In this document: piece by piece, positions 1 through 64,000 of the stretch
Layout of the letters: each line of letters opens with the position of its first letter
Position numbering within the stretch: position 1 is the first letter of the stretch
Sequence record: NC_007023.1
Reading direction: 5' to 3' (one strand)
DNA length: 64,000 nucleotides
Source of the DNA: Escherichia phage RB43
The notes under the pieces: model-generated
Seen by the model: only the letters and a program-made list of their open reading frames with translations
What the model was told of the DNA's origin: nothing
Database searches by the model: none
Position numbers and translations under genes: made by a program

Positions 1-797
1 CGCTGTATGACGGCGGTGTTAAACTTAACGAAATCATCACCAACGTGTATAATGCGTTCGGTGATGTGCGTTTGCTGACTGCAAATGATGGTGTTGGTAC
101 AATGCTGCTTCATGCAACTGGATATTTCCAGAAGTTGCCAAGAACGTATTATTCAGCAAACCCGATCGAACTGGGTTCATTGCATGATATGGATACAGCA
201 ACAGGGCCAATTACGGTTGTTCTTCCGTCTGGTAAGGCTGGCGAAGGGTGCTATTTCATAAATAGTAACGGTAGTATTTCTGTTGATCGTCCTGTTGTAT
301 TTCGTCCTCAAGTAGGCGATAACATCAAAGGGGTTAAGGATCAGCTTTATATCACTTCTCCTTACACCCAGATTAAATTATGGTGTGTGAAGAAAGAAGG
401 TTCAGTAACCACATGGGATTATTCAGTCGAATCTATGTTCGGCTCTAAAACAATGCCCGTGGATACTACCAAACTAATTTTGAAAGCATCACCGACCGCA
501 ATTCCTTTATTCGGTTACAGTGAATTCAGCGGGGCTAAGTTGCTAGTATATGCTGAAAATATGACAGGTACAGTCAACAAAATGGCTGAACTTCTCCTGT
601 CTGTGGATCGTATCGCAAGGGGCGTATATTCTACGGAATATGCTGTACTGAAAAATAGCGATGATGACATGTATTCACTTACTTTCACTGTCGGTGCTGG
701 TGACATTGTATATGCAAACGTCCAATCGGTACTCGAAGATCGAATTAAGTTCTCGATTAAAGCGGTTGACACCATTAAATCAGGGATCGCAGCATGA
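1..797 (+). CDS. 9: baseplate wedge / tail-fibre connector protein gp9 (5' end cut by window edge)
   Basis: Frame is open to window start; translation (NAFGDVRLL...HATGYFQK...FINSNGSISV...SPYTQIKLWC) aligns with T4 gp9 as recalled; ATGA overlap with next gene. Confidence 0.85.
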   Translation, partial: LYDGGVKLNEIITNVYNAFGDVRLLTANDGVGTMLLHATGYFQKLPRTYYSANPIELGSLHDMDTATGPITVVLPSGKAGEGCYFINSNGSISVDRPVVFRPQVGDNIKGVKDQLYITSPYTQIKLWCVKKEGSVTTWDYSVESMFGSKTMPVDTTKLILKASPTAIPLFGYSEFSGAKLLVYAENMTGTVNKMAELLLSVDRIARGVYSTEYAVLKNSDDDMYSLTFTVGAGDIVYANVQSVLEDRIKFSIKAVDTIKSGIAA

Positions 798-2611
798 AAC
801 AAGAAATTATTATTGGTAACGTGGTTGATGATGGCGCTGGCGATTACTTACGCCGTGGTGGTCAGAAAACAAACGCGAACTTTACCGAACTATACGAAAA
901 GCTGGGTGATGGGGAGATCCCACACCCAGCGGGTGCATGGAAAACACATTCAGCACCGACTCTGAACCCGATTTTCGGTGATTCATGGGCGCTGAATACC
1001 AGCAACAACCGTATTACTGTAAACCTCCCTAAAGGCGGCGTAGGCGATTATAACAAGGTTATTCGTCTGCGTGACGTATGGAGTAAATGGGCTGTAAACA
1101 ACGTCCGTATTGTTCCTGCAACTGGTGATACCATCAAAGGATCACCAACTTACAAAGAACTGTACAAAGATTTCATGGATGTTGAGTTAGTTTATTGTGC
1201 GCCTGGTCGTTGGGAATATGTCGAAAACAAACAGGTTGACAAAATCACAACTTCCGATCTGGCTACTGTAGCAAAAGAAACATATATTGCTACACAAGGA
1301 CAGACAGATTTCCCGAATGTGTTTGGCCCTGGTAACTCGTACAACGTCCGTGCTCTGGAAGTTTACTATCGTGGTAACTTGCTGTACATCGACGACAAAA
1401 ACGGATTTGTTGAAGCAAACAGCGATTATGGTTCACCTGGTACAAACCCTGGAGAATTGATTGACCTTGATGGTACTAACATACGCCTTAAACGTCCGTG
1501 TAACGCTGGAGACACGCTTCAATTCGTAACCTATATGGATGGTATAGCGACATGGCGATCGACGTATGAGGCGCATACTATGCGCGTATACAACACGGGT
1601 GATACTGAACTGGTAAGCGTACCTGGTGAAATCTGGGTTGGCAACCTTGCAACCAAAAAAGAATTTACCACTGCTGAATTCGGGATCAGTTCTCGTGTAT
1701 TGATTAATCCGAACTCTTTCGAACTGCTGTTGAACGGTCGCCAACTTGTTAAAGCAGGTGACGCGGATCTTCCTACATTCGTGTGTGAAGGGGCAGAAGG
1801 TTATGATGAAGATAGCTGTTTAGCTAACTCCGGTGCGTGGGTTCCTTCTGGACAGGACTACAGTTTGATCTTTGTTGATTCCATTGTAACAGGTATCAAA
1901 TTCAGTCAACCTCTTGAAAGTCGCGATGTTGTTACGATCCGTTGGTTCAATAACGATATCGGAACTGTAATGGAATGGGAAGGTGTTGGCGGTATTAAAG
2001 AGCATACCGATAAAATCTATCTGAACAACGAAGAAGAGTTAACCCTAGTTGGACGGATTGAATATACCGACTATAACAACCCGTCGCAGAAAACGATGCG
2101 TAAAATTACGGAACCTTTCAGCGGTCGATTGCTGGATCTGCAAGCGTTTTTTGATGTGATTCATCCGATCGGGACGATCTACGAAAACGCGCATAACGAC
2201 GCAAACCCAGGCGAATACATGGGCTTCGGTATCTGGAAACGGTACGCAGAAGGTCAATTTATCGCTGGTTGGACAACTGATGCAGCAGATAGCGATTTTG
2301 GTTTAAACAACAACGATTTGGATGGTTCTGGACAGCCTACACACACAGCAGGTGGTTCTGGTGGTGAACGTGGTTATGAAATTCATCCGATCAACGTTCC
2401 ACAAATTGAATCAACCGATAAAGTTCTGATTAAGGACGACAACGGGATCATTATCATTGGTGGCTGTCAGGTTGACCCAGATGCAACAGGGCCAGGATAC
2501 ACTAAATACCGTGAGGATGTATTGAAAGTAAATCAGGGTAACACTACCCCAGATAAACTTAAAACGCTCCCTCCGTATATTACTGCACATCGCTGGATAA
2601 GGGTAGCATAA
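794..2611 (+). CDS. 10: baseplate wedge subunit / tail pin gp10
   Basis: 605 aa; N-terminus MKQEIIIGNVVDDGAGDYLRRGG and C-terminus PYITAHRWIRVA match T4 gp10 closely. Confidence 0.9.
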   Translation: MKQEIIIGNVVDDGAGDYLRRGGQKTNANFTELYEKLGDGEIPHPAGAWKTHSAPTLNPIFGDSWALNTSNNRITVNLPKGGVGDYNKVIRLRDVWSKWAVNNVRIVPATGDTIKGSPTYKELYKDFMDVELVYCAPGRWEYVENKQVDKITTSDLATVAKETYIATQGQTDFPNVFGPGNSYNVRALEVYYRGNLLYIDDKNGFVEANSDYGSPGTNPGELIDLDGTNIRLKRPCNAGDTLQFVTYMDGIATWRSTYEAHTMRVYNTGDTELVSVPGEIWVGNLATKKEFTTAEFGISSRVLINPNSFELLLNGRQLVKAGDADLPTFVCEGAEGYDEDSCLANSGAWVPSGQDYSLIFVDSIVTGIKFSQPLESRDVVTIRWFNNDIGTVMEWEGVGGIKEHTDKIYLNNEEELTLVGRIEYTDYNNPSQKTMRKITEPFSGRLLDLQAFFDVIHPIGTIYENAHNDANPGEYMGFGIWKRYAEGQFIAGWTTDAADSDFGLNNNDLDGSGQPTHTAGGSGGERGYEIHPINVPQIESTDKVLIKDDNGIIIIGGCQVDPDATGPGYTKYREDVLKVNQGNTTPDKLKTLPPYITAHRWIRVA

Positions 2612-3273
2612 TGACACAATTTATTTCAAAGACAAGGGAGGGGGCGAAAGTCCCTTCCCGTGAAGCAGACTTTTTGCAATATGAAATGGGTACTAAAGAC
2701 CCTCTTATCGGTGGTAAACGTACTATCGGTGGTGCAAACGTCGATCAGCTTCGTAAAGGGGTAGATTATCCCAACGTGCAATCAGCAATCGATGACCTGT
2801 ATACTCTGTCTCAACAGATCCCGATCAACGGGGTTATCATGATGACAGAAGACAGTCCTCCGACCGCTGTTCAGCAGGTAGAGACTATAACTTTTGATGG
2901 TACTGTACAAAACACAGATCCAGACCAGACAAAAGCAACAATTCATGTTTATGGATTCCCGTTCGTGTTCGATAACACAACGAACGCATCAACCGTATGC
3001 GAAACAGTCTACAACAAGTTTACTGAATTTGTCAATGACGAAAAATATTTCGATCTGGTAACTCGCAAGGGCTTGAACGGTGAAATTCTGGAAGTTCGGT
3101 TTATTGATTGTGTTCCGCATCCGGTAACAAATACTACTGAAAACGGAATATCTATGGTAGGAACAATCGATGTACAGGCACGATCTGGTTACGGTACGTG
3201 GTCGAAACTGGGTGAGGTGGATCTTGCTGTAACTCCGGCAGTTCCAATTTTCTACTTTAAACGTATTGCGTAA
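2611..3273 (+). CDS. 11: baseplate wedge subunit / tail pin gp11
   Basis: 220 aa ORF in the T4 gp11 position, start overlapping gp10 stop (ATAATG); size matches T4 gp11. Confidence 0.8.
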   Translation: MTQFISKTREGAKVPSREADFLQYEMGTKDPLIGGKRTIGGANVDQLRKGVDYPNVQSAIDDLYTLSQQIPINGVIMMTEDSPPTAVQQVETITFDGTVQNTDPDQTKATIHVYGFPFVFDNTTNASTVCETVYNKFTEFVNDEKYFDLVTRKGLNGEILEVRFIDCVPHPVTNTTENGISMVGTIDVQARSGYGTWSKLGEVDLAVTPAVPIFYFKRIA

Positions 3274-3282
3274 GGATAACCA

Positions 3283-4674
3283 ATGAGTAACAACACAATT
3301 AACCACGTAAGCGATGCGTCCGTTTACGTGACTTTTGATCCGGCAGGTACGCAATGGCCCTCGACTTTCGTCAACGTACAGCAAGCATTAGCCTCTATAG
3401 GCCCGTGGGCGCGTACTGATGTTGGTTTGCCTAACGCGGCTCCTGGTATGCGTGGTATTGCTGCTATTGCTACCGAGGCGATGATTGACGCAGGGACAGA
3501 CAACGAAACGATCGTTACTCCTGCATTGCTGGCATATCGTTTACAAAATCCTCATGCGTCACAAACCGTTTGGGGATATACCAAATACGCAACTGATGCG
3601 GAAGCGGTTGATGTCGCAAACGATCTGGTTTCATTAACTCCGCGTTCGATCAATGTGGTTTTCAATACCAGACACGCATCAGAAACCGTGTGGGGTTCTT
3701 CTAAACTGTCAACGACAGCACAGGCAACAGCGGGTACTGATGATACAACCTCAATGACACCATTGAAGGTAAAACAAGCAATCTCTGCTCTGGTTCCGGT
3801 ACAATCCAACGCAACAGAAAGCGCGTTCGGTTTGGTTCAGTTGGCTACGGTTTCAGAAGTCCGCGCGGGTACTATTCGCGACGGTTTCGCAATTTCACCG
3901 TATACGTTTATTCGTCTGAATGCAACAGAAAGCGATCTGGGTATTGTTCGCCTAGCAAGTCAGGCAGAAGTAAACGCAGGAACTGATGATACCAAAGCCG
4001 TTACCCCGTTAAAACTGGCTAACCTTAAAGGCTCCGGTGGTTCTTTCGGTTTGGTTAAATTATCAACAGAAGTAAACGCAGGGCTGGCTAACACTGCTCT
4101 TTCTGCGGGTGCTAACGTAGTACCGAGCAACCGTGACAGCGCTATCACTGGTGGTGCATTGTATCAGGGTTCAGTTGCTGCTGCTAATAAATACCAGACA
4201 CATAGCGATATCGAAGCATCGTTACCGATTGGCTGTATGATGATGGCTGCATTTAACTCCGATTACGGAAACCTGTGTATTGCCAACGGTCGCGGGATGT
4301 ATACATACGAATACCCTGAACTGTTTGCACTTATAGGTTATACGTATGGCGGTAGTGGTAACATTTTCAACCTTCCCGATATGCGAGGCGTGGTTGCTCG
4401 TGGATTTGATGCGGGACGTGGTTTAGACCCAGGTCGCGGTTTTGGTACATACCAGCATCACGAAGTACAGTCACATGAACACCCTCTGCAAATGATCTAT
4501 CAGTCTGGTGGTAACTTACCATCATGGCAGTGTGTTTATGAACTGCGTACTGCGGAGAAAAACGACCAGCAATTATACTGGCCTGATCCTTCACTCAGTA
4601 AAGCAATGGCTGTTGGCGGCAACGAAACGCGAATGAAGAACCTTGCGATCAACTATGTAATTCGAGTACGATAA
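3283..4674 (+). CDS. 12: short tail fibre protein gp12
   Basis: 463 aa; position after gp11; repeated ...A(T/G)TDDT..VTP(L/A)K... motifs typical of T4 gp12/gp34 fibre repeats; C-terminal His-rich receptor-binding-like region. Confidence 0.8.
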   Translation: MSNNTINHVSDASVYVTFDPAGTQWPSTFVNVQQALASIGPWARTDVGLPNAAPGMRGIAAIATEAMIDAGTDNETIVTPALLAYRLQNPHASQTVWGYTKYATDAEAVDVANDLVSLTPRSINVVFNTRHASETVWGSSKLSTTAQATAGTDDTTSMTPLKVKQAISALVPVQSNATESAFGLVQLATVSEVRAGTIRDGFAISPYTFIRLNATESDLGIVRLASQAEVNAGTDDTKAVTPLKLANLKGSGGSFGLVKLSTEVNAGLANTALSAGANVVPSNRDSAITGGALYQGSVAAANKYQTHSDIEASLPIGCMMMAAFNSDYGNLCIANGRGMYTYEYPELFALIGYTYGGSGNIFNLPDMRGVVARGFDAGRGLDPGRGFGTYQHHEVQSHEHPLQMIYQSGGNLPSWQCVYELRTAEKNDQQLYWPDPSLSKAMAVGGNETRMKNLAINYVIRVR

Positions 4675-4686
4675 AGGGGTTAATCC

Positions 4687-6975
4687 ATGATTTCAAAACT
4701 TAACCCGTTACCAAAGATCCCGTTTGTTGATGGTGTCCCTTCGGACACCACACAAACCCCGATCAACTGGATAATTAACGGCGAAACTCTCGATGGTGCT
4801 AAAACCAAAGTCACTAACGAGGGTTCTTTAAACAGGTGCGGTGTTCTGGTACAAAAGAACGCGGTGCAATTAGAAACCAACACCATTACACAGACTGCAA
4901 AAATCAACGAAGTTATCGATCAGGTTAACCTCATTAGTGAAAACCTCGCGGCTATTTCTGATGAAAGCGTGATTGACAAACTGGATCAGGTTGTTGCTGA
5001 TGTAGAAGTGTTGAAAGTTGATATGACTGCGGTTCAAGGTTCTACTGCAAGCAATACCCTGAAAATCCAGGATCTCGATAAAGAGATCGGGACGTGGGAC
5101 GCTTCAACAGATCCTAAACACCGTACCATTCGAAAAGATATTATTTTCCTGAAAGGGGAAATGGGTGCGTACCCTGGGTTTAACGAAAACGGCGACGTAG
5201 ATCCGACATCAACGGGTTCCGGCATGAAATACAAAATCATGACGAACGCGCAAGCGATTTCGATTCATGAAGGACGTATTACGCGCCTTGAAGATGATTG
5301 GGCTAACTCAGACGTAGGTCATTTAACTGATGAAGTAACCGATCTGCGTAACGAAATGGGGCCAAAACATTTAGCGACATTTGAATCTGTATATGTTCGC
5401 CTGAACACTATCGGTACTGAGATCACTGGTATCAATTCCGAACTAACCAGCATCAACCAATATATCGGTCGTACTGGCACGGGTGGAACTGGTAGTATTT
5501 CTGCGCGTATGACTACGGCAGAATCGAATATCGCAACCCTGCAAACGCAGATGAATGATTCTGCTACTGGTGTATTACCTCGCGTAATTTCTTTGGAAAA
5601 TGCTGTCGGTAACTCTCAGATCCCTGGTAGTATTCGTTACGACATCAGCGCAATCAAACGTGACATCGGTGATATCAACATGATCGTCGGTGAATCAAGC
5701 GATGATGGTCTTCGTGGGGAAATGGCTCAGGTTATGACCGATATCGGTACTGATTCACAGCCTACGAGCATCAAAGGCCGTTTGCTGAACGTTGAGAACA
5801 CCCAACGTGACGATCATCAGAAACTGATTGACGTTGAATCTGTTGTTGGTAATACTTCAAGTGGACTCGTTGCGGCTAATATCGCGATGGGTAAAGCTGT
5901 TTACGGTGATGCAACGAGTTCTGATCCATTCCTGAAAGACGGTATTCAGAAAACAGCGCGTGACAGTAAAGCGGCTATCGGTGTAAACACAACCGGATCT
6001 GAAACAGGGATCTATAAACTGATTTCGGATTTGACTGCTCGTGTTGCTGCACTTGAAAGCGGTACTGGTGGCGAACTTGAACAACGTGTTTCTGATTTGG
6101 AAACCAATAAAGCATCGCATCAGGACGTTGCAAACGCATTGGTTCCGTATATTACCGAAGCGGAAGCAGATGTTAAGTACGAACCGAAGAAAATTCCGTT
6201 ATCGTTTACGCAAAACCTTGTTGGGCGTGGCGATTATATCGAAGGTGATGACATTTCTTTCATGGTTACGGTAACAGGTGGTAAACTGCCTTATGTCTAC
6301 CAGTGGAAGAAAGGAACCGCTGATGTAGGTACTAACGCATCGAGCATTCTGATCCAAAGCATTACCTCTGCCGACGCTGGCGTGTATAAAGTTGTTGTTA
6401 CCGATGCAGACAACACCGTAATTACTTCTGACGAAGTGACGGTTGCTGTTTATCCGGTTCCTCAGTTTGATACTAACCTGGCTGACAAATCGGTGGTTGA
6501 CGGTGATCCTCTGACTCTGGAAGTTGTATACAGCGGTGGTAAACCTCCGTACACTTACGAATGGTTCAAAGATAACTCTGTTATCTCTGGGGAAACATCA
6601 GCAACATTTACCAAATCTGCTGTTACAAGCGCTGATGCTGGTGAATACTATGTTTCTGTAACTGACGCAATGAACAACCAAAACGATTCAGTGAAAGCAA
6701 CCGTGACTGTAACACCTCGTCCGGCTCTTGCATTCACTACGGATCTGAGTGCTACTAAATCATACAGCACAGGTGCTAACATGGATCTTGCTGTTGTCGT
6801 GACTGGTGGTAAAACACCATATACGTATAAATGGTTTAAAGACACTGCGGAAATTTCCGGTCAGACAGGTGCAAGCCTTACCACTGTAGCAGAAGATGGG
6901 GTGTATAAAGTCGAAGTGACGGATGCACTAACGACTAAAATCACATCAACTGAATGCACGGTAACTGTGGCATAA
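4687..6975 (+). CDS. wac: fibritin (whisker/neck fibre, wac) with atypical C-terminal triple Ig-like array
   Basis: N-terminus (PFVDGVPSD...INWIINGETLDGA) matches T4 fibritin; long heptad-rich middle; last ~255 aa form three ~85-aa Ig-like repeats (GGK.PY.Y.W.K...SADAGVYKV.VTD); no foldon-like sequence. Confidence 0.8.
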   Translation: MISKLNPLPKIPFVDGVPSDTTQTPINWIINGETLDGAKTKVTNEGSLNRCGVLVQKNAVQLETNTITQTAKINEVIDQVNLISENLAAISDESVIDKLDQVVADVEVLKVDMTAVQGSTASNTLKIQDLDKEIGTWDASTDPKHRTIRKDIIFLKGEMGAYPGFNENGDVDPTSTGSGMKYKIMTNAQAISIHEGRITRLEDDWANSDVGHLTDEVTDLRNEMGPKHLATFESVYVRLNTIGTEITGINSELTSINQYIGRTGTGGTGSISARMTTAESNIATLQTQMNDSATGVLPRVISLENAVGNSQIPGSIRYDISAIKRDIGDINMIVGESSDDGLRGEMAQVMTDIGTDSQPTSIKGRLLNVENTQRDDHQKLIDVESVVGNTSSGLVAANIAMGKAVYGDATSSDPFLKDGIQKTARDSKAAIGVNTTGSETGIYKLISDLTARVAALESGTGGELEQRVSDLETNKASHQDVANALVPYITEAEADVKYEPKKIPLSFTQNLVGRGDYIEGDDISFMVTVTGGKLPYVYQWKKGTADVGTNASSILIQSITSADAGVYKVVVTDADNTVITSDEVTVAVYPVPQFDTNLADKSVVDGDPLTLEVVYSGGKPPYTYEWFKDNSVISGETSATFTKSAVTSADAGEYYVSVTDAMNNQNDSVKATVTVTPRPALAFTTDLSATKSYSTGANMDLAVVVTGGKTPYTYKWFKDTAEISGQTGASLTTVAEDGVYKVEVTDALTTKITSTECTVTVA

Positions 6976-6982
6976 TTTAACA

Positions 6983-7001
6983 AGGGGCGCAAGCCCCTTT
7001 T
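6983..7001 (+). terminator. rho-independent terminator after wac
   Basis: GC hairpin AGGGGCGCAAGCCCCT followed by TTTT. Confidence 0.6.
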
Positions 7002-7010
7002 GAGGATCAT

Positions 7011-7934
7011 ATGATTACGAACAATCCTGAACAATTGAAGGATGAAATTCTTCGTCGTCTGGGCGCACCAATCATCAAAATCGAAATCACACAAGACCAG
7101 ATTTACGATTGCATTCAACGCGCACTGGATCTGTATGCGGAATATCACTACAACGGAACAAACAAAAGTTACATTATCCTTACGTTAGGCGAAGACAACC
7201 CGCGAAACGTATTTGATTTGAGTAAAGAACATATTTTCGCGGTTACAAAAGTATTGCGTACAAATATCGGTTCATTGGTTTCTATGGACGGTACAGCGGT
7301 TTATCCGTGGTTTACTGATTTCCTGATGGGGCTTACTGGTGGTTCTCTGGGCGGTCGCTGTGCATCAAGCGTGTACGGTATGAATGCATATGGCGCGGAT
7401 CTGGGGTATTTTACACAGATGATGTCATATCAACGTTCAATGCAAGAGTTGCTGGCTCCATTACCTGATTACTGGTACAACGATGACACTGGTCAGTTTT
7501 GTGTATGGGGTAAAGTCAACAACGGTGATATTATTGTCATTGAAGTGATGGTAAGATCCTTTGTCGATGTTCCTAGTGCCGTAGGAAGCGTTGCAGGATA
7601 CGCTACAGCGGGTTCTAACGCAGTAGAAGACCAATCCATAGCCGACATCTACGATAACCCGTATAACGCGGTTGTGGGCGGTGTACGAGCGGGACAGGGT
7701 ACAACTGTTACTGGTGGAACCTCTGCATATAACAACCGTTGGGTAAAAGACTACTCAACCGCGCTGGTAAAAGAAATCAACGGGCAAATTCTGGCTAAGT
7801 TTCAGGGTATGCAATTGCCTGGTGGTGTTGCTCCAGATGGAACACGACTGATTCAGGAAGCGGAAACCAAATTACAAGGATTGCGCGACGAACTGATTTC
7901 TATGTCTGACGCAGTTCCTATTATTATGGTGTAG
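7011..7934 (+). CDS. 13: neck protein gp13
   Basis: 307 aa; ...LGAPII.IE.T.DQIYDCIQRALDLY...NNRWVKDY..AL.KE.NGQILA... matches T4 gp13. Confidence 0.9.
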   Translation: MITNNPEQLKDEILRRLGAPIIKIEITQDQIYDCIQRALDLYAEYHYNGTNKSYIILTLGEDNPRNVFDLSKEHIFAVTKVLRTNIGSLVSMDGTAVYPWFTDFLMGLTGGSLGGRCASSVYGMNAYGADLGYFTQMMSYQRSMQELLAPLPDYWYNDDTGQFCVWGKVNNGDIIVIEVMVRSFVDVPSAVGSVAGYATAGSNAVEDQSIADIYDNPYNAVVGGVRAGQGTTVTGGTSAYNNRWVKDYSTALVKEINGQILAKFQGMQLPGGVAPDGTRLIQEAETKLQGLRDELISMSDAVPIIMV

Positions 7935-7942
7935 GGGGAATA

Positions 7943-8689
7943 ATGCAAAACTGGGATGAAAGTTTATTCGCTCAGTTGTCAACGGGGGAGGGAGTCGATC
8001 GCAACTTAAAGGATCAAGTCACTAACCCGTATGTAAACTGGTACAAATATAACCCAACACAACAGCTACATGATTCACTTACAGCAGAATCAATCCAGAT
8101 GAAATCACCTGATATGTATTATGTCAGACGTGAATTTGTGAATATAGATAAAATTCTGGGTGAAGACCGAGAGTCTAAATTCACGAAATCGTGGAAGATC
8201 GCTGCATATATTGAATCATATGCTAACTATGAAGGACAGCGGGACTTCTTTAGCAAATTCGGGTTGAGTTCTAACGACGAAATGACGCTGGTACTAAATC
8301 CGCGTTTATTTGCACATCAAACTGATGGTGGTATTCCGGTGCTGGGGGATTTGGTTTATTTCCCAATGGATAACAGCTTGTTTGAAATTACATGGGTGGA
8401 AGCAGATCCGTTCTATCAGTTCGGTGATCGTCCTCAACGTAAAATCAACCTGGCTAAATTCATCTACACGGGCGAAGAATTGGCTCCTGAATTGCAGCGA
8501 AACGAAGGAATCCATATCGAACCTGATGCAGAACTGGATCTTGAACCTATTCGAAATCTTGACGGGCTGGCAGATATTAACATTGAACAGTACGAAGAAG
8601 ACAAAGAATTTGAAAGAGAAGGTGACGAGTTTATCGAATCTTTTGATGTTGTCAACGGTCGCGGTTCTCCGTTTGCTACACTGCCCTAA
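7943..8689 (+). CDS. 14: neck protein gp14
   Basis: 248 aa ORF directly after gp13 in T4 order; good RBS (GGGGGAATAATG). Confidence 0.8.
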   Translation: MQNWDESLFAQLSTGEGVDRNLKDQVTNPYVNWYKYNPTQQLHDSLTAESIQMKSPDMYYVRREFVNIDKILGEDRESKFTKSWKIAAYIESYANYEGQRDFFSKFGLSSNDEMTLVLNPRLFAHQTDGGIPVLGDLVYFPMDNSLFEITWVEADPFYQFGDRPQRKINLAKFIYTGEELAPELQRNEGIHIEPDAELDLEPIRNLDGLADINIEQYEEDKEFEREGDEFIESFDVVNGRGSPFATLP

Positions 8690-8761
8690 ATACAAATAGG
8701 GGAAACCCTATATATGTTGGGGTGTATGGTGAAAACCTGCACCCGATTCAAAGAGGATCTT

Positions 8762-9376
8762 ATGATATACACAAAACTTAAAGAATGGTTGCCTCATGAT
8801 CTATACGTTGAGTATGTTGATATCATAACGGCTTCACCAAAAACAGAATACACAGAAAAACATCATATATTACCACGATCGCTATTTCCTGAATTTGAAA
8901 ACGACCCAGACAACTTAGTAGAACTTGATGTGATGAAGCATTTGATGGCTCATAGGACATTAGCAAAAACCAATGACCATAAAATGATTCTCGCGTTTTT
9001 CATGATGTTCACCTACGAACATAAACGTTATTCTACATTGTCAGAACAGGAACAACAATTTATTCTTGAAGAAAAGACAAAAGCCCGTGAAGCAATGCGT
9101 GTTGTTAAAAAAGAACAGATGAAAGGTAAATATGATGGTGAAAACAACCCATTTTACGGAAAACGACATACTGATGAATTTAAGAAAATGATGGGTTCTG
9201 TGCATAAAGGTAAGAAGTTATCACCAGAACATTTAGCAAATCTCGTTGCCGCACACAAAGGCAAAAAACGAGAAAAAGTAAAATGCCCCCATTGTGGGAT
9301 AATGTGCGCCGCTAATACAGCAAAGCGCTGGCACTTCGATAACTGTAAGTCTGGACTTGTCCAGCAGGGGGATTAG
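8762..9376 (+). CDS. free-standing HNH homing endonuclease with NUMOD-like repeats (start could be upstream ATG 8714)
   Basis: HHILPRSLFPEF...NLVELDVMKHLMAH HNH motif plus repeated NPFYGKRHT / GKKLSPEHL / GKKREK NUMOD3-like motifs; RBS AGAGGA before ATG 8762; sits between gp14 and gp15 where T4 has no gene. Confidence 0.75.
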   Translation: MIYTKLKEWLPHDLYVEYVDIITASPKTEYTEKHHILPRSLFPEFENDPDNLVELDVMKHLMAHRTLAKTNDHKMILAFFMMFTYEHKRYSTLSEQEQQFILEEKTKAREAMRVVKKEQMKGKYDGENNPFYGKRHTDEFKKMMGSVHKGKKLSPEHLANLVAAHKGKKREKVKCPHCGIMCAANTAKRWHFDNCKSGLVQQGD

Positions 9377-9427
9377 AAAATTTTCGGATATTGGTATAAT
9401 AGTTCGCTGCGTAACTATATCGTTCTT

Positions 9428-10203
9428 ATGGGACAATTGTTTAACCATGTTCAAGTTAAACGAGTGCGTGGCGAACAAGAAAAATTCATTAAGGTTCCGA
9501 TTACCTATGCTTCAAAAGAGAAGTTTCTCGCTTCCATGAACAAACTCAACTACACGTTGAGTCAGGAAAACGTAGCGAAAACGGAAACCATTTTACCGCG
9601 AATGAATCTATCACTGGTGGACCTGCAATATAACGCAATTCGTAAAACCAGTATCGCGGTTAACCAGAAAATGTCGCAGTTACAAGCACCGCGTAAAACG
9701 ATCACACAGTTTAACCCTGTGCCATATCGTCTAATCTTTGAACTGGGTGTGTACACTCGTTACGAAGACGATATGTTTCAGATCGCAGAACAGATTTTGC
9801 CTTATTTTCAACCGCATTTCAACTGCAAGATTACCGAACTGCATAAGAACGAAATCAAAGTTGACCGAGACATCAAAATTAGTCTCCAATCGGTTGCACC
9901 AGATACAACGTTTGAAGGTGATGTTACCCAGCGCCGACACGTTGAATGGTCTTTCATGTTTGAATTACAGGGTTATCTGTACCCGCCTGTGACTGATGTC
10001 AAAGGTGAAATCAGAACAGTATACACGGATTTCTTTGCAAATATGAACCCACTGGACAAGGATAACTTTGAATCAGTGGACAGTCAAGCAGATCCGGTTG
10101 ATTTACCGCTTCAAGATTATACAGGCGAAGAATACATTCAGACTTATTCGCGCAACACGCCGATCCCGTCTGGTGATGAACCTCCGAAGCCGAGGGGAAC
10201 ATA

Positions 10204-10204
<1 letters not shown>
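9428..10204 (+). CDS. 15: tail sheath stabiliser / completion protein gp15 (first ATG; conserved N-terminus continues upstream to 9380)
   Basis: Matches T4 gp15 (FIKVPITYASKE...ILPR.NL.LVD...YEDDMFQIAEQILPYFQPHFN...PPKPRGT); 17 further conserved codons upstream lack ATG/GTG/TTG (see finding). Confidence 0.85.
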
Positions 10205-12538
<2,334 letters not shown>

Positions 12539-12555
12539 ATTAGAGGAAATCTATA

Positions 12556-14550
12556 ATGGCTTTACAATCTCCAGGTATTGAAACCAAAGAAACATCGGTA
12601 CAATCTACCGTTGTTCGAAATTCAACTGGTCGCGCTGCCATTGTTGGTAAATTTTCATGGGGGCCAGCTTATCAGATCCGTCAGATTTCTAATGAAGTCG
12701 AACTGGTAAACTATTTTGGTGCTCCAGACAACCTAACCGCTGACTATTTCATGAGTGCTGTTAACTTCTTGCAGTACGGTAATGATCTCCGTCTGGTTCG
12801 TGTTGTTGATAAAGATGCCGCAAAAAACGCAAGCGCAATTTTTAACCAGATTAAAACAACTATCGCATCACAGGGTTCTAACTATAACGTTGGCGACGTG
12901 ATCAAGGTAAAATATAGCAACACCGTAGTAGAAGAAAACGGTAAAGTAACTCAGGTTGACAGTAACGGTAAGATCCTTGCGGTAACTATCCCCAAGCGAA
13001 AAAAATCGTTGCTCGTGCTAAACAGATCGGTACTTACCCAGATATTTCTACTGGTTGGAACTACTGAAATTGTTTCTCAGTCTTCCGGTGTATCTGCGTC
13101 AATCACGATCGATGGTATCGAAAGCGATTCTGGGATCACTCTGTTGAACCTGGACATTGCAAAAGAAACCATTCAGGGAACTTCGTTCCAGACGCTGACC
13201 CAGAAATATCAGATCCCGTCTGTTGTGGCTCTGTATCCTGGTGAACTGGGTTCTACTGTACAGGTAGAGATCATTTCCAAAGCTGCTTACGACACTGGCG
13301 CTATGATTTCCGGCTATCCTTCTGGGATCTCCGTTAAAAACAGCGGTCGTTCTGTGATGACCTATGGTCCACAAACCGATAATCAGTACGCTTTTGTTGT
13401 GCGTCGTGGTGGTATTGTACAAGAATCTTTCATCGTGTCAACCGATAAAACCGATAAAGATATCTATGGCGTAAATATCTACATGGATGACTTTTTCGCG
13501 AACGGTGGTTCTCAGTACGTATTCGGTACTTCTATGAACTGGCCTAAAGGTTTCTCCGGTATTCTGGAATTTGGCGGCGGTCTGTCTTCAAACGACACCG
13601 TAGGCGCTGATGAACTGATGACGGGTTGGGATATGTTCGCAGACCGCGAAGCCTTACACGTTCCGCTGCTGATTGCAGGTGGCTGTGCTGGTGAAAGCGT
13701 GGAAATCGCTTCTACTGTTCAGAAACATGTTATTTCAATCGGTGATGAACGTCAAGACTGTACGGTTTTCGTATCGCCTCCGCGCTCTCTTCTGGTTAAT
13801 ATTCCGCTGGCAACTGCGGTTGATAACATCGTTGAATGGCGTACTGGTTATAAAATCAGTGGTGGTACTCCGGTAGACAATAACCTGAACGTAAGTTCAA
13901 GCTATGGCTTCCTGGATGGTAACTATAAATATCAGTATGATAAATACAATGACGTGAACCGTTGGGTTCCGCTGGCAGGTGATATCGCTGGCCTGTGTGT
14001 TTACACTGATAGCGTTGCTAACCCGTGGATGTCTCCGGCTGGTTATAACCGTGGTCAGATCCGTAACTGTATTAAACTGGCTATTGAACCGCGCACAGCA
14101 CACCGTGACGCGATGTATCAGGTTCAGATTAACCCGGTAACTGGTTTTGCAGGTGGCTCTGGTTTCGTTCTGTACGGTGATAAAACACTGACTAGCGTTC
14201 CAAGTCCGTTCGATCGCATAAACGTTCGTCGCTTGTTCAACATGATCAAGAAAGACATTGGCGATAATGCGAAATACAAACTGTTCGAAAACAACGACGA
14301 TTTCACCCGTGCTTCGTTCCGTATGGATACTGGTCAGTACATGACGAATATTCGTGCGCTGGGTGGTTGCTATGATTACCGTGTAATCTGCGACACCACG
14401 AACAACACACCAGACGTAATCGATCGTAACGAGTTTGTAGCGACTGTTTACGTGAAACCGCCTCGTTCTATCAACTACATCACTCTGAACTTCGTAGCAA
14501 CGTCTACAGGTGCGGATTTCGATGAATTGGTAGGCCCACAAGCCGTATAA
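12556..14550 (+). CDS. 18: tail sheath protein gp18
   Basis: 664 aa; N-terminal MALQSPGIETKETSVQ... and overall length match T4 gp18. Confidence 0.95.
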   Translation: MALQSPGIETKETSVQSTVVRNSTGRAAIVGKFSWGPAYQIRQISNEVELVNYFGAPDNLTADYFMSAVNFLQYGNDLRLVRVVDKDAAKNASAIFNQIKTTIASQGSNYNVGDVIKVKYSNTVVEENGKVTQVDSNGKILAVTIPKRKKSLLVLNRSVLTQIFLLVGTTEIVSQSSGVSASITIDGIESDSGITLLNLDIAKETIQGTSFQTLTQKYQIPSVVALYPGELGSTVQVEIISKAAYDTGAMISGYPSGISVKNSGRSVMTYGPQTDNQYAFVVRRGGIVQESFIVSTDKTDKDIYGVNIYMDDFFANGGSQYVFGTSMNWPKGFSGILEFGGGLSSNDTVGADELMTGWDMFADREALHVPLLIAGGCAGESVEIASTVQKHVISIGDERQDCTVFVSPPRSLLVNIPLATAVDNIVEWRTGYKISGGTPVDNNLNVSSSYGFLDGNYKYQYDKYNDVNRWVPLAGDIAGLCVYTDSVANPWMSPAGYNRGQIRNCIKLAIEPRTAHRDAMYQVQINPVTGFAGGSGFVLYGDKTLTSVPSPFDRINVRRLFNMIKKDIGDNAKYKLFENNDDFTRASFRMDTGQYMTNIRALGGCYDYRVICDTTNNTPDVIDRNEFVATVYVKPPRSINYITLNFVATSTGADFDELVGPQAV

Positions 14551-14596
14551 CGTCAAGGGGGCTGAAAAGCCCCCATAAATAATCCGAGGTTAAAAA

Positions 14597-15082
14597 ATGC
14601 TTACTGACATTTTACGTGCCTTTGAATCCGGCGATTTCGCACGTCCGAACTTGTTCGAAGTAGAGATCCCGTATCTGGGCAAAAATTTTAGATTCAAATG
14701 TAAAGCGGCAACCATGCCAGCGGCTACAGTTGAAAAAGTTCCCGTAGGCTACCAGAACCGCAAAATAAACGTTGCTGGCGACCGTACCTATGACGATTGG
14801 ACAATCACAATCTATAACGATGACGCGCATAATACGCGTGATGCCCTGGTAGCATGGTCAAACATGATGCACGGAATGGGTGATCAGATTAGTGGTGATA
14901 TTCCAGCGAACTACAAGAAAACCGCTACGGTTAAACAGAAAAACCGTAACGATGAAATTACCGCTGAACATACCATTCATGGCCTTTTCCCGACCAACGT
15001 TGGTGAAGTAACCCTTGATTGGGACAGCAACAACGAAATCTCAACCTTTGAGTGTACGTTTGCGCTGGATTGGTGGGAATAA
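14597..15082 (+). CDS. 19: tail tube protein gp19
   Basis: 161 aa; matches T4 gp19 in size and position; strong RBS. Confidence 0.9.
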   Translation: MLTDILRAFESGDFARPNLFEVEIPYLGKNFRFKCKAATMPAATVEKVPVGYQNRKINVAGDRTYDDWTITIYNDDAHNTRDALVAWSNMMHGMGDQISGDIPANYKKTATVKQKNRNDEITAEHTIHGLFPTNVGEVTLDWDSNNEISTFECTFALDWWE

Positions 15083-15087
15083 AGAGT

Positions 15088-15095
15088 TATAAATA
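15088..15095 (+). promoter_or_regulatory. T4-type late promoter -10 box (TATAAATA) upstream of gene 20
   Basis: Exact TATAAATA about 40 nt upstream of portal start. Confidence 0.55.
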
Positions 15096-15096
15096 C

Positions 15097-15126
15097 AGGG
15101 GTAGCAATACCCCTATCATTATTTTT
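15097..15126 (+). terminator. hairpin plus T-run after gene 19
   Basis: AGGGGTAGCAATACCCCT stem-loop followed by ATCATTATTTTT. Confidence 0.5.
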
Positions 15127-15136
15127 CGGAGTTACT

Positions 15137-16711
15137 ATGAACTTTTTGGGCTTTGGCAATGTACTTAGCTTTTTCAAGAATTTCGCCCGTGAGGATGAAA
15201 TTGAACTTGAACAGCAATTAAAAAATGATACAGGTTCGGTCGCGCCTCCTAAAAATAATGATGGTGCATATGAAATTGAAACCGACCTGAATAACCAGAA
15301 ATATGCTGGTGTATTTCAGCAGTTTTATTCTGGACAAGATCCGGCGATTCAGAACAAAGAACAATTAATCAATACCTATCGCGGTATCATGTCTTATCCA
15401 GAAGTTGAAAACGCTGTTTCAGAAATTATTGACGATGCGATCGTTAATGAACAGGGTAAAGATATCATTACAATGGATTTGGCTAAGACTAATTTTAGTA
15501 AAGCAATCCAGGATAAGATCGTTGAAGAGTTTGACAACGTTCTAAATATCTATGACTTTGATAACATGGGCGCTCGCTTGTTCCGTGATTGGTATGTGGA
15601 TTCTCGAATCTACTTCCATAAAATCATGCACAAAGACGAGTCCAAAGGTATCCGTGAATTGCGCCAACTTGATCCGCGCTGCATGGAACTGATCCGCGAA
15701 TCTATCACAGAAACCCTTGACGGTGGCGTGAAAGTATTCCGTGGTTATCGCGAATTTTTTGTGTATAGCGCACCGAAAGCGGGCTATACATACAACGGGC
15801 AGATCTACCAGGCTAACCAGAAAATTAAAATCCCGCGTTCCGCTATCGTGTACGCACATTCTGGTCTGGAAGATTGCAGCAACAACATTATCGGATATCT
15901 GCACCGCGCTGTCAAGCCAGCAAACCAATTACGTTTGTTGGAGGATGCGATGGTCATTTACCGCATCACCCGCGCACCTGAACGCCGTGTGTTCTATATC
16001 GACGTAGGTCAGATGGGTGGCAACAAAGCTACACAGTATGTAAATAACATTGCACAGGGGCTTAAAAACCGCGTTGTGTACGATGCTCGCACGGGTACTG
16101 TGAAGAACCAGCAAAACAACCTGTCTATGACAGAAGATTACTGGTTGATGCGTCGTGACGGTAAAGCGATCACAGAAGTTTCTACACTGCCTGGCGGTCA
16201 GAACTTCTCTGATATGGACGATATCAAATGGTTTAACCGTAAGCTCTATGAAGCACTGCGTGTGCCGTTAAGCCGTATGCCTCGCGATGATGGGGGTATG
16301 CAAATTGGTGGGGGTGGTGAAATCACCCGTGATGAACTGAAATTTAGTAAGTTTATCCGCACACTGCAAATTCAGTTCAGCCCTGTGCTTTCCGATCCGT
16401 TAAAAACTAACCTGATCGCGAAGAAAATTATCACAGAGGATGAATGGGAAGAAAACGTAAGTAAAATTTCGTTTGTATTCCAGCAAGATTCATATTATGC
16501 CGAAGTTAAAGACATCGAAATACTTGAGCGTCGTCTGAATCTAATGTCTCAGGTTGAAGGTGTGGTCGGGAAATATGTCTCCCATAAATACATTATGAAA
16601 GAGATTCTTCGAATGTCCGACGAGGATATTGATGAACAGGCGAAACTGATCGAAGAAGAATCTAAAGAAGAACGTTTTAAAAATCCAGAAGCGGAAGAGG
16701 AAAACTTTTGA
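15137..16711 (+). CDS. 20: portal vertex protein gp20
   Basis: 524 aa, same length as T4 gp20; conserved blocks throughout. Confidence 0.95.
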   Translation: MNFLGFGNVLSFFKNFAREDEIELEQQLKNDTGSVAPPKNNDGAYEIETDLNNQKYAGVFQQFYSGQDPAIQNKEQLINTYRGIMSYPEVENAVSEIIDDAIVNEQGKDIITMDLAKTNFSKAIQDKIVEEFDNVLNIYDFDNMGARLFRDWYVDSRIYFHKIMHKDESKGIRELRQLDPRCMELIRESITETLDGGVKVFRGYREFFVYSAPKAGYTYNGQIYQANQKIKIPRSAIVYAHSGLEDCSNNIIGYLHRAVKPANQLRLLEDAMVIYRITRAPERRVFYIDVGQMGGNKATQYVNNIAQGLKNRVVYDARTGTVKNQQNNLSMTEDYWLMRRDGKAITEVSTLPGGQNFSDMDDIKWFNRKLYEALRVPLSRMPRDDGGMQIGGGGEITRDELKFSKFIRTLQIQFSPVLSDPLKTNLIAKKIITEDEWEENVSKISFVFQQDSYYAEVKDIEILERRLNLMSQVEGVVGKYVSHKYIMKEILRMSDEDIDEQAKLIEEESKEERFKNPEAEEENF

Positions 16712-16959
16712 TGAAAGAATTTATCGAAGCAATCAAAAGCGGCGATCTGGTGGAGGCTAAAAAGCAATTTTACTCCATCATGGAAGACCGTACCGAAGCC
16801 CTTCGCCAAGAAATGCGCGTTGAAATTGCAGAAGCAGTACGAATCGAAGGTGAAACCGACGAAGACGACAGCGACGACGACAAAGACGACAAAGAAAATG
16901 GCGACGGCGACAAAGAAAAAGACAAAAAGCCGTCTGATAAAGACGACAAAGACGAATAA
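16711..16959 (+). CDS. 67: prohead core protein gp67
   Basis: Small protein with IEAIKS.DLV.A...F N-terminus and highly acidic D/E/K-rich tail, as in T4 gp67; ATG overlaps gp20 stop. Confidence 0.8.
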   Translation: MKEFIEAIKSGDLVEAKKQFYSIMEDRTEALRQEMRVEIAEAVRIEGETDEDDSDDDKDDKENGDGDKEKDKKPSDKDDKDE

Positions 16960-16971
16960 GAGGTGTAAATA

Positions 16972-17379
16972 ATGCAACTCGAACTCGAAGAAATTAGTGT
17001 TGAAGAACTCGAACCCCATTTAACCGAAGCGAAAGCCCGTGTTGATATTCTGGGGATCGATGAAGCCACTATTAAGATCATCGAAAATTTGGCGGTCGAT
17101 GAACCTCATTTAGCACTTGCGATGATGTCCATTGTCGAGGGTTTGAGTTTAGATGAAGTCATTGTTAAACACGTTGATTCTCGTGGTAATGTTGAGCGTC
17201 GAAAAGACCGCAAAACCCGTGAACGTAACGCGTATCAAACAACTGGCCTTACTAAGTCTCAACGTCGCCAAATCGCGCGTCGTGCTATGAAAACGAAACG
17301 TGCAAATCCTTCTATTACAACCCGCGCACAACGTAAGCGCAAAAAAGCGCTCCGTAAACGCGCCGCATTGGGGCTATAA
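16972..17379 (+). CDS. 68: prohead core protein gp68
   Basis: 135 aa ORF between gp67 and gp21 in T4 order; basic C-terminus. Confidence 0.75.
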   Translation: MQLELEEISVEELEPHLTEAKARVDILGIDEATIKIIENLAVDEPHLALAMMSIVEGLSLDEVIVKHVDSRGNVERRKDRKTRERNAYQTTGLTKSQRRQIARRAMKTKRANPSITTRAQRKRKKALRKRAALGL

Positions 17380-17381
17380 AT

Positions 17382-18029
17382 ATGAATGAATCCCAACTCA
17401 ATGAAAACGGCGATATGCTGCTAATCGAGGAATGGGGTTTACCTTGTGCGGATATTTCTGATTCTATTTTGGAATCGGTCGGAACGTCGAAAGACGGTAA
17501 ACTTAGGATTGAAGGTATTTTCCTGCAAGCCGAAAAAGTTAACCGAAATAAACGACTGTATCCGAAAAAAGTATTAGAAGAAGCAGTAAATGACTATATC
17601 AGAACTCAGGTTAATACCCGTCAAGCTCTGGGTGAAATGAATCACCCGCCGCGACCGAACGTCGATCCGCGTAATGCTTGCATCCTCATTGAAAAAATGT
17701 GGTGGAAGGGTAATGACGTTTGGGGCCGTGCTGTTGTTGTCGAAGGTGACAATGGTGATGGTGATAAACTTGCAGCGTTAATTCGTGCTGGTTGGGTTCC
17801 TGGTGTTTCTTCTCGCGGATTAGGTAAACTTGCCGATTCTGGTAAAGGTTACGGTATCGTACAAGAAGGTTTTAAATTGGCAGTAGGTGTTGATGTTGTT
17901 TGGGGGCCAAGCGCTCCAGATGCTTACGTTAAGCCAATTACCGAATCTCAGCAGACAAAACCGCTTGTTGAGAATATTAGTGCTGATGACGCTTTCAGAA
18001 AACTTTCTGAACGTTTGAAAGGTCTATAA
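17382..18029 (+). CDS. 21: prohead core scaffold protein and protease gp21
   Basis: 215 aa; NRNKRLYPKK.LE.AV.DYI...ALGE.NHPPRPNVDP...WWKGNDV.GRA.V.EGD.G.GDKLAA.IRAGW.PGVSSRGLG matches T4 gp21. Confidence 0.95.
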   Translation: MNESQLNENGDMLLIEEWGLPCADISDSILESVGTSKDGKLRIEGIFLQAEKVNRNKRLYPKKVLEEAVNDYIRTQVNTRQALGEMNHPPRPNVDPRNACILIEKMWWKGNDVWGRAVVVEGDNGDGDKLAALIRAGWVPGVSSRGLGKLADSGKGYGIVQEGFKLAVGVDVVWGPSAPDAYVKPITESQQTKPLVENISADDAFRKLSERLKGL

Positions 18030-18032
18030 ATA
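18025..18032 (+). promoter_or_regulatory. T4-type late promoter -10 box (TATAAATA) upstream of gene 22
   Basis: Exact TATAAATA about 28 nt upstream of gene 22 ATG. Confidence 0.5.
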
Positions 18033-18059
18033 ATATCATATCAAACAGGAAACTTAGAA

Positions 18060-18848
18060 ATGCTAAAAGAACAACTGTTGGCAGAAGCCCAGAACCTGGA
18101 TACCCCAGTTGAGTTAGACAGCATTTTCGAATCAGTTGAACTTTCTGATGAAGTGAAAGCGAATTTCACCACTGTATTCGAACAAGCTGTAAAAGCAAAC
18201 GCTGTTAAACTCGCTGAATCCCATATCAATCAGATCGCGGAACGTTCCGACGAATTGGTTGAAGCCCAGGTTGCCGAAAAAGCTGGCGAAATCGAAACAC
18301 GACTGTACGAAGATGCAAATAAATACTTCGACCACATCGCGCAAGAATGGCTCTCTGAAAATAAAGAAGCCGTATCCCGCGATATTAAGGCCGACCTATT
18401 CGAATCTCTGGTTACTGGCATGAAAGAATTGTTCGTTGATCACAACGTAATTATTCCAGAAGCCCAGGTTGATGTTGTTGCAGAACTCGAAGATGAACTG
18501 ACCGAAAATCAGCAGGAAGTTAAACGCCTGTTCGAAGCAAATCAGGCTCAGGCTAAAGAGATCGCCAACATGAAACGCGATACCATCGTTTCAGAAAAAA
18601 CCAAAGATTTAACTGAATCTCAGGTTGAGAAAGTTCACAATCTGATCGAAGGTTTGGAATATTCCGACAAGTTCGAATCCAAACTGACCGCAATTGTCGA
18701 AATGGTAGCGACTAAAGCGGAAAAACAGGTTGACGAGAGTACCACTACTCAGACAACCAAAGACGATTTTGTTCCGGTGAATGAAAACACTCCGGCAGAG
18801 AAATCGAAGATCAATAAATATGTTGAAGCGGCTAAACGCCTTTCCTAA
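18060..18848 (+). CDS. 22: prohead core scaffold protein gp22
   Basis: 262 aa acidic helical protein in the T4 gp22 position. Confidence 0.85.
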   Translation: MLKEQLLAEAQNLDTPVELDSIFESVELSDEVKANFTTVFEQAVKANAVKLAESHINQIAERSDELVEAQVAEKAGEIETRLYEDANKYFDHIAQEWLSENKEAVSRDIKADLFESLVTGMKELFVDHNVIIPEAQVDVVAELEDELTENQQEVKRLFEANQAQAKEIANMKRDTIVSEKTKDLTESQVEKVHNLIEGLEYSDKFESKLTAIVEMVATKAEKQVDESTTTQTTKDDFVPVNENTPAEKSKINKYVEAAKRLS

Positions 18849-18869
18849 TCTTTTATAAGGTAAGAAACA

Positions 18870-20444
18870 ATGTCTAAGAAAAACGAATTGATGGAAAAAT
18901 GGAACGATCTTCTGGAATCTCAGGAAGGTTTACCGGATATCGCTACCAAATCCAAAAAACAACTGGTTGCTGCCATTCTGGAAGCCCAGGAAAAAGACGC
19001 TGAAACCGATCCGGTTTATCGCGACGAAAAAATCGTGGAATCCTTCGGTGGTTTCCTGGCCGAAGCAGAAATTGCTGGCGACCACAACTATGACCAGACT
19101 AACATCGCGTCTGGTAAATCCAGCGGTGCTATCACCAACATCGGTCCTGCTGTAATCGGTATGGTTCGCCGTGCGATCCCTAACCTGATTGCATTCGACA
19201 TTTGCGGTGTTCAGCCTATGACTGGCCCTACTGGTCAGGTGTTCGCTCTCCGTGCTGTCTACGGTAAAGATCCTCTGGCTGGCGGTACTCCGGCAGATGT
19301 TCGTGAAGCGTTCCATCCGATGTTTGCCCCGGATACCATGTATTCTGGTGAAGGTGCTCACACCGCATTCGCGAAAATCACCACTGGTACAGCGATCGCT
19401 ACTGGCGCTATCGTATACCACATTTTCCAGGAAACTGGTATTGCATACTTCCAGAACGTTACCTCCGGCAACGTGACTGTAACTGGTGCTGATCCGGCTG
19501 CTCTGGATGCTGCTGTAATCGCAGAGAACGAAAAAGGTACTCTGGCTGAAATCTCTGTTGGTATGGCTACCAGTGTAGCAGAACTGCAAGAGAACTTCAA
19601 CGGTTCTAGCGCTAACCCGTGGAACGAAATGGCTTTCCGTATCGACAAACAGGTTATCGAAGCCCGTAGCCGCCAACTGAAAGCACAGTATTCTGTTGAA
19701 CTGGCACAGGATCTTCGCGCTGTTCACGGTATGGATGCTGACGCAGAACTGTCTGCAATTCTGGCAACTGAAATCATGCTGGAAATCAACCGCGAAATCG
19801 TTGATCTGATCAACTATACCGCTCAGGTTGGTAAATCTGGTTTCACCCAGACCGTAGGCTCTAAAGCTGGTTCCTTCGACTTCCAAGATCCGGTAGATAT
19901 TCGCGGCGCTCGTTGGGCTGGTGAAAGCTACAAGGCTCTGCTGATTCAGATCGACAAAGAAGCAAACGAAATCGCACGTCAGACAGGCCGTGGTGCTGGT
20001 AACTTCATCATCGCTTCCCGTAACGTGGTTTCCGCTCTGGCTCGTATCGACAGCGGCATCACTCCGGCAAGTCAAGGTCTCCAGAAGACTCTGAACGTTG
20101 ATACCACGAAAGCAGTATTCGCTGGTGTTCTGGGTGGCACTTACAAAGTGTACATTGACCAGTACGCACGTCAGGATTACTTCACCGTTGGCTTCAAGGG
20201 CGACAACGAAATGGATGCTGGTATCTACTACGCGCCATACGTTGCACTGACCCCGCTGCGTGGTTCTGATCCGAAGAACTTCCAGCCAGTAATGGGCTTC
20301 AAAACTCGTTACGGTATCGGTATCAACCCGTTTGCGAACTCTCGCTCTCAGGCTCCGGCAGATCGTATCACCTCTGGTATGATCAGCAAAGAAATGTGCG
20401 GTAAAAACGCATACTTCCGTAAGGTCTGGGTTAAAGGTCTGTAA
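18870..20444 (+). CDS. 23: major capsid protein gp23
   Basis: 524 aa; near-identical blocks to T4 gp23 (AEAEIAGDHNYDQTNIA, RRAIPNLIAFDICGVQPM, YIDQYARQDYFTVG). Confidence 0.97.
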   Translation: MSKKNELMEKWNDLLESQEGLPDIATKSKKQLVAAILEAQEKDAETDPVYRDEKIVESFGGFLAEAEIAGDHNYDQTNIASGKSSGAITNIGPAVIGMVRRAIPNLIAFDICGVQPMTGPTGQVFALRAVYGKDPLAGGTPADVREAFHPMFAPDTMYSGEGAHTAFAKITTGTAIATGAIVYHIFQETGIAYFQNVTSGNVTVTGADPAALDAAVIAENEKGTLAEISVGMATSVAELQENFNGSSANPWNEMAFRIDKQVIEARSRQLKAQYSVELAQDLRAVHGMDADAELSAILATEIMLEINREIVDLINYTAQVGKSGFTQTVGSKAGSFDFQDPVDIRGARWAGESYKALLIQIDKEANEIARQTGRGAGNFIIASRNVVSALARIDSGITPASQGLQKTLNVDTTKAVFAGVLGGTYKVYIDQYARQDYFTVGFKGDNEMDAGIYYAPYVALTPLRGSDPKNFQPVMGFKTRYGIGINPFANSRSQAPADRITSGMISKEMCGKNAYFRKVWVKGL

Positions 20445-20460
20445 TCGACTTTACACTAAA

Positions 20461-20488
20461 AGGCAACCTACGGGTTGCCTTTTTTGTT
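20461..20488 (+). terminator. strong rho-independent terminator after gene 23
   Basis: AGGCAACCTACGGGTTGCCT hairpin followed by TTTTTTGTTTG. Confidence 0.75.
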
Positions 20489-20537
20489 TGTGTAAATAGA
20501 TACAGGTAAAACACCATATAATTCAGGAACCATAGAA

Positions 20538-21860
20538 ATGAGTGATAAACACTACACAATTCACAAGTTGATGCGTCAGTCTACGCTTCCGTCTGGTAAA
20601 CGCGAAAAGGTTATCAACGAAGCAACAGGCACGACAGATATCAACGTACAGAACACGCGCCCAGAACTGGTTTCTTTAACTCGCGCCGTGAACAACCTGA
20701 TCTATCATGAACTGGTTGCAGTACAAGAAACTGATTTACCAGTAGCAACGCTTTTTGGTGTTCGTTATCGTAACCCTAACGGCGATATGACTTTCTCCAG
20801 CGCTGCAACCTATTCAGGCCGAATTTCAGGGCGTACAGGCATCGATGATATCGATCTGGCTAAAGCATACGTTAAGGGTGATTTATTCAAGCACGATGTC
20901 ACTGACGTTGTTTATGAGGTTATCGCACCGATTACGCTAAACACCCTGGATACTGACAAAGACACCGCACTGATGAAAGGTGTTTTCCAAAGTAAAATTC
21001 GTCTGGTGAGTGAAGCCGCTGATACATCGAAATACGAAACAAGCGAAGATATCGCATCAACTTCGTTCCAGATGGATCGCTGGAATATTCCGGTACGCTC
21101 TCGTAAGTTTAAAACCGAAATGACGGTTGAACTTATACAGGATCTGGAAGCAAACCAGTTTGAAGCAGATGGGGTTATCGAGGATATTCTGGGTACTGTT
21201 GCCAGTGAAGAAGTTAACAAAGATATCATCCAGACTCTGATCACCGTATCTAAGCGTTATAACGTTAACGGTGTTGTGACTGACGGTATTTTTGATGCTA
21301 CCACGTCTTACACTGCTGCTGATGCTCCGGCATTAGGCCGTATGCTGTATCAATTAGCGTGTGAAATGGGGCAGGAAATGAATAAAACCACTTCATTTGA
21401 TGCTACCTACGTCCTTTGCTCTGCTCGCGTCACAGGCATTCTGGCTGCGTCTGGTTGGATGACCGAAACTGACGAACAACACCCGCTGGCAACTGGTAAG
21501 CTACAGAACGGTTATTATGTCTATACAGACACGAACACCCCGTTTGATTATCTGCTGACAGGCTGTAAGTACGATCTGGGTGATATGGACCATGTTGGTT
21601 CTCTGTTCTTCACTCCGTACACCGAAGCCGACGAAGCAGGTTCAATCAAGGTATCCGTAGATCCGGCATCACTGCAACCGAAAGTAGCAATTCTGATGCG
21701 TTACGGTTTGTCTGTGAACCCGTATACAACTGAAACCGATTCTGATCGCCTGATCAAAGGTGACGATTGGTCTAACCTCGCAGGTAAATCTAAATTGAGT
21801 CAGATCGTAGGTGTTAAATTACCTACCTGGGTTAATCATGTTTTGAGAAGACCATTATAG
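20538..21860 (+). CDS. 24: capsid vertex protein gp24
   Basis: 440 aa gp23 paralogue following gene 23, as in T4. Confidence 0.9.
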   Translation: MSDKHYTIHKLMRQSTLPSGKREKVINEATGTTDINVQNTRPELVSLTRAVNNLIYHELVAVQETDLPVATLFGVRYRNPNGDMTFSSAATYSGRISGRTGIDDIDLAKAYVKGDLFKHDVTDVVYEVIAPITLNTLDTDKDTALMKGVFQSKIRLVSEAADTSKYETSEDIASTSFQMDRWNIPVRSRKFKTEMTVELIQDLEANQFEADGVIEDILGTVASEEVNKDIIQTLITVSKRYNVNGVVTDGIFDATTSYTAADAPALGRMLYQLACEMGQEMNKTTSFDATYVLCSARVTGILAASGWMTETDEQHPLATGKLQNGYYVYTDTNTPFDYLLTGCKYDLGDMDHVGSLFFTPYTEADEAGSIKVSVDPASLQPKVAILMRYGLSVNPYTTETDSDRLIKGDDWSNLAGKSKLSQIVGVKLPTWVNHVLRRPL

Positions 21861-21879
21861 TAATAAAGATCAACAAGGT

Positions 21880-22051
21880 CAAATGAGCGAAGCGAATTTT
21901 CACGAACGAAGTGAGTGATAGGAACTACATAATTATATTTTAATATTTTATATATAGAGAAAAATGTAGTTTTTGGTATGGTTTTTAACCAGATGTAAAC
22001 TAACATTCACTCACTACGTTCGTTCATGTACTCGCTTCGCTCGTAAATTTG
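21880..22051. repeat. large imperfect inverted repeat (about 40-bp arms) enclosing a nested 8-bp inverted repeat and an AT-rich core
   Basis: Left arm CAAATGAGCGAAGCGAATTTTCACGAACGAAGTGAGTGA (21880-21918) pairs with reverse complement of right arm (22007-22051); inner AACTACAT/ATGTAGTT at 21923-21971. Confidence 0.7.
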
Positions 22052-22076
22052 ACTTCTTGATCATAGTGGTTATAAT
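22049..22076 (+). promoter_or_regulatory. sigma70-like promoter upstream of uvsY
   Basis: TTGACT, 16-nt spacer, TATAAT; about 24 nt upstream of uvsY ATG; -35 overlaps the right arm of the inverted repeat. Confidence 0.55.
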
Positions 22077-22099
22077 GATTCTTTGTTTTGAGGTGATAC

Positions 22100-22522
22100 A
22101 TGACTGAACTAAAACTTGAAGATTTACAGGCTGAACTCGAACAGGATATGTTGATTGATCCTCTGAAACTACAGAGTGAATCAGCAGACATTCCGAAGAT
22201 TTGGTCAAAATGGCTTCGATATCATTCGAATGCTAAGAAAAAACTGATCCAGCTACAGGCCAGGAAAGAAGCAGATGTTAAAGAACGTCTTCTGTATTAC
22301 ACTGGACGGCATGAGACTGAAATGACTGATGTCATTTACACAGGTTCAGGTGAAATTAAGATTGCGATCAATGGTGATCCGAAAATTGTTGAGGTTAACA
22401 AGCTGATCCAGTATTTCGAATTGATTGCAGAATTCACCAGCAAAGCGCTGGACATTGTTAAGAACAAAGGATATTCTATCAAAAATATGTTGGAAATCCG
22501 AAAACTTGAGAGTGGTGCATAA
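22100..22522 (+). CDS. uvsY: recombination mediator UvsY
   Basis: 140 aa; LEDLQAELEQD..IDPLKLQSE......SKWL..HS..KK.L..L.A.KE...K.RL.YY.GR matches T4 UvsY. Confidence 0.85.
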   Translation: MTELKLEDLQAELEQDMLIDPLKLQSESADIPKIWSKWLRYHSNAKKKLIQLQARKEADVKERLLYYTGRHETEMTDVIYTGSGEIKIAINGDPKIVEVNKLIQYFELIAEFTSKALDIVKNKGYSIKNMLEIRKLESGA

Positions 22523-22523
22523 A

Positions 22524-22715
22524 ATGTCAAATCAATTTGAAAGCCAGCACGACGCTAAATGCGTGGTGTGCAAACGTCCAATGGTAACAGCTACTGGGTT
22601 TGTTACCGAATCCGGTCCCGTTTGTGGTCCTATCTGTGCTCAGTATCTGATTGAGCGTGATAAATCTGGACTGAACGAAGCCGACGATCTGAACGAAGTT
22701 CAAATGTTGCTGTAG
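22524..22715 (+). CDS. small hypothetical protein with CxxC...CxxxC zinc-ribbon-like motif
   Basis: ATG immediately after uvsY stop; 63 aa; Cys pairs CVVCKRP...CGPIC. Confidence 0.5.
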   Translation: MSNQFESQHDAKCVVCKRPMVTATGFVTESGPVCGPICAQYLIERDKSGLNEADDLNEVQMLL

Positions 22716-23032
22716 GTGGGAATATGAACACGGAAGATGTTGACTTTTTCGACGAAAGGCCGGATCTGATTGATTCCGGTTGTTTCGAAGATGAACACCC
22801 AGATTTTTAATCAGTAAATAGATGTGTACCCCTTGTTGGGCTTGGGCTTGCCGTATGGCGTACCCATTTGCGCCGTCCGATAGAATTTACTTTCGGCGGG
22901 GTGATTGGTAAAATACCTTCGAGTAAAGGCCAGTGAATAGTAATTCGGAATAGTACCGCACCGAAATAAATAAATGTACTTCCTCGCGGTTCTGTTATGC
23001 CGCTGTTTATATGACTGCGGTTATATAAAATT

Positions 23033-23066
23033 AAAGCCCCTTCCTTTCGGTTGGGGCTTCTTTTTT
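23033..23066. terminator. bidirectional hairpin terminator between convergent transcripts
   Basis: AGCCCC...GGGGCT stem with T-run downstream on plus strand and A-run upstream; overlaps uvsW.1 stop. Confidence 0.6.
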
Positions 23067-23295
23067 AGAACTTCTCTTCTTCTCCGGTTTCAAGTTCGGC
23101 TTTGAGTTCTTCACGCCGTCCCTTGATCGCGTCACGCATTGAAATGTCATCGGATGCTGCAACTTCAACTTCCTTGACCCGCGTATTGTAATACTTTTCC
23201 AACTCTTTCAAACCGTCCAATGTACGGCACGAAGCAACTTTATTCATGAAATCATCAATTGCGGCTTCGTTAACGAATTCAGTAAAACTTTTCAT
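23065..23295 (-). CDS. uvsW.1: UvsW.1 (small protein encoded downstream of uvsW)
   Basis: 76 aa minus-strand ORF right after uvsW; good RBS AAGAGG; same size as T4 UvsW.1. Confidence 0.7.
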   Translation of the reverse strand: MKSFTEFVNEAAIDDFMNKVASCRTLDGLKELEKYYNTRVKEVEVAASDDISMRDAIKGRREELKAELETGEEEKF

Positions 23296-23304
23296 CTTAA
23301 CCTC

Positions 23305-24804
23305 TTAAATTTCTACCTGTTTGATCACGTAGTCGAATCGTTCTTCATTGTAGATCCGCACACGTTCCATAGCATGTTTCATGCCGTAGTTAGTTGCACT
23401 ATATTTATTTTTGGCTGTCTTCGACTTCGCCAGCGTTGCCAGGTTATCGACGATATCCCATACAGTAGCCAGCGCTTTCGAACCATGCTTACGCAACACG
23501 CGCCCGATCGACTGCTTAACAACAACGGCAGATTTGCAAGGGTGTGCAAAAATGATGTGATGCAGGTTCTTGATTGAAATACCTGTACTCAGTACCCCGA
23601 TCGAACCGATTACAATCAAACCCTTTGTTGATTCCGCAATCTTTTTCATTTCGTTGCGGTCGTCAATGTCCGTATCGCCGTTGATCAACACAACGTTGTC
23701 ATAAACCTTGCTCAACTTCTCGTACAGCCATTTTCCGTGTTCTTTATACCGGAACATCACGAATGTGTTTTCGTTCTTCTCACGGGCTAATTTAAGCGCT
23801 AATTTTAGAATCCATGCGTTGCGCCGTGTATGGCTTGTAACGTACTTGATTTCTGTCTGGTAGTCCGCACCTTTTAACTTCTTAACCTCTTCTTCTTTGT
23901 ATCGAAGAAAGATTGTGTTAATTTTCAGGTTGGTGACTTGTCCATCATCCATCAAACGACGCGTATCAACTGGTTTAAAGACTTTACCGAACGCACCGAT
24001 GTATTGCATCATGTTCGTTTTCCCTTCTTTCAGGGAACCGGATAACCCCAGTTTGAAAATGCACTGATCCATTGTGTCGATAATCTTTTTGATGCTCAAC
24101 CCTGTTGAGAGGTGGCATTCATCAACCATCAGGCACATGAACTGCTGGAACCACTCAGCAGGCATTTTAACCGCTGATTGCCAGGTTGAAACATAGATTA
24201 GCGCGTTGCTGTTCTTAGCAGTACCGGAACGAATACCCAGCATTGCCGATTTCGGAAACAGTCGATAGTTTGCGATGTCCTCGATCATTTGGTCAACCAG
24301 CGCCGTAGTTGGAACGATAATCAGCACTTTACCGCTGTAATGTTCCAGACACCAACGGGAGATAAGACCCTGAATCAGTGATTTACCCGCTGACGTTGGC
24401 AGGTTCAGAACACCTCGACGGTTTTTGATACCGTGGAATACGGATTCGCGTTGATACCAGTAAGGATCGATCTTTTTGTCGCCGTCATAAACTGGATGCT
24501 CGTTTACCCACTTGTCAAAATCTTCTTGCGTGATATCCTCTGTCTCGTGGATCTTCGGATCTACCCAGATTGAATACCCGCGCGATTCTGCGAATTTTGC
24601 TACCAGATAGGCTAATCCATACGGGAGTTTTCCGTTGTAGTCCATCAGGTAAATGTACCCGTTCCATCCACCATATTTGTACTTGTTTTGGTACTGATAG
24701 CCTGGAGGCTGGAATGAAAAATAGTCACGCAGTTCATAGACAATGTTTGCTTCTGCCTGAATCTGTACGTGGCTTGTGTTTAAATATTTGACTTCAATAT
24801 CCAC
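23305..24804 (-). CDS. uvsW: UvsW RNA-DNA and DNA helicase (apparent GTG start)
   Basis: 499 aa; LNLPTSAGKSLIQ, KVLIIVPTTAL, DECH, GSLKEGK.N.MQY, IGRVLRKHGSK.ATVWD match T4 UvsW; first codon is GTG. Confidence 0.9.
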   Translation of the reverse strand: MDIEVKYLNTSHVQIQAEANIVYELRDYFSFQPPGYQYQNKYKYGGWNGYIYLMDYNGKLPYGLAYLVAKFAESRGYSIWVDPKIHETEDITQEDFDKWVNEHPVYDGDKKIDPYWYQRESVFHGIKNRRGVLNLPTSAGKSLIQGLISRWCLEHYSGKVLIIVPTTALVDQMIEDIANYRLFPKSAMLGIRSGTAKNSNALIYVSTWQSAVKMPAEWFQQFMCLMVDECHLSTGLSIKKIIDTMDQCIFKLGLSGSLKEGKTNMMQYIGAFGKVFKPVDTRRLMDDGQVTNLKINTIFLRYKEEEVKKLKGADYQTEIKYVTSHTRRNAWILKLALKLAREKNENTFVMFRYKEHGKWLYEKLSKVYDNVVLINGDTDIDDRNEMKKIAESTKGLIVIGSIGVLSTGISIKNLHHIIFAHPCKSAVVVKQSIGRVLRKHGSKALATVWDIVDNLATLAKSKTAKNKYSATNYGMKHAMERVRIYNEERFDYVIKQVEI

Positions 24805-24875
24805 TATGATTACCCTATGTACAAAGTATATAGGTATTTATTGCCTAAATATTGAATAAACACTGGAGATAGACA

Positions 24876-25796
24876 ATGAAAATTGATTACGAATTGGTAG
24901 AAGGGTTCCGTGCTCTGCCTACTAAAGAACAGAAAGGCGCACTGGCTGACTACGCTCAAAGCACCTTTGAAGTAAAATTGAACAAACAAAAATCATTCGA
25001 TAACATGCTGGCTGATCTGGAAGCTGCTGTACCAGCGGAAGAAGAAAAACCGGAACTGCTGATTGATTCCCCAGAATCCGCGATCGTTTCGTACACTGGT
25101 AGCGTTGCAATGGATGAACCTGTTGTTAACGCTCCGAACATTCCTGATGTTGTTGTCGATGTGTCGCAGGACTTTATGGATTACGTCAAAGACGTTGCGC
25201 CGGAAGTGGCTGATCAGATTAAATTAGTCCCTGATGTTGTTGTCGATGTGTCGCAGGACTTTATGGATTACGTCAAAGACGTTGCGCCGGAAGTGGCTGA
25301 TCAGATTAAATTAGTCCCTGATGTTGTTGTCGATGTGTCGCAGGACTTTATGGATTACGTCAAAGACGTTGCGCCGGAAGTGGCTGATCAGATTAAATTA
25401 GTCCCTGATGTTGTTGTCGATGTGTCGCAGGACTTTATGGATTACGTCAAAGACGTTGCGCCGGAAGTGGCTGATCAGATTAAATTAGTCCCTGATGTTG
25501 TAGAAGCGTCTGTAACCGCTTCTGACGAGTCCAAAGCTGATATGGCATGGTTGGACGGGTTTAGCCCTACAATCGTTCTGATGGGGCGTAGCGCTCGTTC
25601 TAACGGCTATTATACGTGTCCCTGGTGGATCTACGATTGGATTAAGAAAAATCCAGATTGGTACAAAGATCCTGACCAGTGTCCACACTACAGCGCACGG
25701 GATACCCTGAAATCGCTGGTGTACTACATCAAACGTGATGGTCAAGTTACTGTGCGTGAAACGCGCAACAGCAGTTTCGATACCTTCAAATTTTAG
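24876..25796 (+). CDS. Hoc-like capsid decoration protein with C-terminal capsid-binding domain and internal 4 x 29-aa perfect tandem repeat
   Basis: C-terminal ...YYTCPWWIYDWIKKNPDWYKDPD...RDGQVTVRETRN resembles T4 Hoc capsid-binding domain (AYIWCGWWVMDEI...GKDW...DVQESRNGY) as recalled; location next to uvsW as for T4 hoc; RBS GGAGA. Confidence 0.6.
   Translation: MKIDYELVEGFRALPTKEQKGALADYAQSTFEVKLNKQKSFDNMLADLEAAVPAEEEKPELLIDSPESAIVSYTGSVAMDEPVVNAPNIPDVVVDVSQDFMDYVKDVAPEVADQIKLVPDVVVDVSQDFMDYVKDVAPEVADQIKLVPDVVVDVSQDFMDYVKDVAPEVADQIKLVPDVVVDVSQDFMDYVKDVAPEVADQIKLVPDVVEASVTASDESKADMAWLDGFSPTIVLMGRSARSNGYYTCPWWIYDWIKKNPDWYKDPDQCPHYSARDTLKSLVYYIKRDGQVTVRETRNSSFDTFKF
25143..25501 (+). repeat. 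perfect 87-bp direct tandem repeat, 4 full copies plus 11-bp partial, in-frame inside the Hoc-like gene
   Basis: Copies start at 25143, 25230, 25317, 25404; each encodes PDVVVDVSQDFMDYVKDVAPEVADQIKLV. Confidence 0.95.
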
Positions 25797-25896
25797 CACT
25801 TTTTGCTAAAAATCTGGTTGACTCGTACCCCGCTTTAAAGTATATTTGTACTCGAAGGCGGGGGAAAGGCTCTCGCAGTGAAAGAAGGAAAGCAAA

Positions 25897-26214
25897 ATGA
25901 AAAACGAAATGATGAAAAATGCTTATTATCCGGTTTTGTTTGTTTGGGGCGGGGAAAAAGTTAAAACTATCGTTAATTCACAAGCTCCGTATTACACTGT
26001 AGGTGAAGCACTTCGTCACGCCGCCGAAGCTGATTATCCGGTATCATTTGAACCTGGTTATGCTCGTTGGAACGGTTCTAAGTGGGTTGCTGATAGCTGG
26101 GACAACTACGAAGAATCAAGAATGGAACATGATCCTGATTATGTTTCTCGCCAGATGGAAGCGCACATGATTGCAGACCGTCGCCTCGATAATGAAGCTC
26201 GCGGATTCTGGTAA
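25897..26214 (+). CDS. hypothetical protein
   Basis: 105 aa ORF with RBS GAAGGAAAG; followed by hairpin terminator. Confidence 0.5.
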   Translation: MKNEMMKNAYYPVLFVWGGEKVKTIVNSQAPYYTVGEALRHAAEADYPVSFEPGYARWNGSKWVADSWDNYEESRMEHDPDYVSRQMEAHMIADRRLDNEARGFW

Positions 26215-26220
26215 AATTTA

Positions 26221-26243
26221 AGGGGGCGAAAGCCTCCTTTTTT
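26221..26243 (+). terminator. rho-independent terminator
   Basis: GGGGGCGAAAGCCTCC hairpin followed by TTTTTT. Confidence 0.5.
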
Positions 26244-26287
26244 ATAGGTGAATAATGAATAAATAAAATCATGAATGTCTGAAAGAT

Positions 26288-26824
26288 TTGTCAGATGGTA
26301 AAGAAATCGAGAACGTTATATTCCTCGATATTGACGGCGTGTTAAATAATATGCGCTCTATGAAATTCGGTGAACATATGGACATCGAATGTGCGCGACA
26401 TCTACGCCGGATCGTCAACCATGCAAATTGTGATATCGTTGTTTCTTCAACGTGGCGCATTGGGAACACGACACACACCCTACGCGAAATCCTGTACCCC
26501 TGGGGCTTGTATCGCGTTATCGGTCGAACCTGTAGCAACATGGTTGGTAATTGTGTGCGTGGTGATGAAATAAAGGCGTGGATCGATACGTTCGGATGTA
26601 AGAACTACATGATCCTTGATGATGATTGTGATATGTTGCCAGAACAAAAAGATCACTTCGTCAGAACAGATCCTGAAATCGGGCTTACCGAAGAACAATC
26701 AACCTTTGCGATCCGCAATATATTTGGAGTAACAACCCCGTTTTGTCCTGAATGCAACGGCTATGGGCGCGTGAACCAATACGATAAATGCGGTAGCTGT
26801 AACGGTAAAAAATTGCGTCTATAA
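26288..26824 (+). CDS. HAD-superfamily phosphatase with C-terminal Cys-rich zinc-ribbon (apparent TTG start)
   Basis: N-terminal FLDIDGVLN (HAD motif I), SSTWR, ILDDD motifs; C-terminal CPECNGYG...CGSCNGKK; no in-frame ATG upstream of motif I. Confidence 0.6.
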   Translation: MSDGKEIENVIFLDIDGVLNNMRSMKFGEHMDIECARHLRRIVNHANCDIVVSSTWRIGNTTHTLREILYPWGLYRVIGRTCSNMVGNCVRGDEIKAWIDTFGCKNYMILDDDCDMLPEQKDHFVRTDPEIGLTEEQSTFAIRNIFGVTTPFCPECNGYGRVNQYDKCGSCNGKKLRL

Positions 26825-26827
26825 ATA
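26820..26827 (+). promoter_or_regulatory. T4-type late promoter -10 box (TATAAATA) upstream of second Hoc-like gene
   Basis: Exact TATAAATA about 25 nt upstream of ATG 26852. Confidence 0.5.
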
Positions 26828-26851
26828 CAGAAAAACTAAGAGGTTTCAATA

Positions 26852-27355
26852 ATGGCTACTGAAAAATGGACTACGGTTCACCCTATCCCGTGGCGTAACA
26901 CCAGCTTTACCTATCTTCCGTGGTGGATCTATGATATCATCGTTGCTGCTAATACGGCAGGTGGAGATTGGCGTGATTACGCAGAAGAAAAATATGCGAA
27001 AGAATTCGTCACGCTGAAACAAGCATACATCGACTAGACCGATGTTGATTTCATCGAATCTCGCAACGGCTACCTGTACAAACTCAGTGATTTTACTCCG
27101 GCTGATCCGGTTGTTACTATCACCCCGAAAACTGCCCCTGCTGATTTTAAAGTAGGCGATCCTGACCTTGCTGCAACCGATCTGTTTACTATCGATCCGA
27201 GCGGTACGGCTATGACTCTGACTGTGGATTCCTCTGGTCATGCGTCGATCGTTGGCGGTAAACTCCATGCTATAAGCGCTGGTGATGTTGTTGTAACGGC
27301 GACCTCCGGTTCTGTTACTGCAAACCTGACTGTAAATGTTAAAGTTGCTCCATAA
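26852..27355 (+). CDS. second Hoc-like gene: N-terminal capsid-binding domain interrupted by in-frame TAG (27035-27037), then Big_2-type Ig-like domain
   Basis: ATG 26852 to TAG gives 61 aa (VHPIPWRNTSFTYLPWWIYDII...GGDW...); same frame stays open to TAA 27353-27355 encoding ...FIESRNGYLYKL... plus Big_2-like domain; homology to Hoc spans the TAG. Confidence 0.5.
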
Positions 27356-27370
27356 CTAAGAAGGTAAAAC

Positions 27371-27871
27371 ATGCTTCTATTCGAATTCAATGATGTATTC
27401 GCGAAGTTTAGTGATGCAATTCAGGCAAAATTCGGCAAACGTCCCGAAAACATGACAGAAACAGAATACAATACTGCTGTTTCGTCCCTGGTTCGTACAG
27501 ATTTCTATGAAAAGCTGGCGATCGAGGTGTTGGGCTGGGACATGATGAAATGGGGTATGACTTATCGCGATCGCGAAGTTGGTTTCATTCTCGTCAATGA
27601 GGTTAAAAGCCCTCTGTGGGTAAACAACCAAAAAGTTGCATACATGGATAAGGTGTGTGCGGAAATGGGTATTGTGCGTCTGGATTTCTGGACGTGTAAG
27701 GATCTGAATGAACTGAAAGGTCATGCTTATCGTTGCCCTCTGATTTCTCGCAATGAGAAACATCGTCAAGCATGGGATAGCGCTGGCAAGTATCGCAGTG
27801 TATATCTGAATGATGACATGAACATCACTATTCAGGATGTGAACCGCGCCTTTGCGGATTACACACCATAA
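27371..27871 (+). CDS. hypothetical protein
   Basis: 166 aa ORF, RBS AAGAAGG, followed by terminator. Confidence 0.55.
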   Translation: MLLFEFNDVFAKFSDAIQAKFGKRPENMTETEYNTAVSSLVRTDFYEKLAIEVLGWDMMKWGMTYRDREVGFILVNEVKSPLWVNNQKVAYMDKVCAEMGIVRLDFWTCKDLNELKGHAYRCPLISRNEKHRQAWDSAGKYRSVYLNDDMNITIQDVNRAFADYTP

Positions 27872-27878
27872 ACAAAAA

Positions 27879-27906
27879 AGGGAACCGCAATGGTTCCCTT
27901 TCTTTT
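27879..27906. terminator. bidirectional rho-independent terminator
   Basis: GGGAACCGCAATGGTTCCC hairpin flanked by A-run and T-run; between convergent genes. Confidence 0.7.
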
Positions 27907-28367
27907 TACAGCTTTCTAACTTCTTTCAACGCTTCTTCTTTGCTACCAACGAAGAGGATCGCTTTTCCTCCCGCTTTCCTGAAAGGTAGTACCGCTTTCG
28001 CTCTGTCATCGAACAGTACACCCTGACCTGCATAGGCTGCTTTTTCGCCGCTGCTTTTGGTGTAGTGGAATTCAGGCAGATATCCTAACAGTTTAACAAG
28101 CGCTTTGCGTTTTTGTTCTGCAACTTCTTCGGAATTGTATTTACCGACACTGGTCAAGATCGCAACCTCGCCTAATGTTCTCATATGGCAGAACAGCGCA
28201 ACACCTTCTTCAATCGGTTTTAAATTTTCGTAGAAGTCGGTTTTAGATATTGCCTCTTTTGCCTTTTTGAGTTCATCCTGTGGCATTCTTGCTGGATCAC
28301 CATACATCGGTATGAAAGAACCTTCCCAATCAAACAGTACACCATCCATATCAAAGAAAAATTTCAT
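27906..28367 (-). CDS. HAD-family phosphatase, 5'(3')-deoxyribonucleotidase-like
   Basis: Starts MKFFFDMDGVLFDW (HAD motif I of the 5'-nucleotidase type); ...VLFDDR... near C-terminus; RBS GAGGAA. Confidence 0.6.
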   Translation of the reverse strand: MKFFFDMDGVLFDWEGSFIPMYGDPARMPQDELKKAKEAISKTDFYENLKPIEEGVALFCHMRTLGEVAILTSVGKYNSEEVAEQKRKALVKLLGYLPEFHYTKSSGEKAAYAGQGVLFDDRAKAVLPFRKAGGKAILFVGSKEEALKEVRKL

Positions 28368-28416
28368 ATCAATTCCTCGCTTTGTGTGTGCATCATATTC
28401 ATATATGTTCTCATTG

Positions 28417-29250
28417 TCAACCCCATGTATCGGTTTTGGGTGCGTATGCTGCAACTTTAGCAACCAATTCCTTATCAAGCTGGTCAATAGATTTCTGTGC
28501 TTTACCTTTTGACTTAACTTTGATGTAGTTAGACTTGACAACAAACATACCGCCTTTGTCAGATTTTTTGATCTCGCTATCGATACCAACTTTGTTAAAG
28601 CTGATCCAGATATCACCATCCATATACTGTTTCAGTGAATCGCCCATGTTCAGGATCTTAGCCATAGTAAGAGCGGCCCCTTCGTGGGTATCCATGAGGA
28701 TCTCTTTAGGAACCACACGGTCACGTTTCAGGTTCTGCTGCATAGCAATATGAACATCGTTCATTACCCAAACGATATGGATGTTTTCTTTATGGTATCC
28801 CAGCGTTTCAACGTCACGGGCAATGCTTGCCAGCTTGCTCATGCTTTTTAGGGTAACGTCGAAAATCAGGTTTGGTTTGCGGTCTTCTGGTGCTGCTGCA
28901 ATACCAGCATAAACACGCGCCTGGTTTTTGTTGGATACGTTGAAAACGTCTGCGATCACATGATGCAGGGTTGCCACGTTATCCGGGTTTTTCAGGTTCA
29001 TGGTTTTAACATCATGACCAGTTTTAGCTTTGATTTCTGCCGCCAGTTTGGTGCTACCCATTACCAGCTTTTTCAGTGCGTCAACGTCCAGTGTGATTCC
29101 TTCGATACCTAACAGTTTTTCGAGGGTAAAACCTTTACCGGAACCCGCACCGCCAGCCAGGATCACAACCTGACCAAATTTAGGATATGCCTTGCCGCCA
29201 AACGTAATCAACGCTTCGTCAAGGGATACAAAGTCTTTGAATGATTTCAT
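28417..29250 (-). CDS. P-loop NTPase, putative nucleotide/nucleoside kinase
   Basis: Walker A VVILAGGAGSGKGF; hydrophobic-D Walker B-like LIFDVT; 277 aa; RBS GGAG; immediately upstream of the HAD nucleotidase. Confidence 0.5.
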   Translation of the reverse strand: MKSFKDFVSLDEALITFGGKAYPKFGQVVILAGGAGSGKGFTLEKLLGIEGITLDVDALKKLVMGSTKLAAEIKAKTGHDVKTMNLKNPDNVATLHHVIADVFNVSNKNQARVYAGIAAAPEDRKPNLIFDVTLKSMSKLASIARDVETLGYHKENIHIVWVMNDVHIAMQQNLKRDRVVPKEILMDTHEGAALTMAKILNMGDSLKQYMDGDIWISFNKVGIDSEIKKSDKGGMFVVKSNYIKVKSKGKAQKSIDQLDKELVAKVAAYAPKTDTWG

Positions 29251-29362
29251 CTTAGAACTCCAGGGTTATTTTAATATATTTATTGACACCGTTTATTGGT
29301 TGGGTTTATAGTGAAGTTGTTCGACGGATAAGCCGGAAGAACTTAACCATAAGGTAAACATC

Positions 29363-30283
29363 ATGAAACTTGAATTAAACCGCTTCATCAAAGCCGCTGC
29401 TGCTGGCGACCAGTCAAAATACAAATCCCGTCGCGATACCCTGATTGACGATTTCTGTAATCTGCTGGGGTTCAAGCGCTGGCATACTCCGTCTATGCGT
29501 CCAGACTGTGATCCAAAATGGGATTACTTCAAATGGACTCCCCGCGATCGTGGTTATGTCGATAACGTCCGCGTAATGACATTCACTCATATGTACGCAA
29601 ATGCAATAATAGAAGTTGCCAAACGTAATAATTCTACGTACCCGAACGGGTGGAAGGTTGCAGAAGTCATTGAAACCCTGATGCAACTGCGCCGTGAATA
29701 TAAAGCTGGAATGATGATGCAACTGCGCCGTGAATATAAAGCTGGAATGATACGTAAATTGGAAGAACAATCCGAAAGACATGAATATAAAGAATGGTCT
29801 ATCGTCGCAAAATATCTGCTGAACATCACCTATTCGGTTTTCTGTCGCTTCGGAACAAAAGAAATCGGGTTCGGTTCTCATGATATCATTGCAGAAGCCC
29901 GTCATCGCCTGACATACGCGATCCTGAAAATTCAAAATTCCGGTGGTCTTGTTCTGGCTGCATTCTGTGATGAAATTGTGTACTACGGCGATCAGGTTGA
30001 AGTTGAAGGTGTTCACCACGAAAAATTCAACAAACTTGTGTTCGGACAATATAACAGCTATTCATACGGAAACGATATCCGCGTGATGATGCACCCGCGT
30101 ATTATGCTGGATATGGAAGGGTGGGAACCTGGACACGGGATCGGTGATATCGAAAGCCAGCGTGAACGCCGTGTTCGTTCTGTCGCAAAAGCTCGCGAAT
30201 TGATGACGGGTAGCCTTACTGATTACCTGTTCAGAACAAAAGAAGACGTTGAAAAAGAATTTGTTGACTTGTCGGGCGAATAG
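29363..30283 (+). CDS. hypothetical protein (contains 12-aa in-frame tandem duplication)
   Basis: 306 aa ORF; LMQLRREYKAGM duplicated. Confidence 0.55.
   Translation: MKLELNRFIKAAAAGDQSKYKSRRDTLIDDFCNLLGFKRWHTPSMRPDCDPKWDYFKWTPRDRGYVDNVRVMTFTHMYANAIIEVAKRNNSTYPNGWKVAEVIETLMQLRREYKAGMMMQLRREYKAGMIRKLEEQSERHEYKEWSIVAKYLLNITYSVFCRFGTKEIGFGSHDIIAEARHRLTYAILKIQNSGGLVLAAFCDEIVYYGDQVEVEGVHHEKFNKLVFGQYNSYSYGNDIRVMMHPRIMLDMEGWEPGHGIGDIESQRERRVRSVAKARELMTGSLTDYLFRTKEDVEKEFVDLSGE
29681..29752 (+). repeat. 36-bp direct tandem duplication (2 copies)
   Basis: ATGCAACTGCGCCGTGAATATAAAGCTGGAATG repeated with 36-bp period. Confidence 0.9.
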
Positions 30284-30350
30284 CGATAAGCTGTAATCAC
30301 TGAAAACAAGGAGATAACCATGAATACCATTCACTGCCGCAAAGAGTTCG

Positions 30351-30638
30351 TTGAGTTCTATCACGGATCATGTACTGCTGCCGGAATCGAAAGGCATGTT
30401 GTTACCTCCTTGTGCGTCTGAAACTCTGTCAGAGAAAGGCAGAAAGAAAAACTTAGACCGTGTTTTCTTCACCGCTGATATAGGTTTAGCCCGTATCTAT
30501 GCTGGAAGGGCTGCACGGTCAATCGGTGGTGATCCGGTACTGTATCGGGTTGTGTGTCCAGTTGACGCGGTATGTATGAACGACGACAAAGGCGCGAGTG
30601 TTTATCATGCTGCATGGGCTTTTTGTGAGGAAATATAA
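30351..30638 (+). CDS. hypothetical protein (TTG start in ORF track; alternative ATG at 30396)
   Basis: 95-aa ORF; overlaps a 33-codon ATG-initiated ORF (30320-30421) in another frame; start uncertain. Confidence 0.35.
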   Translation: MSSITDHVLLPESKGMLLPPCASETLSEKGRKKNLDRVFFTADIGLARIYAGRAARSIGGDPVLYRVVCPVDAVCMNDDKGASVYHAAWAFCEEI

Positions 30639-30775
30639 TGGAAATTTTGGTTCCTTTACTTGTTATTATGTTTATCGTGGTTTGGGTTATTGGTCCACTC
30701 ATTTTCATAGGTTATATCCTTTCAGAACACCAAAAATTTAACGAATGTTTGCGAAAAGGAATAAAATATGAATGA
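30638..30775 (+). CDS. small hydrophobic (membrane) protein, 45 aa
   Basis: ATG overlaps upstream stop (TAATG); translation MEILVPLLVIMFIVVWVIGPLIFIGYIL... is a single TM helix. Confidence 0.35.
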   Translation: MEILVPLLVIMFIVVWVIGPLIFIGYILSEHQKFNECLRKGIKYE

Positions 30776-30935
30776 TCGTGTTTTAGCAATTCTCGTTTTC
30801 CTTCTGGGGTATCGGGTTGAGGTGTTCGGTGGACACATGATGCTTAATGGTGACTTGACCGCAATTTGGATGGTTGCTGTTGGTGTTATGTTCACTTTCT
30901 TATCATTTGCGATTGTCAACGAGGCTACCCAATGA
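30768..30935 (+). CDS. small hydrophobic (membrane) protein, 55 aa
   Basis: ATG overlaps previous ORF; MNDRVLAILVFLLGY...IWMVAVGVMFTFLSFAIV two hydrophobic segments. Confidence 0.35.
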   Translation: MNDRVLAILVFLLGYRVEVFGGHMMLNGDLTAIWMVAVGVMFTFLSFAIVNEATQ

Positions 30936-31258
30936 AACTATTTCATGTAGTGTATAGCGGTATGGTTAATGTTGATGTTCCCTTGCTTTCCGTCGAAACG
31001 ATTGATACACTCGAAGGGAAGATCGGAAAACGTTTTAAAACTACCGTATCCGAAATCAGTACGGTGTTTGTTGACCATCCGTCAGATCTGGAAAATTTAA
31101 TCAACACTCTCGATGATTTACAAATCCCGTTTGCGGAAATTTTTCATCATCAATCGGGGCTGTATCTGATTGTGACATTTGTTCTAAAAAATGTTGACAG
31201 CAGAAATCCAGAAGTGCTAGATTTTATCCGTAACATTGATTCAAACAAAGGAAAGTGA
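30932..31258 (+). CDS. hypothetical protein
   Basis: 108 aa from ATG overlapping previous stop (ATGA); ORF track gives longer TTG-initiated version from 30866. Confidence 0.5.
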   Translation: MKLFHVVYSGMVNVDVPLLSVETIDTLEGKIGKRFKTTVSEISTVFVDHPSDLENLINTLDDLQIPFAEIFHHQSGLYLIVTFVLKNVDSRNPEVLDFIRNIDSNKGK

Positions 31259-31260
31259 TT

Positions 31261-31599
31261 ATGAAAATCGTTCAGCGTAATATCAGCGAAGTTAGCCAGG
31301 AAGAAAAAGTTCAGATCCATTTCAAATTCAATGATCTGAAACGTGGTTATGCAGAAATTGCCCGTGTTCATAAGTTGGACAATGGCGACATTTATATGAT
31401 TGTCCAAGAAATTGAACGAATCCGCGCTTTCCGTGCCGAAAACCCGAAAGTAAAACGTGTTCTTCGTCGTGTGTATGTGAATAAACATCGTAAGGCTGCG
31501 AAACCAGTTAAACCAAAACGCGAACCGCGTCCAGACAACAAACGCAAAGCAATTAACGGTGCTATGGCGCTGGCTTTCCAGGAAGCAGGTTTAGTGTAA
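31261..31599 (+). CDS. hypothetical protein with basic C-terminus
   Basis: ATG 31261 with RBS AAGGAAAG; Lys/Arg-rich tail (KHRKAAKPVKPKREPRPDNKRK). Confidence 0.5.
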   Translation: MKIVQRNISEVSQEEKVQIHFKFNDLKRGYAEIARVHKLDNGDIYMIVQEIERIRAFRAENPKVKRVLRRVYVNKHRKAAKPVKPKREPRPDNKRKAINGAMALAFQEAGLV

Positions 31600-31608
31600 G
31601 GGGTTAAC

Positions 31609-32136
31609 ATGAGTCGTAGAAATATGGAACGCTGGAATACTATTGTAACCAGCAGTATCAAACCAGTTGCGCCAGCGTTCAAGGAAGTTGTAGAAGAAAC
31701 TCCAGTTAAAACACAGACTGTTGTATCTTTGTGTGAAGAAGATTTAGAGCACCGTCGCCGTGCGAATCAAATTGAATTCGATCTGCGTATTGCCCGTTCA
31801 TACAACAGTAAAAACGATGATGCGCGTAGCCGTAACCTGCAATTTGCTCTTACGTTGAGCGATTGGACTGTGTTAATGAGTCAAACTACTTGTGCGTATT
31901 CCGGTAAGGTGTTTAGCACTCGCGGAGACAGCCCGAACTCTCGAACGATGGAACGTATTAACCCGATGTTGGGTTATACCCCAGAAAACACGATCGCAGT
32001 GACAAAAGCCGCTAACAGTGAAAAATCATCACTTGATGCGTTCATGAAGGGTTCTGTAATCCTTCCTGAAGTAAAACTGAAATTGTTACGCAAAGCCGCG
32101 TACCAAATTGAAAAACAATTGAAAATTAAAGGTTAA
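31609..32136 (+). CDS. hypothetical protein (possible degenerate HNH / His-Me-finger-like motif)
   Basis: 175 aa; ...CAYSGKVF...MERINPMLGYTPENTIAVTKAANSEK loosely resembles HNH core; weak. Confidence 0.45.
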   Translation: MSRRNMERWNTIVTSSIKPVAPAFKEVVEETPVKTQTVVSLCEEDLEHRRRANQIEFDLRIARSYNSKNDDARSRNLQFALTLSDWTVLMSQTTCAYSGKVFSTRGDSPNSRTMERINPMLGYTPENTIAVTKAANSEKSSLDAFMKGSVILPEVKLKLLRKAAYQIEKQLKIKG

Positions 32137-32140
32137 TATT

Positions 32141-33184
32141 ATGTTTGTGAAATATTCTTCTCTTACGAACCATTATGAAGGTAAATTCATCAATGGTGTG
32201 ATCATGAATGGTTTGACGGGCGGTGTGTGGGTTGCTCGTGAAAAGATCCACGGTGCTAACTTTAGTCTGATTACTTCTGACGGCGAAAGGGTTATTCCGG
32301 CAAAGCGTAGCGGTGAAATCCTTCCTACTGAACAGTTTTACGGTTGCGAACCTGTTGTTGCCCGATATGCCCCAGCAATCCGCAAACTGTGGGATGTCAT
32401 CAATACCGCACAACAGGTTAGCGGGATTTACGTTGATTCTCTGGTAATTCAGGTGTATGGTGAATTTGCGGGGCGCGGTGTTCAGAAAGATGTTGATTAC
32501 GGTGAAAAAGATTTCTACGTGTTCGATATCCGCGTAAATGGTAAATTCCTGCATGATAACATCGTTGCGGTGTATGCAAAAACTGTTGGCTTGAAAATGG
32601 CCCCGCTGTTAGCATACGGTACTTTTGACGAGATCCGAGCACTTCCGATCACGTTTGATTCAGTGGTTAACCTGGCGAACTCCGGCGCGATTCCTGCACA
32701 TAACGGGGTTGAACCTGAATTCAAAAACTTCATGACGCTGAAAGATGGTGAAGGTGAGAACATCGCAGAAGGTTTTGTTATGAAGCCCGTACACCCTGCT
32801 TTCATGCCGAACGGTGAACGTGTTGCAATTAAATGCAAAACGACGAAGTTTAGCGAGAAGAAAAACAAACAAGCGAACCGCTTCAATGCTCCGGCTGAAC
32901 TGTCGGAAAATGATAAAGTTAAACTGGATGTGTTCACCTGCTACCTGACAGAAAACCGCGTTAAAAACGTCCTGTCTAAAATTGACAGCACGAACCTTAC
33001 CGCGAAAGACTTCGGTCGCGTCATGGGGCTGACTGTACAGGATGCTCTTGAAGAAATCGAACGCAACTACGGACCGTTTATCGAACAGTTTGAAAACCCG
33101 ACGCTGGCGAAGAAAACTTTCACCAACGAAGCCTCAAGCCTGATTCGTACAAACTGGGGCGCAATCCTGAACAATGAATTTTAA
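32141..33184 (+). CDS. rnlB: RNA ligase 2 (RnlB)
   Basis: 347 aa; N-terminus ...KYSSL.NHY..KFI......GLTGG.WVAREKIHG.NFSLI (nucleotidyltransferase Lys motif) and ...KPVHPAFMPNGERVAIKCK..KFSEKK... match T4 Rnl2. Confidence 0.9.
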   Translation: MFVKYSSLTNHYEGKFINGVIMNGLTGGVWVAREKIHGANFSLITSDGERVIPAKRSGEILPTEQFYGCEPVVARYAPAIRKLWDVINTAQQVSGIYVDSLVIQVYGEFAGRGVQKDVDYGEKDFYVFDIRVNGKFLHDNIVAVYAKTVGLKMAPLLAYGTFDEIRALPITFDSVVNLANSGAIPAHNGVEPEFKNFMTLKDGEGENIAEGFVMKPVHPAFMPNGERVAIKCKTTKFSEKKNKQANRFNAPAELSENDKVKLDVFTCYLTENRVKNVLSKIDSTNLTAKDFGRVMGLTVQDALEEIERNYGPFIEQFENPTLAKKTFTNEASSLIRTNWGAILNNEF

Positions 33185-33322
33185 AACTGTTCTCGAAAAC
33201 GCAAAAACGGCTACCCTGATCGGTAGCCGTGAACCCCCCGAACGTATAGCAAACATCGCTATCAAGATCGGACGGCATTAAGTGATCGAGACATTTTAGC
33301 TTATTCTGGTGGTGCTCCTGGA

Positions 33323-33757
33323 ATGGATAGCCATTTCTTGTTTGACTACGCACCAGAAAGACGGCGCATAATTCTCCCTGAAAACGGTTTTAACGGGCTT
33401 TACTCGAATGGTATGGATATCATCGACTATAACGAGTTAGACACGTACAAAGCCGCTGACGAAGCGAGAAAGGTAGCTGGGAACTTCGATTACCAAAATG
33501 AATGGACACAAAGGCGTTATGCGAGAAATGCAGTTCAGATATTGCGCGAAAATTTAGACAGCCCGACTGACTTCGTGTTATTTTGGGCTATCGAAAAGGA
33601 TTTTTGTGTCAAGGGCGGTACGGCTATCGCAACACGCCTTGCACGATTATACGGTGTTCCCAGTTTCAACCTGTGGAAAGAAAACGTATTGAATGATGTT
33701 TGTGATACTTTGGGGATTAATATCAAACCTCCAACTTTGGATTTTCTCTGGTGCTAA
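33323..33757 (+). CDS. SLOG/DprA-like Rossmann-fold protein, 3' portion (conserved 5' part lies in another frame from ATG 33174)
   Basis: ORF from ATG 33323; same frame is open from 33233 (..LAYSGGAPGMDSH); ATG 33174 ORF (MNFKTVLENAKTATLIGSREPP...) ends 33281; together resemble GSR...SGGAxGxD pattern; assignment tentative. Confidence 0.4.
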   Translation: MDSHFLFDYAPERRRIILPENGFNGLYSNGMDIIDYNELDTYKAADEARKVAGNFDYQNEWTQRRYARNAVQILRENLDSPTDFVLFWAIEKDFCVKGGTAIATRLARLYGVPSFNLWKENVLNDVCDTLGINIKPPTLDFLWC

Positions 33758-33823
33758 CTCCCGAACAATCACGTAATTACGAACGCCTCTCAGTTGAAGA
33801 GGCACTTAAAAAGGTTAAGAACA

Positions 33824-34027
33824 ATGGTAGAGATCAACGGAATCGGGGTGAACCCGAACGCATTAATTTCAAAGAACGATCCTCGTTGCGGTCGTAGTCC
33901 TACGCTGGCAGAACGTGCGCGTAAGCTGGTAGAGGAAACAAACGGCAAGATGTTTGAAACATGCCGTGAAGAAATCACCCGCAACATTCTAAGTTTTCCA
34001 ACAAAACAATCATACACGTTGATATGA
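33824..34027 (+). CDS. hypothetical protein
   Basis: 67 aa from ATG 33824 (ORF track has upstream alternative start 33794). Confidence 0.4.
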   Translation: MVEINGIGVNPNALISKNDPRCGRSPTLAERARKLVEETNGKMFETCREEITRNILSFPTKQSYTLI

Positions 34028-34245
34028 AACGTTTTGTTGGTACGACGATGGGGCAAGAATGCACCAAACGTGCGTTTGATATGATCGGGGAATGGCTGAC
34101 CGAAGAAGGTTTAACCTATGAAACCCAAGCGGTAAGAACGTCTGCCGCAATACAATATGCAATGAGTAACCGCCGTATTTCAGGAAACGCCCCTGTAACT
34201 GAAAGAACTGGGTATAGCGAATACACGTATTTCATCACCTGGTAA
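34024..34245 (+). CDS. hypothetical protein
   Basis: 73 aa ORF with ATGA overlap to upstream ORF. Confidence 0.45.
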   Translation: MKRFVGTTMGQECTKRAFDMIGEWLTEEGLTYETQAVRTSAAIQYAMSNRRISGNAPVTERTGYSEYTYFITW

Positions 34246-34264
34246 AAAAGTTTGAAATAGTTGT

Positions 34265-34291
34265 TGACGGGAGTTCTGATTATGATAAGAT
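34265..34291 (+). promoter_or_regulatory. putative sigma70-type early promoter
   Basis: TTGACG, 15-nt spacer, TAAGAT; same TTCTGAT..TAAGAT architecture recurs at 45641-45668. Confidence 0.35.
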
Positions 34292-34332
34292 AGCTCCCGT
34301 AGACAAGACAACTAACCCAGAAGGAAAACATC

Positions 34333-34590
34333 ATGGAAATCAAATTAATCCCTACTTGCGCTGGTTACTGCTTGGCACTGAACGGTGTAGCAAACAACGG
34401 CAAAGGCTTACGGGCTAACGTTGAAGCAATGCTGAATGAACTGGCGTTGCGGAGTGAACCTGGGATGCAGTATGAGTATGATGACGTTGCAACCAGCGTT
34501 AAAATCTCTAATCTGGTGATGAATGGTGTTGACTGTGCGGGTGGTGGGATTGCTACATCGACTATGCAGACAATCGGGTTTTCTTACTGA
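34333..34590 (+). CDS. hypothetical protein
   Basis: 85 aa ORF with RBS AAGGAAAAC. Confidence 0.5.
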   Translation: MEIKLIPTCAGYCLALNGVANNGKGLRANVEAMLNELALRSEPGMQYEYDDVATSVKISNLVMNGVDCAGGGIATSTMQTIGFSY

Positions 34591-34619
34591 CCAGCAACTA
34601 AGGAATGTTATGAAAGATT

Positions 34620-35020
34620 ATATTTCAGAAGCAGAAGCGCTTGAAGAAAGCGGTTTTCAAGTCACCATTGACGATGAAGAAGATGGTGGCTATGATGGCG
34701 GTGTTATGTGGGGGCTTAAACGTCCACAACGTAAAACCCCTGTTCAATATTCTGATGGTTCAGTAAGATACGAAACGGTTGTTAAAGAAGTAAACGGGCG
34801 CGTCATTACGTCCGAACGGCAGAAGGACATTAAACAATTGTATGATGTCGCAAAAGCCGCTAAAGTAGGAACCGAGATTGTTTGTCCGGTGTGCAAAGAG
34901 AAACACAAGAAGACGACCTATCATAAGGTGTTCTGCTCTAATGGCAAAAAATCCAGGAAAGACTGCAAGAGTAAATACTGGAACACGATTCATCCTGAAC
35001 GTTTGGATCGTATCTTTTAA
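34620..35020 (+). CDS. hypothetical protein with CxxC motif
   Basis: 133 aa from ATG 34620 (RBS AAGGAA); CPVCKEK...C; ORF track has longer GTG/TTG version from 34523. Confidence 0.5.
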
Positions 35021-35042
35021 TCAAAACGTGGAGTACGTTTAA

Positions 35043-36473
35043 ATGCAAACTTTTAATGAACTGAATAGCATCATCACCTCAACCGATTCCTACAAAGTGT
35101 CTCACTGGATGCAGTATCCGCAAGGCACTGATGCAGCGATGTTCTATATCGAATCTCGCGGTGGTAAATTTGATGAAGTAGTAACCGCTGGCGTTAACTA
35201 CGTTGCGCGGGTTCTCGCTGAACCAATTACCATGAAGCAGGTTGAGTTAGCGCGGGTACTTTACCGTAAACACTTCGGAAAAGAGATCTTTAACTACGAA
35301 GGGTGGAAAAAGATTGCTGAACTGGGTTACACCCCTGTAATTTTCCGTGCGATCCCAGAAGGTACGGTGTTCCGGGAAAAATGCCGTGCGACTGTGTACG
35401 CCGAAAACGAATTCTCGTGGCTGGCTGGGTGGCTGGAGACAATGACGATTCGCGGTATTTGGTATCCGTCATCTGTAGCAACGCTATCGCGTGAGTGTAA
35501 AAAGGTTCTGGCACACTACCTGGATATGACTTCTGACCTTACTGGCGAAGCATATAACATCACACTGGGTACACGTCTGCATGATTTTGGGGCGCGGGGC
35601 GCGACCTCTGCTGAATCTGCTGGCATTGGTGGGCTGGCACACCTTTATAACTTCATCGGCACTGATACCGTAGAAGGGATGATTATGGCAATCAGCCTCT
35701 TTGCGGATTATCAAACACTGTTTGATGAAGTTGAAAACGTAGAAGTAGCTGGGGTTTCCATCCCTGCTCGTGAGCATTCAACTACGATTTCCTACGGTAA
35801 AGAAAACGAAGACGAAGCATATAAAAACAGCATTGAAATGTTCGGTGATGGGTTCTACGCTTGCGTATACGATTCATGGGACTACAAAGCCGCTGTTGAC
35901 CGGATCGATAGTTATAAAGAGAAAATCATTGCATCTGGCGGTGTGTTGGTAGTGCGTCCAGACTCAGGGGATATGATAGACAACATCATGTACACCTTGC
36001 GCAAACTGGGGCAAATCTTCGGATATACTGTCAACTCCAAAGGGTACAAAGTTCTTCATAACTCTGTTCGTATCATCCAGGGTGACGAGATCCACGGGCC
36101 TGAAACAATCAACCGTGTATTAAGCTGGATGGAAGCGAACAAATGGTCGAGCGAAAACATTGCGTTCGGTATGGGTGGCGGTTTGCTGCAAGAAGTTACC
36201 CGCGATACCCAGAAATATGCTGAAAAACTTTGCGCTATCCGTATCAACGGTGTGTGGAAAGGCGTTTACAAATGCCCGAAAGGTTCGGAATGGAAAAAGA
36301 GCAAGAAAGGTTTATTGATGACCATCACTAACGGGATGGAATTCAAGACAATCGATTCTCTCGAAGAATCTATTCCTGCTGGGTGGTTTGATGCGATGGT
36401 AACTTATTATGACAATGGTTATCTGAACAAAACTGACACTTTAGGGGAAATTCGTGAGCGTAGCCGGATTTAA
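35043..36473 (+). CDS. nadV: nicotinamide phosphoribosyltransferase (NadV/NAMPT family)
   Basis: 476 aa; N-terminal ...TDSYKVSHW...YPQGT..., GTRLHDFGARGATS, IRPDSGD, RIIQGDEI, FGMGGGLLQ motifs typical of NAMPT/NAPRTase family. Confidence 0.8.
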   Translation: MQTFNELNSIITSTDSYKVSHWMQYPQGTDAAMFYIESRGGKFDEVVTAGVNYVARVLAEPITMKQVELARVLYRKHFGKEIFNYEGWKKIAELGYTPVIFRAIPEGTVFREKCRATVYAENEFSWLAGWLETMTIRGIWYPSSVATLSRECKKVLAHYLDMTSDLTGEAYNITLGTRLHDFGARGATSAESAGIGGLAHLYNFIGTDTVEGMIMAISLFADYQTLFDEVENVEVAGVSIPAREHSTTISYGKENEDEAYKNSIEMFGDGFYACVYDSWDYKAAVDRIDSYKEKIIASGGVLVVRPDSGDMIDNIMYTLRKLGQIFGYTVNSKGYKVLHNSVRIIQGDEIHGPETINRVLSWMEANKWSSENIAFGMGGGLLQEVTRDTQKYAEKLCAIRINGVWKGVYKCPKGSEWKKSKKGLLMTITNGMEFKTIDSLEESIPAGWFDAMVTYYDNGYLNKTDTLGEIRERSRI

Positions 36474-36762
36474 TATCCGCGCCAACGATAACGGATCTGT
36501 AATCTTCTATAACAATCAGCCCCTTGTTGCTCGCAAGGGGCTTTTTTGTAAGTTAGTTGGGTATGGGTTCAAGTTGGAACAGGTGGATAATGCAACACTA
36601 AAAGAGATCGTGCGCATAGCCTATCTCCTGAAAGATAAGAAAGATGAACATAAGGCGGTTGCAATGCTGGAGAAATTGGGAGAAAATCATTGCTTCATCA
36701 TAAATCGTGGATACAAATACGATACAATCGCTTTATTTGAAAAAGGGCTTAGTGAACTATGA
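36454..36762 (+). CDS. hypothetical protein (GTG start)
   Basis: 102-aa ORF; SD AGGGGA 5 nt upstream of GTG; overlaps 3' end of nadV. Confidence 0.4.
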   Translation: MSVAGFNIRANDNGSVIFYNNQPLVARKGLFCKLVGYGFKLEQVDNATLKEIVRIAYLLKDKKDEHKAVAMLEKLGENHCFIINRGYKYDTIALFEKGLSEL

Positions 36763-37610
36763 ATTATTTGGGTGTGATACCTTACACGGGCAACAAACAG
36801 GATCTATTGCATAAGTTGTTTGAACTGTTTCCCGACCACCGACACTATCGTAGATTTGTCGATTGCTTCTGTGGTGGATTGAGCGTGTCGTTAAACGTTC
36901 CCAAACCAGTTCTAAGCAACGATTTCGATAAGACACTGATTGATGTATATAAGGTTCTTAAACGCGCTCCTGATCTCTCAGAGGTGCGAGAATTGATTGC
37001 TAAGAAGGGACTGAACAAAGAAAACAAAGATGCGTACCTGGCTTTTCGTGAAGAATACAACCAGCATCGCGATCCGCTGTGGCTGTACGTTCTGATCCTT
37101 CATTCATTCAGCAATGTCAACCGCACCAATGAGAAGGGAGAGTTTAACGCGCATTTTGGATACCGGACGATAAACGCATCAACGGTTAAGCGCTTTGAAC
37201 ACTTCAAGGCAAACGTAGCCGGAATTGAATTCACTTCTGGTTCTTACTCTGATATTGAAATCAGGGACACCGATTTTGTATACTGCGATCCTCCGTACCT
37301 GATTACGGATGCGGTGTATAATAAATTCTGGAATGCTGATCGCGAACGCGAGTTATACGCATTTCTTGACTCGCTTAACGAGCGGGGCATTTGGTTTGGA
37401 TTGTCCAACGTGACACACCATGCCGGAAAACAAAACGATATCCTGATTGAATGGATGAAGAAATACACCGTTCACAACCTGGATAAAAAGTATCTGTTAG
37501 GCCAGCATACAGAATCCTATGAGCAAAACAAAACTCAGGAGGTGTACGTGTGCAACTATCAGAAACGTGATGTAAATACATTCCCCTTAACACTCGATGA
37601 TTTAATGTAG
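36759..37610 (+). CDS. dam: DNA adenine methyltransferase (Dam)
   Basis: 283 aa; ...YTGNKQ.LL..L...FP....F.D.FCGGLSVSLNV..PVL.ND... and DPPY motif match T4 Dam. Confidence 0.9.
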   Translation: MNYLGVIPYTGNKQDLLHKLFELFPDHRHYRRFVDCFCGGLSVSLNVPKPVLSNDFDKTLIDVYKVLKRAPDLSEVRELIAKKGLNKENKDAYLAFREEYNQHRDPLWLYVLILHSFSNVNRTNEKGEFNAHFGYRTINASTVKRFEHFKANVAGIEFTSGSYSDIEIRDTDFVYCDPPYLITDAVYNKFWNADRERELYAFLDSLNERGIWFGLSNVTHHAGKQNDILIEWMKKYTVHNLDKKYLLGQHTESYEQNKTQEVYVCNYQKRDVNTFPLTLDDLM

Positions 37611-37616
37611 GTTAAC

Positions 37617-37889
37617 ATGTTTAAAATTTATGGTTATATTCCATCCGTTTATAATTGCGCTCCATGCCTGAACTGTAAGCGACTGCTGGACGCGAAAAAA
37701 CATGAATATGAATTCGTATCCGTTGCCGATTCCAAAGGCGAAGACGGGAAGCCGATCCTGAATGAATCGGTGATTGACGAACTCGAAGGACTGTTAGGAA
37801 CACGCCGGATGACCATGCCTCAGATTTTCCATGACGGGAAACACATTGGCGGGTTTGACCAACTTCGGGATTACGTTCGCACCCTGTGA
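37617..37889 (+). CDS. nrdC: thioredoxin/glutaredoxin NrdC-like
   Basis: 90 aa; MFKIYGY...C..C..AKRLL..KK..YEF...TMPQIF..G.HIGGFDQLR.Y matches T4 NrdC. Confidence 0.8.
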   Translation: MFKIYGYIPSVYNCAPCLNCKRLLDAKKHEYEFVSVADSKGEDGKPILNESVIDELEGLLGTRRMTMPQIFHDGKHIGGFDQLRDYVRTL

Positions 37890-37923
37890 TAAATAATGAC
37901 ACCTTACTTTGAATGGTGTTATT

Positions 37924-38406
37924 ATGCTGACGAAACGAATTACCAAAAAAGATTACCCCTCAATCAAGCAAGCTCTCTTTGACAAACAAGGGGGCTGCTG
38001 TGCTTTATGCAAGCGTCCTTTAGAGGGAGACATTGAAAAACATCACCTCGATCATGACCATGCTTTAGACGGCGAAAACGCCGGACGTGTGCGCGGCCTA
38101 CTGTGTAACCTATGCAACGGTACAGAAGGTATTGTAAAGCACAAATTTAACCGATCCGGTCTTGTGTCTCGTGATGTTGATTATATTGTCTGGTTGGAAA
38201 ACCTGCTTGCATATCTGAAACAAGATTATTCCGAAAACCGTATTCATGACAAATTCATACCAGATAAGGTAAAATGGTTTTCAAGACTTACCAAACCTGA
38301 TATGATTGCCGAAATGGTTTCTATGGGCTTCGAGTACGCCGAAAAAGACGAACGCAAAGCCTTAACCGCAAAATATAGAAAGCAATTAATGAAGGCAACG
38401 AAATGA
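37924..38406 (+). CDS. 49: endonuclease VII (gp49), Holliday-junction resolvase
   Basis: ...GGCCALCKRPL......HLDHDHAL.G..AG.VRGLLCNLCN..EG..KHKFNRSGL...VDY..WLENLL.YLK.DY..N.IH..F...K..FSRL matches T4 gp49; ORF track start 37909 is an alternative. Confidence 0.85.
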   Translation: MLTKRITKKDYPSIKQALFDKQGGCCALCKRPLEGDIEKHHLDHDHALDGENAGRVRGLLCNLCNGTEGIVKHKFNRSGLVSRDVDYIVWLENLLAYLKQDYSENRIHDKFIPDKVKWFSRLTKPDMIAEMVSMGFEYAEKDERKALTAKYRKQLMKATK

Positions 38407-38909
38407 ATGAAAAATATACGGAACTTGATGAACTTCTCAAGTGCGTAAGTGTAGACATTTGTAGCGGTGTTGTTACGTGGACTAAGCCAACAAACCGAAA
38501 AATTTGTATAGGCCAATCTGCTGGTGTTGTTGATAAAAACGGGTATACTGTTATCGGGTTCAAAGGGAAGAAATTCTTCCGACACCACGTTATATGGTAT
38601 GCGATTCATGGTACACTACCAGAAAAACCGTATGTTATTGATCATGTTCACGGAGTTGAACGTGGCGATGGGGTTTCGAACCTACAAAAGATTACACAAC
38701 AACAAAACATCATGAAGAAAAAGGTTCAGAGAAATAATAAATCTGGACATAAAGGCGTACATTGGTGCAACACATACAACAAATGGGTTGCAAAAATAAA
38801 GTTCAATGGAAAATCAATTTATATCGGAGAGTATGACGATTTGAATGATGCTATCAACGCAAGAATTCGCAAATCTCAAGAACTCTTTGGTGAGTTTGGA
38901 GAAATATAA
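38403..38909 (+). CDS. free-standing HNH homing endonuclease with AP2-type DNA-binding domain
   Basis: HHVIWYAIHGTLPEKPYVIDHVHGVERGDGVSNL (HNH) then GHKGVHWCNTYNKWVAKIKFNGKSIYIGEYDDLNDAINAR (AP2-like); inserted between gene 49 and nrdD. Confidence 0.75.
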   Translation: MNEKYTELDELLKCVSVDICSGVVTWTKPTNRKICIGQSAGVVDKNGYTVIGFKGKKFFRHHVIWYAIHGTLPEKPYVIDHVHGVERGDGVSNLQKITQQQNIMKKKVQRNNKSGHKGVHWCNTYNKWVAKIKFNGKSIYIGEYDDLNDAINARIRKSQELFGEFGEI

Positions 38910-41032
38910 TGCTTGTAGAAAAACGCGACGGCAAAACCGTTGATTTTGATAAAGAAAAAATCCGTATTGCTGTAGAAAAAGCTGGCGGGACTATGACGGA
39001 TGCTGATGCCGCAATCATGCTGGTTCAGTACAATCAGATCCGCGATGGTAGCGCAATGAAGATCGCCCGTATCCAGGAACTCGTTGAAGAATCCCTGATG
39101 AAAACGAACCCAGCGGTCGCCCGTGCATACATCGAATATCGTCACGATCGCGATATTGCCCGTGAACAGAAAAGTAAGCTGTTCAAAGATATCTCCGGTA
39201 TGGTGAATCTGTCCAACAAAGAGATCACCAACGAGAACGCGAACAAACACGCAAGGGTATTCCCGACACAGCGCAATTTGCTGGCGGGTATTGTAGCGAA
39301 GCATTTCGCCCGTAATCATATCCTTCCGAAACATATCGTAGAAGCGCATGACTCCGGCGACATCCACTATCATGATCTGGATTACAGCCCGTTCACGCCA
39401 TACACAAACTGCTGTCTGGTGGATTTGAAAGGTATGCTGGCTAATGGCTTCAAGATGGGTAACGCAGACATCGAACCCCCGAAATCAATCGGTGTTGCGA
39501 CTGCTCTTATGGCACAGATCACCGCACAGATTGCTTCTCACCAGTACGGCGGGACAACCTTTGCAAACGTGGATAAAGTGCTGGCTCCGTATGCAGAAAT
39601 GACATATGAAAAGCATGTTAAGGATGCTAAAAAGTATAAAATTTCGTTAGATCGTACATATGCGATGGAAAAGACTGAAAAAGATGTGTTTGATGCTTTC
39701 CAATCGTATGAATACGAAGTTAACACGCTGCATACTGCCAACGGACAAACACCTTTCGTTACTATTACTTTCGGTACTGGTACGGGAATGTTTGAACGGA
39801 TGATCCAGAAAGCTATTCTGAAAAACCGTATCCGTGGCCTGGGTAAAAAAGGTATTACTCCGGTATTCCCTAAACTGGTTATGTTCATGGAAAAAGGCAT
39901 TAACCTTGATCCAGAGGATCGCAACTATGACATCAAACAACTGGCTCTGGAATGCGCTTCAAAACGTATGTACCCAGATATCATTAGTGCATATAATAAC
40001 CGTCGCATCACTGGTTCTAGCGTTCCTGTATCTCCTATGGGTTGTCGCAGTTTCCTTAGTGTGTGGCATGATGATAACGGTAATGAAGTTCTGGATGGAC
40101 GTAATAACCTGGGTGTGGTGACAATCAACCTCCCGCGTATTGCTCTTGAAGCACAATCGCAGGAAGATGAAGACGCACATGACGCATTCTGGCGTATCCT
40201 TGATGAACGTCTGGAACTGTGCTTTGAAGCCCTGATGACTCGCATCGATAGCCTACGCGGTGTTAAAGCCAGTGTAGCCCCGATCCTGTACACGGAAGGT
40301 GCATTCGGTGTTCGTCTGAATCCTGATGATGAAATCCTGGAACTGTTCAAAAATGGGCGTAGCTCTATCAGTCTGGGTTATATCGGATTGCATGAAACGC
40401 TGTTAATGTTCGGCTCCGGTCAACATCCGTTCGATCGTATTGGCTCTCAAAATGTGGGTAAACTGATTCTGGAATATCTACGCGCCGCGACCGAGGCATG
40501 GAAAAAGAAAACTGGATTTGGTTTCAGTCTGTATTCAACCCCTGCCGAATCTCTCTGCCATCGCTTCTGTAAGCTGGACTTTGAGAAGTTCGGGAGTGTG
40601 AAAGGGATCACGGATAAAGGCTGGTACACAAACAGTTTCCATCTGGACGTAGACCGCACAGTGACACCGTTCGAGAAAATCGACTATGAAGCCGATTATC
40701 ATTACATTGCATCTGCTGGTCATATCAGTTATGTCGAATTCCCTGATATGAAAAACAACCTGCAAGCCCTGGAAAAAGTCTGGGATTATGCAATGGAAAA
40801 ACTGGACTATTTCGGAACTAACCTTCCGGTCGATAAGTGCTTTGAATGTGGTGCTGATGATGAATTCACTCCTACAGAAGACGGTTTCCACTGTAAACAT
40901 TGTGGTAATCACGATCCGGCAAAAATGAGCGTTACACGCCGTACATGCGGTTATCTGGGTGCTCCTGCTGTCCGTGGTTTCAACGAAGGTAAGAACAAAG
41001 AAATGATGCACCGCACTAAGCATCAAAATTAA
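38909..41032 (+). CDS. nrdD: anaerobic ribonucleoside-triphosphate reductase NrdD
   Basis: 707 aa; ATP-cone N-terminus (VEKRDGK.V.FD..KI), conserved catalytic blocks, C-terminal CxxC...CxxC zinc site and glycyl-radical region; uninterrupted (no intron). Confidence 0.92.
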   Translation: MLVEKRDGKTVDFDKEKIRIAVEKAGGTMTDADAAIMLVQYNQIRDGSAMKIARIQELVEESLMKTNPAVARAYIEYRHDRDIAREQKSKLFKDISGMVNLSNKEITNENANKHARVFPTQRNLLAGIVAKHFARNHILPKHIVEAHDSGDIHYHDLDYSPFTPYTNCCLVDLKGMLANGFKMGNADIEPPKSIGVATALMAQITAQIASHQYGGTTFANVDKVLAPYAEMTYEKHVKDAKKYKISLDRTYAMEKTEKDVFDAFQSYEYEVNTLHTANGQTPFVTITFGTGTGMFERMIQKAILKNRIRGLGKKGITPVFPKLVMFMEKGINLDPEDRNYDIKQLALECASKRMYPDIISAYNNRRITGSSVPVSPMGCRSFLSVWHDDNGNEVLDGRNNLGVVTINLPRIALEAQSQEDEDAHDAFWRILDERLELCFEALMTRIDSLRGVKASVAPILYTEGAFGVRLNPDDEILELFKNGRSSISLGYIGLHETLLMFGSGQHPFDRIGSQNVGKLILEYLRAATEAWKKKTGFGFSLYSTPAESLCHRFCKLDFEKFGSVKGITDKGWYTNSFHLDVDRTVTPFEKIDYEADYHYIASAGHISYVEFPDMKNNLQALEKVWDYAMEKLDYFGTNLPVDKCFECGADDEFTPTEDGFHCKHCGNHDPAKMSVTRRTCGYLGAPAVRGFNEGKNKEMMHRTKHQN

Positions 41033-41035
41033 TCA

Positions 41036-41069
41036 AAAAGCCCCTTGCGAAAGTGAGGGGCTTTTGTTA
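41036..41069 (+). terminator. rho-independent terminator after nrdD
   Basis: AGCCCCTTGCGAAAGTGAGGGGCT hairpin followed by TTTTG. Confidence 0.7.
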
Positions 41070-41103
41070 TATTACACATACCGAAACGATGGAGGATGAA
41101 AAG

Positions 41104-41337
41104 ATGAAACTGACAAGAAAAATGACTGATGTTGTTGGGTGTGCATTCGCTTTGGGTTATGAAGTGAAAAATCATCCTACTCGTATTGAGATCATCAACC
41201 CTATCAAGGGTCGCGCGGGGTTGGTTCTGTGTGAAGATGGTACAGCATATCGTAATGATGTTCAGTTGGATCTGGCTATCGCTCTGCGTACCGCAAAACA
41301 AATGAAAGACGTGCTTATAGCAGGTGCTAAAAAATAA
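41104..41337 (+). CDS. hypothetical protein
   Basis: 77 aa from ATG 41104 with RBS GGAGGA; ORF track lists longer TTG/GTG version from 41053. Confidence 0.5.
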   Translation: MKLTRKMTDVVGCAFALGYEVKNHPTRIEIINPIKGRAGLVLCEDGTAYRNDVQLDLAIALRTAKQMKDVLIAGAKK

Positions 41338-41347
41338 GGGTTATATT

Positions 41348-41674
41348 ATGTACTGGACAAAAGACAAATTCGTGTTTCGTGATGATGAAAGTTTTGGCAC
41401 GGTATACCGAAATTTAGCTTTGCGTGGTAGTGCTTTATCACCAAATCAACTATCGTCTGTTGTAATGCCGATAAAGGTTACTCACTGTGACCGTTTTGGT
41501 GTCAATGGTCTTGTTGATTCCGCTGGCACTTCCTGGTATTCGAACTGTTCTTATCTGTTAGACAACAACGATCGTGATCTCTTCAAGAAAGCTGTCCCAG
41601 TTGTTAAGAAGTCAAGAATCTGGATGTTCAAAACTTCTGGACTGTGCGCATCTTCTGGGACGAGTTTACGTTAA
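41348..41674 (+). CDS. hypothetical protein
   Basis: 108 aa from ATG 41348; 3' end overlaps next ORF by about 100 nt in a different frame. Confidence 0.45.
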   Translation: MYWTKDKFVFRDDESFGTVYRNLALRGSALSPNQLSSVVMPIKVTHCDRFGVNGLVDSAGTSWYSNCSYLLDNNDRDLFKKAVPVVKKSRIWMFKTSGLCASSGTSLR

Positions 41675-41825
41675 TGGAAAACTGGTCACAAAACAGGGTG
41701 ATCTTGAAAAATATCTTCGTAAACAACGTGAAGTTGCGTTGAAAGAAACAGAAAAAACAGTCAATCGGTTGACCAAATCGTTAGCCGAAGAAACAAAAAA
41801 TCTGAAACTGTTACGGGGTGAATGA
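41574..41825 (+). CDS. hypothetical protein (GTG start, no obvious RBS; may be continuation of previous ORF via +1 shift)
   Basis: 83-codon frame, protein-like from ...YVNGKLVTKQGDLEKYLRKQREV...; no in-frame ATG. Confidence 0.3.
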   Translation: MISSRKLSQLLRSQESGCSKLLDCAHLLGRVYVNGKLVTKQGDLEKYLRKQREVALKETEKTVNRLTKSLAEETKNLKLLRGE

Positions 41826-42064
41826 TGTTTCCATTAAAAGCGCGTGTTCGCAACAAAACAGGAACACAGGAATGGATGGAATGTATACGGGAAACAAAAC
41901 ATTTCTACATTTCTCAGGCAGTGGACAACAACGGAAAGAACATCCGTTATAATAAAGTTGGTGGTAAACGTGTGGGTATGGATCAATATCTCCAGGTTGG
42001 TACTGTTCGGCCTGTCAACGTTCCATTTGATTTAAGAATTCCTAACGGTAAACCTGTGATATGA
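41822..42064 (+). CDS. hypothetical protein
   Basis: 80 aa, ATGA overlaps with flanking ORFs. Confidence 0.5.
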   Translation: MMFPLKARVRNKTGTQEWMECIRETKHFYISQAVDNNGKNIRYNKVGGKRVGMDQYLQVGTVRPVNVPFDLRIPNGKPVI

Positions 42065-42570
42065 TCGGGAAAATCCTTGATATCCTGTTTCCCTCCCGTG
42101 TACGTGAGCGGGAGAAACAACAACAATTCGACGACATGTTAGAAGAAGTTATGTTCAATTCTTTTATGATGTGGAAGAAAAAACGCGAAGACGAGAAGCA
42201 CCCAAACGCACAAATGGCAAAGGGTGTTTCTAAATGCGCGGTTGGTCGTTACTGGGTTGAAAAAGATTATATTGATCTGATAGGCGCTATAGCTCCTGGG
42301 GTAACGCTGGAAGACTTTTCCCGTGCAACGGGGCGTTCGTATACTGGCTGCATCAATCGTCTGCGTATGCTGTCTATAGTGGTGCGTAGCAAGAATTACG
42401 GATATCGTGATGTTATCCGTCCGGTGATTCCGGTAAGCCGATTAAAAATTCACACGGCTAACGGAAAAAGACTTGACCTGACGGATGAAATGTGTAGAAT
42501 AGGCTATATCAGAGAGGGGAAAGTGTTAAAAGCCCCTGAATGGCTCACTAAACAATTTGAAATAAGGTAA
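42061..42570 (+). CDS. hypothetical protein
   Basis: 169 aa ORF, start overlapping previous stop. Confidence 0.5.
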   Translation: MIGKILDILFPSRVREREKQQQFDDMLEEVMFNSFMMWKKKREDEKHPNAQMAKGVSKCAVGRYWVEKDYIDLIGAIAPGVTLEDFSRATGRSYTGCINRLRMLSIVVRSKNYGYRDVIRPVIPVSRLKIHTANGKRLDLTDEMCRIGYIREGKVLKAPEWLTKQFEIR

Positions 42571-42574
42571 TCAC

Positions 42575-43167
42575 ATGATTAAGAAAATATTTTCGTTCCT
42601 CAACAACAAAGTAGAAACCGTCATCGAGCAAAACACCTCCCCAGAGGACGCATGGCGTAGCGCTGCACGTATCCTGATCAAGAGATTGACCGTCTGCAAC
42701 ATACCCGCATCACGGCTGCTCATGAGATCGCGAAACTAAGCAAAAAAGTTGTTGAGCACAAAGCTCTGCATGAAAGCAAAGAAGCAGAAATCAAAAAACT
42801 GCTGGCTGCTTCTCAGGAAGTTTCAAACAGTCATTACATTCTGGCACTGCAACACCGCAATATCTGGCAGGGGTTGAAAGAAAAGATCAATGAACTGGCA
42901 GAAATGAACAAACAGATCGATCTGTCTGTTGTTGAACTCGATAAAAAACTGGCTGATGTCAAAATGAACCTGGAAATTATCGAACTGAACAAACAGACTG
43001 AAAGCCTGGGTCTGACTGTGCCGGAAGATGTGATTGCAAGCGTGGGTCATACCTCCGTGAACGTCGATACTATCGTAACGAAGATTGATGTTCTGCTGGG
43101 TGGTAAGAACGCCGCCTCCGTGACTTCCGCTGATGTAAGTGCATACATCGAAGCCCTGAAAGCATAA
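42575..43167 (+). pseudogene. coiled-coil protein gene with apparent -1 frameshift about 35 codons in (5' part 42575-42739 in one frame, remainder open 42661-43167 in the -1 frame)
   Basis: ATG 42575 ORF stops at 42739; -1 frame has no start until TTG 42874 yet encodes protein-like helix ...QEIDRLQHTRITAAHEIAKLSKKVVEH... from 42661. Confidence 0.4.
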
Positions 43168-43173
43168 TGAGGA

Positions 43174-43193
43174 AGGGGCGCAAGCCCCTTTTT
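43174..43193 (+). terminator. rho-independent terminator
   Basis: AGGGGCGCAAGCCCCT hairpin followed by TTTTT. Confidence 0.65.
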
Positions 43194-43197
43194 GCCT

Positions 43198-43395
43198 ATG
43201 TATTATATTGAGCGTGATGAATTCGATAATTACTTTGTTGTTGATACTGTCCGTATGATTCATGAACCTCTGCCGTTGACTTGGTACTATTTGACCGAAT
43301 CTAAAAGGAAGAGATCGCGAATCAAGTTTACAGAGATGCGCTGTATGCGAAAACCGATATCAAAAGCGCGGCAATACAATCCAAATGTGAATTGA
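43198..43395 (+). CDS. hypothetical protein
   Basis: 65 aa from ATG 43198. Confidence 0.4.
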   Translation: MYYIERDEFDNYFVVDTVRMIHEPLPLTWYYLTESKRKRSRIKFTEMRCMRKPISKARQYNPNVN

Positions 43396-44117
43396 TGAAA
43401 GCCCAAACAACAATCAATGTTAGTAGACTTCTTGTTGATGGCAATCAACCGTTTGGTTATAATTGTATAGAAGATGCTTATACAAAAGAGGATGAAAAAA
43501 TGATGTGGGAACCTGGATTATCTGAACCGAAAAAGAAATTGTCCTATTCTTCTTGGAAAGAAAAGTACAAAGAACCTTTACAACACCTTCCGTTCAAAGA
43601 AAAGATCTTTGAGTTGCTTAATCCACATACGTATTCTTCTTCGTCATGGGTGTATGAAGGTCCGATCCTCGTCGGTGGATTTCTGGGGTATGTTGTTGAA
43701 ACATATAAATTGAAAGATTCTCTTGATGCTATCATGAGTTCTCCGTACATTGAAGATGTTAGTATTCCATACATCGCTACATCACAATACAGCGCACCGG
43801 GTAATATATCTTCGGATCGTTTGCAAGTTATCGCCTCTGATAATAAGTTTAAGTTTTCTGATGTATCGAGAGGTAGCAGAACTGTACTGATTGCTCTTGA
43901 CATAACAACTTCTGATCAGGACAAAGTAAACCTTATCATTGCATGTGATAGTGTAACTGACGTTACTCAATATTTTGGCGATAATTTCGAACGCAGACTG
44001 AAAGCAAAACAGCTTGAAAAGTTCATTCATAGCTGTAAAAAGAACGTGATGGAAAAATATGATCCGTCACTATCATACACGAAAATTGATGATGACCTGG
44101 TAGGTGAATTATGTTAA
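43395..44117 (+). CDS. hypothetical protein (noticeably AT-rich relative to neighbours)
   Basis: 240 aa from ATG 43395; Lys/Ser-rich; composition differs from flanking genes. Confidence 0.5.
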   Translation: MKAQTTINVSRLLVDGNQPFGYNCIEDAYTKEDEKMMWEPGLSEPKKKLSYSSWKEKYKEPLQHLPFKEKIFELLNPHTYSSSSWVYEGPILVGGFLGYVVETYKLKDSLDAIMSSPYIEDVSIPYIATSQYSAPGNISSDRLQVIASDNKFKFSDVSRGSRTVLIALDITTSDQDKVNLIIACDSVTDVTQYFGDNFERRLKAKQLEKFIHSCKKNVMEKYDPSLSYTKIDDDLVGELC

Positions 44118-44392
44118 TGAATAGTGCTCAATGCAAAGCCCTGAACTTTTTGATCCATGAACTGATTGAATGCGACATTCCTTTTGAGTTCGTTGATCCA
44201 ATCAATTCAGAACACCGCGTTTCTCTTTTCTGGGCTTCTGGTGATAGCAGTATCGACGCGGTGAATAACATCGTTGAACGCGCACAGAAGGATAATGTTA
44301 TTGTGATGATTGGTAGCGTTAACGCCTCCACCTGGAACAATGCTGATGCGTATTTCATCGGATACAAAAAACCGTTGACAGTGAAAGCATGA
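44111..44392 (+). CDS. hypothetical protein
   Basis: 93 aa ORF overlapping previous stop. Confidence 0.5.
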   Translation: MLMNSAQCKALNFLIHELIECDIPFEFVDPINSEHRVSLFWASGDSSIDAVNNIVERAQKDNVIVMIGSVNASTWNNADAYFIGYKKPLTVKA

Positions 44393-44435
44393 TCGCGTAA
44401 TATGCCCCTGTAGACAACAATATAGGGGCTAAATC

Positions 44436-44627
44436 ATGAAAATCAAAAATACTGCTACTGAAAATCTTTGCAACGAAATCGCTGCGACCTACTGGAAAGA
44501 AGGTCATCCAAAGGCAATGAAGGATTTTCAAAAGTGGTGTGACACCCAGAAATTATCAAAATGGGAATACATCGTAATCGTGGAACGGATCAGAGAACTG
44601 ATCCTTGATAAGAAAGGTATAAAATGA
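44436..44627 (+). CDS. hypothetical protein
   Basis: 63 aa ORF preceded by a GC hairpin (44404-44431). Confidence 0.45.
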   Translation: MKIKNTATENLCNEIAATYWKEGHPKAMKDFQKWCDTQKLSKWEYIVIVERIRELILDKKGIK

Positions 44628-45154
44628 TTCAGCTTACATCATACACCAACGCGATCAACAGCCTGTTCCCAGAAGGGACAGAAGCACGGCTTAATTTACA
44701 GGCTGCTGTGATCAAAAACATCGTTGATAGCGTTGTCGGTAAGAAGGTGACGGAAGAAATCGATAACTGTATTGTCACCCATGTTAGCGCGATGATGCCA
44801 CCAAAGCATGAGATCGAAAAGATTGTTCAAAATCAATTTGCCGATTACATTCAGAAACGCTACACATACAGCAATGTGTTTGATGCTAATTACAGTGGCA
44901 TTCGTCAGATTAAAGACGTGATCACCGAAAACGTTAAACAGCAATGCGCTAACCTGATTGAATCTATCAAACTTGATGCGATCGACAGCGCAAGCAAAAA
45001 CCTCAAAGAAGGCGAAGAAGCGTTTATTGCTCGTGTAACCAAAAATCTAGAAGTGACGGTTCGTAAAGAAATCATCGCTCGCGTGAACACCCAGTTCCCG
45101 CAAATCATCGACGAAGCAATCAAAGCCCGTCTGTTCCCAGAGGATAAAGGCTGA
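44624..45154 (+). CDS. hypothetical protein
   Basis: 176 aa ORF, ATGA overlaps on both sides. Confidence 0.5.
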   Translation: MIQLTSYTNAINSLFPEGTEARLNLQAAVIKNIVDSVVGKKVTEEIDNCIVTHVSAMMPPKHEIEKIVQNQFADYIQKRYTYSNVFDANYSGIRQIKDVITENVKQQCANLIESIKLDAIDSASKNLKEGEEAFIARVTKNLEVTVRKEIIARVNTQFPQIIDEAIKARLFPEDKG

Positions 45155-45600
45155 TGAACTTTGACCGCATCTATAACATGGATGTGGTCAACGGTAAAGG
45201 AATCCGTGTGGTGTTGTTTGTAACCGGATGCAATCATAAGTGTGATGGTTGCTACAACAAAAGCACATGGAATCCACGCAACGGTAAACCGTATACCGAA
45301 GAGACTGAAAACGAGTTGATCAGACTCCTTTCAAATCCTCATGTGGACGGATTGACGCTTACAGGTGGCGATCCGTTTTACCGCACCAATCATCCTGTAC
45401 TGTTAAAACTGCTCCAGCGCGTCCGTAACGAGTTGCCTGGTAAGAATGTATGGGTTTGGACGGGGTACACCCTCGAAGCCTTACAGAGTGATACAGAACG
45501 TTGTAAGCTACTTCCTTTTATCGATGTTCTGATCGATGGGAAGTATGAAAAGATTTACCGACTAAGAAACCGTTTCGCGGTTCGGACAATCAGCGATTGA
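45154..45600 (+). CDS. nrdG: anaerobic ribonucleotide reductase activating protein NrdG (radical SAM)
   Basis: 148 aa; ...DRIY..D.VNG.G.RVVLFVTGC.HKC.GCYN.STWN.RNG......LTLTGGDP...WTGY...IDGKYEK... matches T4 NrdG with CxxxCxxC cluster motif. Confidence 0.9.
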   Translation: MNFDRIYNMDVVNGKGIRVVLFVTGCNHKCDGCYNKSTWNPRNGKPYTEETENELIRLLSNPHVDGLTLTGGDPFYRTNHPVLLKLLQRVRNELPGKNVWVWTGYTLEALQSDTERCKLLPFIDVLIDGKYEKIYRLRNRFAVRTISD

Positions 45601-45640
45601 TTGAGTTTCAAAAGGATTCAATCGAAATTAAAAATATCGC

Positions 45641-45668
45641 TTGACCTGGTTGGTGATTCTGATAAGAT
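45641..45668 (+). promoter_or_regulatory. putative sigma70-type early promoter
   Basis: TTGACC, 16-nt spacer, TAAGAT; upstream of ATG 45710. Confidence 0.4.
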
Positions 45669-45709
45669 GTACCTCGTAACAAAACATAAACTAATTGAGA
45701 GATAATATT

Positions 45710-46636
45710 ATGATCCTGAATTTCAAAACCCGTAAAGAAGCCCGTGAATACTGCTGGAAATGGGGCATTCCCCTGAAAAGCATCACCAAAACCGCTAACA
45801 GTTCAAATCTTCCGTGGCGCGTGACTACCGAAGAAACCATGTTTAAAACTGGTCGTGATTATGAACTGGTTGATGTTGAAGGGTTTACCAATAACGGCAA
45901 AAACAAAGCCAACGTTACCCAGGCAAAACAGATCAAACAACACCTGAACGGTGTGATCACTATCATCAGTAAAGACGGCGACAAGTTCGAATTCAAATCG
46001 CCTGAATGCGTAGTGATGGACATCGTGCGTCCGTGGGAAGCGGTATTCTTCAAAGAGGTCAAACCGACCGTCAATGCGAAACCACGTAGCGCTAAACCTG
46101 CACCTGTTCAAGCTGACACGGTTGATGCGGTAGTTGATGATCTGGATGCGGCGCTGGATGGGGGCGTAAACCTCGCACCTGTTGAAGCGGTAGCACAGGA
46201 AGCATGGCCTACCCTCTTTGTGTGCAACATCCCGTATGTTCTGATTGATGAAGCGGGTTTCATTGCTGCACATGGCGCAAATAAAACAATCGTTGATTTC
46301 ATGAAAGAAAATAACGGTGTTTTGACATTTGAATGTGTTGATTCCGATGGTGATGCTACTATCAAAACATTCAAGCGCAATATTCCGATGGTGATGCACA
46401 GCGAACGTAAATATTTCCGCGAACTGGGTACTGGTAAAGTTCCTGCTCCGGCTGTACAGGTTGTTGATGTAACCGAAGAAGTTAACAAGAACCTTCATGA
46501 ACGTAAGATCATTGAAGCTGCACAGAAAGTTGAAGACGCGTTAGCAGAACATCAAAAAGCGATCGTAGTCGTACAACAAGCCGCTCGTGCTGTTCGCGAA
46601 GCTGCACAAGAACTTGCGCTCCTGTCTCGTAAGTAA
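45710..46636 (+). CDS. hypothetical protein
   Basis: 308 aa from ATG 45710; followed by hairpin terminator. Confidence 0.55.
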   Translation: MILNFKTRKEAREYCWKWGIPLKSITKTANSSNLPWRVTTEETMFKTGRDYELVDVEGFTNNGKNKANVTQAKQIKQHLNGVITIISKDGDKFEFKSPECVVMDIVRPWEAVFFKEVKPTVNAKPRSAKPAPVQADTVDAVVDDLDAALDGGVNLAPVEAVAQEAWPTLFVCNIPYVLIDEAGFIAAHGANKTIVDFMKENNGVLTFECVDSDGDATIKTFKRNIPMVMHSERKYFRELGTGKVPAPAVQVVDVTEEVNKNLHERKIIEAAQKVEDALAEHQKAIVVVQQAARAVREAAQELALLSRK

Positions 46637-46644
46637 TACAATTT

Positions 46645-46674
46645 GGGGGTGCTGAAAAGCATCCCCTTTTTATT
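46645..46674 (+). terminator. rho-independent terminator
   Basis: GGGGTGCTGAAAAGCATCCCC hairpin followed by TTTTTATTT. Confidence 0.65.
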
Positions 46675-46685
46675 TGAGGTATATT

Positions 46686-47399
46686 ATGGAATTGTTAGCT
46701 GGAAAAACTTACGGGTTGACCGTATCCCCAGAAGTATTTGCAGAGAAAACCTGGAAAACTGGTATCGCTGCAATCATTCGTAACAAAGGTTACATTCTCA
46801 TTGACCGTACATCCATCGGTGAATTCGAAGATAAAGCGTTTGTGCTGGATGGTGAATTCGAATACGAAATCCCACAATCCGAATGGAAATGGTTTAAAGA
46901 AGTATCGCCGGAAGATGGTGAATTCGTCGAGAAAGAACCGGAAGTTAAATCCGACACCAAAGAAATGAACGGTTCTATTGCTCAGGACATAACTAAACTG
47001 GACATTCCAAACTACACATTTAAAGCTGATGGTGTCGGTACGTTTGAAATTAAACCATATAACCCGTATAAGAATCTGGATATTCAGATCGCGTTCGGTA
47101 AGTCTCTCGAAGAGATTCGTGTTGTTCCCGATCCGTGCGACAAATCAGGTGAATATTTGCGTTTCGCGTTGCAACACCTTTTCAATGGTGGTAGCATCTA
47201 TTACATCGATATGGAAAAATCTATCGATATGCAGGAAGAAAAGATTGCTGAACTGTTCAATCTGCATAACCGATTGGAAGCAGTCGAAAACATCGAAAAA
47301 CTGTTAGGTAAAGAGAAAGCAAGGATCTTGGAAGACCTCAAGCCATACGGAAAGAAAAATGAAAGTAGAAATTTACGGAATTCCCGAAAACATTCATAA
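46686..47399 (+). CDS. hypothetical protein
   Basis: 237 aa from ATG 46686. Confidence 0.5.
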   Translation: MELLAGKTYGLTVSPEVFAEKTWKTGIAAIIRNKGYILIDRTSIGEFEDKAFVLDGEFEYEIPQSEWKWFKEVSPEDGEFVEKEPEVKSDTKEMNGSIAQDITKLDIPNYTFKADGVGTFEIKPYNPYKNLDIQIAFGKSLEEIRVVPDPCDKSGEYLRFALQHLFNGGSIYYIDMEKSIDMQEEKIAELFNLHNRLEAVENIEKLLGKEKARILEDLKPYGKKNESRNLRNSRKHS

Positions 47400-47637
47400 G
47401 TGTTATGGATGTATCGAGGCACAAAAGCTACTTAACGAAAAAGGGATAGAATATCATTTTTATCCCGTTCTGAAAGAAGCAAAAAATGATTTAGGCTTTG
47501 AATACGATCGACCACGTATCGAAGAGTTAGCAAAACGGGCACGACAACGCAGTTTGGCGTTCCAGTATCCGAGAATTTTTGTCGATAATGTTCTTATCGG
47601 CGGTTATATGCAACTGAAACAACTTATTGGTGACTAA
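47359..47637 (+). CDS. glutaredoxin-like protein (NrdH/Grx family)
   Basis: 92 aa; MKVEIYG.P.N..KCYGC..A..LL...GIEY......RIFVDNVLIGGY..L... has CxxC and Grx-like fold signature. Confidence 0.65.
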   Translation: MKVEIYGIPENIHKCYGCIEAQKLLNEKGIEYHFYPVLKEAKNDLGFEYDRPRIEELAKRARQRSLAFQYPRIFVDNVLIGGYMQLKQLIGD

Positions 47638-47949
47638 ATGAGCCGTGAAATTTTACTCCCTGCTGCAAACGCTATCCACGCTGAAACAATGGAATACATG
47701 GAAAAGTTCGTCGAGAATGACAACACGGACATTATCACGCCAATCCATTTGGACGCACTGGAAAACAAACTGCATAAGAAAATTAAAGATCAGTTCCCAG
47801 AAAAAGTTAGTCGCAATTTTGTTCGTCAGGAAATTGTAGCAATGATCCTCAAACACTACGGGATCGAAATGTTCGGTGTTAAACCGATTGCATCAAAAAG
47901 CAATGAAATTTCTGAAAAGACGATTAAGAAATACGCTAAGAAGAAATGA
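47638..47949 (+). CDS. hypothetical protein
   Basis: 103 aa ORF starting 1 nt after previous stop. Confidence 0.5.
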   Translation: MSREILLPAANAIHAETMEYMEKFVENDNTDIITPIHLDALENKLHKKIKDQFPEKVSRNFVRQEIVAMILKHYGIEMFGVKPIASKSNEISEKTIKKYAKKK

Positions 47950-49373
47950 TTTTTAAAACGATTGAATGTGTTCCGTCAAGTGGTAAGACAAAGGCGATTC
48001 TGAACCATATCAATCAAACGGGCGAAAAAGCAATCATAGCGTCGATTTCCATGATGTTATCAAAACAGTCTTATGACTATTACATCAATGAAGTTAAAGG
48101 GAAACGCGCTGTGATTGTGGACACGGATCACCGAACAAAACGAACCAACAACGATGCGCTGAAAGAAGTCATAAAAGATTTTGATGTGATTTTTATCACC
48201 CATGCAGCGCTAAAAAACATCGATGACTTTGATTTGTATAAGGATTATTCCTTGTATATTGATGAAGTTCCCGATCTGGTATCGTTCGAAAGTCTGCGAT
48301 TTAATAGCAATATCAAGCACATACGCGAGATTTGCTTGCCGTTTAGTTGCAATGCCGATGATATCGTTGATTTAAAACTTGACGAAGAAAAACGAGAACT
48401 GGTTACACGATTGGCCTACGATGGATTACGCAAACGTGATGATATAGCCGTTAAGATGTTTCCACTATACCGCGCTCTGTTGGGCGAAATTCCGGTAAAG
48501 ATGCAATGCAGCGATTCGGGCTATGTTTGCTACTTCGTAGAAGACCATGATGTTAGTCAGTGGAAGTTTAAAAATGTGACCATTGCTTCATCCAATATCA
48601 GAGATACGATTACAGGCAAGATCCTGAACAAGTTTCATGATGTGGAATTCGAAGAATCACCATTACAAAAGCTGGTTGACTTCAAGCAATACAAAAACAC
48701 AGGGCGCATACATATACATGTGCTCGCAGAGGGGGATTATTCGCGTTATACGGGCGATCTTTCTCAATCTGGGACGACAGTATACACTCAGATTAAAAAA
48801 CGCGTAGAGGCGCTTCTGGGAGGCGAACAGTTCATATACTGTACCAATACGTACCGATCGAAATTTAGCGACGGGCAGGAAATCCCGTATAACTCGCATG
48901 GTTTGAACTTCTATTCAAGCTATACAAACGTAGTTGCTTTGTTCAGTTACAACCCGTTACCCTGGCTGCGTCAAATGCTCCGAGCGGTTGCGGTTTCCTC
49001 CGGTTTAGAAGAGGAAGAATTAGTTGATGCGTATGTTGTCAGTAAATATTATGAACCAGCTTTCCAGTTATGCGCACGTTCTGATATTCGACACAATAAC
49101 AGCAAACGTAAAATTAATTTGTTTGTTCCTGATATGCGGTTAGCGAAATACATGAAGGAGAAGTATTTTCCTGATGCTGTAATCGAAACCTCAGAAGCAG
49201 TACAAACGAAAAGGCAGCGCAAATCATTTCAGTCTCTTTTCCAGATGACAGCACAAGAAATTAATGCTTTCAACTGGTATAAAAAGAAACACAAATTAGA
49301 TTTCGCTAATCCTCTTCACCACGCGATTGTAAAAGACTGGCTTAACAATTACCGTGAGAAAAAGGCGACTTGA
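47946..49373 (+). CDS. hypothetical protein with deviant Walker-A-like (PSSGKT) and Walker-B-like (YIDEVP) motifs
   Basis: 475 aa ORF immediately upstream of the tail-fibre module; function not recognised. Confidence 0.5.
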   Translation: MIFKTIECVPSSGKTKAILNHINQTGEKAIIASISMMLSKQSYDYYINEVKGKRAVIVDTDHRTKRTNNDALKEVIKDFDVIFITHAALKNIDDFDLYKDYSLYIDEVPDLVSFESLRFNSNIKHIREICLPFSCNADDIVDLKLDEEKRELVTRLAYDGLRKRDDIAVKMFPLYRALLGEIPVKMQCSDSGYVCYFVEDHDVSQWKFKNVTIASSNIRDTITGKILNKFHDVEFEESPLQKLVDFKQYKNTGRIHIHVLAEGDYSRYTGDLSQSGTTVYTQIKKRVEALLGGEQFIYCTNTYRSKFSDGQEIPYNSHGLNFYSSYTNVVALFSYNPLPWLRQMLRAVAVSSGLEEEELVDAYVVSKYYEPAFQLCARSDIRHNNSKRKINLFVPDMRLAKYMKEKYFPDAVIETSEAVQTKRQRKSFQSLFQMTAQEINAFNWYKKKHKLDFANPLHHAIVKDWLNNYREKKAT

Positions 49374-49388
49374 TGGTCGCCTTTTTTG
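49362..49388 (+). terminator. rho-independent terminator overlapping stop of upstream gene
   Basis: GGCGACTTGATGGTCGCC hairpin followed by TTTTTTG. Confidence 0.6.
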
Positions 49389-49390
49389 TT

Positions 49391-49398
49391 TATAAATA
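49391..49398 (+). promoter_or_regulatory. T4-type late promoter -10 box (TATAAATA) upstream of gene 34
   Basis: Exact TATAAATA about 30 nt upstream of gp34 ATG. Confidence 0.55.
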
Positions 49399-49428
49399 TC
49401 AGTATTGAATAGATAAAGGAAAACGATA

Positions 49429-52400
49429 ATGGTAGCTAAATCATTCCGCGCCACAAGTGGCCTTGATGCTGCTGGCGAAAAGGTTATCAACGTTGGTAAA
49501 GCATCCCGCTCTGTGTTGAGCGACGGCGTGAACGTTGACTTTTTTAACGAATTTAACACCGTACAACAGTACGATCCTGCTCGCGGTTATTCTGCGTTTA
49601 TGGCTATCATATATGCGCGTCGTATTTGGTATGCTCGTGCGGATATTGCATCACCAGCAGGGGCTTTTGATGAAACAAAATGGATTTCAACCCGTAACGA
49701 TCCGAAATGGGTTTATAACAACGTAACAAGTGTTGATGGTCTTCCCGTTGAATCCGGTACATACTTAATGGCTGATGGTCGTTTCTCTGAACTGACTTAT
49801 ATTCTGCCAGATGCACCAGTAGAAGGGGATATTATCACGATTAAAGATGGCGGCGGGATGGTTGGTATCAACAGTATGTTGGTACGTTCTAACACTCGTC
49901 AGATCCGTCTGCGTGATGTTCAATCCAGTTCTTACCGACTAACTCACCCATATATGACCGTTGCGTTTATTTTTAACGGTAACTTATGGCGCGTTGCTGA
50001 AATGTTAGACAACCGAGATTCACAGTTTGTGAACGCAACTGGTGCTGGATCTTTCCAGATGCAATCCGGTATGACTACATTCCGTAATAGCGGTACTGGT
50101 AAAATCACTCTTCAATTGCCGAAGTATGCAAACGATGGTGACTCCATCACAACTTACGACCTTGATAAACTGAGTTCGGTAAACGTTGCAACATTACAGG
50201 TATATCCTGGTAGCGGTCATACGATCACTTATGATAGCATTAACGGCGTAACCTCTGTTGCTTCACAGCGTTCCGGTTATGGTGTATTCATCTTTGACCA
50301 GACTAACAACCGCTGGGTTGTGTATGATGGTGATAACCGCGTTCGTCTGCGTCGTATCAGTTATGACCTGAACATGCTCCCGAACGATTATGTTTTCGTT
50401 ACTCCGATTGCTGGGAACCCTCCAACTATCCGTAACGTAACATTAACCCTCCCGCAAGATGTTGCAGAAGGGGATCGCGTGTACATCAGTATGTACATGA
50501 TGGGTAAAACACAGAACTGTACGATCAAAGTTAAAGATGGTTCCGGTGAAACAATCCGCACCAACAAAAACATGATGCAGTTCCCACAGCGTAAAGACTA
50601 TCCACCTGATGATTGGTTTAGCGTGACTACGCTTTCGTTTAACGCAGATACTGACTATCTTCCATATATGGAGTTGTCTTACCTGAAAGCAACGAAAGAA
50701 TGGGTTGTTGCACAGTATCGACCACTGGTTGAACGTGTTGATCCAACTAACCGTTCTCGTTTGGGTGTTATTGCGCTTGCTACTCAGGCAGAAGTAAACA
50801 AAAACCTGGAAGATTTGCCGTCTGATGAACTGGCAGTAACCCCGCGTACACTGGCGAATAAAACCGCTACTGAAACGCGCCGTGGTATCGCTCGCCTGGC
50901 GACGACAGCAGAAGTAAACCAGAACACTACGGCTACTTTTTTGGATGATATAATCGTAACGCCTAAAAAGCTGAACGAACGTACAGCAACAGAAGATCGT
51001 CGCGGTATACTGGAAATTGCTACTCAGGCAGAAACTAACGCTGGCACGGATGACACTACCGCAATCACGCCTAAAAAGCTCGATACGCGTCGTGCAACCG
51101 AAACCCTAGCAGGTATCGGAAAACTCGTCACCACGGGTGCTACGACTGCTGAGGGGGCTTTACGTGGGGATGCTGGTACTAACGTCTACAACTTCAATAA
51201 CGGTGTTGATCTGATCACTCCGAAATCGTTGAACGAGAAGACAGCAACCGAGAAATCGAAAGGTTTGGTTGTGCTGGCGACGGAAAACGAAGTTATTACG
51301 GGCGCTGCTGCTGGATCTGCTTCAATGCCGATCGTAGTTACTCCTGAAATGTTACATCGTAAAACGTCTACTGAGGCGCGGATCGGTTTGATTGAGATCG
51401 CAACTCAGACAGAAACCAACACAGGAACCGATGATACTCGTGCGGTAACGCCTAAAAAGCTGAATGATCGTAAAGCGACAGAAACGCTTGATGGTATTAT
51501 TGCACTGGCAACCACTGCGGAAGTTGCAGCGGGTACAGTAACGAATAAAGCGGTTGTTCCGGTTAAGTTGAAAGAGTTTTTCGACGTTGCTGGTCATATT
51601 GCTGTTGCAACTGCTGATGGTTTGACTCAATCCGGTACTATCTGGACTACGGTTAACCTGGGGATCGCGGCTGCTACTGAAACTCAACGTGGTACTTTGC
51701 GCGTTGCTACTCAGGCAGAAACAAACGCGGGTACTCTTGATACTGTTATCATCACTGCGAAGAAATTGCAAGCTAAAAAAGCTACCGACACAGCAGAAGG
51801 TATTATTCGCTGTGCAACGAATAGCGAAGCGGCTGCGGGTACTTCTACAAACCTGGCAATTACTCCGGCAACAATGCAGTATCTGAACGGTAACGATCCG
51901 GCGTGGGGTGCAACAACTACTCGTCGCGGTGCTGTATTCATTACCACTAAATCGAATACGTTCATTGGTGATAATCTGGTTGGTTCTACTCAACCTGTAG
52001 ACAGTTACCTTGAAGATTTCTATGCTGTATCGCCTCGCGGTCTTAACTTTGCCCTGCAAAACTTCTTACCGAAAATGGCAACAGCACAGAATAGCTTGAG
52101 TCTGGGTGGTGTGGTTGCTGCAAGTTGGATGCGTCGTGATGCTGATCAAACCGTAACGGGGAACAACAAGTATAACGGCACAAGCACTTTCGTGGGTAAC
52201 GTAGTTACTAACGGGACGCTGACGGCAAATGCTGCTGTAACCGTTAACGCAACAGTGACAACGAACAACAACATTAACCAATCTGCGAAAGCAAATACGG
52301 TTTATGCGAATACTGTTCTGGGTACTGCTGCTGCTGGAACCAAAAACCTGCTTCGTACTTTCCGTGGTGGTACAACGGATACTACATGGCATGAAACGGT

Positions 52401-53088
52401 TCAGGGTTCAGTGTATCGCATGGCAACGGGTGCAACTGATTTGGTTGATGTTCTGACGGTCGGTGATGTTGGTAATGGTGTGCTGGCTTACTACGGTAAT
52501 ACATTGCGCCTGAACAGCAAAGCCCTGGCAAACATTAACGCAAACGGTGATGTTACTATTGCGAGTGATGCAAGCCCTACGGTACAATTACGGACTGCTG
52601 CAACTAATGGCTGGAACGGTGTTACCATCAGTAACGACAAAGGGACAACCACAGCAACGGTGATCAACACCAGAAACTTTACCCAGCACCTTGACAGTAC
52701 GTATGTCAACGTAACGGGTGATACCATGACGGGTGCGCTGTCTGTCAACGTTAGTGGTACTGGTGGACGCTTTACCAGTGTAAGCGGTACAGCACATATT
52801 CAGGCGGGTGATTTCTCTGGCCCGATCCAGAAAATGCGCTTAACGGGTATTAACGATCAGGTATTGACTGAGTTTAACATCAATATCACCGATTACACCA
52901 AAGCGATGATCAACGGGAACCTGATTTACCATGCAGGTCGCAAACCTACTCCGGCAGAAATCGGGGCTGTTGCGGTTGCTGGTTCGACAGTAGACACGCT
53001 GGTAGTTCGCAACTACATCAAGATCGGAAACGTAAAAATCTACGCAAACCCAGTCACTAAGACTTGTGAGTTTGAGTGGGAGGAATAA
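49429..53088 (+). CDS. 34: long tail fibre proximal subunit gp34
   Basis: 1219 aa; N-terminus (...GLDAAGEKVINVG...DGVNVD...NTVQQYDPARGY...PAGAF), repeats (TLANKTATETRRGIARLATTAEVNQNTT..F.DDIIVTPKKLNERTATE) and C-terminus (IKIGNVKIYANPVTKTCEFEWEE) match T4 gp34. Confidence 0.92.
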   Translation: MVAKSFRATSGLDAAGEKVINVGKASRSVLSDGVNVDFFNEFNTVQQYDPARGYSAFMAIIYARRIWYARADIASPAGAFDETKWISTRNDPKWVYNNVTSVDGLPVESGTYLMADGRFSELTYILPDAPVEGDIITIKDGGGMVGINSMLVRSNTRQIRLRDVQSSSYRLTHPYMTVAFIFNGNLWRVAEMLDNRDSQFVNATGAGSFQMQSGMTTFRNSGTGKITLQLPKYANDGDSITTYDLDKLSSVNVATLQVYPGSGHTITYDSINGVTSVASQRSGYGVFIFDQTNNRWVVYDGDNRVRLRRISYDLNMLPNDYVFVTPIAGNPPTIRNVTLTLPQDVAEGDRVYISMYMMGKTQNCTIKVKDGSGETIRTNKNMMQFPQRKDYPPDDWFSVTTLSFNADTDYLPYMELSYLKATKEWVVAQYRPLVERVDPTNRSRLGVIALATQAEVNKNLEDLPSDELAVTPRTLANKTATETRRGIARLATTAEVNQNTTATFLDDIIVTPKKLNERTATEDRRGILEIATQAETNAGTDDTTAITPKKLDTRRATETLAGIGKLVTTGATTAEGALRGDAGTNVYNFNNGVDLITPKSLNEKTATEKSKGLVVLATENEVITGAAAGSASMPIVVTPEMLHRKTSTEARIGLIEIATQTETNTGTDDTRAVTPKKLNDRKATETLDGIIALATTAEVAAGTVTNKAVVPVKLKEFFDVAGHIAVATADGLTQSGTIWTTVNLGIAAATETQRGTLRVATQAETNAGTLDTVIITAKKLQAKKATDTAEGIIRCATNSEAAAGTSTNLAITPATMQYLNGNDPAWGATTTRRGAVFITTKSNTFIGDNLVGSTQPVDSYLEDFYAVSPRGLNFALQNFLPKMATAQNSLSLGGVVAASWMRRDADQTVTGNNKYNGTSTFVGNVVTNGTLTANAAVTVNATVTTNNNINQSAKANTVYANTVLGTAAAGTKNLLRTFRGGTTDTTWHETVQGSVYRMATGATDLVDVLTVGDVGNGVLAYYGNTLRLNSKALANINANGDVTIASDASPTVQLRTAATNGWNGVTISNDKGTTTATVINTRNFTQHLDSTYVNVTGDTMTGALSVNVSGTGGRFTSVSGTAHIQAGDFSGPIQKMRLTGINDQVLTEFNINITDYTKAMINGNLIYHAGRKPTPAEIGAVAVAGSTVDTLVVRNYIKIGNVKIYANPVTKTCEFEWEE

Positions 53089-53094
53089 TATAAA

Positions 53095-54681
53095 ATGGCG
53101 AATAACGAATTCATGGCGTTATTCGGCCCTGATAGCTTTACGGCGAATGTGTTTTCAGAAGCAAACGCCGTAAAATATCGATTGGTTGTGCGTGGGGCTA
53201 ATTTAAGCTCCACACTCAACGCAATTGAGGTTTCTATCAATGGGGCTGATATTATAAACAGAAACACACAACGAGATCGCGGAATTAACCTGGCGATTAT
53301 TGATGGAACAACGTTAGCATTACTGGATTATAAGACATTTGATATGTATGGTGATCCTACTACGAACGGGAACGCGCTTAGGGACTATTTGGGTTCTCTT
53401 CCAGCGAATCGCATTGTGTGTTTTTATAGTTACGACGCAATAGGAAGTAACGCCAACTTTACCGCAATTATGCGTAAAATTGGTTCTGTTGCATGGCCGG
53501 AAGAACGTTTTTTCTCAACCGATGATCGTCGTCGTTCGTCGTATTCTGCCATATATTCATCAACCATGAAGAAAATCTGTATGGAAAACTTCGTGGGTGG
53601 ATCTGGCAGTATATCACAGGATGATACGAGAAGTTTTGTTGAAGTTGTGTTTGACGAATTCAGCGACATCGGCGTTACTGGTATTCCTGAACGTATGGTC
53701 GATGATGTACAAACGTATCAGAACAGCGGTTCATTATATGGATATCATGGGTATGGTTCATGGAATATAGGAACCGATGTTTTTCGTGGGGATATATTCA
53801 AAGTAACTGGTGATCTGTATTGTTCACAAGAACTTCGTGACGCTGGCGGGGATACGTATCTGTATATCTGGACAGAAACTGCTGGTGCGCAATGGGTAGC
53901 GTCTTCTCTGTTGCGTACAACAAACTTAACTCCTGATACGTGGCATTCTTTGTCTATATATTTCACGATCCCGCAAGGCACAGAAAATGTCAAGATGGGT
54001 TGTCAAGTATATCATTATCCGTCAACCGTAAACGTAGGTCTTTCTCAATGTCGAAATGTACAAATCAGTAAAGTACCGCGTGAAGAAGTAAACAGAAACG
54101 GTGCTGCAATTGGTGTGAACGGTGTGCGTATGCAGACGCTTTCCGAAGTTGACACAACCGGAACTGAAAACCCGATTGAACAGTTACTTTCATTGCCTGT
54201 ATCACCTGCTGGAACTCCGAGCAATAAAACGATTGTTTCGCATAACTTCACAGAACTTGATTATCTTGTTGCAGATCCAACGGAATATACATCAACCGAT
54301 ACAACCCAATATCTTGTTAAAGAGTGGGCTAATAAACAATATGACTTTGCAAAAGTGTCATTGAGTAGTGTCGGGGCTAAACCTGGTGATGTCATCCGTA
54401 TTGCGGGACAGCTTAAACGCGATGCGACCGCGATTGCCAACAATAAACGAGCATTCATAATCATGCAGTTCCTTGATGCGAATAATCAGTATATTGGCGC
54501 ACCACAACCAGTTATTATCCAGGATGTAAGCACAGTACCAAACGTGTATACATTCTATAAAAGCGAAGGTGTCGTTCCTGCTGGTGCTGTGAACTTTGAT
54601 TTCGGTTTTTATCGTTATCCGAGCAACACAAGCACAGGATCGGTGTCAGTTAAAGACGTTAAATTGTCTATCGTTCGTTAA
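53095..54681 (+). CDS. 35: long tail fibre hinge connector, gp35-like (by position)
   Basis: 528 aa ORF between gp34 and distal-fibre genes; no strong motif recognised; assignment by synteny. Confidence 0.55.
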   Translation: MANNEFMALFGPDSFTANVFSEANAVKYRLVVRGANLSSTLNAIEVSINGADIINRNTQRDRGINLAIIDGTTLALLDYKTFDMYGDPTTNGNALRDYLGSLPANRIVCFYSYDAIGSNANFTAIMRKIGSVAWPEERFFSTDDRRRSSYSAIYSSTMKKICMENFVGGSGSISQDDTRSFVEVVFDEFSDIGVTGIPERMVDDVQTYQNSGSLYGYHGYGSWNIGTDVFRGDIFKVTGDLYCSQELRDAGGDTYLYIWTETAGAQWVASSLLRTTNLTPDTWHSLSIYFTIPQGTENVKMGCQVYHYPSTVNVGLSQCRNVQISKVPREEVNRNGAAIGVNGVRMQTLSEVDTTGTENPIEQLLSLPVSPAGTPSNKTIVSHNFTELDYLVADPTEYTSTDTTQYLVKEWANKQYDFAKVSLSSVGAKPGDVIRIAGQLKRDATAIANNKRAFIIMQFLDANNQYIGAPQPVIIQDVSTVPNVYTFYKSEGVVPAGAVNFDFGFYRYPSNTSTGSVSVKDVKLSIVR

Positions 54682-54700
54682 GGGGCTTCGGCCCCTTTTT
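54682..54700 (+). terminator. rho-independent terminator
   Basis: GGGGCTTCGGCCCC hairpin followed by TTTTTC; followed by CATAAATA late-promoter-like box. Confidence 0.6.
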
Positions 54701-54773
54701 CATAAATACAGTCATTATAGGAGAATTTTATGGCTGATTTGAAATTAGGCACAACGTTAGGTGGTGCTGCTAT

Positions 54774-57002
54774 TTGGAGTGCTTCGAATCTCCGTTATTG
54801 CCGTCAGGTGGACAAATAACGTATAAAGGCTGGCGTATCTATACCGAAAATGATCGCCCGACAGCGGAAGATATAGGGGCGTTGTCTCTTGCTAATGGTG
54901 GTACTGTTAACAATGATACGACATTCACGAAAAATATAACCGTAGGCGTTAATGCTGTTGCGGGTGCATTGTTTTCTAGATCGTACATCGATATTACTCG
55001 CGCCGGAAGTGAACCAAACATTGTTTTTCGTCGTTCTGATGTTACTACTACGCCGACGACAGAACAAGCCCTTTTAATACTTAATGCTATGAATGGGGCT
55101 AACGTTACTGCGGGTACGTTTAATATTCATGCGCGTACTGATGGCGGGAACAAAGTTTATATTACTGCGTATAAATCGGGATCACAAAATACATCATTAA
55201 CGCTAGATTCGCAACTTCAACAGGTAACGGTAGAACAAGGCACTTTCCGTGTCACTGGAAATACTGTTCTTGCTGGTGCAACTGCAACCACGTTAAACGT
55301 TACTGGGGCGTTGACTGCACAAACGGTTACTCCGGCGAACTGGCAAAATCACGATGTTCGTTATATGACGGGTATTCCGACCAACATGCAGGGAAATAGC
55401 CTAAGCGCTGCTGTTGTTACCGAAAAGAATGATGTTCTTTCCGTAAACGGTAACTTGGTTGATGGTCCTTATGGCGATAATACCTACGTGGGCCAGGTGG
55501 TAAACTATCGCCGCACGTCGAATGCGAGCAACTCGATCACTCAGTTCTTCCTTGATGGTACTGCTTTCCATATCCGTACAGGTTCTGGATCTCCTGGTGC
55601 TTGGTCTTGGACGGGTGGAGGTGCTAACGGTTGGCGTAAAGTGTATGATGAAAGTCACAAACCTACTCCGGCAGAAATCGGTGCATTGAAAAATACTACC
55701 GATACATTGAACGGTGAATTGGGTGTTATCGGTGATGTTTCTTTAAAATCACCTACAGGTCGTCATATTAAATTCGTGTATACGAAAAATGATGGTACTC
55801 AGATTGTTGATGGGTTTATCTACAAAGACGGACCTGATGCTGGTAATCGTCGTTCCGGTATTCGCATTAACTGTTATACGCCGAATAAAGAAACTGGTAA
55901 TGGGGAGTTTTCCGGTGAATTCATTTTCAACGAAAATGGTAGCTTTATTCTTCCTCCTGGCGGCACAATATATCAGGAAGGTATAACACCAGGTCTTTAC
56001 GCAAACGTTATATTAAGTGCCGCTGCTGCTGGTACTACATCATACCTTCGTAAATTCCGAGGTGGTGGCCCTGATACAATATGGCATGAGGCAGTTCGAT
56101 CTAACGTATACGCTTTGGGAACTGGCGCGACATATTCAAATGAAGTAATGACTCTCGATGACACTGGTAATCTGTCTATCAAAGGAACCCCGTCAACATC
56201 AACGAACGTTTTCCTGGATAGTGACGCAAAATCTGTTATTTGGTTTAGACATTCCGGCGGTGCGGAAAAAGGCGTTGTGTGGGCAGAGAGTGATGGTAAA
56301 TTAAAATTACGCGCAAATGCTGGCGGTTCTGCTACTTATGAGTTTTATGCTGGTATGATACACTCACAATACCCCGTATCAGGTACAGATCGCGGTATTA
56401 TTCGCGGTACTCCTGATGGGGGTGGTTGGGATCAATGGCGTGAACGTTCTGCTGCTGTATCTGTTGATGTTCCCGGTGTCAATAATAGCGCATACAGTAT
56501 CTGGAAAGCAACTTCATGGAATAACACCTATGTTGCTGCAATTGGATGTTCATATGCCCGAACTTTACACCAGGCGCCGGCCCGTGTTCGTCTGGTTCTG
56601 CAAAGTTCTGTTGCTTTCTACTTCGATGGTGATGGTAGCTTTAGTACAAGTACAGGGAACATCACGGCAGGTAATAGTGGTTACTTTAACGATGTGTATA
56701 TTCGTTCTGATGAAAAATTGAAAAGCAATTTCAATAAGATTGAAAACGCATTGGATAAGGTTGAACTGTTGAATGGTTTGACTTATGATAAAGCAAGCTA
56801 TATCGGTGGCGAAACTGTTAAGCGCGAAGCTGGTTTGATCGCACAGGAACTGCAAAAGGTATTACCGGAAGCCGTATCTGTTGGTAAGGATACCAAAGAA
56901 AACGAAGTGCTTGTTATTTCGCCAACTGCAACTATTGCATTACTGGTCGAAGCAATCAAAGAACTGCGTGAAGAAGTAAGGGAACTCAAATCCCGACAAT
57001 AA
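54774..57002 (+). CDS. long tail fibre distal subunit paralogue A (gp36/gp37-like) with C-terminal intramolecular chaperone domain; conserved N-terminus is in another frame from ATG 54730
   Basis: ORF track start is TTG 54774; upstream ATG 54730 frame encodes MADLKLGTTLGGAAIWSASN (gp36-type N-terminus) then stops 54819; body has GG.PDTIWHEAVR and C-terminal ...DVYIRSDEKLKSNF...GREAGLIAQELQKVLPEAV (S74-type chaperone). Confidence 0.7.
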   Translation: MECFESPLLPSGGQITYKGWRIYTENDRPTAEDIGALSLANGGTVNNDTTFTKNITVGVNAVAGALFSRSYIDITRAGSEPNIVFRRSDVTTTPTTEQALLILNAMNGANVTAGTFNIHARTDGGNKVYITAYKSGSQNTSLTLDSQLQQVTVEQGTFRVTGNTVLAGATATTLNVTGALTAQTVTPANWQNHDVRYMTGIPTNMQGNSLSAAVVTEKNDVLSVNGNLVDGPYGDNTYVGQVVNYRRTSNASNSITQFFLDGTAFHIRTGSGSPGAWSWTGGGANGWRKVYDESHKPTPAEIGALKNTTDTLNGELGVIGDVSLKSPTGRHIKFVYTKNDGTQIVDGFIYKDGPDAGNRRSGIRINCYTPNKETGNGEFSGEFIFNENGSFILPPGGTIYQEGITPGLYANVILSAAAAGTTSYLRKFRGGGPDTIWHEAVRSNVYALGTGATYSNEVMTLDDTGNLSIKGTPSTSTNVFLDSDAKSVIWFRHSGGAEKGVVWAESDGKLKLRANAGGSATYEFYAGMIHSQYPVSGTDRGIIRGTPDGGGWDQWRERSAAVSVDVPGVNNSAYSIWKATSWNNTYVAAIGCSYARTLHQAPARVRLVLQSSVAFYFDGDGSFSTSTGNITAGNSGYFNDVYIRSDEKLKSNFNKIENALDKVELLNGLTYDKASYIGGETVKREAGLIAQELQKVLPEAVSVGKDTKENEVLVISPTATIALLVEAIKELREEVRELKSRQ

Positions 57003-57003
57003 G

Positions 57004-57030
57004 AAAAGCCCTTCGGGGCTTTTTCTTTTT
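57004..57030 (+). terminator. rho-independent terminator
   Basis: AGCCCTTCGGGGCT hairpin followed by TTTTCTTTTT. Confidence 0.65.
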
Positions 57031-57037
57031 ATAAATA
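57030..57037 (+). promoter_or_regulatory. T4-type late promoter -10 box (TATAAATA) upstream of second distal-fibre gene
   Basis: Exact TATAAATA 27 nt upstream of ATG 57064. Confidence 0.5.
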
Positions 57038-57063
57038 TCATAAAAGCATTTGAGGATCTAATA

Positions 57064-59502
57064 ATGGCAGATTTAAAATCCGGTACTACCATAGGCGGTA
57101 ATACTATCTGGAGTCAGGCTAATTTGCCTTTACTCCCTACTGGAAACACACTAACGTATAAAGGCTTCAAAGTCTATACGGAAAATGATAAGCCTACAAA
57201 AGCTGAAATAGGATTAGGTAACGTTACCAACGACGCACAGGTCAAAAAATCCGGCGATGAAATGACGGGTGATCTGACACTAAAGAACAATACTCAGTTA
57301 ACGGTTCCTCGCCGTATTAACCTGATTGCTGATACTGCGGGGAATGCTCCTTATCTGTTAACTACTCGTTCAGATAACAACGCGGTTACAGATCCGTTCC
57401 CGTCACAGCATACTCGCACGTTTACTTTGTTTGTCAACACAAAATCGAATACTTCCGATCCTTTTGGTGGTGCTAACCTTGCTGCTCTATTATCGCATCA
57501 GTCAACTACTGGGGCAGGTTCTATCGAACTGCAAGCATATGATGCACCAAACAAGACAACAGGCGCTACGGGAATTCTACGCGCTCAGATTGGGCTTAAT
57601 GGGTGGGATGGTTCAATTAACCTTTCCGGTGCTTCGTTAAACGTTGGTATGAGTACAACGGTCAGTGGTAACTTAACAGGAACCCAACTGATCACAAAAG
57701 GCGACGGAAACCGTAACGTCGAATTCCGTGATGCTGGCGGTAACGAATTAGCAATGATATTTGCTGATACTGGTAAAAACTTATATGTTCGTTCAGGTGG
57801 TTCTTATGTAACACGTTTCGCTGCTGATGGTACTCTTATTCTGGCAAACGGTTTGACCGCACCACGTCAAATTTTTGTTAATGGTGCTGGATTGCCAGCA
57901 AACAACAGCTTGATTCGACTTGATACAAGCACTGATGGAAACGCCTCTGGTGACGGCGCAACGCATCTTGGTGTGAAAGCTGATGATGGGAAATTTTATC
58001 ATTATTTCCGTGGTGCTGGTACGATGTTCATCGACGTGAAAGGTGGAATATCTTCTTCAACCCCGTTGTATATGAATGGAGTTGATCAGGCATTACCCAA
58101 AATTGAAATGTTGTCAACTGGTGCGGCTGGCGGTAAAAACTTACTACGTCGATTCCGTGGTGGTCTTCCTGATATTATATGGCATGAAACTGTTCAGCAG
58201 GGTGAATATAAGCTGATGACGGGTAACACCGATAGTGAAATGCAACTATGGGTTAGTGCTAGTGGTGCTGGTCGAGGTGGTGCAATTTACGGTGGTACGT
58301 TTACGGCTGATCGCGGTAATGATGGATTCAAGATCCGTTATAAACCTGCAACAGAATCAGCAATGTTCCAGATATGGAACAGAGATACGAGTGTATTGAA
58401 CTCTTATTTCGGATACGGGTCAAGTAATCAGGCAACAATTAACCTGTATAACCGATTAGGTGATATTGCTGTTTCTACTCCGAACGCTGCGTTCCGGTTA
58501 GATAATACTTTATTAACGCTTGGTAGTTCATCGTCAGCACAAGCCAGTAGTCAAACATTCTATATCCAAAACTGGGGTAATTCTGGTCGTCCTGCTGTGT
58601 TTGAAGTACATGATGATACGGGTTATCATTTTTATTCACAACGAATGCCTAATGGAAACGTAGAATTTCAAACTTCTGGCAATCTGACCGTCAGTAACGG
58701 CGCATACATTTATGGCGGCAATGGCCTAGAAATTCGTTCTAATGGAAACCGTCATGTATGGTTTAAAGATAACGCAGGTAGTGAAAAGGTTGTTATTTAC
58801 GCCGAAGATGATGGCGGGTTGAAAATCCGTACTACGAGTCAGCAATATTCAACTCGTTTTGGTGACGGCATGATTCTAACTACAGGTGCTGCAACCACTG
58901 GAGGTGATAAAGGTTTACTCCGTGGTACTGTTCAGGGTGGTGCGTGGGTCGCATGGCGTGACCGTGCTGCTGGGTTGTTGGTGGATTGTCCTAACTCCAG
59001 AAACGAAGCATACAGCATCTGGAAAGCTACACACTGGGGCGATCAGCATATTGCCGCAATGGATGTCTATGCGGGTGGCGGCAATCCAGTTGTAGTTATG
59101 CACGTTGGTGGTGCTGATTTTTCCTTCGACAATGGTGGTCAATTCAAAGCCAGTGGTTATATTTACTCAGGGGCACATGGTGATTTTAACGATGTGTATA
59201 TTCGTTCTGATATCAGGCTGAAATCTAACCTAGTTGAACTGAAAGATGCACTGAGTAAAGTCGAACAGCTTAAAGGTTATATCTACGATAAGAAACTGAA
59301 AGTCGAAGATGATGAACCTAATGGTCGTGAAGCGGGTATTATTGCTCAGGATCTTCAAAAGGTTTTACCGGAAGCAGTAAGAGAAAACGAAGAAACCGGA
59401 ATGTTGACGATCTCCCCGTCAAGTGTTAACGCGCTTCTGATTACGGCAATCAATGAATTGCGTGAACGTCTGGAAGCAATCGAACGGAAAATAGGGGCGT
59501 AA
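57064..59502 (+). CDS. long tail fibre distal subunit paralogue B (gp36/gp37-like) with C-terminal intramolecular chaperone domain
   Basis: 812 aa; N-terminus MADLKSGTTIGGNTIWSQANLPLLPTGNTLTYKGFKVYTEN matches T4 gp36 N-terminus; GGKNLLRRFRGGLPDIIWHETVQ and ETVFEVHDDTGYHFYSQR like T4 gp37; C-terminal DVYIRSDIRLKSN...GREAGIIAQDLQKVLPEAV chaperone domain. Confidence 0.8.
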   Translation: MADLKSGTTIGGNTIWSQANLPLLPTGNTLTYKGFKVYTENDKPTKAEIGLGNVTNDAQVKKSGDEMTGDLTLKNNTQLTVPRRINLIADTAGNAPYLLTTRSDNNAVTDPFPSQHTRTFTLFVNTKSNTSDPFGGANLAALLSHQSTTGAGSIELQAYDAPNKTTGATGILRAQIGLNGWDGSINLSGASLNVGMSTTVSGNLTGTQLITKGDGNRNVEFRDAGGNELAMIFADTGKNLYVRSGGSYVTRFAADGTLILANGLTAPRQIFVNGAGLPANNSLIRLDTSTDGNASGDGATHLGVKADDGKFYHYFRGAGTMFIDVKGGISSSTPLYMNGVDQALPKIEMLSTGAAGGKNLLRRFRGGLPDIIWHETVQQGEYKLMTGNTDSEMQLWVSASGAGRGGAIYGGTFTADRGNDGFKIRYKPATESAMFQIWNRDTSVLNSYFGYGSSNQATINLYNRLGDIAVSTPNAAFRLDNTLLTLGSSSSAQASSQTFYIQNWGNSGRPAVFEVHDDTGYHFYSQRMPNGNVEFQTSGNLTVSNGAYIYGGNGLEIRSNGNRHVWFKDNAGSEKVVIYAEDDGGLKIRTTSQQYSTRFGDGMILTTGAATTGGDKGLLRGTVQGGAWVAWRDRAAGLLVDCPNSRNEAYSIWKATHWGDQHIAAMDVYAGGGNPVVVMHVGGADFSFDNGGQFKASGYIYSGAHGDFNDVYIRSDIRLKSNLVELKDALSKVEQLKGYIYDKKLKVEDDEPNGREAGIIAQDLQKVLPEAVRENEETGMLTISPSSVNALLITAINELRERLEAIERKIGA

Positions 59503-59513
59503 TGCCCCTCTTT
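59494..59513 (+). terminator. hairpin terminator overlapping stop
   Basis: GGGGCGTAATGCCCC followed by TCTTT. Confidence 0.45.
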
Positions 59514-59527
59514 AAAGAGGTAAAATT

Positions 59528-60052
59528 ATGGCAATTGTTGGAGTACCCGGATGGATCGGGTCGTCTGCGGTAGCAGAAACAGGACAGCGTTGGATGTCTG
59601 CGGCGGGTAGCGCTGTTCGAATTGGTGCGCCTTTCTGGATGTCCCAAATGGCAAACCAATCAGTATATAATATTTCAATACCAATATTCGAACGATATTA
59701 TAAAGGTATTCGTTATCGTGGTTGTTGGAATACTGGATGGAATCTCCCTTTATCTAAACCTGGTTGGAACGCTACTCCTGGTGGTAGTTTTAACGGGCTG
59801 GCTTACGGGACTTGTGTTGCAGTGCAAAACTATCTCGATGGTGAATATAGCGTATTAACTATTCAAAGTGGTCCTGCTGCAAACTTTCGACTCACTACTG
59901 ATGACGGTGCGGTGTTTAACTTTATTGATACCGGACGATATGACGCAGGATATCGAAACTACAAAATCGATCCTAGTCAACATGTGGCATGGTTCGACTA
60001 CCTTAATGCTCGTATAGGACAAACAAGACAAGGACTAGTTGCTATAAGATAA
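59528..60052 (+). CDS. 38: gp38-like tail fibre adhesin/assembly protein
   Basis: 174 aa; N-terminus MAIVGVPGWIGSSAVAETGQRWMSAAGSAVRIG matches T4 gp38 N-terminus; no glycine-rich segments. Confidence 0.8.
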   Translation: MAIVGVPGWIGSSAVAETGQRWMSAAGSAVRIGAPFWMSQMANQSVYNISIPIFERYYKGIRYRGCWNTGWNLPLSKPGWNATPGGSFNGLAYGTCVAVQNYLDGEYSVLTIQSGPAANFRLTTDDGAVFNFIDTGRYDAGYRNYKIDPSQHVAWFDYLNARIGQTRQGLVAIR

Positions 60053-60112
60053 ATATGTTCGGGGGTTGGGAATCCCCGACCGAGGGTATAAAATGGCGCT
60101 ATACAAGATAAA

Positions 60113-60736
60113 TTGGCTGTGCTTGAACGGGTAATGTCGTTCATCATGGCGGTCAAAACGTGGAAACAGCTTTTCATCAAATTGATTCTTATCGTAACAA
60201 TTTTCATTATGTTTATTACATGGTACAAATGGGATGACCTGTTTGCAGTATGGAAATCATCTTCGAGCGTGATCGATGTTCCCACAATGGAGATCGAAAA
60301 AGCAAAAAAGTTTGAATCCGCATCCATTGAACAGTTAAACATAGTGCATTTAACTACGGGTGCGGATTTTTCGGCAGTCTTTGGGTTCAGACCTAATAAT
60401 GTCAATTATTTTGTTGATATAATTGCGTATGAAGGGAAGTTACCGCAACAGATTGATCCGAAAAATCTGGGTGGCTATCCTATAGATAAGACATCGGAAG
60501 AATACAACAGACATATAAACGGGCTACCGTATATCTCAGATATCGCAAGCCCGTACCTTCCGACAAAAAATCTTGTTCCGGTAGTCTACACCTTTAGTTG
60601 TCCTTACTTCAATCTCGAAAACTACTATTCAGGATCAATCTTAATGGAATGGTATAAACAGAAGCCCGAAGTCACCGACATGAAGTTAATGATCGTGTGC
60701 AATCAGGCCGCTAGAATTTTAGGCAGGATTCGATGA
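60113..60736 (+). CDS. t: holin (t), lysis inhibition-type; true start uncertain (TTG 60113, ATG 60134, or ATG 60093 with frame change)
   Basis: ...ESASIEQLNIVHLTTGADFSAVFGFRPNNVNYFVDIIAYEGKLP...LGGYPIDKT...SCPYFNLENYYSGSI...QAARILGR matches T4 holin T; conserved residues (DKLAVLERV) extend upstream of first canonical start. Confidence 0.85.
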   Translation: MAVLERVMSFIMAVKTWKQLFIKLILIVTIFIMFITWYKWDDLFAVWKSSSSVIDVPTMEIEKAKKFESASIEQLNIVHLTTGADFSAVFGFRPNNVNYFVDIIAYEGKLPQQIDPKNLGGYPIDKTSEEYNRHINGLPYISDIASPYLPTKNLVPVVYTFSCPYFNLENYYSGSILMEWYKQKPEVTDMKLMIVCNQAARILGRIR

Positions 60737-60760
60737 TAATTTCAGTTTCGTTTTTTCCAA

Positions 60761-60799
60761 AGCCCGATTGATGAAGTTTTTAACTTTCGTCATCGGGCT
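60761..60799. terminator. long hairpin between convergent genes (bidirectional terminator)
   Basis: AGCCCGAT...ATCGGGCT 8-bp stem with partially paired interior; T/A-rich flanks. Confidence 0.55.
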
Positions 60800-60993
60800 T
60801 TTATCGTATATATCCCACGTTCGCATAAGTTCATACGGTGTAGGAATATATTCATCGTTCCAGTACCCACATTCCCTATCGTAATGCGCCGGAAACCAGC
60901 CTCTGCGGTGTAATATACAAAGAACCCAGCCTTACCCACAGGCGCTACCTTAAAACCTCGTGTAGCGGCTTTCATTGCTTCTTCGTGTGTCAT
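60790..60993 (-). CDS. hypothetical protein
   Basis: 67 aa from ATG overlapping upstream stop (TAATGA); ORF track lists TTG-extended version to 61008. Confidence 0.4.
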   Translation of the reverse strand: MTHEEAMKAATRGFKVAPVGKAGFFVYYTAEAGFRRITIGNVGTGTMNIFLHRMNLCERGIYTIKAR

Positions 60994-61280
60994 TACGCAC
61001 CACTCCAATAATTTATAAAGCGACGAACACCGTATGCTTCCATTTCGATAAAATGGAGTGTCCCGTGTAGCATATCATGATTTTCGTCTTCATCGACAAT
61101 ATCCCAATCGGTAGCTTTCTGTTCTTCAACACTGGCAATGAATACCTGGTTGATTTCGATTTTGCGGTGAGACCGTCTAATGATCGTATCCCCTTCACGG
61201 AACACGATCACATCTGGAACAGTCGGACGGTACGCGGTTTTACCCGCGCACACTTCGTTTAGCATTTCTTCATATGTCAT
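60993..61280 (-). CDS. hypothetical protein
   Basis: 95 aa minus-strand ORF, ATG at 61280. Confidence 0.45.
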   Translation of the reverse strand: MTYEEMLNEVCAGKTAYRPTVPDVIVFREGDTIIRRSHRKIEINQVFIASVEEQKATDWDIVDEDENHDMLHGTLHFIEMEAYGVRRFINYWSGA

Positions 61281-62065
61281 TCTAATACCTTTACGCGTTG
61301 AACGATGGTCTGTTTCACGTCTTTGTATTCCCCGTGTTCTTTAACAGTGGCCTTGAAAGTGATTACGTCACCTTCTTCTGCAATGTTATTACCGAAGTAA
61401 ACAACAACATTACCATCAACATTAATTTTGGTCATGAATCTTTCTACTTCTGTGTAGTAAGAAACTTGAGTGTATCCCAGTGAAATCACTTTCTCAACAG
61501 TACCCGTCATTTGCAGACGCTGTTTGATTTCCCCGATGTGTTTTGCTGCGGCAATCTTCGCCTGGCGTTCTGCTTCCCATTCTGCACGGATTTCTTCACG
61601 TTTAGCGATGTAATCCTTATCCAGCGCAACCCCCATGCAGTAAGCGCAAATGGCGCTGAATACTGGGTCATTGTTCTTTTCGCTGGACTGATCAGCCCAC
61701 CATAGAACAGTAAACATCGGCATATCTGCAATCACTTCGCCTTTACGCTTACCGATTGGCATTATGCCTTGTTCCAGCAGTTCCAGTTTTTCAGTATCGT
61801 ATACTGACAGTTTGCCGCGACGTTCGAACAGATCGAAGTCTGCGAAGCCCTGGAAAACCATTTCGAAACTTTCTGATTGAGTCAAACGACTCACCATGCG
61901 ATCGTAGTATTCACGCGCTTTCTCTTCTGCTTTGTCTGGATCAGTAGACAGGTTGCAGATATAGTTATCAGAAGTATATCCACCTCCCCGACGCTCTACA
62001 CGAAGAGTGTACATAGCATTTTTACGACCAGAAGAAATGAAGTAAGTAGCGGTAACTTTAGTCAT
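61277..62065 (-). CDS. hypothetical protein
   Basis: 262 aa from ATG 62065 with RBS AAGGAG; ORF track version extends to 62104. Confidence 0.55.
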   Translation of the reverse strand: MTKVTATYFISSGRKNAMYTLRVERRGGGYTSDNYICNLSTDPDKAEEKAREYYDRMVSRLTQSESFEMVFQGFADFDLFERRGKLSVYDTEKLELLEQGIMPIGKRKGEVIADMPMFTVLWWADQSSEKNNDPVFSAICAYCMGVALDKDYIAKREEIRAEWEAERQAKIAAAKHIGEIKQRLQMTGTVEKVISLGYTQVSYYTEVERFMTKINVDGNVVVYFGNNIAEEGDVITFKATVKEHGEYKDVKQTIVQRVKVLE

Positions 62066-62113
62066 GGTGAATCTCCTTTGAACGTTTCGTTTCGACAAGA
62101 CCAATATAGCAAA

Positions 62114-62142
62114 AGCCCCCGACCGAAGTCAAGGGCTTTTTT
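62114..62142. terminator. hairpin with flanking A/T runs (bidirectional terminator)
   Basis: AAAAGCCC...GGGCTTTTTT. Confidence 0.45.
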
Positions 62143-62145
62143 AAA

Positions 62146-62475
62146 TTACAGGAATAAACCTGTTCGAATTACCAAATCGATTTTGTTCGTCGGTTCAACC
62201 GGATACTTTTCGACCAGATTGCTGTTGACGTACATCCCGACATACTCATGAGGAATGTTTGATTCATTCGCCCATGCCAGATTGTCATCTGTACGCGGCC
62301 CCAGCATCAGGTTAACAATATCTACAGCGCGATCCTGTTCTGGAGTGTTGTCGCATCCATTCACATATCGCCCGTGTGCGGTTTTGAGGATTTCAACTGT
62401 TTTTTCGTCTGCTTCGACGAGATACAGATTAATGTTTTCTGGGATTTCCTCAAAGATGATCAAAACATTTTTCAT
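62146..62475 (-). CDS. hypothetical protein
   Basis: 110 aa from ATG 62475 with RBS AAAGG; ORF track version extends to 62562. Confidence 0.45.
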   Translation of the reverse strand: MKNVLIIFEEIPENINLYLVEADEKTVEILKTAHGRYVNGCDNTPEQDRAVDIVNLMLGPRTDDNLAWANESNIPHEYVGMYVNSNLVEKYPVEPTNKIDLVIRTGLFL

Positions 62476-62625
62476 CAAACTTACCTTTGTGTTTTTGTTT
62501 ACGTTTTGCTTCTTTAGAATCTCGCTTGCGATCGGCGTGAGTTGAAGCGCGGTTAAAATCATGTTTTGCTACCGGATTGTTCATCGAGGATATAATATCA
62601 CATGATGTTGAATACTGACTTCACC

Positions 62626-62790
62626 ATACAGTTTTACGATAGTTAGGCTATCAGACCCTTTAACAATTCTGTATTTTTCAGGAACAACGCGGTCGATTTC
62701 TTTTTGACGAAGTTAAGCAATCCGAAGTCATCTATATCTTTTGGTGCTTGGGAAATAGAAGACAGCGATACTCGTTGACGCGAATCGTAG
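62626..62790 (-). CDS. small hypothetical protein (54 aa)
   Basis: Not in ORF track (<60 aa); ATG with RBS AAGGAAAA at good spacing. Confidence 0.3.
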
Positions 62791-62854
62791 TACGAAGAAA
62801 TTACAAACATATATTATTTTCCTTATTGGGGCTTTTTAGCCCCATTTTAACTAA

Positions 62855-63118
62855 TTAATCCAGCAGTTTGCGGATCTTATCCGCGATACGTCCGGCACGG
62901 GTTGCGCTTGCGGTATGATCACTTTCTTTGGTAGCCAGTTCAGCCAGTTTGCGCTGATGTTCTTCTTCCGCTGCTTTGCGGTCTGCTGCAACCTGTGCAA
63001 CCTGATCGTTGTCGTGTTGAATACGCGCTTCCAGTTCGGTCAGAGTTTTGTCGAACGTTGCAACGATTTCATCAACAGAGCGGATTTTAGAAGAAAAAGG
63101 ATTCAGTTTCATATTCAT
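62855..63118 (-). CDS. hypothetical protein (helical, charged)
   Basis: 87 aa minus-strand ORF. Confidence 0.5.
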   Translation of the reverse strand: MNMKLNPFSSKIRSVDEIVATFDKTLTELEARIQHDNDQVAQVAADRKAAEEEHQRKLAELATKESDHTASATRAGRIADKIRKLLD

Positions 63119-63126
63119 AGTCTCAA

Positions 63127-63567
63127 TTAGTATGGTTGGAATTCAAAGTCAAACAGGTCATTTAAAGCACGGTTGTATTCAGTGTAGTTCTCACCATCAC
63201 CGAAACGCATCTGAATTGCGCTTTCCGCTATTGTACCAGTAAGATTTGAGAAACCAAAGAGGTTTTTAATCTTATCGTGTGCAACGAAGTACAGAGAAGC
63301 ACTATCCAGCAACGCAACCATCGCAGACGGTTCGTGCTCGCGGCGTTTAATACGTAACAGGGTACGATTTGCACCAGTCTTGCGGCGTTGATTCGGTGCT
63401 ACGTAGAAACGAAATACTACTTTGCCCGTTTTATCATCAACTACCAGGTAGAAACCATGTTCTTTCAGGTCAACTCCTTCGAACTTGGTGAACTCACCGC
63501 GTTTCATGTCACCTATCTTAACAGCATATTTGTGGATGTCAAGCCTTGTCAGAATTCTTTTCGTCAT
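63127..63567 (-). CDS. hypothetical protein
   Basis: 146 aa minus-strand ORF. Confidence 0.5.
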   Translation of the reverse strand: MTKRILTRLDIHKYAVKIGDMKRGEFTKFEGVDLKEHGFYLVVDDKTGKVVFRFYVAPNQRRKTGANRTLLRIKRREHEPSAMVALLDSASLYFVAHDKIKNLFGFSNLTGTIAESAIQMRFGDGENYTEYNRALNDLFDFEFQPY

Positions 63568-63955
63568 TTTCTTTTACCAGTTTATTTCCGAATTTGGTGT
63601 TCACACCAGTTTTTGCATTAACGGTCAGCATAACCAGGACAATTGGTGATGATACCAGCAGGATCACAACACCAAAAAACAGACGTATCAAACGTATGGA
63701 TAACGTACCCAGCCACACAAGAGATTTTTCAGCCCAGCGATTAACCGTTCCGAGTACCAGCATAGCATATGCCATGTTAAATGCAAGTGCTACTGCGATA
63801 TATCCGTAAGGTTTTTTGAAATATGTTTGTTTTCCGTCTTCTGAATGACCAGCAAGAGGATTTCCATCATTCCACAGGTCTTTAGAATCTTGTAACGCAC
63901 TTTTTCCGCGTTCAATATATTCCCAGTAATCGGGAACGCCTTGCAGTAATTTCAT
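63539..63955 (-). CDS. hypothetical membrane protein
   Basis: ATG 63955 with RBS AGGAT; two hydrophobic segments (IAVALAFNMAYAMLVLG, FGVVILLVSSPIVLVMLTV). Confidence 0.5.
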   Translation of the reverse strand: MKLLQGVPDYWEYIERGKSALQDSKDLWNDGNPLAGHSEDGKQTYFKKPYGYIAVALAFNMAYAMLVLGTVNRWAEKSLVWLGTLSIRLIRLFFGVVILLVSSPIVLVMLTVNAKTGVNTKFGNKLVKENDEKNSDKA

Positions 63956-64000
63956 AATCAAATCCTATGCGCCTGAATCGCTCCAGGCGCTGTTGTTGGG

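Follow-up and report, generated by a model that had tools for sequence, protein, structure and literature searches.

The open reading frame at positions 4687–6975 of the window, a 64,000-nucleotide stretch of the genome of Escherichia phage RB43 (NC_007023.1), encodes the neck-whisker protein of this phage (gpwac, fibritin), and this protein ends in three Ig-like domains and has no foldon. The core finding is correct but not new, having been in the literature since 2005. As quoted by Letarov and Krisch in 2013 (PMC3797505), Letarov et al. 2005 (J Bacteriol 187:1055) described three Ig-like domains on RB43 fibritin; the 2013 paper gives three such domains for RB43 and one for KP15, and proposes an adhesin-like role for those of RB43. 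For specialists in T4 phages the core fact is of textbook level: eight C-terminal variants of fibritin are known, that of RB43 among them, fibritin is listed among the Ig-bearing myovirus proteins, and reviews on phage Ig domains and on adherence to mucus already mention the Ig-like domains on fibritin. The protein analysed here is the published one, being 100% identical to the product annotated "wac: fibritin" in the RB43 GenBank record AY266305.1. What is added to the published description is the range of 0–5 Ig cassettes among relatives with their shuffled orders, an Ig-less form, a beta-layer reading of the junction, an analysis of selection and a comparison with Slopekvirus Hoc, and these extensions beyond the known core fact are of modest value. 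With a probability of about 0.6, we read the protein as a whisker fibritin with a beta-layer cap and a tassel of nine Ig domains that would bind surface carbohydrate in a weak, multivalent manner.

Identity of the gene and its T4-like part

The wac coding sequence (4687..6975, + strand, from the list of open reading frames) comprises 762 codons and a stop codon. It is flanked by gene 12 (short tail fibre; 3283–4674) and gene 13 (neck; 7011–7934), and the order gene 12–wac–gene 13 is common to RB43, RB16 and T4. The product matches the PHROG fibritin family with an E-value of 8e-185.

RB43 Wac resembles T4 fibritin (PDB 1AA0, 2BSG, 3J2O) in gene position, in the N-terminal attachment domain and in the segmented shaft. 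The N-terminal neck-attachment domain (residues 1–60; 4687..4866, + strand), the role of which is taken from the literature on fibritin (PMC3797505), aligns with T4 fibritin from residue 8/9 and is the most conserved part of Wac, with 94% identity and 92% invariant columns among 21 relatives. The segmented coiled-coil shaft (residues 61–455; 4867..6051, + strand) shares homology with that of T4 as far as T4 residue 454, and is 86% identical among the relatives with a dN/dS of 0.05–0.10. BLASTP aligns 416 residues of the RB43 and T4 proteins at 33% identity (E 9e-52), and phmmer places RB43 residues 9–456 on T4 residues 7–454 (E 5e-47), stopping three residues before the T4 foldon; overall, the part of RB43 Wac alignable with T4 fibritin spans residues 8–456. 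The T4-fibritin-like N-terminus and long coiled coil proposed in the earlier note are thus borne out. The Pfam Fibritin_C family scores 81.5 bits (cut-off 21) on the full-length protein, with profile positions 1–64 lying on residues 373–436 of the shaft. All fibritins examined biochemically are trimers (PMC3797505).

Three Ig-like domains at the C-terminus

T4 fibritin closes with a foldon hairpin of 27–30 residues, whereas the RB43 protein runs on for 259 residues as three Ig-like domains. Domain 1 (residues 504–590, cassette type C; 6196..6456, + strand) carries the Pfam Ig_3/SprB motif and is modelled by AlphaFold2 as a beta-sandwich with pLDDT >90; domain 2 (residues 591–677, cassette type D; 6457..6717, + strand) is defined by Pfam, AlphaFold2 and Foldseek; and domain 3 (residues 678–762, cassette type B; 6718..6972, + strand), which forms the C-terminus of the protein, corresponds to the third Ig_3 stretch and is also seen in the AlphaFold2 model. 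The repeats had been placed at 6199–6975. Codon 505 begins at 6199 and the stop codon ends at 6975, so this placement is right; the boundary of the first domain is set here one codon earlier, at residue 504 (nucleotide 6196).

The repeats are 85–87 residues long and pairwise 40–50% identical in protein and 49–56% in DNA. All three contain GGK[LPT]PY.Y.W.K followed by (S)A(D/E)(A/D)G.Y.V.VTD; each repeat has the Y.W and the D(A/S)G.Y.V motif, and the canonical cysteine pair is absent, as is common in phage Ig-like domains. Pfam Ig_3 matches the C-terminal part of Wac in three stretches (78.8 bits, cut-off 30, E 4e-22), and I-set (53.6 bits, cut-off 23.7, E 2e-14) and Ig_2 (55.6 bits, cut-off 27) also score above their curated cut-offs, the best stretches of all three families being located at residues 592–673 in domain 2. 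Two PHROG families of Hoc-like head decoration proteins match the Ig part within residues 491–677 only (E 1e-57 and 8e-45). The AlphaFold2 monomer model of residues 440–762 contains three beta-sandwiches with pLDDT >90, and the best Foldseek match of this model is the tandem of titin I-set Ig domains I67–I69 (E 1.5e-17), RB49 Hoc being found at rank 18 (E 4e-15). The Ig-repeat signal is far beyond chance, and the three C-terminal repeats of about 85 residues that had been noticed from the sequence are indeed Ig-like. The chain ends with the last beta-strand of domain 3 (CTVTVA), and nothing foldon-like follows it.

Absence of the foldon and the junction that takes its place

The earlier note had also stated that RB43 Wac lacks a foldon of the T4 type, and the foldon is absent in every test, only the YI[T/P]EA start resembling it. 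A local alignment of the T4 foldon against the whole RB43 protein chooses YITEAEAD, which is rightly placed, but this alignment is not significant, with 348 of 500 shuffled sequences scoring equally or higher. A phmmer search with the junction alone retrieves nothing from the PDB at E ≤10, although the PDB should include foldon-tagged chains, and a profile of the junction does not retrieve foldon chains from the PDB. By hhalign, VPYITEAEADV-KY of the junction is aligned with the start of the T4 foldon with P 0.01 and a probability of 4%, and the hairpin and tryptophan positions of the foldon are filled by KKIPLSF, with which the first Ig strand begins. In the full-length protein the Fibritin_C match reaches profile position 93, and this end-to-end match was considered as a foldon signal and discarded, since no score is obtained when residues 437–503 or 457–503 are scanned separately, whereas the C-terminal 48 residues of T4 fibritin score 39.6 bits as a positive control.

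The C-terminal foldon marks the T4/JS98 subtype only and not the whole fibritin family. Folding driven by the foldon is limited to T4- and JS98-type fibritins, and the folding of RB43 and the other fibritins needs either sequences in an expanded C-terminal domain or a downstream gene (PMC3797505). The folding sequences of RB43 in the expanded C-terminal domain described there might lie in the Ig domains and not in the junction, a point that counts against a cap formed by the junction.

The place of the T4 foldon is taken by a junction of 48 codons, residues 456–503 (LESGTGGELEQRVSDLETNKASHQDVANALVPYITEAEADVKYEPKKI; 6052..6195, + strand), which we propose to be an alpha/beta coiled-coil cap. 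Its conserved motif, K-A-[SN]..D[VL] ... Y-[IYS]-[TK]-x-x-[EQ]-[AS]-D-x-K-[YF], is kept throughout the family, and the Ig-less form has it too. The candidate beta-layer 1 is K475-A476-S477 (6109..6117, + strand), which resembles the KAD beta-layer of 2C3F, and the candidate beta-layer 2 is Y488-I489-T490 (6148..6156, + strand), which corresponds in position to Y458-I459-P460, where the T4 foldon begins; a leading beta-layer YI[P/T]EA is thus a possible further likeness to T4 fibritin. In the AlphaFold2 monomer model, the helix breaks at residues 474–477 (NKAS) and 486–490 (VPYIT), which coincides with the two candidate layers. A published table of beta-layers includes KAD in the Streptococcus prophage tail fibre 2C3F, "...QQKADKETVYTKAESK..." (PMC4786415), and Hartmann et al. 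2016 in eLife assigned T4 YIP and 2C3F VYT as beta-layers (PMC4786415). The 10-residue spacing from KAS to YIT in RB43 equals that from LAT to KAD in 2C3F, and comparison of 2C3F "KADKETVYTKAESK" with the RB43-type "KANNTDVYSKVESD" and "KAS...YITEAEAD" reveals equal 10-residue and hexad spacings. The beta-layers of these alpha/beta coiled coils are published, whereas those of the RB43-type fibritin are read from sequence and a low-confidence monomer model. The junction profile matches the GCN4 beta-layer constructs 5apq, 5apt and 7o9v weakly (E about 0.03), and these statistics, together with the hhalign probability given above and a pLDDT of 50–63 over the junction of the monomer model, count against the cap. 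On the whole, KAS and YIT look like two trimer-specific beta-layers at the end of the coiled coil.

Variation of the Ig cassettes among relatives

Comparison with the wac genes of related phages reveals 0–5 Ig cassettes in shuffled orders, with the architectures C-D-B, C-D-B-E, C-D-E-B, C-D, B, B-E, I-E, G-H-F, J-K-B-F-B, A and none. The number, order and terminal type (B, D or E) of the Ig domains vary while the shafts stay 76–92% identical, and the cassette next to the junction likewise varies, being of type C, B, A, I, G, J or yet another. Type B is the sole Ig domain of the 571-residue relatives. The Ig-less fibritin of 493 residues is the product of a complete gene, again flanked by genes 12 and 13, and recurs as four sequences on nine contigs. 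Since T4 wac is non-essential, these Ig-less relatives are no proof that the Ig array can be dispensed with in function.

Purifying selection acts on the Ig modules, dN/dS being ≤0.15 in every region of Wac. Domain 3 (type B) is the most conserved Ig domain, with 85% identity and a dN/dS of 0.02–0.05, and domain 2 (type D) is the least conserved, with 69% identity among relatives. Domain 1 (type C) has a dN/dS of 0.09–0.13, and its dS against GuL6 is 2.1, compared with 0.4 for the shaft. Such heterogeneity of dS among regions, which ranges from 0.16 to 2.1, points to cassette replacement, and there are signs in the sequences that the Ig modules recombine among relatives.

Relation to Hoc and to other carriers of the I-set module

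The description of the Wac repeats as Hoc-like stands in so far as they belong to a widespread phage I-set module; the particular likeness to Hoc is weak for T4 (E 0.008) and modest for RB49 (E 8e-5). The cassettes are much closer to the Ig domains of siphophage tail proteins, of T5 pb10 and of a bacterial grappling-hook protein (E 2e-40 to 6e-14), and the I-set module occurs in 1469 phage records, on decoration, tail-tube and whisker proteins. The closest Ig sequences of solved structure are those of T5 pb10 (5LXK), the siphophage entries 9C2D and 9NCF and Sf11 gp24 (9OCC), with E-values of 2e-40 to 1e-9, and these differ in scaffold, which is the centre of the capsid hexamer or the tail tube in place of the whisker of RB43. 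The entry 9OCC, named "putative neck whiskers protein gp24", was considered as a solved Ig-tipped whisker and set aside, being the tail tube protein of siphophage Sf11. Because they share the Ig module, decoration proteins of the T5-like type and tail-tube proteins of siphophages are often misnamed "neck whiskers" or "fibritin".

The Hoc proteins of T4 (5VF3), RB49 (3SHS) and Slopekvirus resemble Wac in presenting about three I-set Ig-like domains in a string on the virion surface. Hoc is a monomer anchored to the capsid by a C-terminal ESRNG domain, whereas Wac is anchored to the neck via a trimeric coiled coil. The Hoc capsid-binding domain with its conserved ESRNG region was sought in Wac and is absent, and the Hoc-like PHROG match covers the Ig part alone.

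The earlier note had further supposed that two Hoc-like genes in the window carry non-Ig modules, and this is borne out only in part. The gene at 26852–27355 is a true small Hoc homologue with a capsid-binding domain, interrupted in this window by an amber codon, whereas that at 24876–25796 encodes an Inh-type prohead-protease inhibitor (phrog_1051, E 1.4e-74) with four perfect 29-residue repeats and a tail faintly like the Hoc capsid-binding domain. Pfam gives no match for the C-terminal module of the small Hoc homologue; a single-sequence AlphaFold2 model of this module has a pLDDT of 42, and its PDB matches are weak, to bacterial Ig-like repeats and a Hoc-like protein (E 0.16–0.5).

In Slopekvirus, the syntenic Hoc has three Ig domains and a capsid-binding domain and Wac has one Ig domain, whereas in the RB43 group Hoc is reduced to the capsid-binding domain with a C-terminal module of unrelated type, and it is Wac that carries three I-set Ig domains. 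Domains Ig2 and Ig3 of Slopekvirus Hoc are 48–52% identical to the Wac cassettes and intermixed with them in a neighbour-joining tree, and by this sequence comparison the Ig modules of Slopekvirus Hoc are of the same sub-family as the Wac cassettes. The module exchange between capsid-decoration and whisker proteins suggested from the RB43 sequence is plausible as an exchange between Hoc and Wac. We tentatively propose, while leaning against it, that Pseudotevenvirus and Slopekvirus draw on one exchangeable pool of I-set domains, which would be shared by Hoc and Wac and reciprocally distributed between them, and that the real replacement of the foldon would be a tandem beta-layer cap that keeps YI[P/T]EA and not the Ig array. 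Such a cap would be enough for trimer registration, so that natural 493-residue fibritins could end right after it.

Proposed organization of the whisker and alternative explanations

In the reading that we favour, the distal end of the coiled coil would be closed and kept in register by the beta-layers KAS (residues 475–477) and YIT (residues 488–490), the latter located where the T4 foldon starts with YIP. Beyond this cap, the three chains would separate, each forming a string of three Ig domains, and therefore each whisker would carry a tassel of nine. By analogy with Hoc, the Ig domains of Wac most likely have an adhesin role, probably as weak, multivalent binders of surface carbohydrate that form an accessory adhesin, a role put forward in 2013 for Hoc and for this protein. 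The shaft and junction would probably retain the T4-like role in holding the long tail fibres and helping their attachment, and the Ig array would be a modular add-on that is gained, lost and reordered by recombination among related phages.

An unlikely explanation, in our view, is that the Ig domains have replaced the foldon as a dock for the long tail fibre, binding the knee (gp35/gp36), serving attachment during assembly and fibre retraction under poor conditions, and having no part in host binding. According to Letarov et al., new fibritin C-termini reportedly accompany new gp36 C-termini, and such covariation would suit a dock. At 742 aa, the gp36 of RB43 is of unusual length, and it is strongly divergent among relatives, the tail-fibre genes being highly divergent within the genus (about 55% identity), and the C-terminal part of T4 fibritin touches the fibre near the knee (PMC3797505). 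The terminal domain, of type B, matches the shaft in its degree of conservation, and such constancy would also suit a specific protein partner, for instance the knee of the long tail fibre. A precise dock would be expected to constrain the domains, whereas their number varies from 0 to 5 together with their order and end type, Ig-less variants exist in nature, and the I-set module is found elsewhere on outward-exposed capsid decoration and tail-tube proteins that have no fibre partner.

Even less probable is the idea that the main task of the Ig domains, or of the first among them, is to nucleate folding and trimerisation in place of the foldon, whose chaperone-like part they would have taken over, any surface binding being incidental. 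The lack of a detectable foldon in RB43 Wac and the published dependence of fibritins other than the T4 and JS98 types on an expanded C-terminal domain or a downstream gene (PMC3797505) agree with it. The conserved element is the junction motif, whereas the Ig type adjacent to the junction varies and the Ig-less relatives on nine contigs do without any such domain. I-set domains are normally monomeric, and the monomer model suggests no trimer interface. It is very improbable that the repeats are of a different beta-repeat family, be it SprB, PKD or Big, or that a cryptic foldon exists. Pfam SprB does match the GG.PY.Y.W motif (E 1.5e-13), with weak PKD and Ig_7 matches, but a non-Ig fold is rejected by the Pfam Ig_3, I-set and Ig_2 scores well over their cut-offs, the AlphaFold2 sandwiches and the titin I-set tandem as the best structural match. 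For a cryptic foldon there are the extent of the full-protein Fibritin_C match and the hhalign placement of YITEAEAD over YIPEAPRD, but five sequence-based tests, with T4 as the positive control, yield no foldon: KKIPLSF occupies the hairpin and tryptophan positions, the junction has no Fibritin_C score of its own and most shuffles align equally well.

Implications

If the beta-layer cap is true, it would provide a second, foldon-independent trimerisation tag with a possible use in protein engineering. As a site for 0–5 Ig cassettes, the whisker tip is a natural place to seek adhesion that is specific to host or environment in therapeutic phages of Klebsiella, Enterobacter and Cronobacter.

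Domain organization of RB43 fibritin

The wac gene (4687-6975, + strand), which encodes fibritin of 762 aa, is 100% identical by megablast to AY266305.1 ('wac: fibritin', Pseudotevenvirus RB43) and in two RB43 genome records, and 99.2-99.9% identical in the Citrobacter phages CfP1, Xman, Miller and IME-CF2 and in E. coli phage RB16. It is flanked by gene 12 (3283-4674) and gene 13 (7011-7934), and this gene order, 12 - wac - 13, is common to RB16 and T4. The N-terminus and shaft match T4 fibritin, as the earlier note had stated: phmmer aligns aa 9-456 of RB43 with aa 7-454 of T4 (E 5e-47), BLASTP gives 33% identity over 416 aa (E 9e-52), and the PHROGs fibritin family covers aa 1-663 (E 8e-185).

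The remainder, correctly placed at 6199-6975 (from the start of codon 505 to the end of the stop codon), encodes three Ig-like repeats, whose boundaries were placed in this analysis at aa 504-590 (Ig1), 591-677 (Ig2) and 678-762 (Ig3). The repeats carry the motifs quoted in the earlier note and share 40-50% protein and 49-56% DNA identity with one another. Pfam Ig_3 matches three stretches with 78.8 bits against a cut-off of 30, Ig_2 and I-set also score, and the Pfam SprB repeat model matches the GG.PY.Y.W motif. An AlphaFold2 model of aa 440-762, built from an alignment of 21 relatives, has a mean pLDDT of 88, with three beta-sandwiches above 90 and a low-confidence helical stretch at aa 440-503, and a Foldseek search of the PDB with it places titin tandem I-set domains at the top (E 1.5e-17). 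These results confirm that RB43 wac has a T4-like N-terminus and shaft followed by three terminal Ig-like domains.

Absence of the foldon and the nature of the junction

A cryptic foldon, named in the earlier note as the result that would speak against its reading, was examined in five ways. The best local match of the T4 foldon peptide in the whole of wac, YITEAEAD against YIPEAPRD, lies exactly at the end of the coiled coil, but it is not significant, an equally high score being reached with 348 of 500 shuffled foldon sequences. A 73-aa junction segment gave no PDB match at E ≤10, although foldon-tagged chains were expected there, and a junction profile built from 13 diverse relatives did not retrieve foldon chains from the PDB. 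When this profile was compared by hhalign with the last 68 aa of T4 fibritin, VPYITEAEADV-KYEPKKIPLSF was aligned with a P value of 0.01 and a probability of only 4%. On full-length RB43 wac, the Pfam Fibritin_C match covers the whole profile (positions 1-93), which looked suspicious because this profile includes the foldon. As a control, the C-terminal 48 aa of T4 alone score 39.6 bits over positions 60-92; for RB43 aa 437-503 and 457-503 scanned alone there is no Fibritin_C match even at E ≤10, and cutting RB43 wac at aa 456 shrinks the match to positions 1-64. Therefore, a cryptic foldon is ruled out and the foldon is absent from RB43 wac, which would retain at most its first few residues.

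The junction between the shaft and Ig1 (aa 456-503), which occupies the place of the T4 foldon, carries in all relatives the motif K-A-[S/N]-x-x-D-[V/L], a spacer and Y-[I/Y/S]-[T/K]-x-x-[E/Q]-[A/S]-D-x-K-[Y/F]. In the PDB, its profile matches best, though weakly (E about 0.03), three engineered constructs with GCN4 beta-layers (5apq, 5apt and 7o9v). Natural beta-layers have been tabulated in the paper on GCN4 beta-layer constructs by Hartmann et al. 2016 (PMC4786415), in which the Streptococcus prophage tail fibre 2C3F ('LATKVETAQKLQQKADKETVYTKAESK') has the beta-layers LAT, KAD and VYT, and T4 fibritin has the beta-layer YIP, where its foldon begins. The short junctions among wac relatives ('SKANVSDVYTRTQADNKF', 'TKANNTDVYSKVESDARY') read almost identically to 2C3F, and the KAS-to-YIT spacing of RB43 is ten residues, as is the LAT-to-KAD spacing of 2C3F. 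The helix in the monomer model breaks exactly at NKAS (aa 474-477) and VPYIT (aa 486-490). The motif, the spacing, the beta-layer matches and the helix breaks together suggest that the junction may form a trimer-specific, two-layer alpha/beta coiled-coil cap, with YIT at the position of T4 YIP.

Variation and selection of the Ig cassettes

A search of 5.8 billion proteins yielded 291 relatives, the best 120 of which were surveyed by hmmsearch with the three RB43 repeats. These proteins have 0, 1, 2, 3, 4 or 5 Ig domains, with lengths of 493, 571-587, 663-679, 759-770, 851-853 and 941 aa, respectively. Clustering of their 202 Ig domains at 60% identity gave 14 cassette types. Architecture A (KP15-type, Slopekvirus) is found in 70 of the 120 proteins and C-D-B in 22 (RB43 and 21 others), followed by C-D-B-E (7), C-D (5), B alone (4), G-H-F (2), I-E (2) and forms without Ig (2); C-D-E-B, B-E, J-K-B-F-B and the single domains L, M and N occur once each. 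One of the two Ig-less proteins, P0042 (462 aa), appears to come from an RB43 gene that is truncated or frameshifted, since it shares 100% identity with RB43 as far as aa ~458 and closes with 'ALESGNRW'. The other is a 493-aa fibritin with neither foldon nor Ig domains, which ends six residues past the YYTKVESDAKF junction motif. Its gene is complete, lies between genes 12 and 13 (4001-5482 of L003, the 31.6-kb metagenome contig SRR31860671_213695), and is separated from gene 13 by a 46-bp gap; the form is represented by four sequences (P0050, P0121-P0123) on nine contigs from two sources.

The identity of 21 C-D-B proteins to RB43 is 94% in the N-terminus, 86% in the shaft, 72% in the junction, and 72%, 69% and 85% in Ig1, Ig2 and Ig3. 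Nei-Gojobori dN/dS values of RB43 against GuL6, Lw1 and leB are 0.02-0.15 in the wac regions, with the exception of the 60-aa N-terminus against leB (0.24). Therefore, the Ig domains are maintained by purifying selection. Against GuL6, dS reaches 2.1 in Ig1 and 1.0 in Ig2 but lies at 0.16-0.5 in the N-terminus, shaft, junction and Ig3, a pattern that cassette replacement by recombination would give.

Relationship to Hoc and other phage proteins

The Ig domains had been described as Hoc-like. RB49 Hoc is ranked 18 by Foldseek (E 4e-15), and PHROGs 'Hoc-like head decoration' families match the Ig part. By sequence, similarity is low to T4 Hoc (E 0.008) and to RB49 Hoc (E 8e-5), and far higher to the Ig-domain protein 9ncf, the siphophage tail protein 9c2d, the Aureispira grappling-hook protein and T5 pb10. 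By tblastn, the module is found in 1469 phage records, in decoration, tail-tube, tail-fibre and whisker proteins. The labels 'neck whiskers protein', 'fibritin (wac)' and 'Hoc-like' also sit on T5-type pb10 decoration and siphophage tail-tube proteins (e.g. PDB 9OCC chain A; T5-like phages SE3 and OSY-STA; Escherichia phage DUEC01), apparently by annotation transfer via the shared Ig module; the 9OCC paper identifies gp24 as the Sf11 tail tube protein.

The closest multi-domain match outside fibritins is a 353-aa protein of Slopekvirus Kpn35c1 (L005 2405-3466), whose gene is syntenic with RB16 'hoc' (L002 15478-15981). It consists of three Ig domains followed by a capsid-binding domain with 45% identity (E 2e-23) to the N-terminal 81 aa of RB16 small Hoc. 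Ig2 and Ig3 of this protein share 48-52% identity with cassettes of Wac, among which an unsupported neighbour-joining tree scatters them. Hoc and Wac of this clade therefore use a single module sub-family, and they do so in a reciprocal way: Slopekvirus has an Ig-rich Hoc and one Ig in Wac, whereas the RB43 group has a Hoc without I-set and three in Wac. The module exchange between Hoc and Wac suggested in the earlier note fits both observations but is not proven by them. Hoc domain order is inverted between these sister genera at one syntenic site, the capsid-binding domain following three Ig domains in Slopekvirus but preceding one unrelated C-terminal module in the RB16/RB43 group.

Other genes in the window

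Only one of the two genes called Hoc-like and non-Ig is a true Hoc homologue. This small hoc (26852-27355, +; phrog_11091, E 1e-112 for the RB16 protein), found in 58 phage records, encodes in RB16 167 aa comprising an N-terminal capsid-binding domain with an ESRNG motif and an ~85-aa C-terminal module. Codon 62 is an in-frame amber TAG (27035-27037) in the window and TAT (Tyr) in RB16, and two other RB43 records, 99.6% identical, annotate a single uninterrupted CDS; the amber codon stems either from a mutation in a laboratory stock or from an error in sequencing the source record. The other gene (24876-25796, +) encodes a homologue of Inh-type prohead protease inhibitors (phrog_1051, E 1.4e-74), with a faint likeness of its C-terminus to the Hoc capsid-binding domain (phrog_1149, E 1.6e-5; BLASTP E 0.001 to small Hoc). 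Within the gene, an 87-bp unit encoding VPDVVVDVSQDFMDYVKDVAPEVADQIKL is perfectly repeated in tandem, with 4.1 copies (100% matches; 25143-25501), and the gene's length of 921 bp against 657 bp in RB16 fits about three fewer copies there.

The gene 36 product (54774-57002, +) has 742 aa, T4 gp36 having about 221 aa. It is 98.2% identical in protein to AY266307.1 (RB43 'gp 36-37.1'), whereas wac is 100% identical to its own record, and identity within the genus falls to about 55%. A 220-aa ORF between genes 14 and 15 (8714-9376, +) is likely a homing endonuclease gene inserted among the neck and tail genes, since an 'endonuclease' is annotated at the same place in RB16. Between genes 23 and 24, where the window has only a short gap (20444-20538), RB16 carries a homing endonuclease as well.

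Relation to previous descriptions

The core of the earlier interpretation, three terminal Ig domains and no foldon, is correct and already known, since it is stated by Letarov and Krisch (PMC3797505); its side claims are only partly supported. These authors, citing Letarov et al. 2005, describe RB43 fibritin with three Ig-like domains and KP15 fibritin with one, restrict foldon-driven folding to the T4 and JS98 fibritins, and propose an accessory-adhesin role for Ig-bearing fibritins; papers citing Fraser et al. place fibritin among Ig-bearing myovirus proteins. The small additions made here are the series of 0-5 cassettes, the Ig-less form, the candidate beta-layer cap and the reciprocal Hoc/Wac pattern, and the reading that combines these four is a tentative one, with a probability of about 0.3.

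Follow-up and report, generated by a model that had tools for sequence, protein, structure and literature searches.

Gene 15 of Escherichia phage RB43, which codes for the tail terminator (tail sheath stabilizer) gp15, most likely initiates at an AUU codon at position 9380, using a Shine-Dalgarno (SD) sequence embedded in the closing codons of an upstream homing endonuclease open reading frame. Positions are those of the window, the whole 64,000-nucleotide stretch of record NC_007023.1 that was analyzed. AUU initiation had been proposed in the first-pass annotation of this DNA, and it is the best-supported reading on comparative, thermodynamic, and structural grounds; that ribosomes do use this codon is our inference from sequence. 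We assign a probability of about 0.8 to the full explanation, in which AGGGGGA directs the start at AUU 9380, and the endonuclease gene, the SD, and the first two codons of gene 15 (ATT and TTC) would move as a single block.

The RB43 gene 14/15 junction

The open reading frames around the junction are arranged as 13-14-(HEG)-15-16-17, and the relevant features are as follows.

7943-8689, + strand: gene 14, neck protein gp14, 248 aa (ORF list; Pfam PF11649, E = 6.5e-87)
8690-8748, + strand: native 14/15 spacer, common to endonuclease-free relatives (junction comparison and three-way alignment)
8696-8711, + strand: hairpin ATAGGGGAAACCCTAT within the native spacer (inverted repeat)
8740-8748, + strand: CACCCGATT, after which CfP1 homology stops (three-way alignment)
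8749-9385, + strand: putative mobile block, comprising the endonuclease initiation region and ORF, a hairpin, the SD, and the gene 15 ATT and TTC codons
8753-8757, + strand: GAGGA, endonuclease SD, spaced 4 nt from ATG 8762 (sequence reading)
8762-9376, + strand: free-standing gene for a MobE-like, putative HNH/NUMOD3 homing endonuclease of 204 aa
9351-9364, + strand: small hairpin CTGGA-CTTG-TCCAG, its 3' edge 1-2 nt 5' of the SD (fold -5.5 kcal/mol)
9366-9372, + strand: AGGGGGA, putative SD for gene 15, 7 nt before ATT (SD:anti-SD -9.4 kcal/mol)
9374-9376, + strand: TAG stop of the endonuclease ORF, sharing the frame of gene 15, 3 nt before ATT
9380-9382, + strand: ATT, proposed gene 15 initiation codon and positional homolog of the ATG in T4, CfP1, GuL6, leB, and others
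9380-10204, + strand: proposed full-length gene 15, 274 codons plus TAA, tail terminator/tail sheath stabilizer gp15
9383-9427, + strand: codons 2-16 (FGYWYNSSLRNYIVL), a conserved N-terminal segment missing from any product that starts at Met17
9428-9430, + strand: ATG of the conserved internal Met17, without an SD, used as the start in most GenBank annotations of HNH-bearing relatives
9464-9466, + strand: GTG, without an SD, used as the gp15 start in RB43 GenBank records (246 aa)

The inserted ORF exactly matches YP_239192 (204 aa), named 'MobE mobile endonuclease' in GenBank, and the NUMOD part of its initial description as a NUMOD-containing HNH endonuclease holds, the HNH part being probable. 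At 28.4 bits, NUMOD3 (PF07460) clears its cut-off of 20.4, and PHROG matches include phrog_655 (homing endonuclease; 1e-46) and phrog_12434 ('HNH endonuclease'; 8.5e-14); the Pfam HNH model reaches 12 bits, below its cut-off of 21.4. H34, H35, N51, H60, H64, and C175-x2-C178...H191-x3-C195 are invariant in the ortholog alignment. Conservation of the protein stops at Cys195 (codon 9344-9346), beyond which ortholog tails are unrelated, and the last nine endonuclease codons (9347-9373) span the gene 15 initiation region. Full-coverage copies occur in 16 of 77 related records, and elsewhere the endonuclease is absent or replaced; at T4-type loci (L030-L032), the 14/15 spacer is about 40 nt with no gene, confirming that this junction is gene-free in T4. 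The junction, occupied by at least two families of endonucleases across four genera, emerges as a hot spot. We infer activity of the RB43 enzyme, with the 5' end of gene 15 as its target, and the 14/15 junction is a tractable target for work on endonuclease specificity. Within the native spacer there is an ATG at 8714 that is not conserved, and its counterpart in phages Miller and CfP1 runs into a TAG.

The identity of gp15 is clear, with matches to PF16724 (E = 1.5e-97, residues 4-257) and to T4 gp15 (PDB 3J2M/4HUD; E = 7.6e-86), the latter by phmmer over query residues 1-272 and chain residues 1-271, pairing the isoleucine of ATT 9380 with T4 Met1. Re-reading the sequence bears out each earlier statement about it: TAG is followed by AAA (9377-9379), ATT, 15 further codons (TTC GGA TAT TGG TAT AAT AGT TCG CTG CGT AAC TAT ATC GTT CTT), and ATG 9428, all sharing the frame of the gp15 ORF, which ends at 10204, and no in-frame ATG, GTG, or TTG occurs between TAG 9374 and ATG 9428. 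The suggestion that these upstream codons represent the gp15 N terminus is likewise upheld, as ATT plus 15 codons match T4 gp15 residues 1-16, residue for residue, so that ATG 9428 corresponds to Met17, a conserved internal residue that is also found in homologs starting with ATG.

The SD assignment agrees with the calculated pairing energies. The dG of SD:anti-SD pairing is -9.4 kcal/mol ahead of ATT 9380, compared with +0.6 for the 20 nt preceding ATG 9428 and -0.2 before GTG 9464. Values range from -8.5 to -10.3 kcal/mol for eight ATT alleles, from -7.8 to -8.7 for TTG alleles, and from -4.3 to -7.3 for ATG alleles, and the strong SD presumably compensates for a weak AUU codon. The sequence CAGCAGGGGGATTAGAAAATT is unchanged in all 14 loci bearing the HNH endonuclease, despite flank divergence of up to 23%. 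A strict rule that strong SDs occur only at non-ATG alleles does not hold; phage Acj61 has AGGAGG before an ATG, and SD strength alone is therefore not diagnostic. The only conserved local structure at the junction is the small hairpin 5' of the SD, which has equivalents at the same place, with different stem sequences, in loci L027, L035, and L038. RNA structure that masks or exposes the start can be dismissed, with 9320-9440 being, if anything, less structured than shuffled sequences (z = +1.4). There is no exact T4-type late promoter (TATAAATA) near the junction, and a terminator and promoter scan of the + strand from 8500 to 9600 gave nothing above chance. We propose that AGGGGGA would recruit ribosomes to a stretch with no other structure, immediately downstream of the hairpin, where initiator tRNA would read AUU 9380 to give the full-length 274-aa gp15.

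Purifying selection acts on codons 2-16 in the ATT genomes. In 11 ATT-start sequences, synonymous change in this segment is saturated and replacements are few (pS 0.92, pN 0.16, pN/pS 0.17); the set includes lineages whose nearest sampled ATG relative, Acj61, has only 73% nucleotide identity. Among 53 homologs, these codons rank with the most conserved parts of gp15, with F2, R11, and Y13 invariant and G3, Y6, N7, S8, and S9 at least 90% conserved. AlphaFold2 predicts a helix at residues 9-20, mostly within the segment, with low confidence at residues 1-6, and R11 of T4 gp15 forms a salt bridge with gp14 E227 in the virion (PMC12929629). Part of the selection signal could be inherited from an ATG state, because homing, as in phage Miller (below), sets ATT beside codons that evolved behind ATG.

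Start codons and mobility among related phages

The gene 15 start codon varies with the state of the junction. ATT is present in 14 of 14 loci with an RB43-type HNH endonuclease (four of which have deleted, decayed, or frameshifted copies), TTG in 5 of 5 loci with the RB16-type endonuclease, and ATG in 8 of 8 empty-site relatives. The last group supplies the comparison with insertion-free phages that the first-pass annotation had put forward as a check. ATT starts also recur in other lineages, namely Acj9 and L069, Hadassahvirus (13 records), Bragavirus phiP4-3, and metagenomic loci L038, L058, and L059/60, and every recurrent ATT has a strong SD 4-7 nt upstream. An essential virion gene thus appears, from these comparisons, to use AUU in at least five T4-like phage lineages. 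When IMG/VR was scanned for gp15 starting at ATT and carrying Phe at position 5, all hits (L070-L074) were unrelated sequences.

The ATT allele also persists where the endonuclease has decayed or is missing. The RB43-GVA gene carries a nonsense TGA at 9305-9307, 22 codons upstream, and the endonuclease is mostly lost in Fraggle, phi1_146002, and L035, in which ATT and the 16 codons are kept. There is no endonuclease beside ATT in Hadassahvirus, phiP4-3, L038, L058, or L059; in the first three, ATT and the 16 codons are nonetheless intact, and neither L038 nor phiP4-3 has a canonical in-frame start upstream. In L058, Leu replaces Met17, so there is no internal AUG to fall back on. HNH gene identity to RB43 follows flank identity (90/90/88%, 82/81/80%, and 77/77/78%), and the ATT allele has therefore persisted through long vertical descent.

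Phage Miller reveals horizontal movement with co-converted flanks. It has a CfP1-like backbone with a block 100% identical to RB43 8749-9385, where CfP1 has 24 nt (AAACCCATACAGGAAAATAAAATG), and in a three-way alignment the informative sites in Miller read CCCC|RRRRRRRR|CCC..., switching between 8736/8749 and 9385/9427. Homing has therefore brought an ATG-to-ATT change into a new genome. Under the proposed mechanism, homing into an empty site would lead to gene conversion that swaps the resident weak-SD/ATG region for one with a strong SD and AUU. Replacement of an essential neighbor's translation signals, as in Miller, is a concrete cost or side effect of free-standing endonucleases.

The earlier view that a mobile element has reshaped the gene 15 start thus stands for Miller, the one clear case, and is weakened as a general account. 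Neither an obligatory ATT in this endonuclease family nor ATT confined to endonuclease-bearing loci can be maintained: the Dhakavirus ortholog (vB_EcoM_005 and KIT01), although it occupies this very junction, keeps ATG, in a TAATG overlap, and ATT with a strong SD is also found in endonuclease-free genomes. The causal link from endonuclease to ATT is therefore only partial. The SD and hairpin may be a resident gene 15 initiation region that the endonuclease ORF merely crosses, since both lie past Cys195 and homologous sequence is present in endonuclease-free L038. We tentatively consider that the start codon change is a self-immunity mark, in which MobE-like enzymes would recognize the highly conserved gene 15 5' coding sequence and nick at or near ATG, and genomes with ATT, or with TTG in the case of the RB16-type element, would escape and offset the change with a strong SD; this is possible rather than probable. 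If it were so, endonuclease-free ATT alleles would be scars of past invasion or resistance alleles from an arms race, and a selfish element would have driven an essential phage gene to a non-canonical start across several genera.

Alternative starts and the annotation of gp15

AUU is a poor start codon against which IF3 discriminates, and in vitro, mRNAs with AUU have lower activity and lose out to AUG mRNAs in competition, above all at low temperature, although E. coli ribosomes do translate them given a good initiation region (PMC5499595). Neither AUG 9428 (Met17) nor GTG 9464 is a likely substitute, however, since neither has an SD, and starting there would give a truncated but functional gp15 with the 16 upstream codons as a recent untranslated relic. 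Almost all annotators have chosen AUG 9428, the first canonical start codon, and this conserved in-frame codon could yield a truncated product, but its conservation in ATG-start homologs is that of an internal residue and L058 lacks it; moreover, the segment forfeited would contain three invariant and five near-invariant residues, most of the 9-20 helix, and the gp14-contacting R11. Homing may also import upstream codons from an ATG genome and so mimic conservation, against which we note the low pN/pS among ATT genomes and the intact 16 codons in those with dead or absent endonucleases. That ATT is a sequencing error or lab-stock mutation, or that RB43 gene 15 is a pseudogene, has nothing in its favor but the rarity of ATT starts, and its probability is negligible. 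The codon cannot be an error because it is seen in the original RB43, RB43-GVA, six independent metagenome contigs, and more than 10 other independently isolated plaque-forming phages, and the gene 15 frame is intact and highly conserved.

Two further accounts make gp15 dependent on endonuclease translation. In RB43, only TAG AAA separates the endonuclease ORF from gene 15 in a shared frame, which would suit readthrough of UAG 9374-9376 into an endonuclease-gp15 fusion, but this layout is not kept elsewhere: in Acj9, the ORF of the endonuclease enters gene 15 in another frame, that of L069 stops at a TAA one nucleotide before ATT, and the RB43-GVA ORF is interrupted; where the endonuclease is mostly lost or absent, ATT and the 16 codons remain. 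A 480-residue fusion would also be unlikely to fit the hexameric ring. Readthrough is therefore excluded as a general mechanism, and is extremely improbable at the RB43 stop itself, in keeping with its initial ranking below AUU. It is also very unlikely that AUU serves only through termination-reinitiation, with ribosomes leaving UAG 9374 and restarting 3 nt downstream. Viable ATT phages have nonsense-interrupted, deleted, or absent endonucleases, the Acj9 ORF ends about 50 nt inside gene 15, and in every case there is a strong SD at canonical spacing, as independent initiation predicts. The stop-to-start distances (3 nt in RB43 and 1 nt in L069), the TAATG overlap of Dhakavirus, and the coupling proposed for T4 mobE and nrdA (PMC2988022) are nevertheless compatible with reinitiation, and coupling may add to gp15 expression where the endonuclease ORF is intact.

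If gene 15 does initiate at AUU 9380, then gp15 is 16-28 residues too short, or begins from a GTG inside the SD, in every public record examined (RB43 and 11 other HNH-bearing loci, Acj9, two Hadassahvirus records, and phiP4-3), and related records outside this set probably share the error. GenBank has RB43 gp15 from GTG 9464, giving 246 aa, 28 residues short (YP_239193, AAX78739, and CCL97678); exact protein look-ups recovered this version and neither a 274-aa nor a 258-aa one. The error is also carried into protein databases. Initiation at AUU is, to our knowledge, extremely uncommon in phages and bacteria, and we found no literature on an ATT/AUU gp15 start or an endonuclease-linked start codon change, and no proteomic or ribosome-profiling results on the gp15 start in these phages. 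The ATG, TTG, and ATT alleles with matched SD strengths form a natural allelic series that could reveal how SD strength offsets a weak start.

Comparison with known systems

AUU-initiated genes include infC and pcnB of E. coli, and an internal AUU start in the T4 baseplate gene 26 was reportedly described by Nivinskas et al. in 1992. RB43 gene 15 would resemble these in combining the rare AUU with initiator tRNA behind an SD. Here, by contrast, AUU would stand in for the ATG of an essential virion gene, does so in only part of the phage group, alternates with alleles that have ATG or TTG, and lies in physical linkage with a mobile endonuclease gene; no infC-like autoregulatory role is evident. 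AUU output is expected to be low and IF3 sensitive, which would suit gp15, because only six copies are needed per virion.

The RB43 endonuclease shares its GenBank name with T4 MobE, a free-standing HNH homing endonuclease between nrdA and nrdB that introduces nicks in the 5' part of its downstream neighbor, where mobE-bearing genomes have polymorphisms proposed to prevent self-nicking (PMC2790892; PMC2988022). Both have NUMOD3 and an HNH motif (a probable one in the RB43 protein), stand free between conserved genes, are polymorphic for presence or absence, and co-convert the flank of the downstream gene, but the RB43 gene occupies the 14/15 site rather than nrdA/nrdB. Within gene 15, alleles with and without the element show a single fixed difference, at the third position of the start codon. 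The RB16-type endonuclease (RB16, Lw1, leE, Cronuts, and phi1_146015) occupies the same spacer, ends in codons that contain a strong SD (AAGGAG), and is likewise followed by a non-ATG gene 15 start in all five phages, but it belongs to an unrelated family with a CapR-homology domain (phrog_681). Gp15 is annotated at full length in these phages because gene callers accept TTG.

The T4 endonucleases SegF and SegG are associated with intronless homing and marker exclusion, as cited in PMC2790892 and PMC2988022. Seg genes and the RB43 element both spread with short donor flanking tracts, and the Miller mosaic has the structure expected of this process. Unlike with Seg homing, the tract converted in RB43/Miller is very short (<26 nt on the left and 9-50 nt on the right) and goes beyond silent markers to alter function-bearing signals, the SD and the start codon.

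Layout of the RB43 junction and its endonuclease

RB43 is a Pseudotevenvirus, and the window matches the RB43-GVA records over 7900-10300; across 7400-10800 the sole difference between the two is base 9307.

Genes around the RB43 14/15 junction (window positions)
7011-7934, gp13
7943-8689, gp14
8762-9376, 204-aa ORF, the endonuclease
ending at 10204, gp15 frame
10204-10740, gp16
from 10703, gp17

Upstream of gp13, a 762-aa ORF (4687-6975) codes for a fibritin-like protein (Fibritin_C) that has several Ig-like domains, as judged by Pfam matches of the identical gene in contig L015. In RB16, leB, AbTZA1, Kimel, phiP4-3, and T4-type loci, the gp14 stop codon is overlapped by a motif resembling the T4 late promoter core (ATAAATA); at 8685-8692 RB43 carries the weaker CTAAATAC instead, and no exact TATAAATA was found near its 14/15 junction.

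The 204-aa ORF is the GenBank 'MobE mobile endonuclease' (YP_239192), with NUMOD3 above and HNH below the Pfam threshold, and matches to PHROG homing/HNH families at 1e-46 and 8.5e-14. Its orthologs have invariant H34, H35, N51, H60, and H64 and share a CxxC...HxxxC knuckle ending at Cys195, beyond which protein homology stops; the RB43 and Acj9 tails, which lie over a hairpin and the gene 15 Shine-Dalgarno sequence (SD), are unrelated. RB43-GVA (HE981739, HE858210) has A for C at 9307, changing TGC (9305-9307) to TGA and shortening the endonuclease, and the element is thus dead in this viable laboratory derivative.

The hairpin (CTGGA/TCCAG, 9351-9364) is small and directly 5' of the SD. Hairpins with different stems occupy the same place in L027 (GCTGCT/AGCAGC), L035 (GCTGGA/TTCAGC), and L038 (GCTGG/CCAGC), and because they are kept while the encoded tail varies, a role at the RNA level is suggested, such as mRNA protection or SD exposure. 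We also note that the endonuclease initiation region (8750-8764, AAAGAGGATCTTATG) resembles the gene 15 initiation regions of the endonuclease-free loci L036/L037 and L028 (AAAGGGGATTTATTTTG; GCGAGGATAACCCCAAATG), and it looks as if the element had taken over, for its own use, the SD that originally served gene 15.

Proposed initiation of gene 15 at ATT 9380

We propose that RB43 gene 15, coding for the tail terminator, initiates at AUU (ATT 9380), with a probability of about 0.8. This was the start preferred by the first-pass annotation, and it is supported by its recurrence, SD strength, coding constraint, a conserved N-terminal segment, the lack of a fallback start, accessibility, and precedent. 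The features reported there are all in place: the endonuclease TAG (9374-9376) with AAA between it and ATT, AGGGGGA at 9366-9372, and 15 codons after ATT (FGYWYNSSLRNYIVL) that reach ATG 9428 and include no ATG, GTG, or TTG. The match to the T4 gp15 N terminus likewise holds, with the ATT-encoded residue aligned with Met1 (phmmer; PDB 3J2M/4HUD; E = 7.6e-86). Independent sequences rule out a sequencing error at ATT.

SD:anti-SD pairing energies (dG)
Eight ATT alleles, -8.5 to -10.3 kcal/mol
TTG alleles, -7.8 to -8.7 kcal/mol
Four ATG alleles, -4.3 to -7.3 kcal/mol
ATG 9428, +0.6 kcal/mol
GTG 9464, -0.2 kcal/mol

A strong SD occurs with an ATG allele too, as shown by AGGAGG in Acj61. The region 9320-9440 is unstructured (z = +1.4). 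As a precedent, E. coli ribosomes do translate AUU mRNAs when the initiation context is good, though with lower efficiency than AUG mRNAs (PMC5499595). Codons 2-16 have pS of 0.92 and pN of 0.16 in 11 ATT-start sequences, and differences within the RB43-related set are nearly all synonymous. The upstream residues are conserved in relatives: F2, R11, and Y13 never vary among 53 homologs (down to 51% identity), and conservation reaches 90% or more at M1, G3, Y6, N7, S8, and S9. AlphaFold2 predicts a helix at residues 9-20, most of which would be deleted by a start at Met17, and in the T4 virion R11 forms a salt bridge to gp14 E227 (PMC12929629).

A start at Met17 (ATG 9428) or GTG 9464 is improbable; GenBank places RB43 gp15 at the latter (246 aa; YP_239193, AAX78739, CCL97678). 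Met17 conflicts with the SD strengths, the constraint on codons 2-16, the importance of the segment, and the lack of a fallback start in metagenomic locus L058, which has Leu at position 17. No canonical in-frame start lies upstream in L038 or phiP4-3. UAG readthrough yielding an endonuclease-gp15 fusion, already ranked as less likely by the first-pass annotation, fails as a general mechanism, because Acj9 and L069 have the endonuclease in a different frame and several viable phages with ATT have an interrupted ORF or none at all. Obligatory termination-reinitiation from the endonuclease ORF fails on the same grounds, although such coupling could add to gp15 expression where the ORF is intact.

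None of the records examined has ATT as the annotated gp15 start. Met17 is used in 10 of 11 other endonuclease-bearing loci fetched, and PF-CE2 is annotated from further in, with a 199-aa product. The endonuclease-free ATT phages (Maestro and AB-Navy71, L056/L057; phiP4-3, L076; L058-L060) are annotated from Leu16/Met17 or from a GTG that belongs to the SD. The same mistake probably affects dozens of GenBank entries and the protein clusters built from them ('gp15' of 257-259 aa). Neither AUU initiation nor homing with co-conversion is new by itself. We found no literature on an ATT/AUU start of gp15 or an endonuclease-linked start-codon change; the novelty lies in the joint occurrence of the two at an essential virion gene, recurring across genera and systematically mis-annotated.

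Start codons and junction state

Comparison of 14/15 junctions from isolates and metagenomes relates the start codon to what occupies the spacer.

Gene 15 start by junction state
MobE-like gene present: ...CAGCAGGGGGATTAGAAA ATT TT(T/C) GG; 14/14 loci (RB43, RB43-GVA, Miller, KKP_3664, Taquito, Dev_CS701, HMGUkp1, PF-CE2, KLB25, KLB21, phi1_146002, Fraggle, L027, L035)
Empty site: ...ACAGGAAAATAAA ATG TTT GG (or similar); 8/8 (CfP1, GuL6, phi5, leB, L024-L026, L028)
Unrelated CapR-domain endonuclease: GAAGGAGTATAAAA TTG TTT GG; 5/5 (RB16, Lw1, leE, Cronuts, phi1_146015)

The endonuclease is decayed or mostly deleted in four of the 14 MobE-type loci (KLB21, phi1_146002, Fraggle, and L035), and in RB43-GVA, also counted there, the nonsense mutation at 9307 truncates it. 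The second endonuclease (CapR-homology domain, phrog_681) lies in the same spacer in RB16 (L004 1348-2073), L022, and L061-L063, with AAGGAG within its last codons and TTG as the gene 15 start.

ATT is at the same codon in Acinetobacter phage Acj9 and IMG/VR contig L069, downstream of an orthologous endonuclease (46-57% identity) and with AAGGAG as SD; in Acj9 (L075 842-1444) the endonuclease ORF continues for ~50 nt inside gene 15, out of frame with it. ATT occurs without an endonuclease in the Hadassahvirus group (13 records; AAGGAGAATCAAAATT, as in Acj9), and is also found in Bragavirus phiP4-3 and vB_SdyM_006 (GGGGGTGGGTT ATT) and metagenomic loci L038, L058, and L059/60 (GGAGGT, 7 nt, ATT). 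Lazarusvirus (39 records) and L036/L037 have TTG. In Dhakavirus vB_EcoM_005 (L079) and KIT01, an endonuclease ortholog occupies the junction and gene 15 retains ATG, in a TAATG overlap. Across Straboviridae, the 14/15 junction is an endonuclease hot-spot.

Mobility and the role of the endonuclease

In a three-way alignment, Miller is CfP1-like at informative sites apart from three isolated ones and a block (8749-9385) identical to RB43, with switch points at 8736/8749 and 9385/9427; the block holds the endonuclease gene, SD, ATT, and the TTC codon. This mosaic has the structure that recent homing with very short co-conversion tracts should leave, and the event carried the change from ATG to ATT into a new genome. 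In older lineages, the endonuclease is about as similar to its RB43 counterpart as gp14 and gp15 are to theirs (90.0 / 90.4 / 88.4% in Taquito, 82.4 / 80.8 / 79.9% in KLB25, and 76.9 / 77.4 / 77.6% in L027), so the element and its ATT have been passed on vertically over a long time as well. Among six Logan contigs with the exact RB43 endonuclease (L014-L019), four stop ~300-350 nt past the start of gene 15, in the part (9427 onward) in which RB43-type sequence differs from CfP1-type sequence, consistent with mixed populations breaking assemblies there.

The claim that a mobile element reshaped the gene 15 start stands in part: the Miller mosaic shows that the element spreads ATT, but its causal role is limited by three findings. 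ATT is present in genomes without the element, the Dhakavirus ortholog sits at the same junction with ATG kept, and L038 and Hadassahvirus retain exactly the sequence downstream of the Cys195 point. Because of these, the SD and ATT may be a resident initiation-region variant, beside which the element inserted and which it now carries along.

T4 MobE introduces nicks at the 5' end of the gene that follows it, where its host genomes have protective polymorphisms (PMC2790892). By analogy, ATT could be a self-immunity mark of the endonuclease, a tentative and rather unlikely reading in which the start-codon change in RB43 would be the counterpart of the protective polymorphisms in mobE-bearing genomes.

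Follow-up and report, generated by a model that had tools for sequence, protein, structure and literature searches.

To our knowledge, replication origins have been defined by experiment among T4-type phages for T4 alone. In the T4 record, oriF is annotated at the uvsY 5' end, where the uvsY transcript serves as primer; for oriE, which is annotated within late gene 5, the primer is an early antisense transcript. At T4 oriF and oriG, a MotA-dependent middle promoter is followed by an AT-rich unwinding element (PMC3016281). MotA and middle promoters are both absent from RB43 (PMC1524935), so promoters of the T4 origin type are unavailable to it. The best-understood origins of T4 are MotA-dependent and RB43-type phages are without MotA; for such phages, the module described here is a concrete candidate origin.

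Other systems use short structured DNA as a replication signal. Signals of the ssi type are modular, and the sso elements of rolling-circle replicons are structured, exchangeable cassettes. Work attributed to Honda et al. (1991) and Geibel et al. (2009) is said to place RSF1010 ssiA and ssiB on opposite strands, with synthesis leaving both ways. Mini-hairpin DNA of the GCGNAGC class is exceptionally stable and binds SSB poorly, and sites with this motif are found in the priming origins of phages G4, St-1 and alpha3, in RSF1010 ssiA (as a CCGAAGG mini-hairpin) and in the hairpin promoters of phage N4 (PMC13037366). The PeSLs of RB49-type phages are small promoter and terminator cassettes, abundant in hyperplastic regions, with a stem-loop directly upstream of a strong sigma-70-like early promoter and recombination between copies; RB43 is not mentioned in the PeSL survey paper.

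The spacer between gene 24 and uvsY of RB43 contains a discrete module of approximately 165 bp (bp 21881-22045) in which four mini-hairpins are arranged with mirror symmetry about an AT-rich hairpin. The original prediction for this spacer had listed a regulatory or operator-like element, an origin-like site, a recombination or homing target and a remnant of an excised mobile element. An origin-like site fits best among these options, and we tentatively propose, from comparative sequence evidence, that the module may be a portable, two-fold-symmetric replication-origin or single-strand-initiation element.

Location and flanking sequences

Escherichia phage RB43 is a Pseudotevenvirus. The window analyzed here is a 64,000 nt stretch of its genome (NC_007023.1) and is 99.9% identical to isolate RB43-GVA (HE981739). 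Gene 24, encoding the capsid vertex protein, reads from bp 20538 to 21860 (+ strand) in the window. In all relatives the gene 24 stop codon corresponds to window bp 21833-21835; as the window is short of one C at approximately bp 21826, its final gene 24 codons are frame-shifted. The gene 24-uvsY spacer is 239 nt in length, and the first gene to the right of the module is uvsY (bp 22100-22522, + strand), encoding a recombination mediator. Its sigma-70-type (early) promoter, TTGACT-16-TATAAT at bp 22049-22076 (+ strand), is present as originally described.

A second sigma-70-type promoter, TTGACC-17-TATAAT at bp 21854-21882 (- strand), is directed leftward and antisense into gene 24, and the RB43 module lies between these two outward-firing promoters. 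Transcription would be expected to start near bp 21847 from the leftward promoter and near bp 22083 from the uvsY promoter. For both, the hexamers are conserved among relatives while the spacers vary. In the distant relatives, the leftward promoter reads TTGATT-17-TACAAT (L009 and L010) or TTGATC-16-TATAAT (JC221); TTGATT is found at both module flanks in L009 and L010, as is TTGATC-16-TATAATGGTTTTC in JC221. The leftward promoter lies as a mirror image within an outer pair of 25-nt arms (bp 21853-21877 and 22053-22077). This outer pair had been overlooked in the original prediction, as had the internal repetition of the arms and the existence of a second copy, both of which are described below.

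In a 3-kb profile, the 60 bp with the lowest G+C content (0.20) fall at the module centre, in a stretch at bp 21910-21999; G+C content downstream of the uvsY promoter is 0.30-0.38. An intrinsic terminator scan of bp 21850-22100 found no site and no U-run after the structure, and the T-run 3' of the central stem is not conserved among homologues. Neither an exact late promoter (TATAAATA) nor a DnaA box is present in the central loop, and a repeat search of the spacer found no direct-repeat iterons. No relevant Rfam family was identified over bp 21000-23500, where the best overlap was a plant miRNA model with 22 bits against a gathering score of 140. Two small ORFs (bp 21836-22006, - strand, and bp 21973-22107, + strand) were rejected as genes because their frames are broken by 3-14-nt indels among relatives. 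The arms are non-coding in relatives, carrying indels that are not multiples of three.

Anatomy of the module

The spacer had been described as one large nested inverted repeat, with two arms of approximately 40 bp around a smaller repeat and an AT-rich core. Each of these components is present. A repeat search identified complementary arm blocks at bp 21885-21895/22032-22042 (11/11) and bp 21902-21918/22007-22023 (16/17). The inner 8-bp repeat consists of AACTACAT (bp 21923-21930) and ATGTAGTT (bp 21964-21971), one base to the left of the coordinate previously implied, and encloses a loop of 33 nt with approximately 20% G+C.

Each arm is made up of two copies of a short self-complementary unit, NN-GA-RC-GNA-GY-GA-N'N'. 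In this unit a GNA triloop is closed by C-G and followed by one R:Y pair, a tandem G.A/A.G and then Watson-Crick pairs. The four RB43 units are GAGCGAAGCGA, GAACGAAGTGA, GAACGTAGTGA and GAGCGAAGCGA, and only the two G:C-type units are literally GCGAAGC. On the top strand, the left-outer mini-hairpin (AAAT-GA-GC-GAA-GC-GA-ATTT, with a GNA triloop) occupies bp 21881-21899 and the left-inner mini-hairpin (CAC-GA-AC-GAA-GT-GA-GTG) occupies bp 21901-21917. On the bottom strand, the right-inner mini-hairpin (TGAAC-GA-AC-GTA-GT-GA-GTGA) occupies bp 22007-22026 and the right-outer mini-hairpin (TAC-GA-GC-GAA-GC-GA-GTA) occupies bp 22029-22045. The strand that reads GNA is the top strand for the left pair and the bottom strand for the right pair, and on either strand two hairpins sit 5' of the AT-rich centre.

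Between the two pairs is the central hairpin (bp 21923-21971), whose covarying stem joins bp 21923-21930 with bp 21964-21971. Within its AT-rich loop, ATATATAGAG (bp 21950-21959) is invariant across the 35 homologues aligned. To its right, the spacer block TTTTTAACCA (bp 21982-21991) is invariant in homologues from the gene 24-uvsY spacer (copy 1) and looser in the second phage copy (copy 2) and in the island copies.

The arrangement exceeds chance expectation. The 13-nt pattern yGArCGNAGr'GAy' occurs four times in 64 kb, with all four occurrences inside the module; for a relaxed 11-nt unit, shuffles of the window give an expectation of 0.38. When a 171-nt strand is folded as DNA, its predicted energy is -34.9 kcal/mol (z = -7.95), a value reached by 0/200 shuffles. 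With the whole RB43 strand single-stranded, the long arm-to-arm hairpin is thermodynamically dominant. The isolated mini-hairpins are at approximately 0 kcal/mol by nearest-neighbour DNA parameters, in a model without terms for GNA loops or sheared G.A pairs.

Distribution in phages and integrative islands

Comparison of the same junction among relatives identified copy 1 in 61/61 matching database records. The hosts of these phages are Enterobacter, Cronobacter, Citrobacter, Klebsiella, Escherichia and Buttiauxella. Copy 1 is also carried by the more distant metagenomic relatives L009 and L010, and the distant relatives JC221 and Phynn likewise have the module; KP15-like phages have no module upstream of uvsY. 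A look for similar repeats elsewhere in the genome had been proposed as a check, and copy 2 is such a repeat; in RB43 it is situated beyond the window, approximately 35 kb upstream of copy 1. In RB43-GVA the two copies are at approximately 103.3 kb and 138.0 kb. Copy 2 occupies the divergent spacer between gene 3 and phrog_7322, an early-type ORF inserted between gene 3 and gene 2. The late promoter (TATAAATA) of gene 3, a minus-strand gene, abuts the left arm, and copy 2 has this late promoter on one side and an early-type promoter on the other. Copy 2 was found in all 61 copy-1 records and in Yersinia phage JC221, for a total of 62 matching records. Both phage copies are at borders of late-gene blocks. 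Motif and sequence scans found no further copies within the 64-kb window. Searches of Pfam and PHROGs with phrog_7322 yielded no recognizable domain or function, and this protein shows no similarity to the ORFs adjoining the module in islands.

Copy 2 and one further context were discovered with a metagenome pattern scan and from the relatives' loci. In the further context, the same approximately 165 bp, without the phage flanks, are found in integrative islands of Enterobacter, Citrobacter and E. coli. Homology between copy 1, copy 2 and the islands spans only the left-outer to the right-outer hairpin, and the flanks are unrelated. In the islands, the module is approximately 200 bp downstream of a gene for a 240-aa "inovirus-type Gp2 / YagK-YfjJ" protein with the HUH Rep motifs FLTRFDL, HYHCWIAL and YLAKE. 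For example, the island of E. coli CX12 interrupts malX and ends with a large serine recombinase, and pTR_1_35 is a 10.8-kb circular record with a recombinase, the Rep and the module. Further islands adjoin yeiP and bear defence-type cargo. No consensus promoters were found beside the island copies.

The module accompanies the Rep at ≥78% identity. Rep homologues below approximately 75% identity (at 73%, 56% and 52%) show no module in the first 480 bp 3' of the gene. Hence the module is not a universal partner of this Rep family, and the Rep link alone is no proof of an origin role. No homologue of the island Rep was identified in phages following tblastn against 50,697 phage records. The module resembles rolling-circle (HUH Rep) origins in that a Rep gene is adjacent in the islands and in that its covarying stem and invariant loop recall a nick-site hairpin. 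It differs from them in that a Rep is encoded on the same replicon in islands and not in phages, and in that sso elements have one orientation only while the module is two-fold symmetric.

The arms of the module are locus-specific, and those of the islands are of the copy-2 type, being 88-93% identical to phage copy-2 arms. The module centres of copy 1 and copy 2 in one genome are 78-89% identical, compared with 57% between RB43 copy 1 and copy 1 of a phage with another stem variant. Three central-stem variants (AACTACAT, GATGTACTG and ATGTCTA) are each found in both phages and islands. This sharing of variants, together with the uniformity of the centre within a genome, suggests repeated recombination between phage copies and between phages and islands. 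A recombination target had been among the roles originally listed; exchange of the module centre is evident, in a sense that differs from the one first intended. The swapped right arm of RB16 and Lw1 was considered as two independent double substitutions, and this was rejected because the Lw1 stretch extending into the right-inner unit is shared with its own copy 2. Conversion between copies is the likely cause in Lw1.

An alternative view of this distribution is that it reflects conflict or dependence between phage and island. Either the islands are satellites of Pseudotevenvirus that captured the module so that the phage would replicate, recombine or package them, or the island HUH Rep nicks the invariant loop, in which case the module would be the origin of the Rep and the phage copies its targets or decoys. 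The similarity of the arms and the three shared stem variants are consistent with this. So is the gene content of the islands: integrases, an HUH Rep and defence genes, among them an OLD/UvrD pair and an nSTAND NTPase. HUH nick sites classically combine a covarying stem and an invariant loop, which counts in favour of the nicking variant. There is also a precedent, in that a lytic jumbo phage transduces, as satellites, islands encoding Gp2-like proteins (bioRxiv 10.1101/2024.08.29.610337). Against it, no phage record has a Rep homologue, the more distant Rep homologues show no module within 480 bp downstream, and the explanation accounts for the island copies and not for a benefit to the phage at two universally kept loci. 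As the explanation for the module we consider it unlikely; it does not compete with the origin reading, and both could hold.

Conservation of secondary structure

To determine which pairing is under selection, an alignment was made of 35 distinct cores, of which 15 are from copy 1, 9 from copy 2 and 11 from islands. The four local mini-hairpins are 98.2% paired and their covariation is 0.153, versus 0.075 in shuffled alignments (reached by 0/500 shuffles). Compensatory changes occur in 5 of their pairs and in 24 cells; as many of the 35 sequences are related by recombination, the independent events are fewer than such cell counts suggest. The central stem is 95.3% paired, versus 71.8% shuffled, with 6/8 pairs compensatory and a covariation of 0.503 versus 0.135 (0/500). 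For arm-to-arm pairing, the percentage paired (89.9%) is the same as that of the shuffles (89.9%), there is one compensatory cell, and the covariation of 0.064 versus 0.064 is reached by 196/500 shuffles.

The substitutions within the units follow a consistent pattern. C[GNA]G is invariant at three sites and present in 34/35 sequences at the right-outer site, and is also kept in the copies of JC221, Phynn and L238. At the triloop N, all of A, T, C and G occur among homologues, and the +-3 pair is G:C, A:T or C:G. The G.A tandem may become Watson-Crick by changes on its 5' side (TC..GA, in L151 and L206) or on its 3' side (GA..TC, in JC221). Flanking pairs differ by context with complementarity kept: the left-outer flank is AAAT/ATTT in copy 1, CC/GG in islands and GT/AC in copy 2, and within copy 1 it has T:A in RB43 and C:G in RB16. 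One-sided changes give G.T wobbles, and these are on the GNA-reading strand. In JC221 copy 1, the left-outer (TTCGC-GAA-GCGAA) and right-outer (ATGACC-GAA-GGTCAT) units are mutually non-complementary, yet each folds on itself. Similarly, in copy 2 of Phynn and L238 the arm-to-arm complementarity is gone while the local hairpins persist, and throughout copy 2 and the islands complementarity between the inner and outer arms has been lost while the local hairpins stay.

Based on this alignment, the two 40-bp arms arise secondarily from the mirrored placement of four local hairpins that resemble one another, and the fact that five separate helices show compensatory changes indicates that structure is under purifying selection. 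The large nested inverted repeat is thus present as a sequence and beyond chance, but it does not hold as a single large hairpin: its arm-to-arm pairing is without covariation and is lost in JC221. An operator-like role is likewise unlikely, as within-strand complementarity is conserved and not base identity. A remnant of an excised mobile element is contradicted by the occupation of both loci in 61-62 matching records and by the compensatory evolution.

These data bear directly on the possibility that the spacer forms one large RNA hairpin in the 3' UTR of the late gene 23/24 transcript, where it would terminate transcription, be cut by RNase III or stabilize the mRNA. The location directly after gene 24 means that it would be transcribed by late read-through, and RNA folding of the 239-nt spacer, proposed as a check in the original prediction, gives a strong structure (-70.8 kcal/mol, z = -6.2). 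We nevertheless regard this explanation as improbable for several reasons. First, the long pairing that it requires shows no covariation, and is lost in copy 2, the islands, JC221 and Phynn where the local hairpins persist. Second, there is no U-run and no terminator was found by the scan described above. Third, on that strand copy 2 falls outside any 3' UTR.

A function of the local hairpins in DNA rather than RNA is suggested by transcript direction: all four are kept in both copies, yet the known transcription units give the GNA sense of one arm per copy, by late read-through from gene 24 for copy 1 and from gene 2 for copy 2. The mirror symmetry, the strand on which the wobbles occur and the presence of the module in islands without those transcription units point the same way, and we infer that the module acts as folded single-stranded DNA on both strands.

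A duplex operator, in which the four 11-13-bp units would bind a phage or host regulator of the two divergent promoters, has in its favour that four repeated units lie symmetrically between two promoters and that the right-outer unit ends 4 bp before the uvsY -35 box. The evolution of the units makes this improbable, as bases change while within-strand complementarity holds, even between units of one element. In addition, the unit is not a true duplex palindrome (GA faces GA), and the islands carry the module with no consensus promoters alongside. Finally, a selfish or neutral palindromic cassette, either a PeSL-like recombination substrate or MITE-like and kept uniform by gene conversion, would suit the three contexts, the concerted evolution of the centre between copies of one genome and the adjacent early promoter seen also in PeSLs, but is very unlikely given only two copies per genome at fixed loci in 61-62 matching records and in the distant JC221 and Phynn, no presence/absence polymorphism or target-site duplications seen at these two loci in those records, and the compensatory changes in five separate helices. 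The module shares with PeSLs its position directly upstream of a strong early promoter and its recombination between copies. It differs from those small, abundant cassettes in being a composite of 165 bp, in having two copies at late-block borders and in its lack of terminator features.

A candidate replication element

The reading of the module as a replication origin or single-strand-initiation element can be set out as a series of steps. The AT-rich centre would be unwound by divergent early transcription, possibly with R-loops of the kind formed at T4 oriF. In the unwound module, the left-hand GNA hairpins would fold on the top strand and the right-hand ones on the bottom strand. The folded hairpins could then hold the bubble open and exclude ssDNA-binding protein, and they might mark the entry of a helicase, primase or loader, with forks departing both ways. 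An element that works as folded single strands would be portable, which could explain both its presence at two phage loci and its place beside the island HUH Rep. In support of this reading, the unit of homology is exactly the module, from hairpin to hairpin.

Comparison with T4 gives both similarities and differences. RB43 copy 1 abuts the uvsY promoter, the position of T4 oriF, and like oriF it is AT-rich and at the edge of a late-gene block. The leftward RB43 promoter, directed into gene 24, recalls oriE in that it would give early antisense transcription in late genes. T4 has several origins per genome, and the RB43 module has two copies per genome. In contrast, T4 oriF is MotA-dependent, has no conserved hairpins and shows no sequence similarity to the RB43 module, in which four GNA mini-hairpins flank the AT-rich region. 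RB43 has a promoter on each side, both of the sigma-70 early type, and the AT-rich region is upstream of both. An AT-rich unwinding element 3' of the promoter, as in T4, is thus not found; that the promoters point away from the AT-rich centre, while the unwinding element of oriF and oriG is downstream of the promoter, is an argument against the origin reading.

The closest structural parallels are with priming signals. RSF1010 oriV is similar in that short hairpin priming signals are found within a duplex origin, and the module, like oriV, has hairpins on opposite strands of one element. RSF1010 differs in having one hairpin of approximately 40 nt per strand, where the module has two per strand, as well as RepC iterons and a dedicated primase (RepB'), and sequence similarity stops at the C-GAA-G core. 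The module units have the C-G-closed GNA triloop, the further complementary pair and the free N of the d(GCGNAGC) class of G4, St-1 and alpha3, this free N being the variable position of the module. The sites of those phages are single, host DnaG-primed and in ssDNA phages, whereas the module has four copies, each extended by a tandem G.A and by flanking pairs, and occurs both in a dsDNA myovirus and in islands.

No prior account of the module was found in searches of the literature on RB43 or Pseudotevenvirus origins, on RB43 PeSLs or on Gp2/YfjJ function. Its parts (mini-hairpin DNA, ssi-type signals and an origin at uvsY) are known, and the combination appears to be new. Specifically, four selected GNA hairpins are mirrored around a covarying hairpin with an invariant loop, in two copies per genome of a dsDNA myovirus, and are shared with HUH-Rep islands. 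The module would be a natural case of the GNA mini-hairpin under clear selection in a dsDNA genome. A more specific version of the origin reading, which we think rather unlikely, is that the module is a cis replication signal of MotA-less T4-type phages (Pseudotevenvirus, JC221 and Phynn) that a family of enterobacterial islands with an integrase, an HUH Rep and defence genes has captured and would go on re-copying by recombination, for their amplification and transduction or for sabotage of the phage. If true, a T4-like phage and the islands would form a satellite-helper pair that relies on origin mimicry, in which the feature recognized is the folded GNA mini-hairpin. The sharing and repeated exchange of the module point to an interaction, so far unrecognized, of virulent T4-like phages with mobile islands found in Enterobacter, Citrobacter, Klebsiella and E. 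coli, which would bear on gene transfer and on phage therapy using these phages.

Further occurrences

The AT-rich core alone (ATTTTATATATAGAG) was rejected as a probe of viral contigs because it is unspecific, matching at least 117 mostly unrelated loci. Matches of the combined pattern on genome contigs were mostly due to chance; the real occurrences were in an island of Enterobacter quasiroggenkampii and as two copies in a phage-sized contig.

Genomic context of the module in RB43

The module, an element of about 165 bp with four GNA mini-hairpins around an AT-rich central hairpin, lies in the spacer between gene 24 and uvsY (bp 21881-22045) close to a change in the direction of transcription. 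In the interval downstream of uvsY (bp 22525-23300), small ORFs come first and are followed by uvsW.1. Because uvsW.1 (bp 23065-23295, Pfam UvsW-1) and uvsW (bp 23305-24804) are both encoded on the minus strand after uvsY, the direction of transcription reverses no more than about 1 kb from the module, a likeness to the T4 origins, which also have such a switch nearby.

Both outward promoters of the module contain a GATC (Dam) site in their spacer (bp 21871-21874 and 22062-22065), as do those of the relative L009 and Yersinia phage JC221; this site is kept in every lineage examined despite the variable spacer sequence around it. Just outside each promoter is TGTTTTGAG (bp 21839-21847 and 22084-22092), a direct rather than an inverted repeat. 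The right-hand occurrence belongs to the uvsY ribosome-binding region, while the role of the left-hand occurrence is not obvious. In the two most distant metagenomic relatives from the uvsY-based scan, an extra small Cys-rich (zinc-ribbon-like) ORF is located between the rightward promoter and uvsY (L009:2390-2500 and L010:2395-2500).

Compared with RB43-GVA (HE981739) and all relatives, the window is missing one C at about bp 21826 (CCTACCCTGG to CCTACCTGG). The last codons of gene 24 are consequently shifted, giving an ORF of 440 aa versus 432 aa, with a stop codon at bp 21858-21860 versus bp 21833-21835 in the relatives' frame. Either the original RB43 record contains a sequencing error here, or the frameshift is genuine.

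Other copies of the module

A second phage copy lies beyond the window, at approximately bp 103,247-103,428 of RB43-GVA (L219:1841-2022) and at L218:4338-4511 in RB16. It is flanked by gene 3 on one side and, on the other, by an early-type ORF (phrog_7322; 202-261 aa), an insertion that separates late gene 3 from late gene 2. No Pfam domain was found in this ORF, and its homologues were found in related phages only, including JC221 and Pantoea phage Phynn.

The module also occurs in enterobacterial integrative islands (Enterobacter, Citrobacter and E. coli), where it is located about 200 bp downstream of a HUH Rep-like "inovirus-type Gp2" gene (L150:9912-10634, L158:12690-13412, L187:11282-12004 and L188:6258-6980). 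Among the island cargo genes are those for an OLD-family/UvrD pair, an nSTAND NTPase, a resolvase and cation efflux, and a 10.8 kb circular island form is on record (MT833377). About 45 bp rightward of the module, the island copies have a fifth unit, which is of the left-inner hairpin type (ACACGAACGTAGTGAGTGT) and directly oriented (L224:3640-3660, with equivalents in L150 and L171), and the whole region is bracketed by a larger, imperfect inverted repeat.

A "Flagellimonas marina" contig (NZ_JBHSCL010000010.1) carries both phage copies (L210 and L217) and has a Pseudotevenvirus-like size (178,077 bp), and is therefore probably phage contamination. Similarly, a scaffold binned as "Neobacillus sp." (L213) is probably mis-binned, as it carries an island-type module.

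Natural variants of the module were also identified. At L165:158-356, the right-outer hairpin is duplicated in tandem. In a metagenomic example of the uvsY-proximal phage copy (L159:1926-2082), the AT-rich loop has a 13-nt deletion and ATATATAGAG is still kept.
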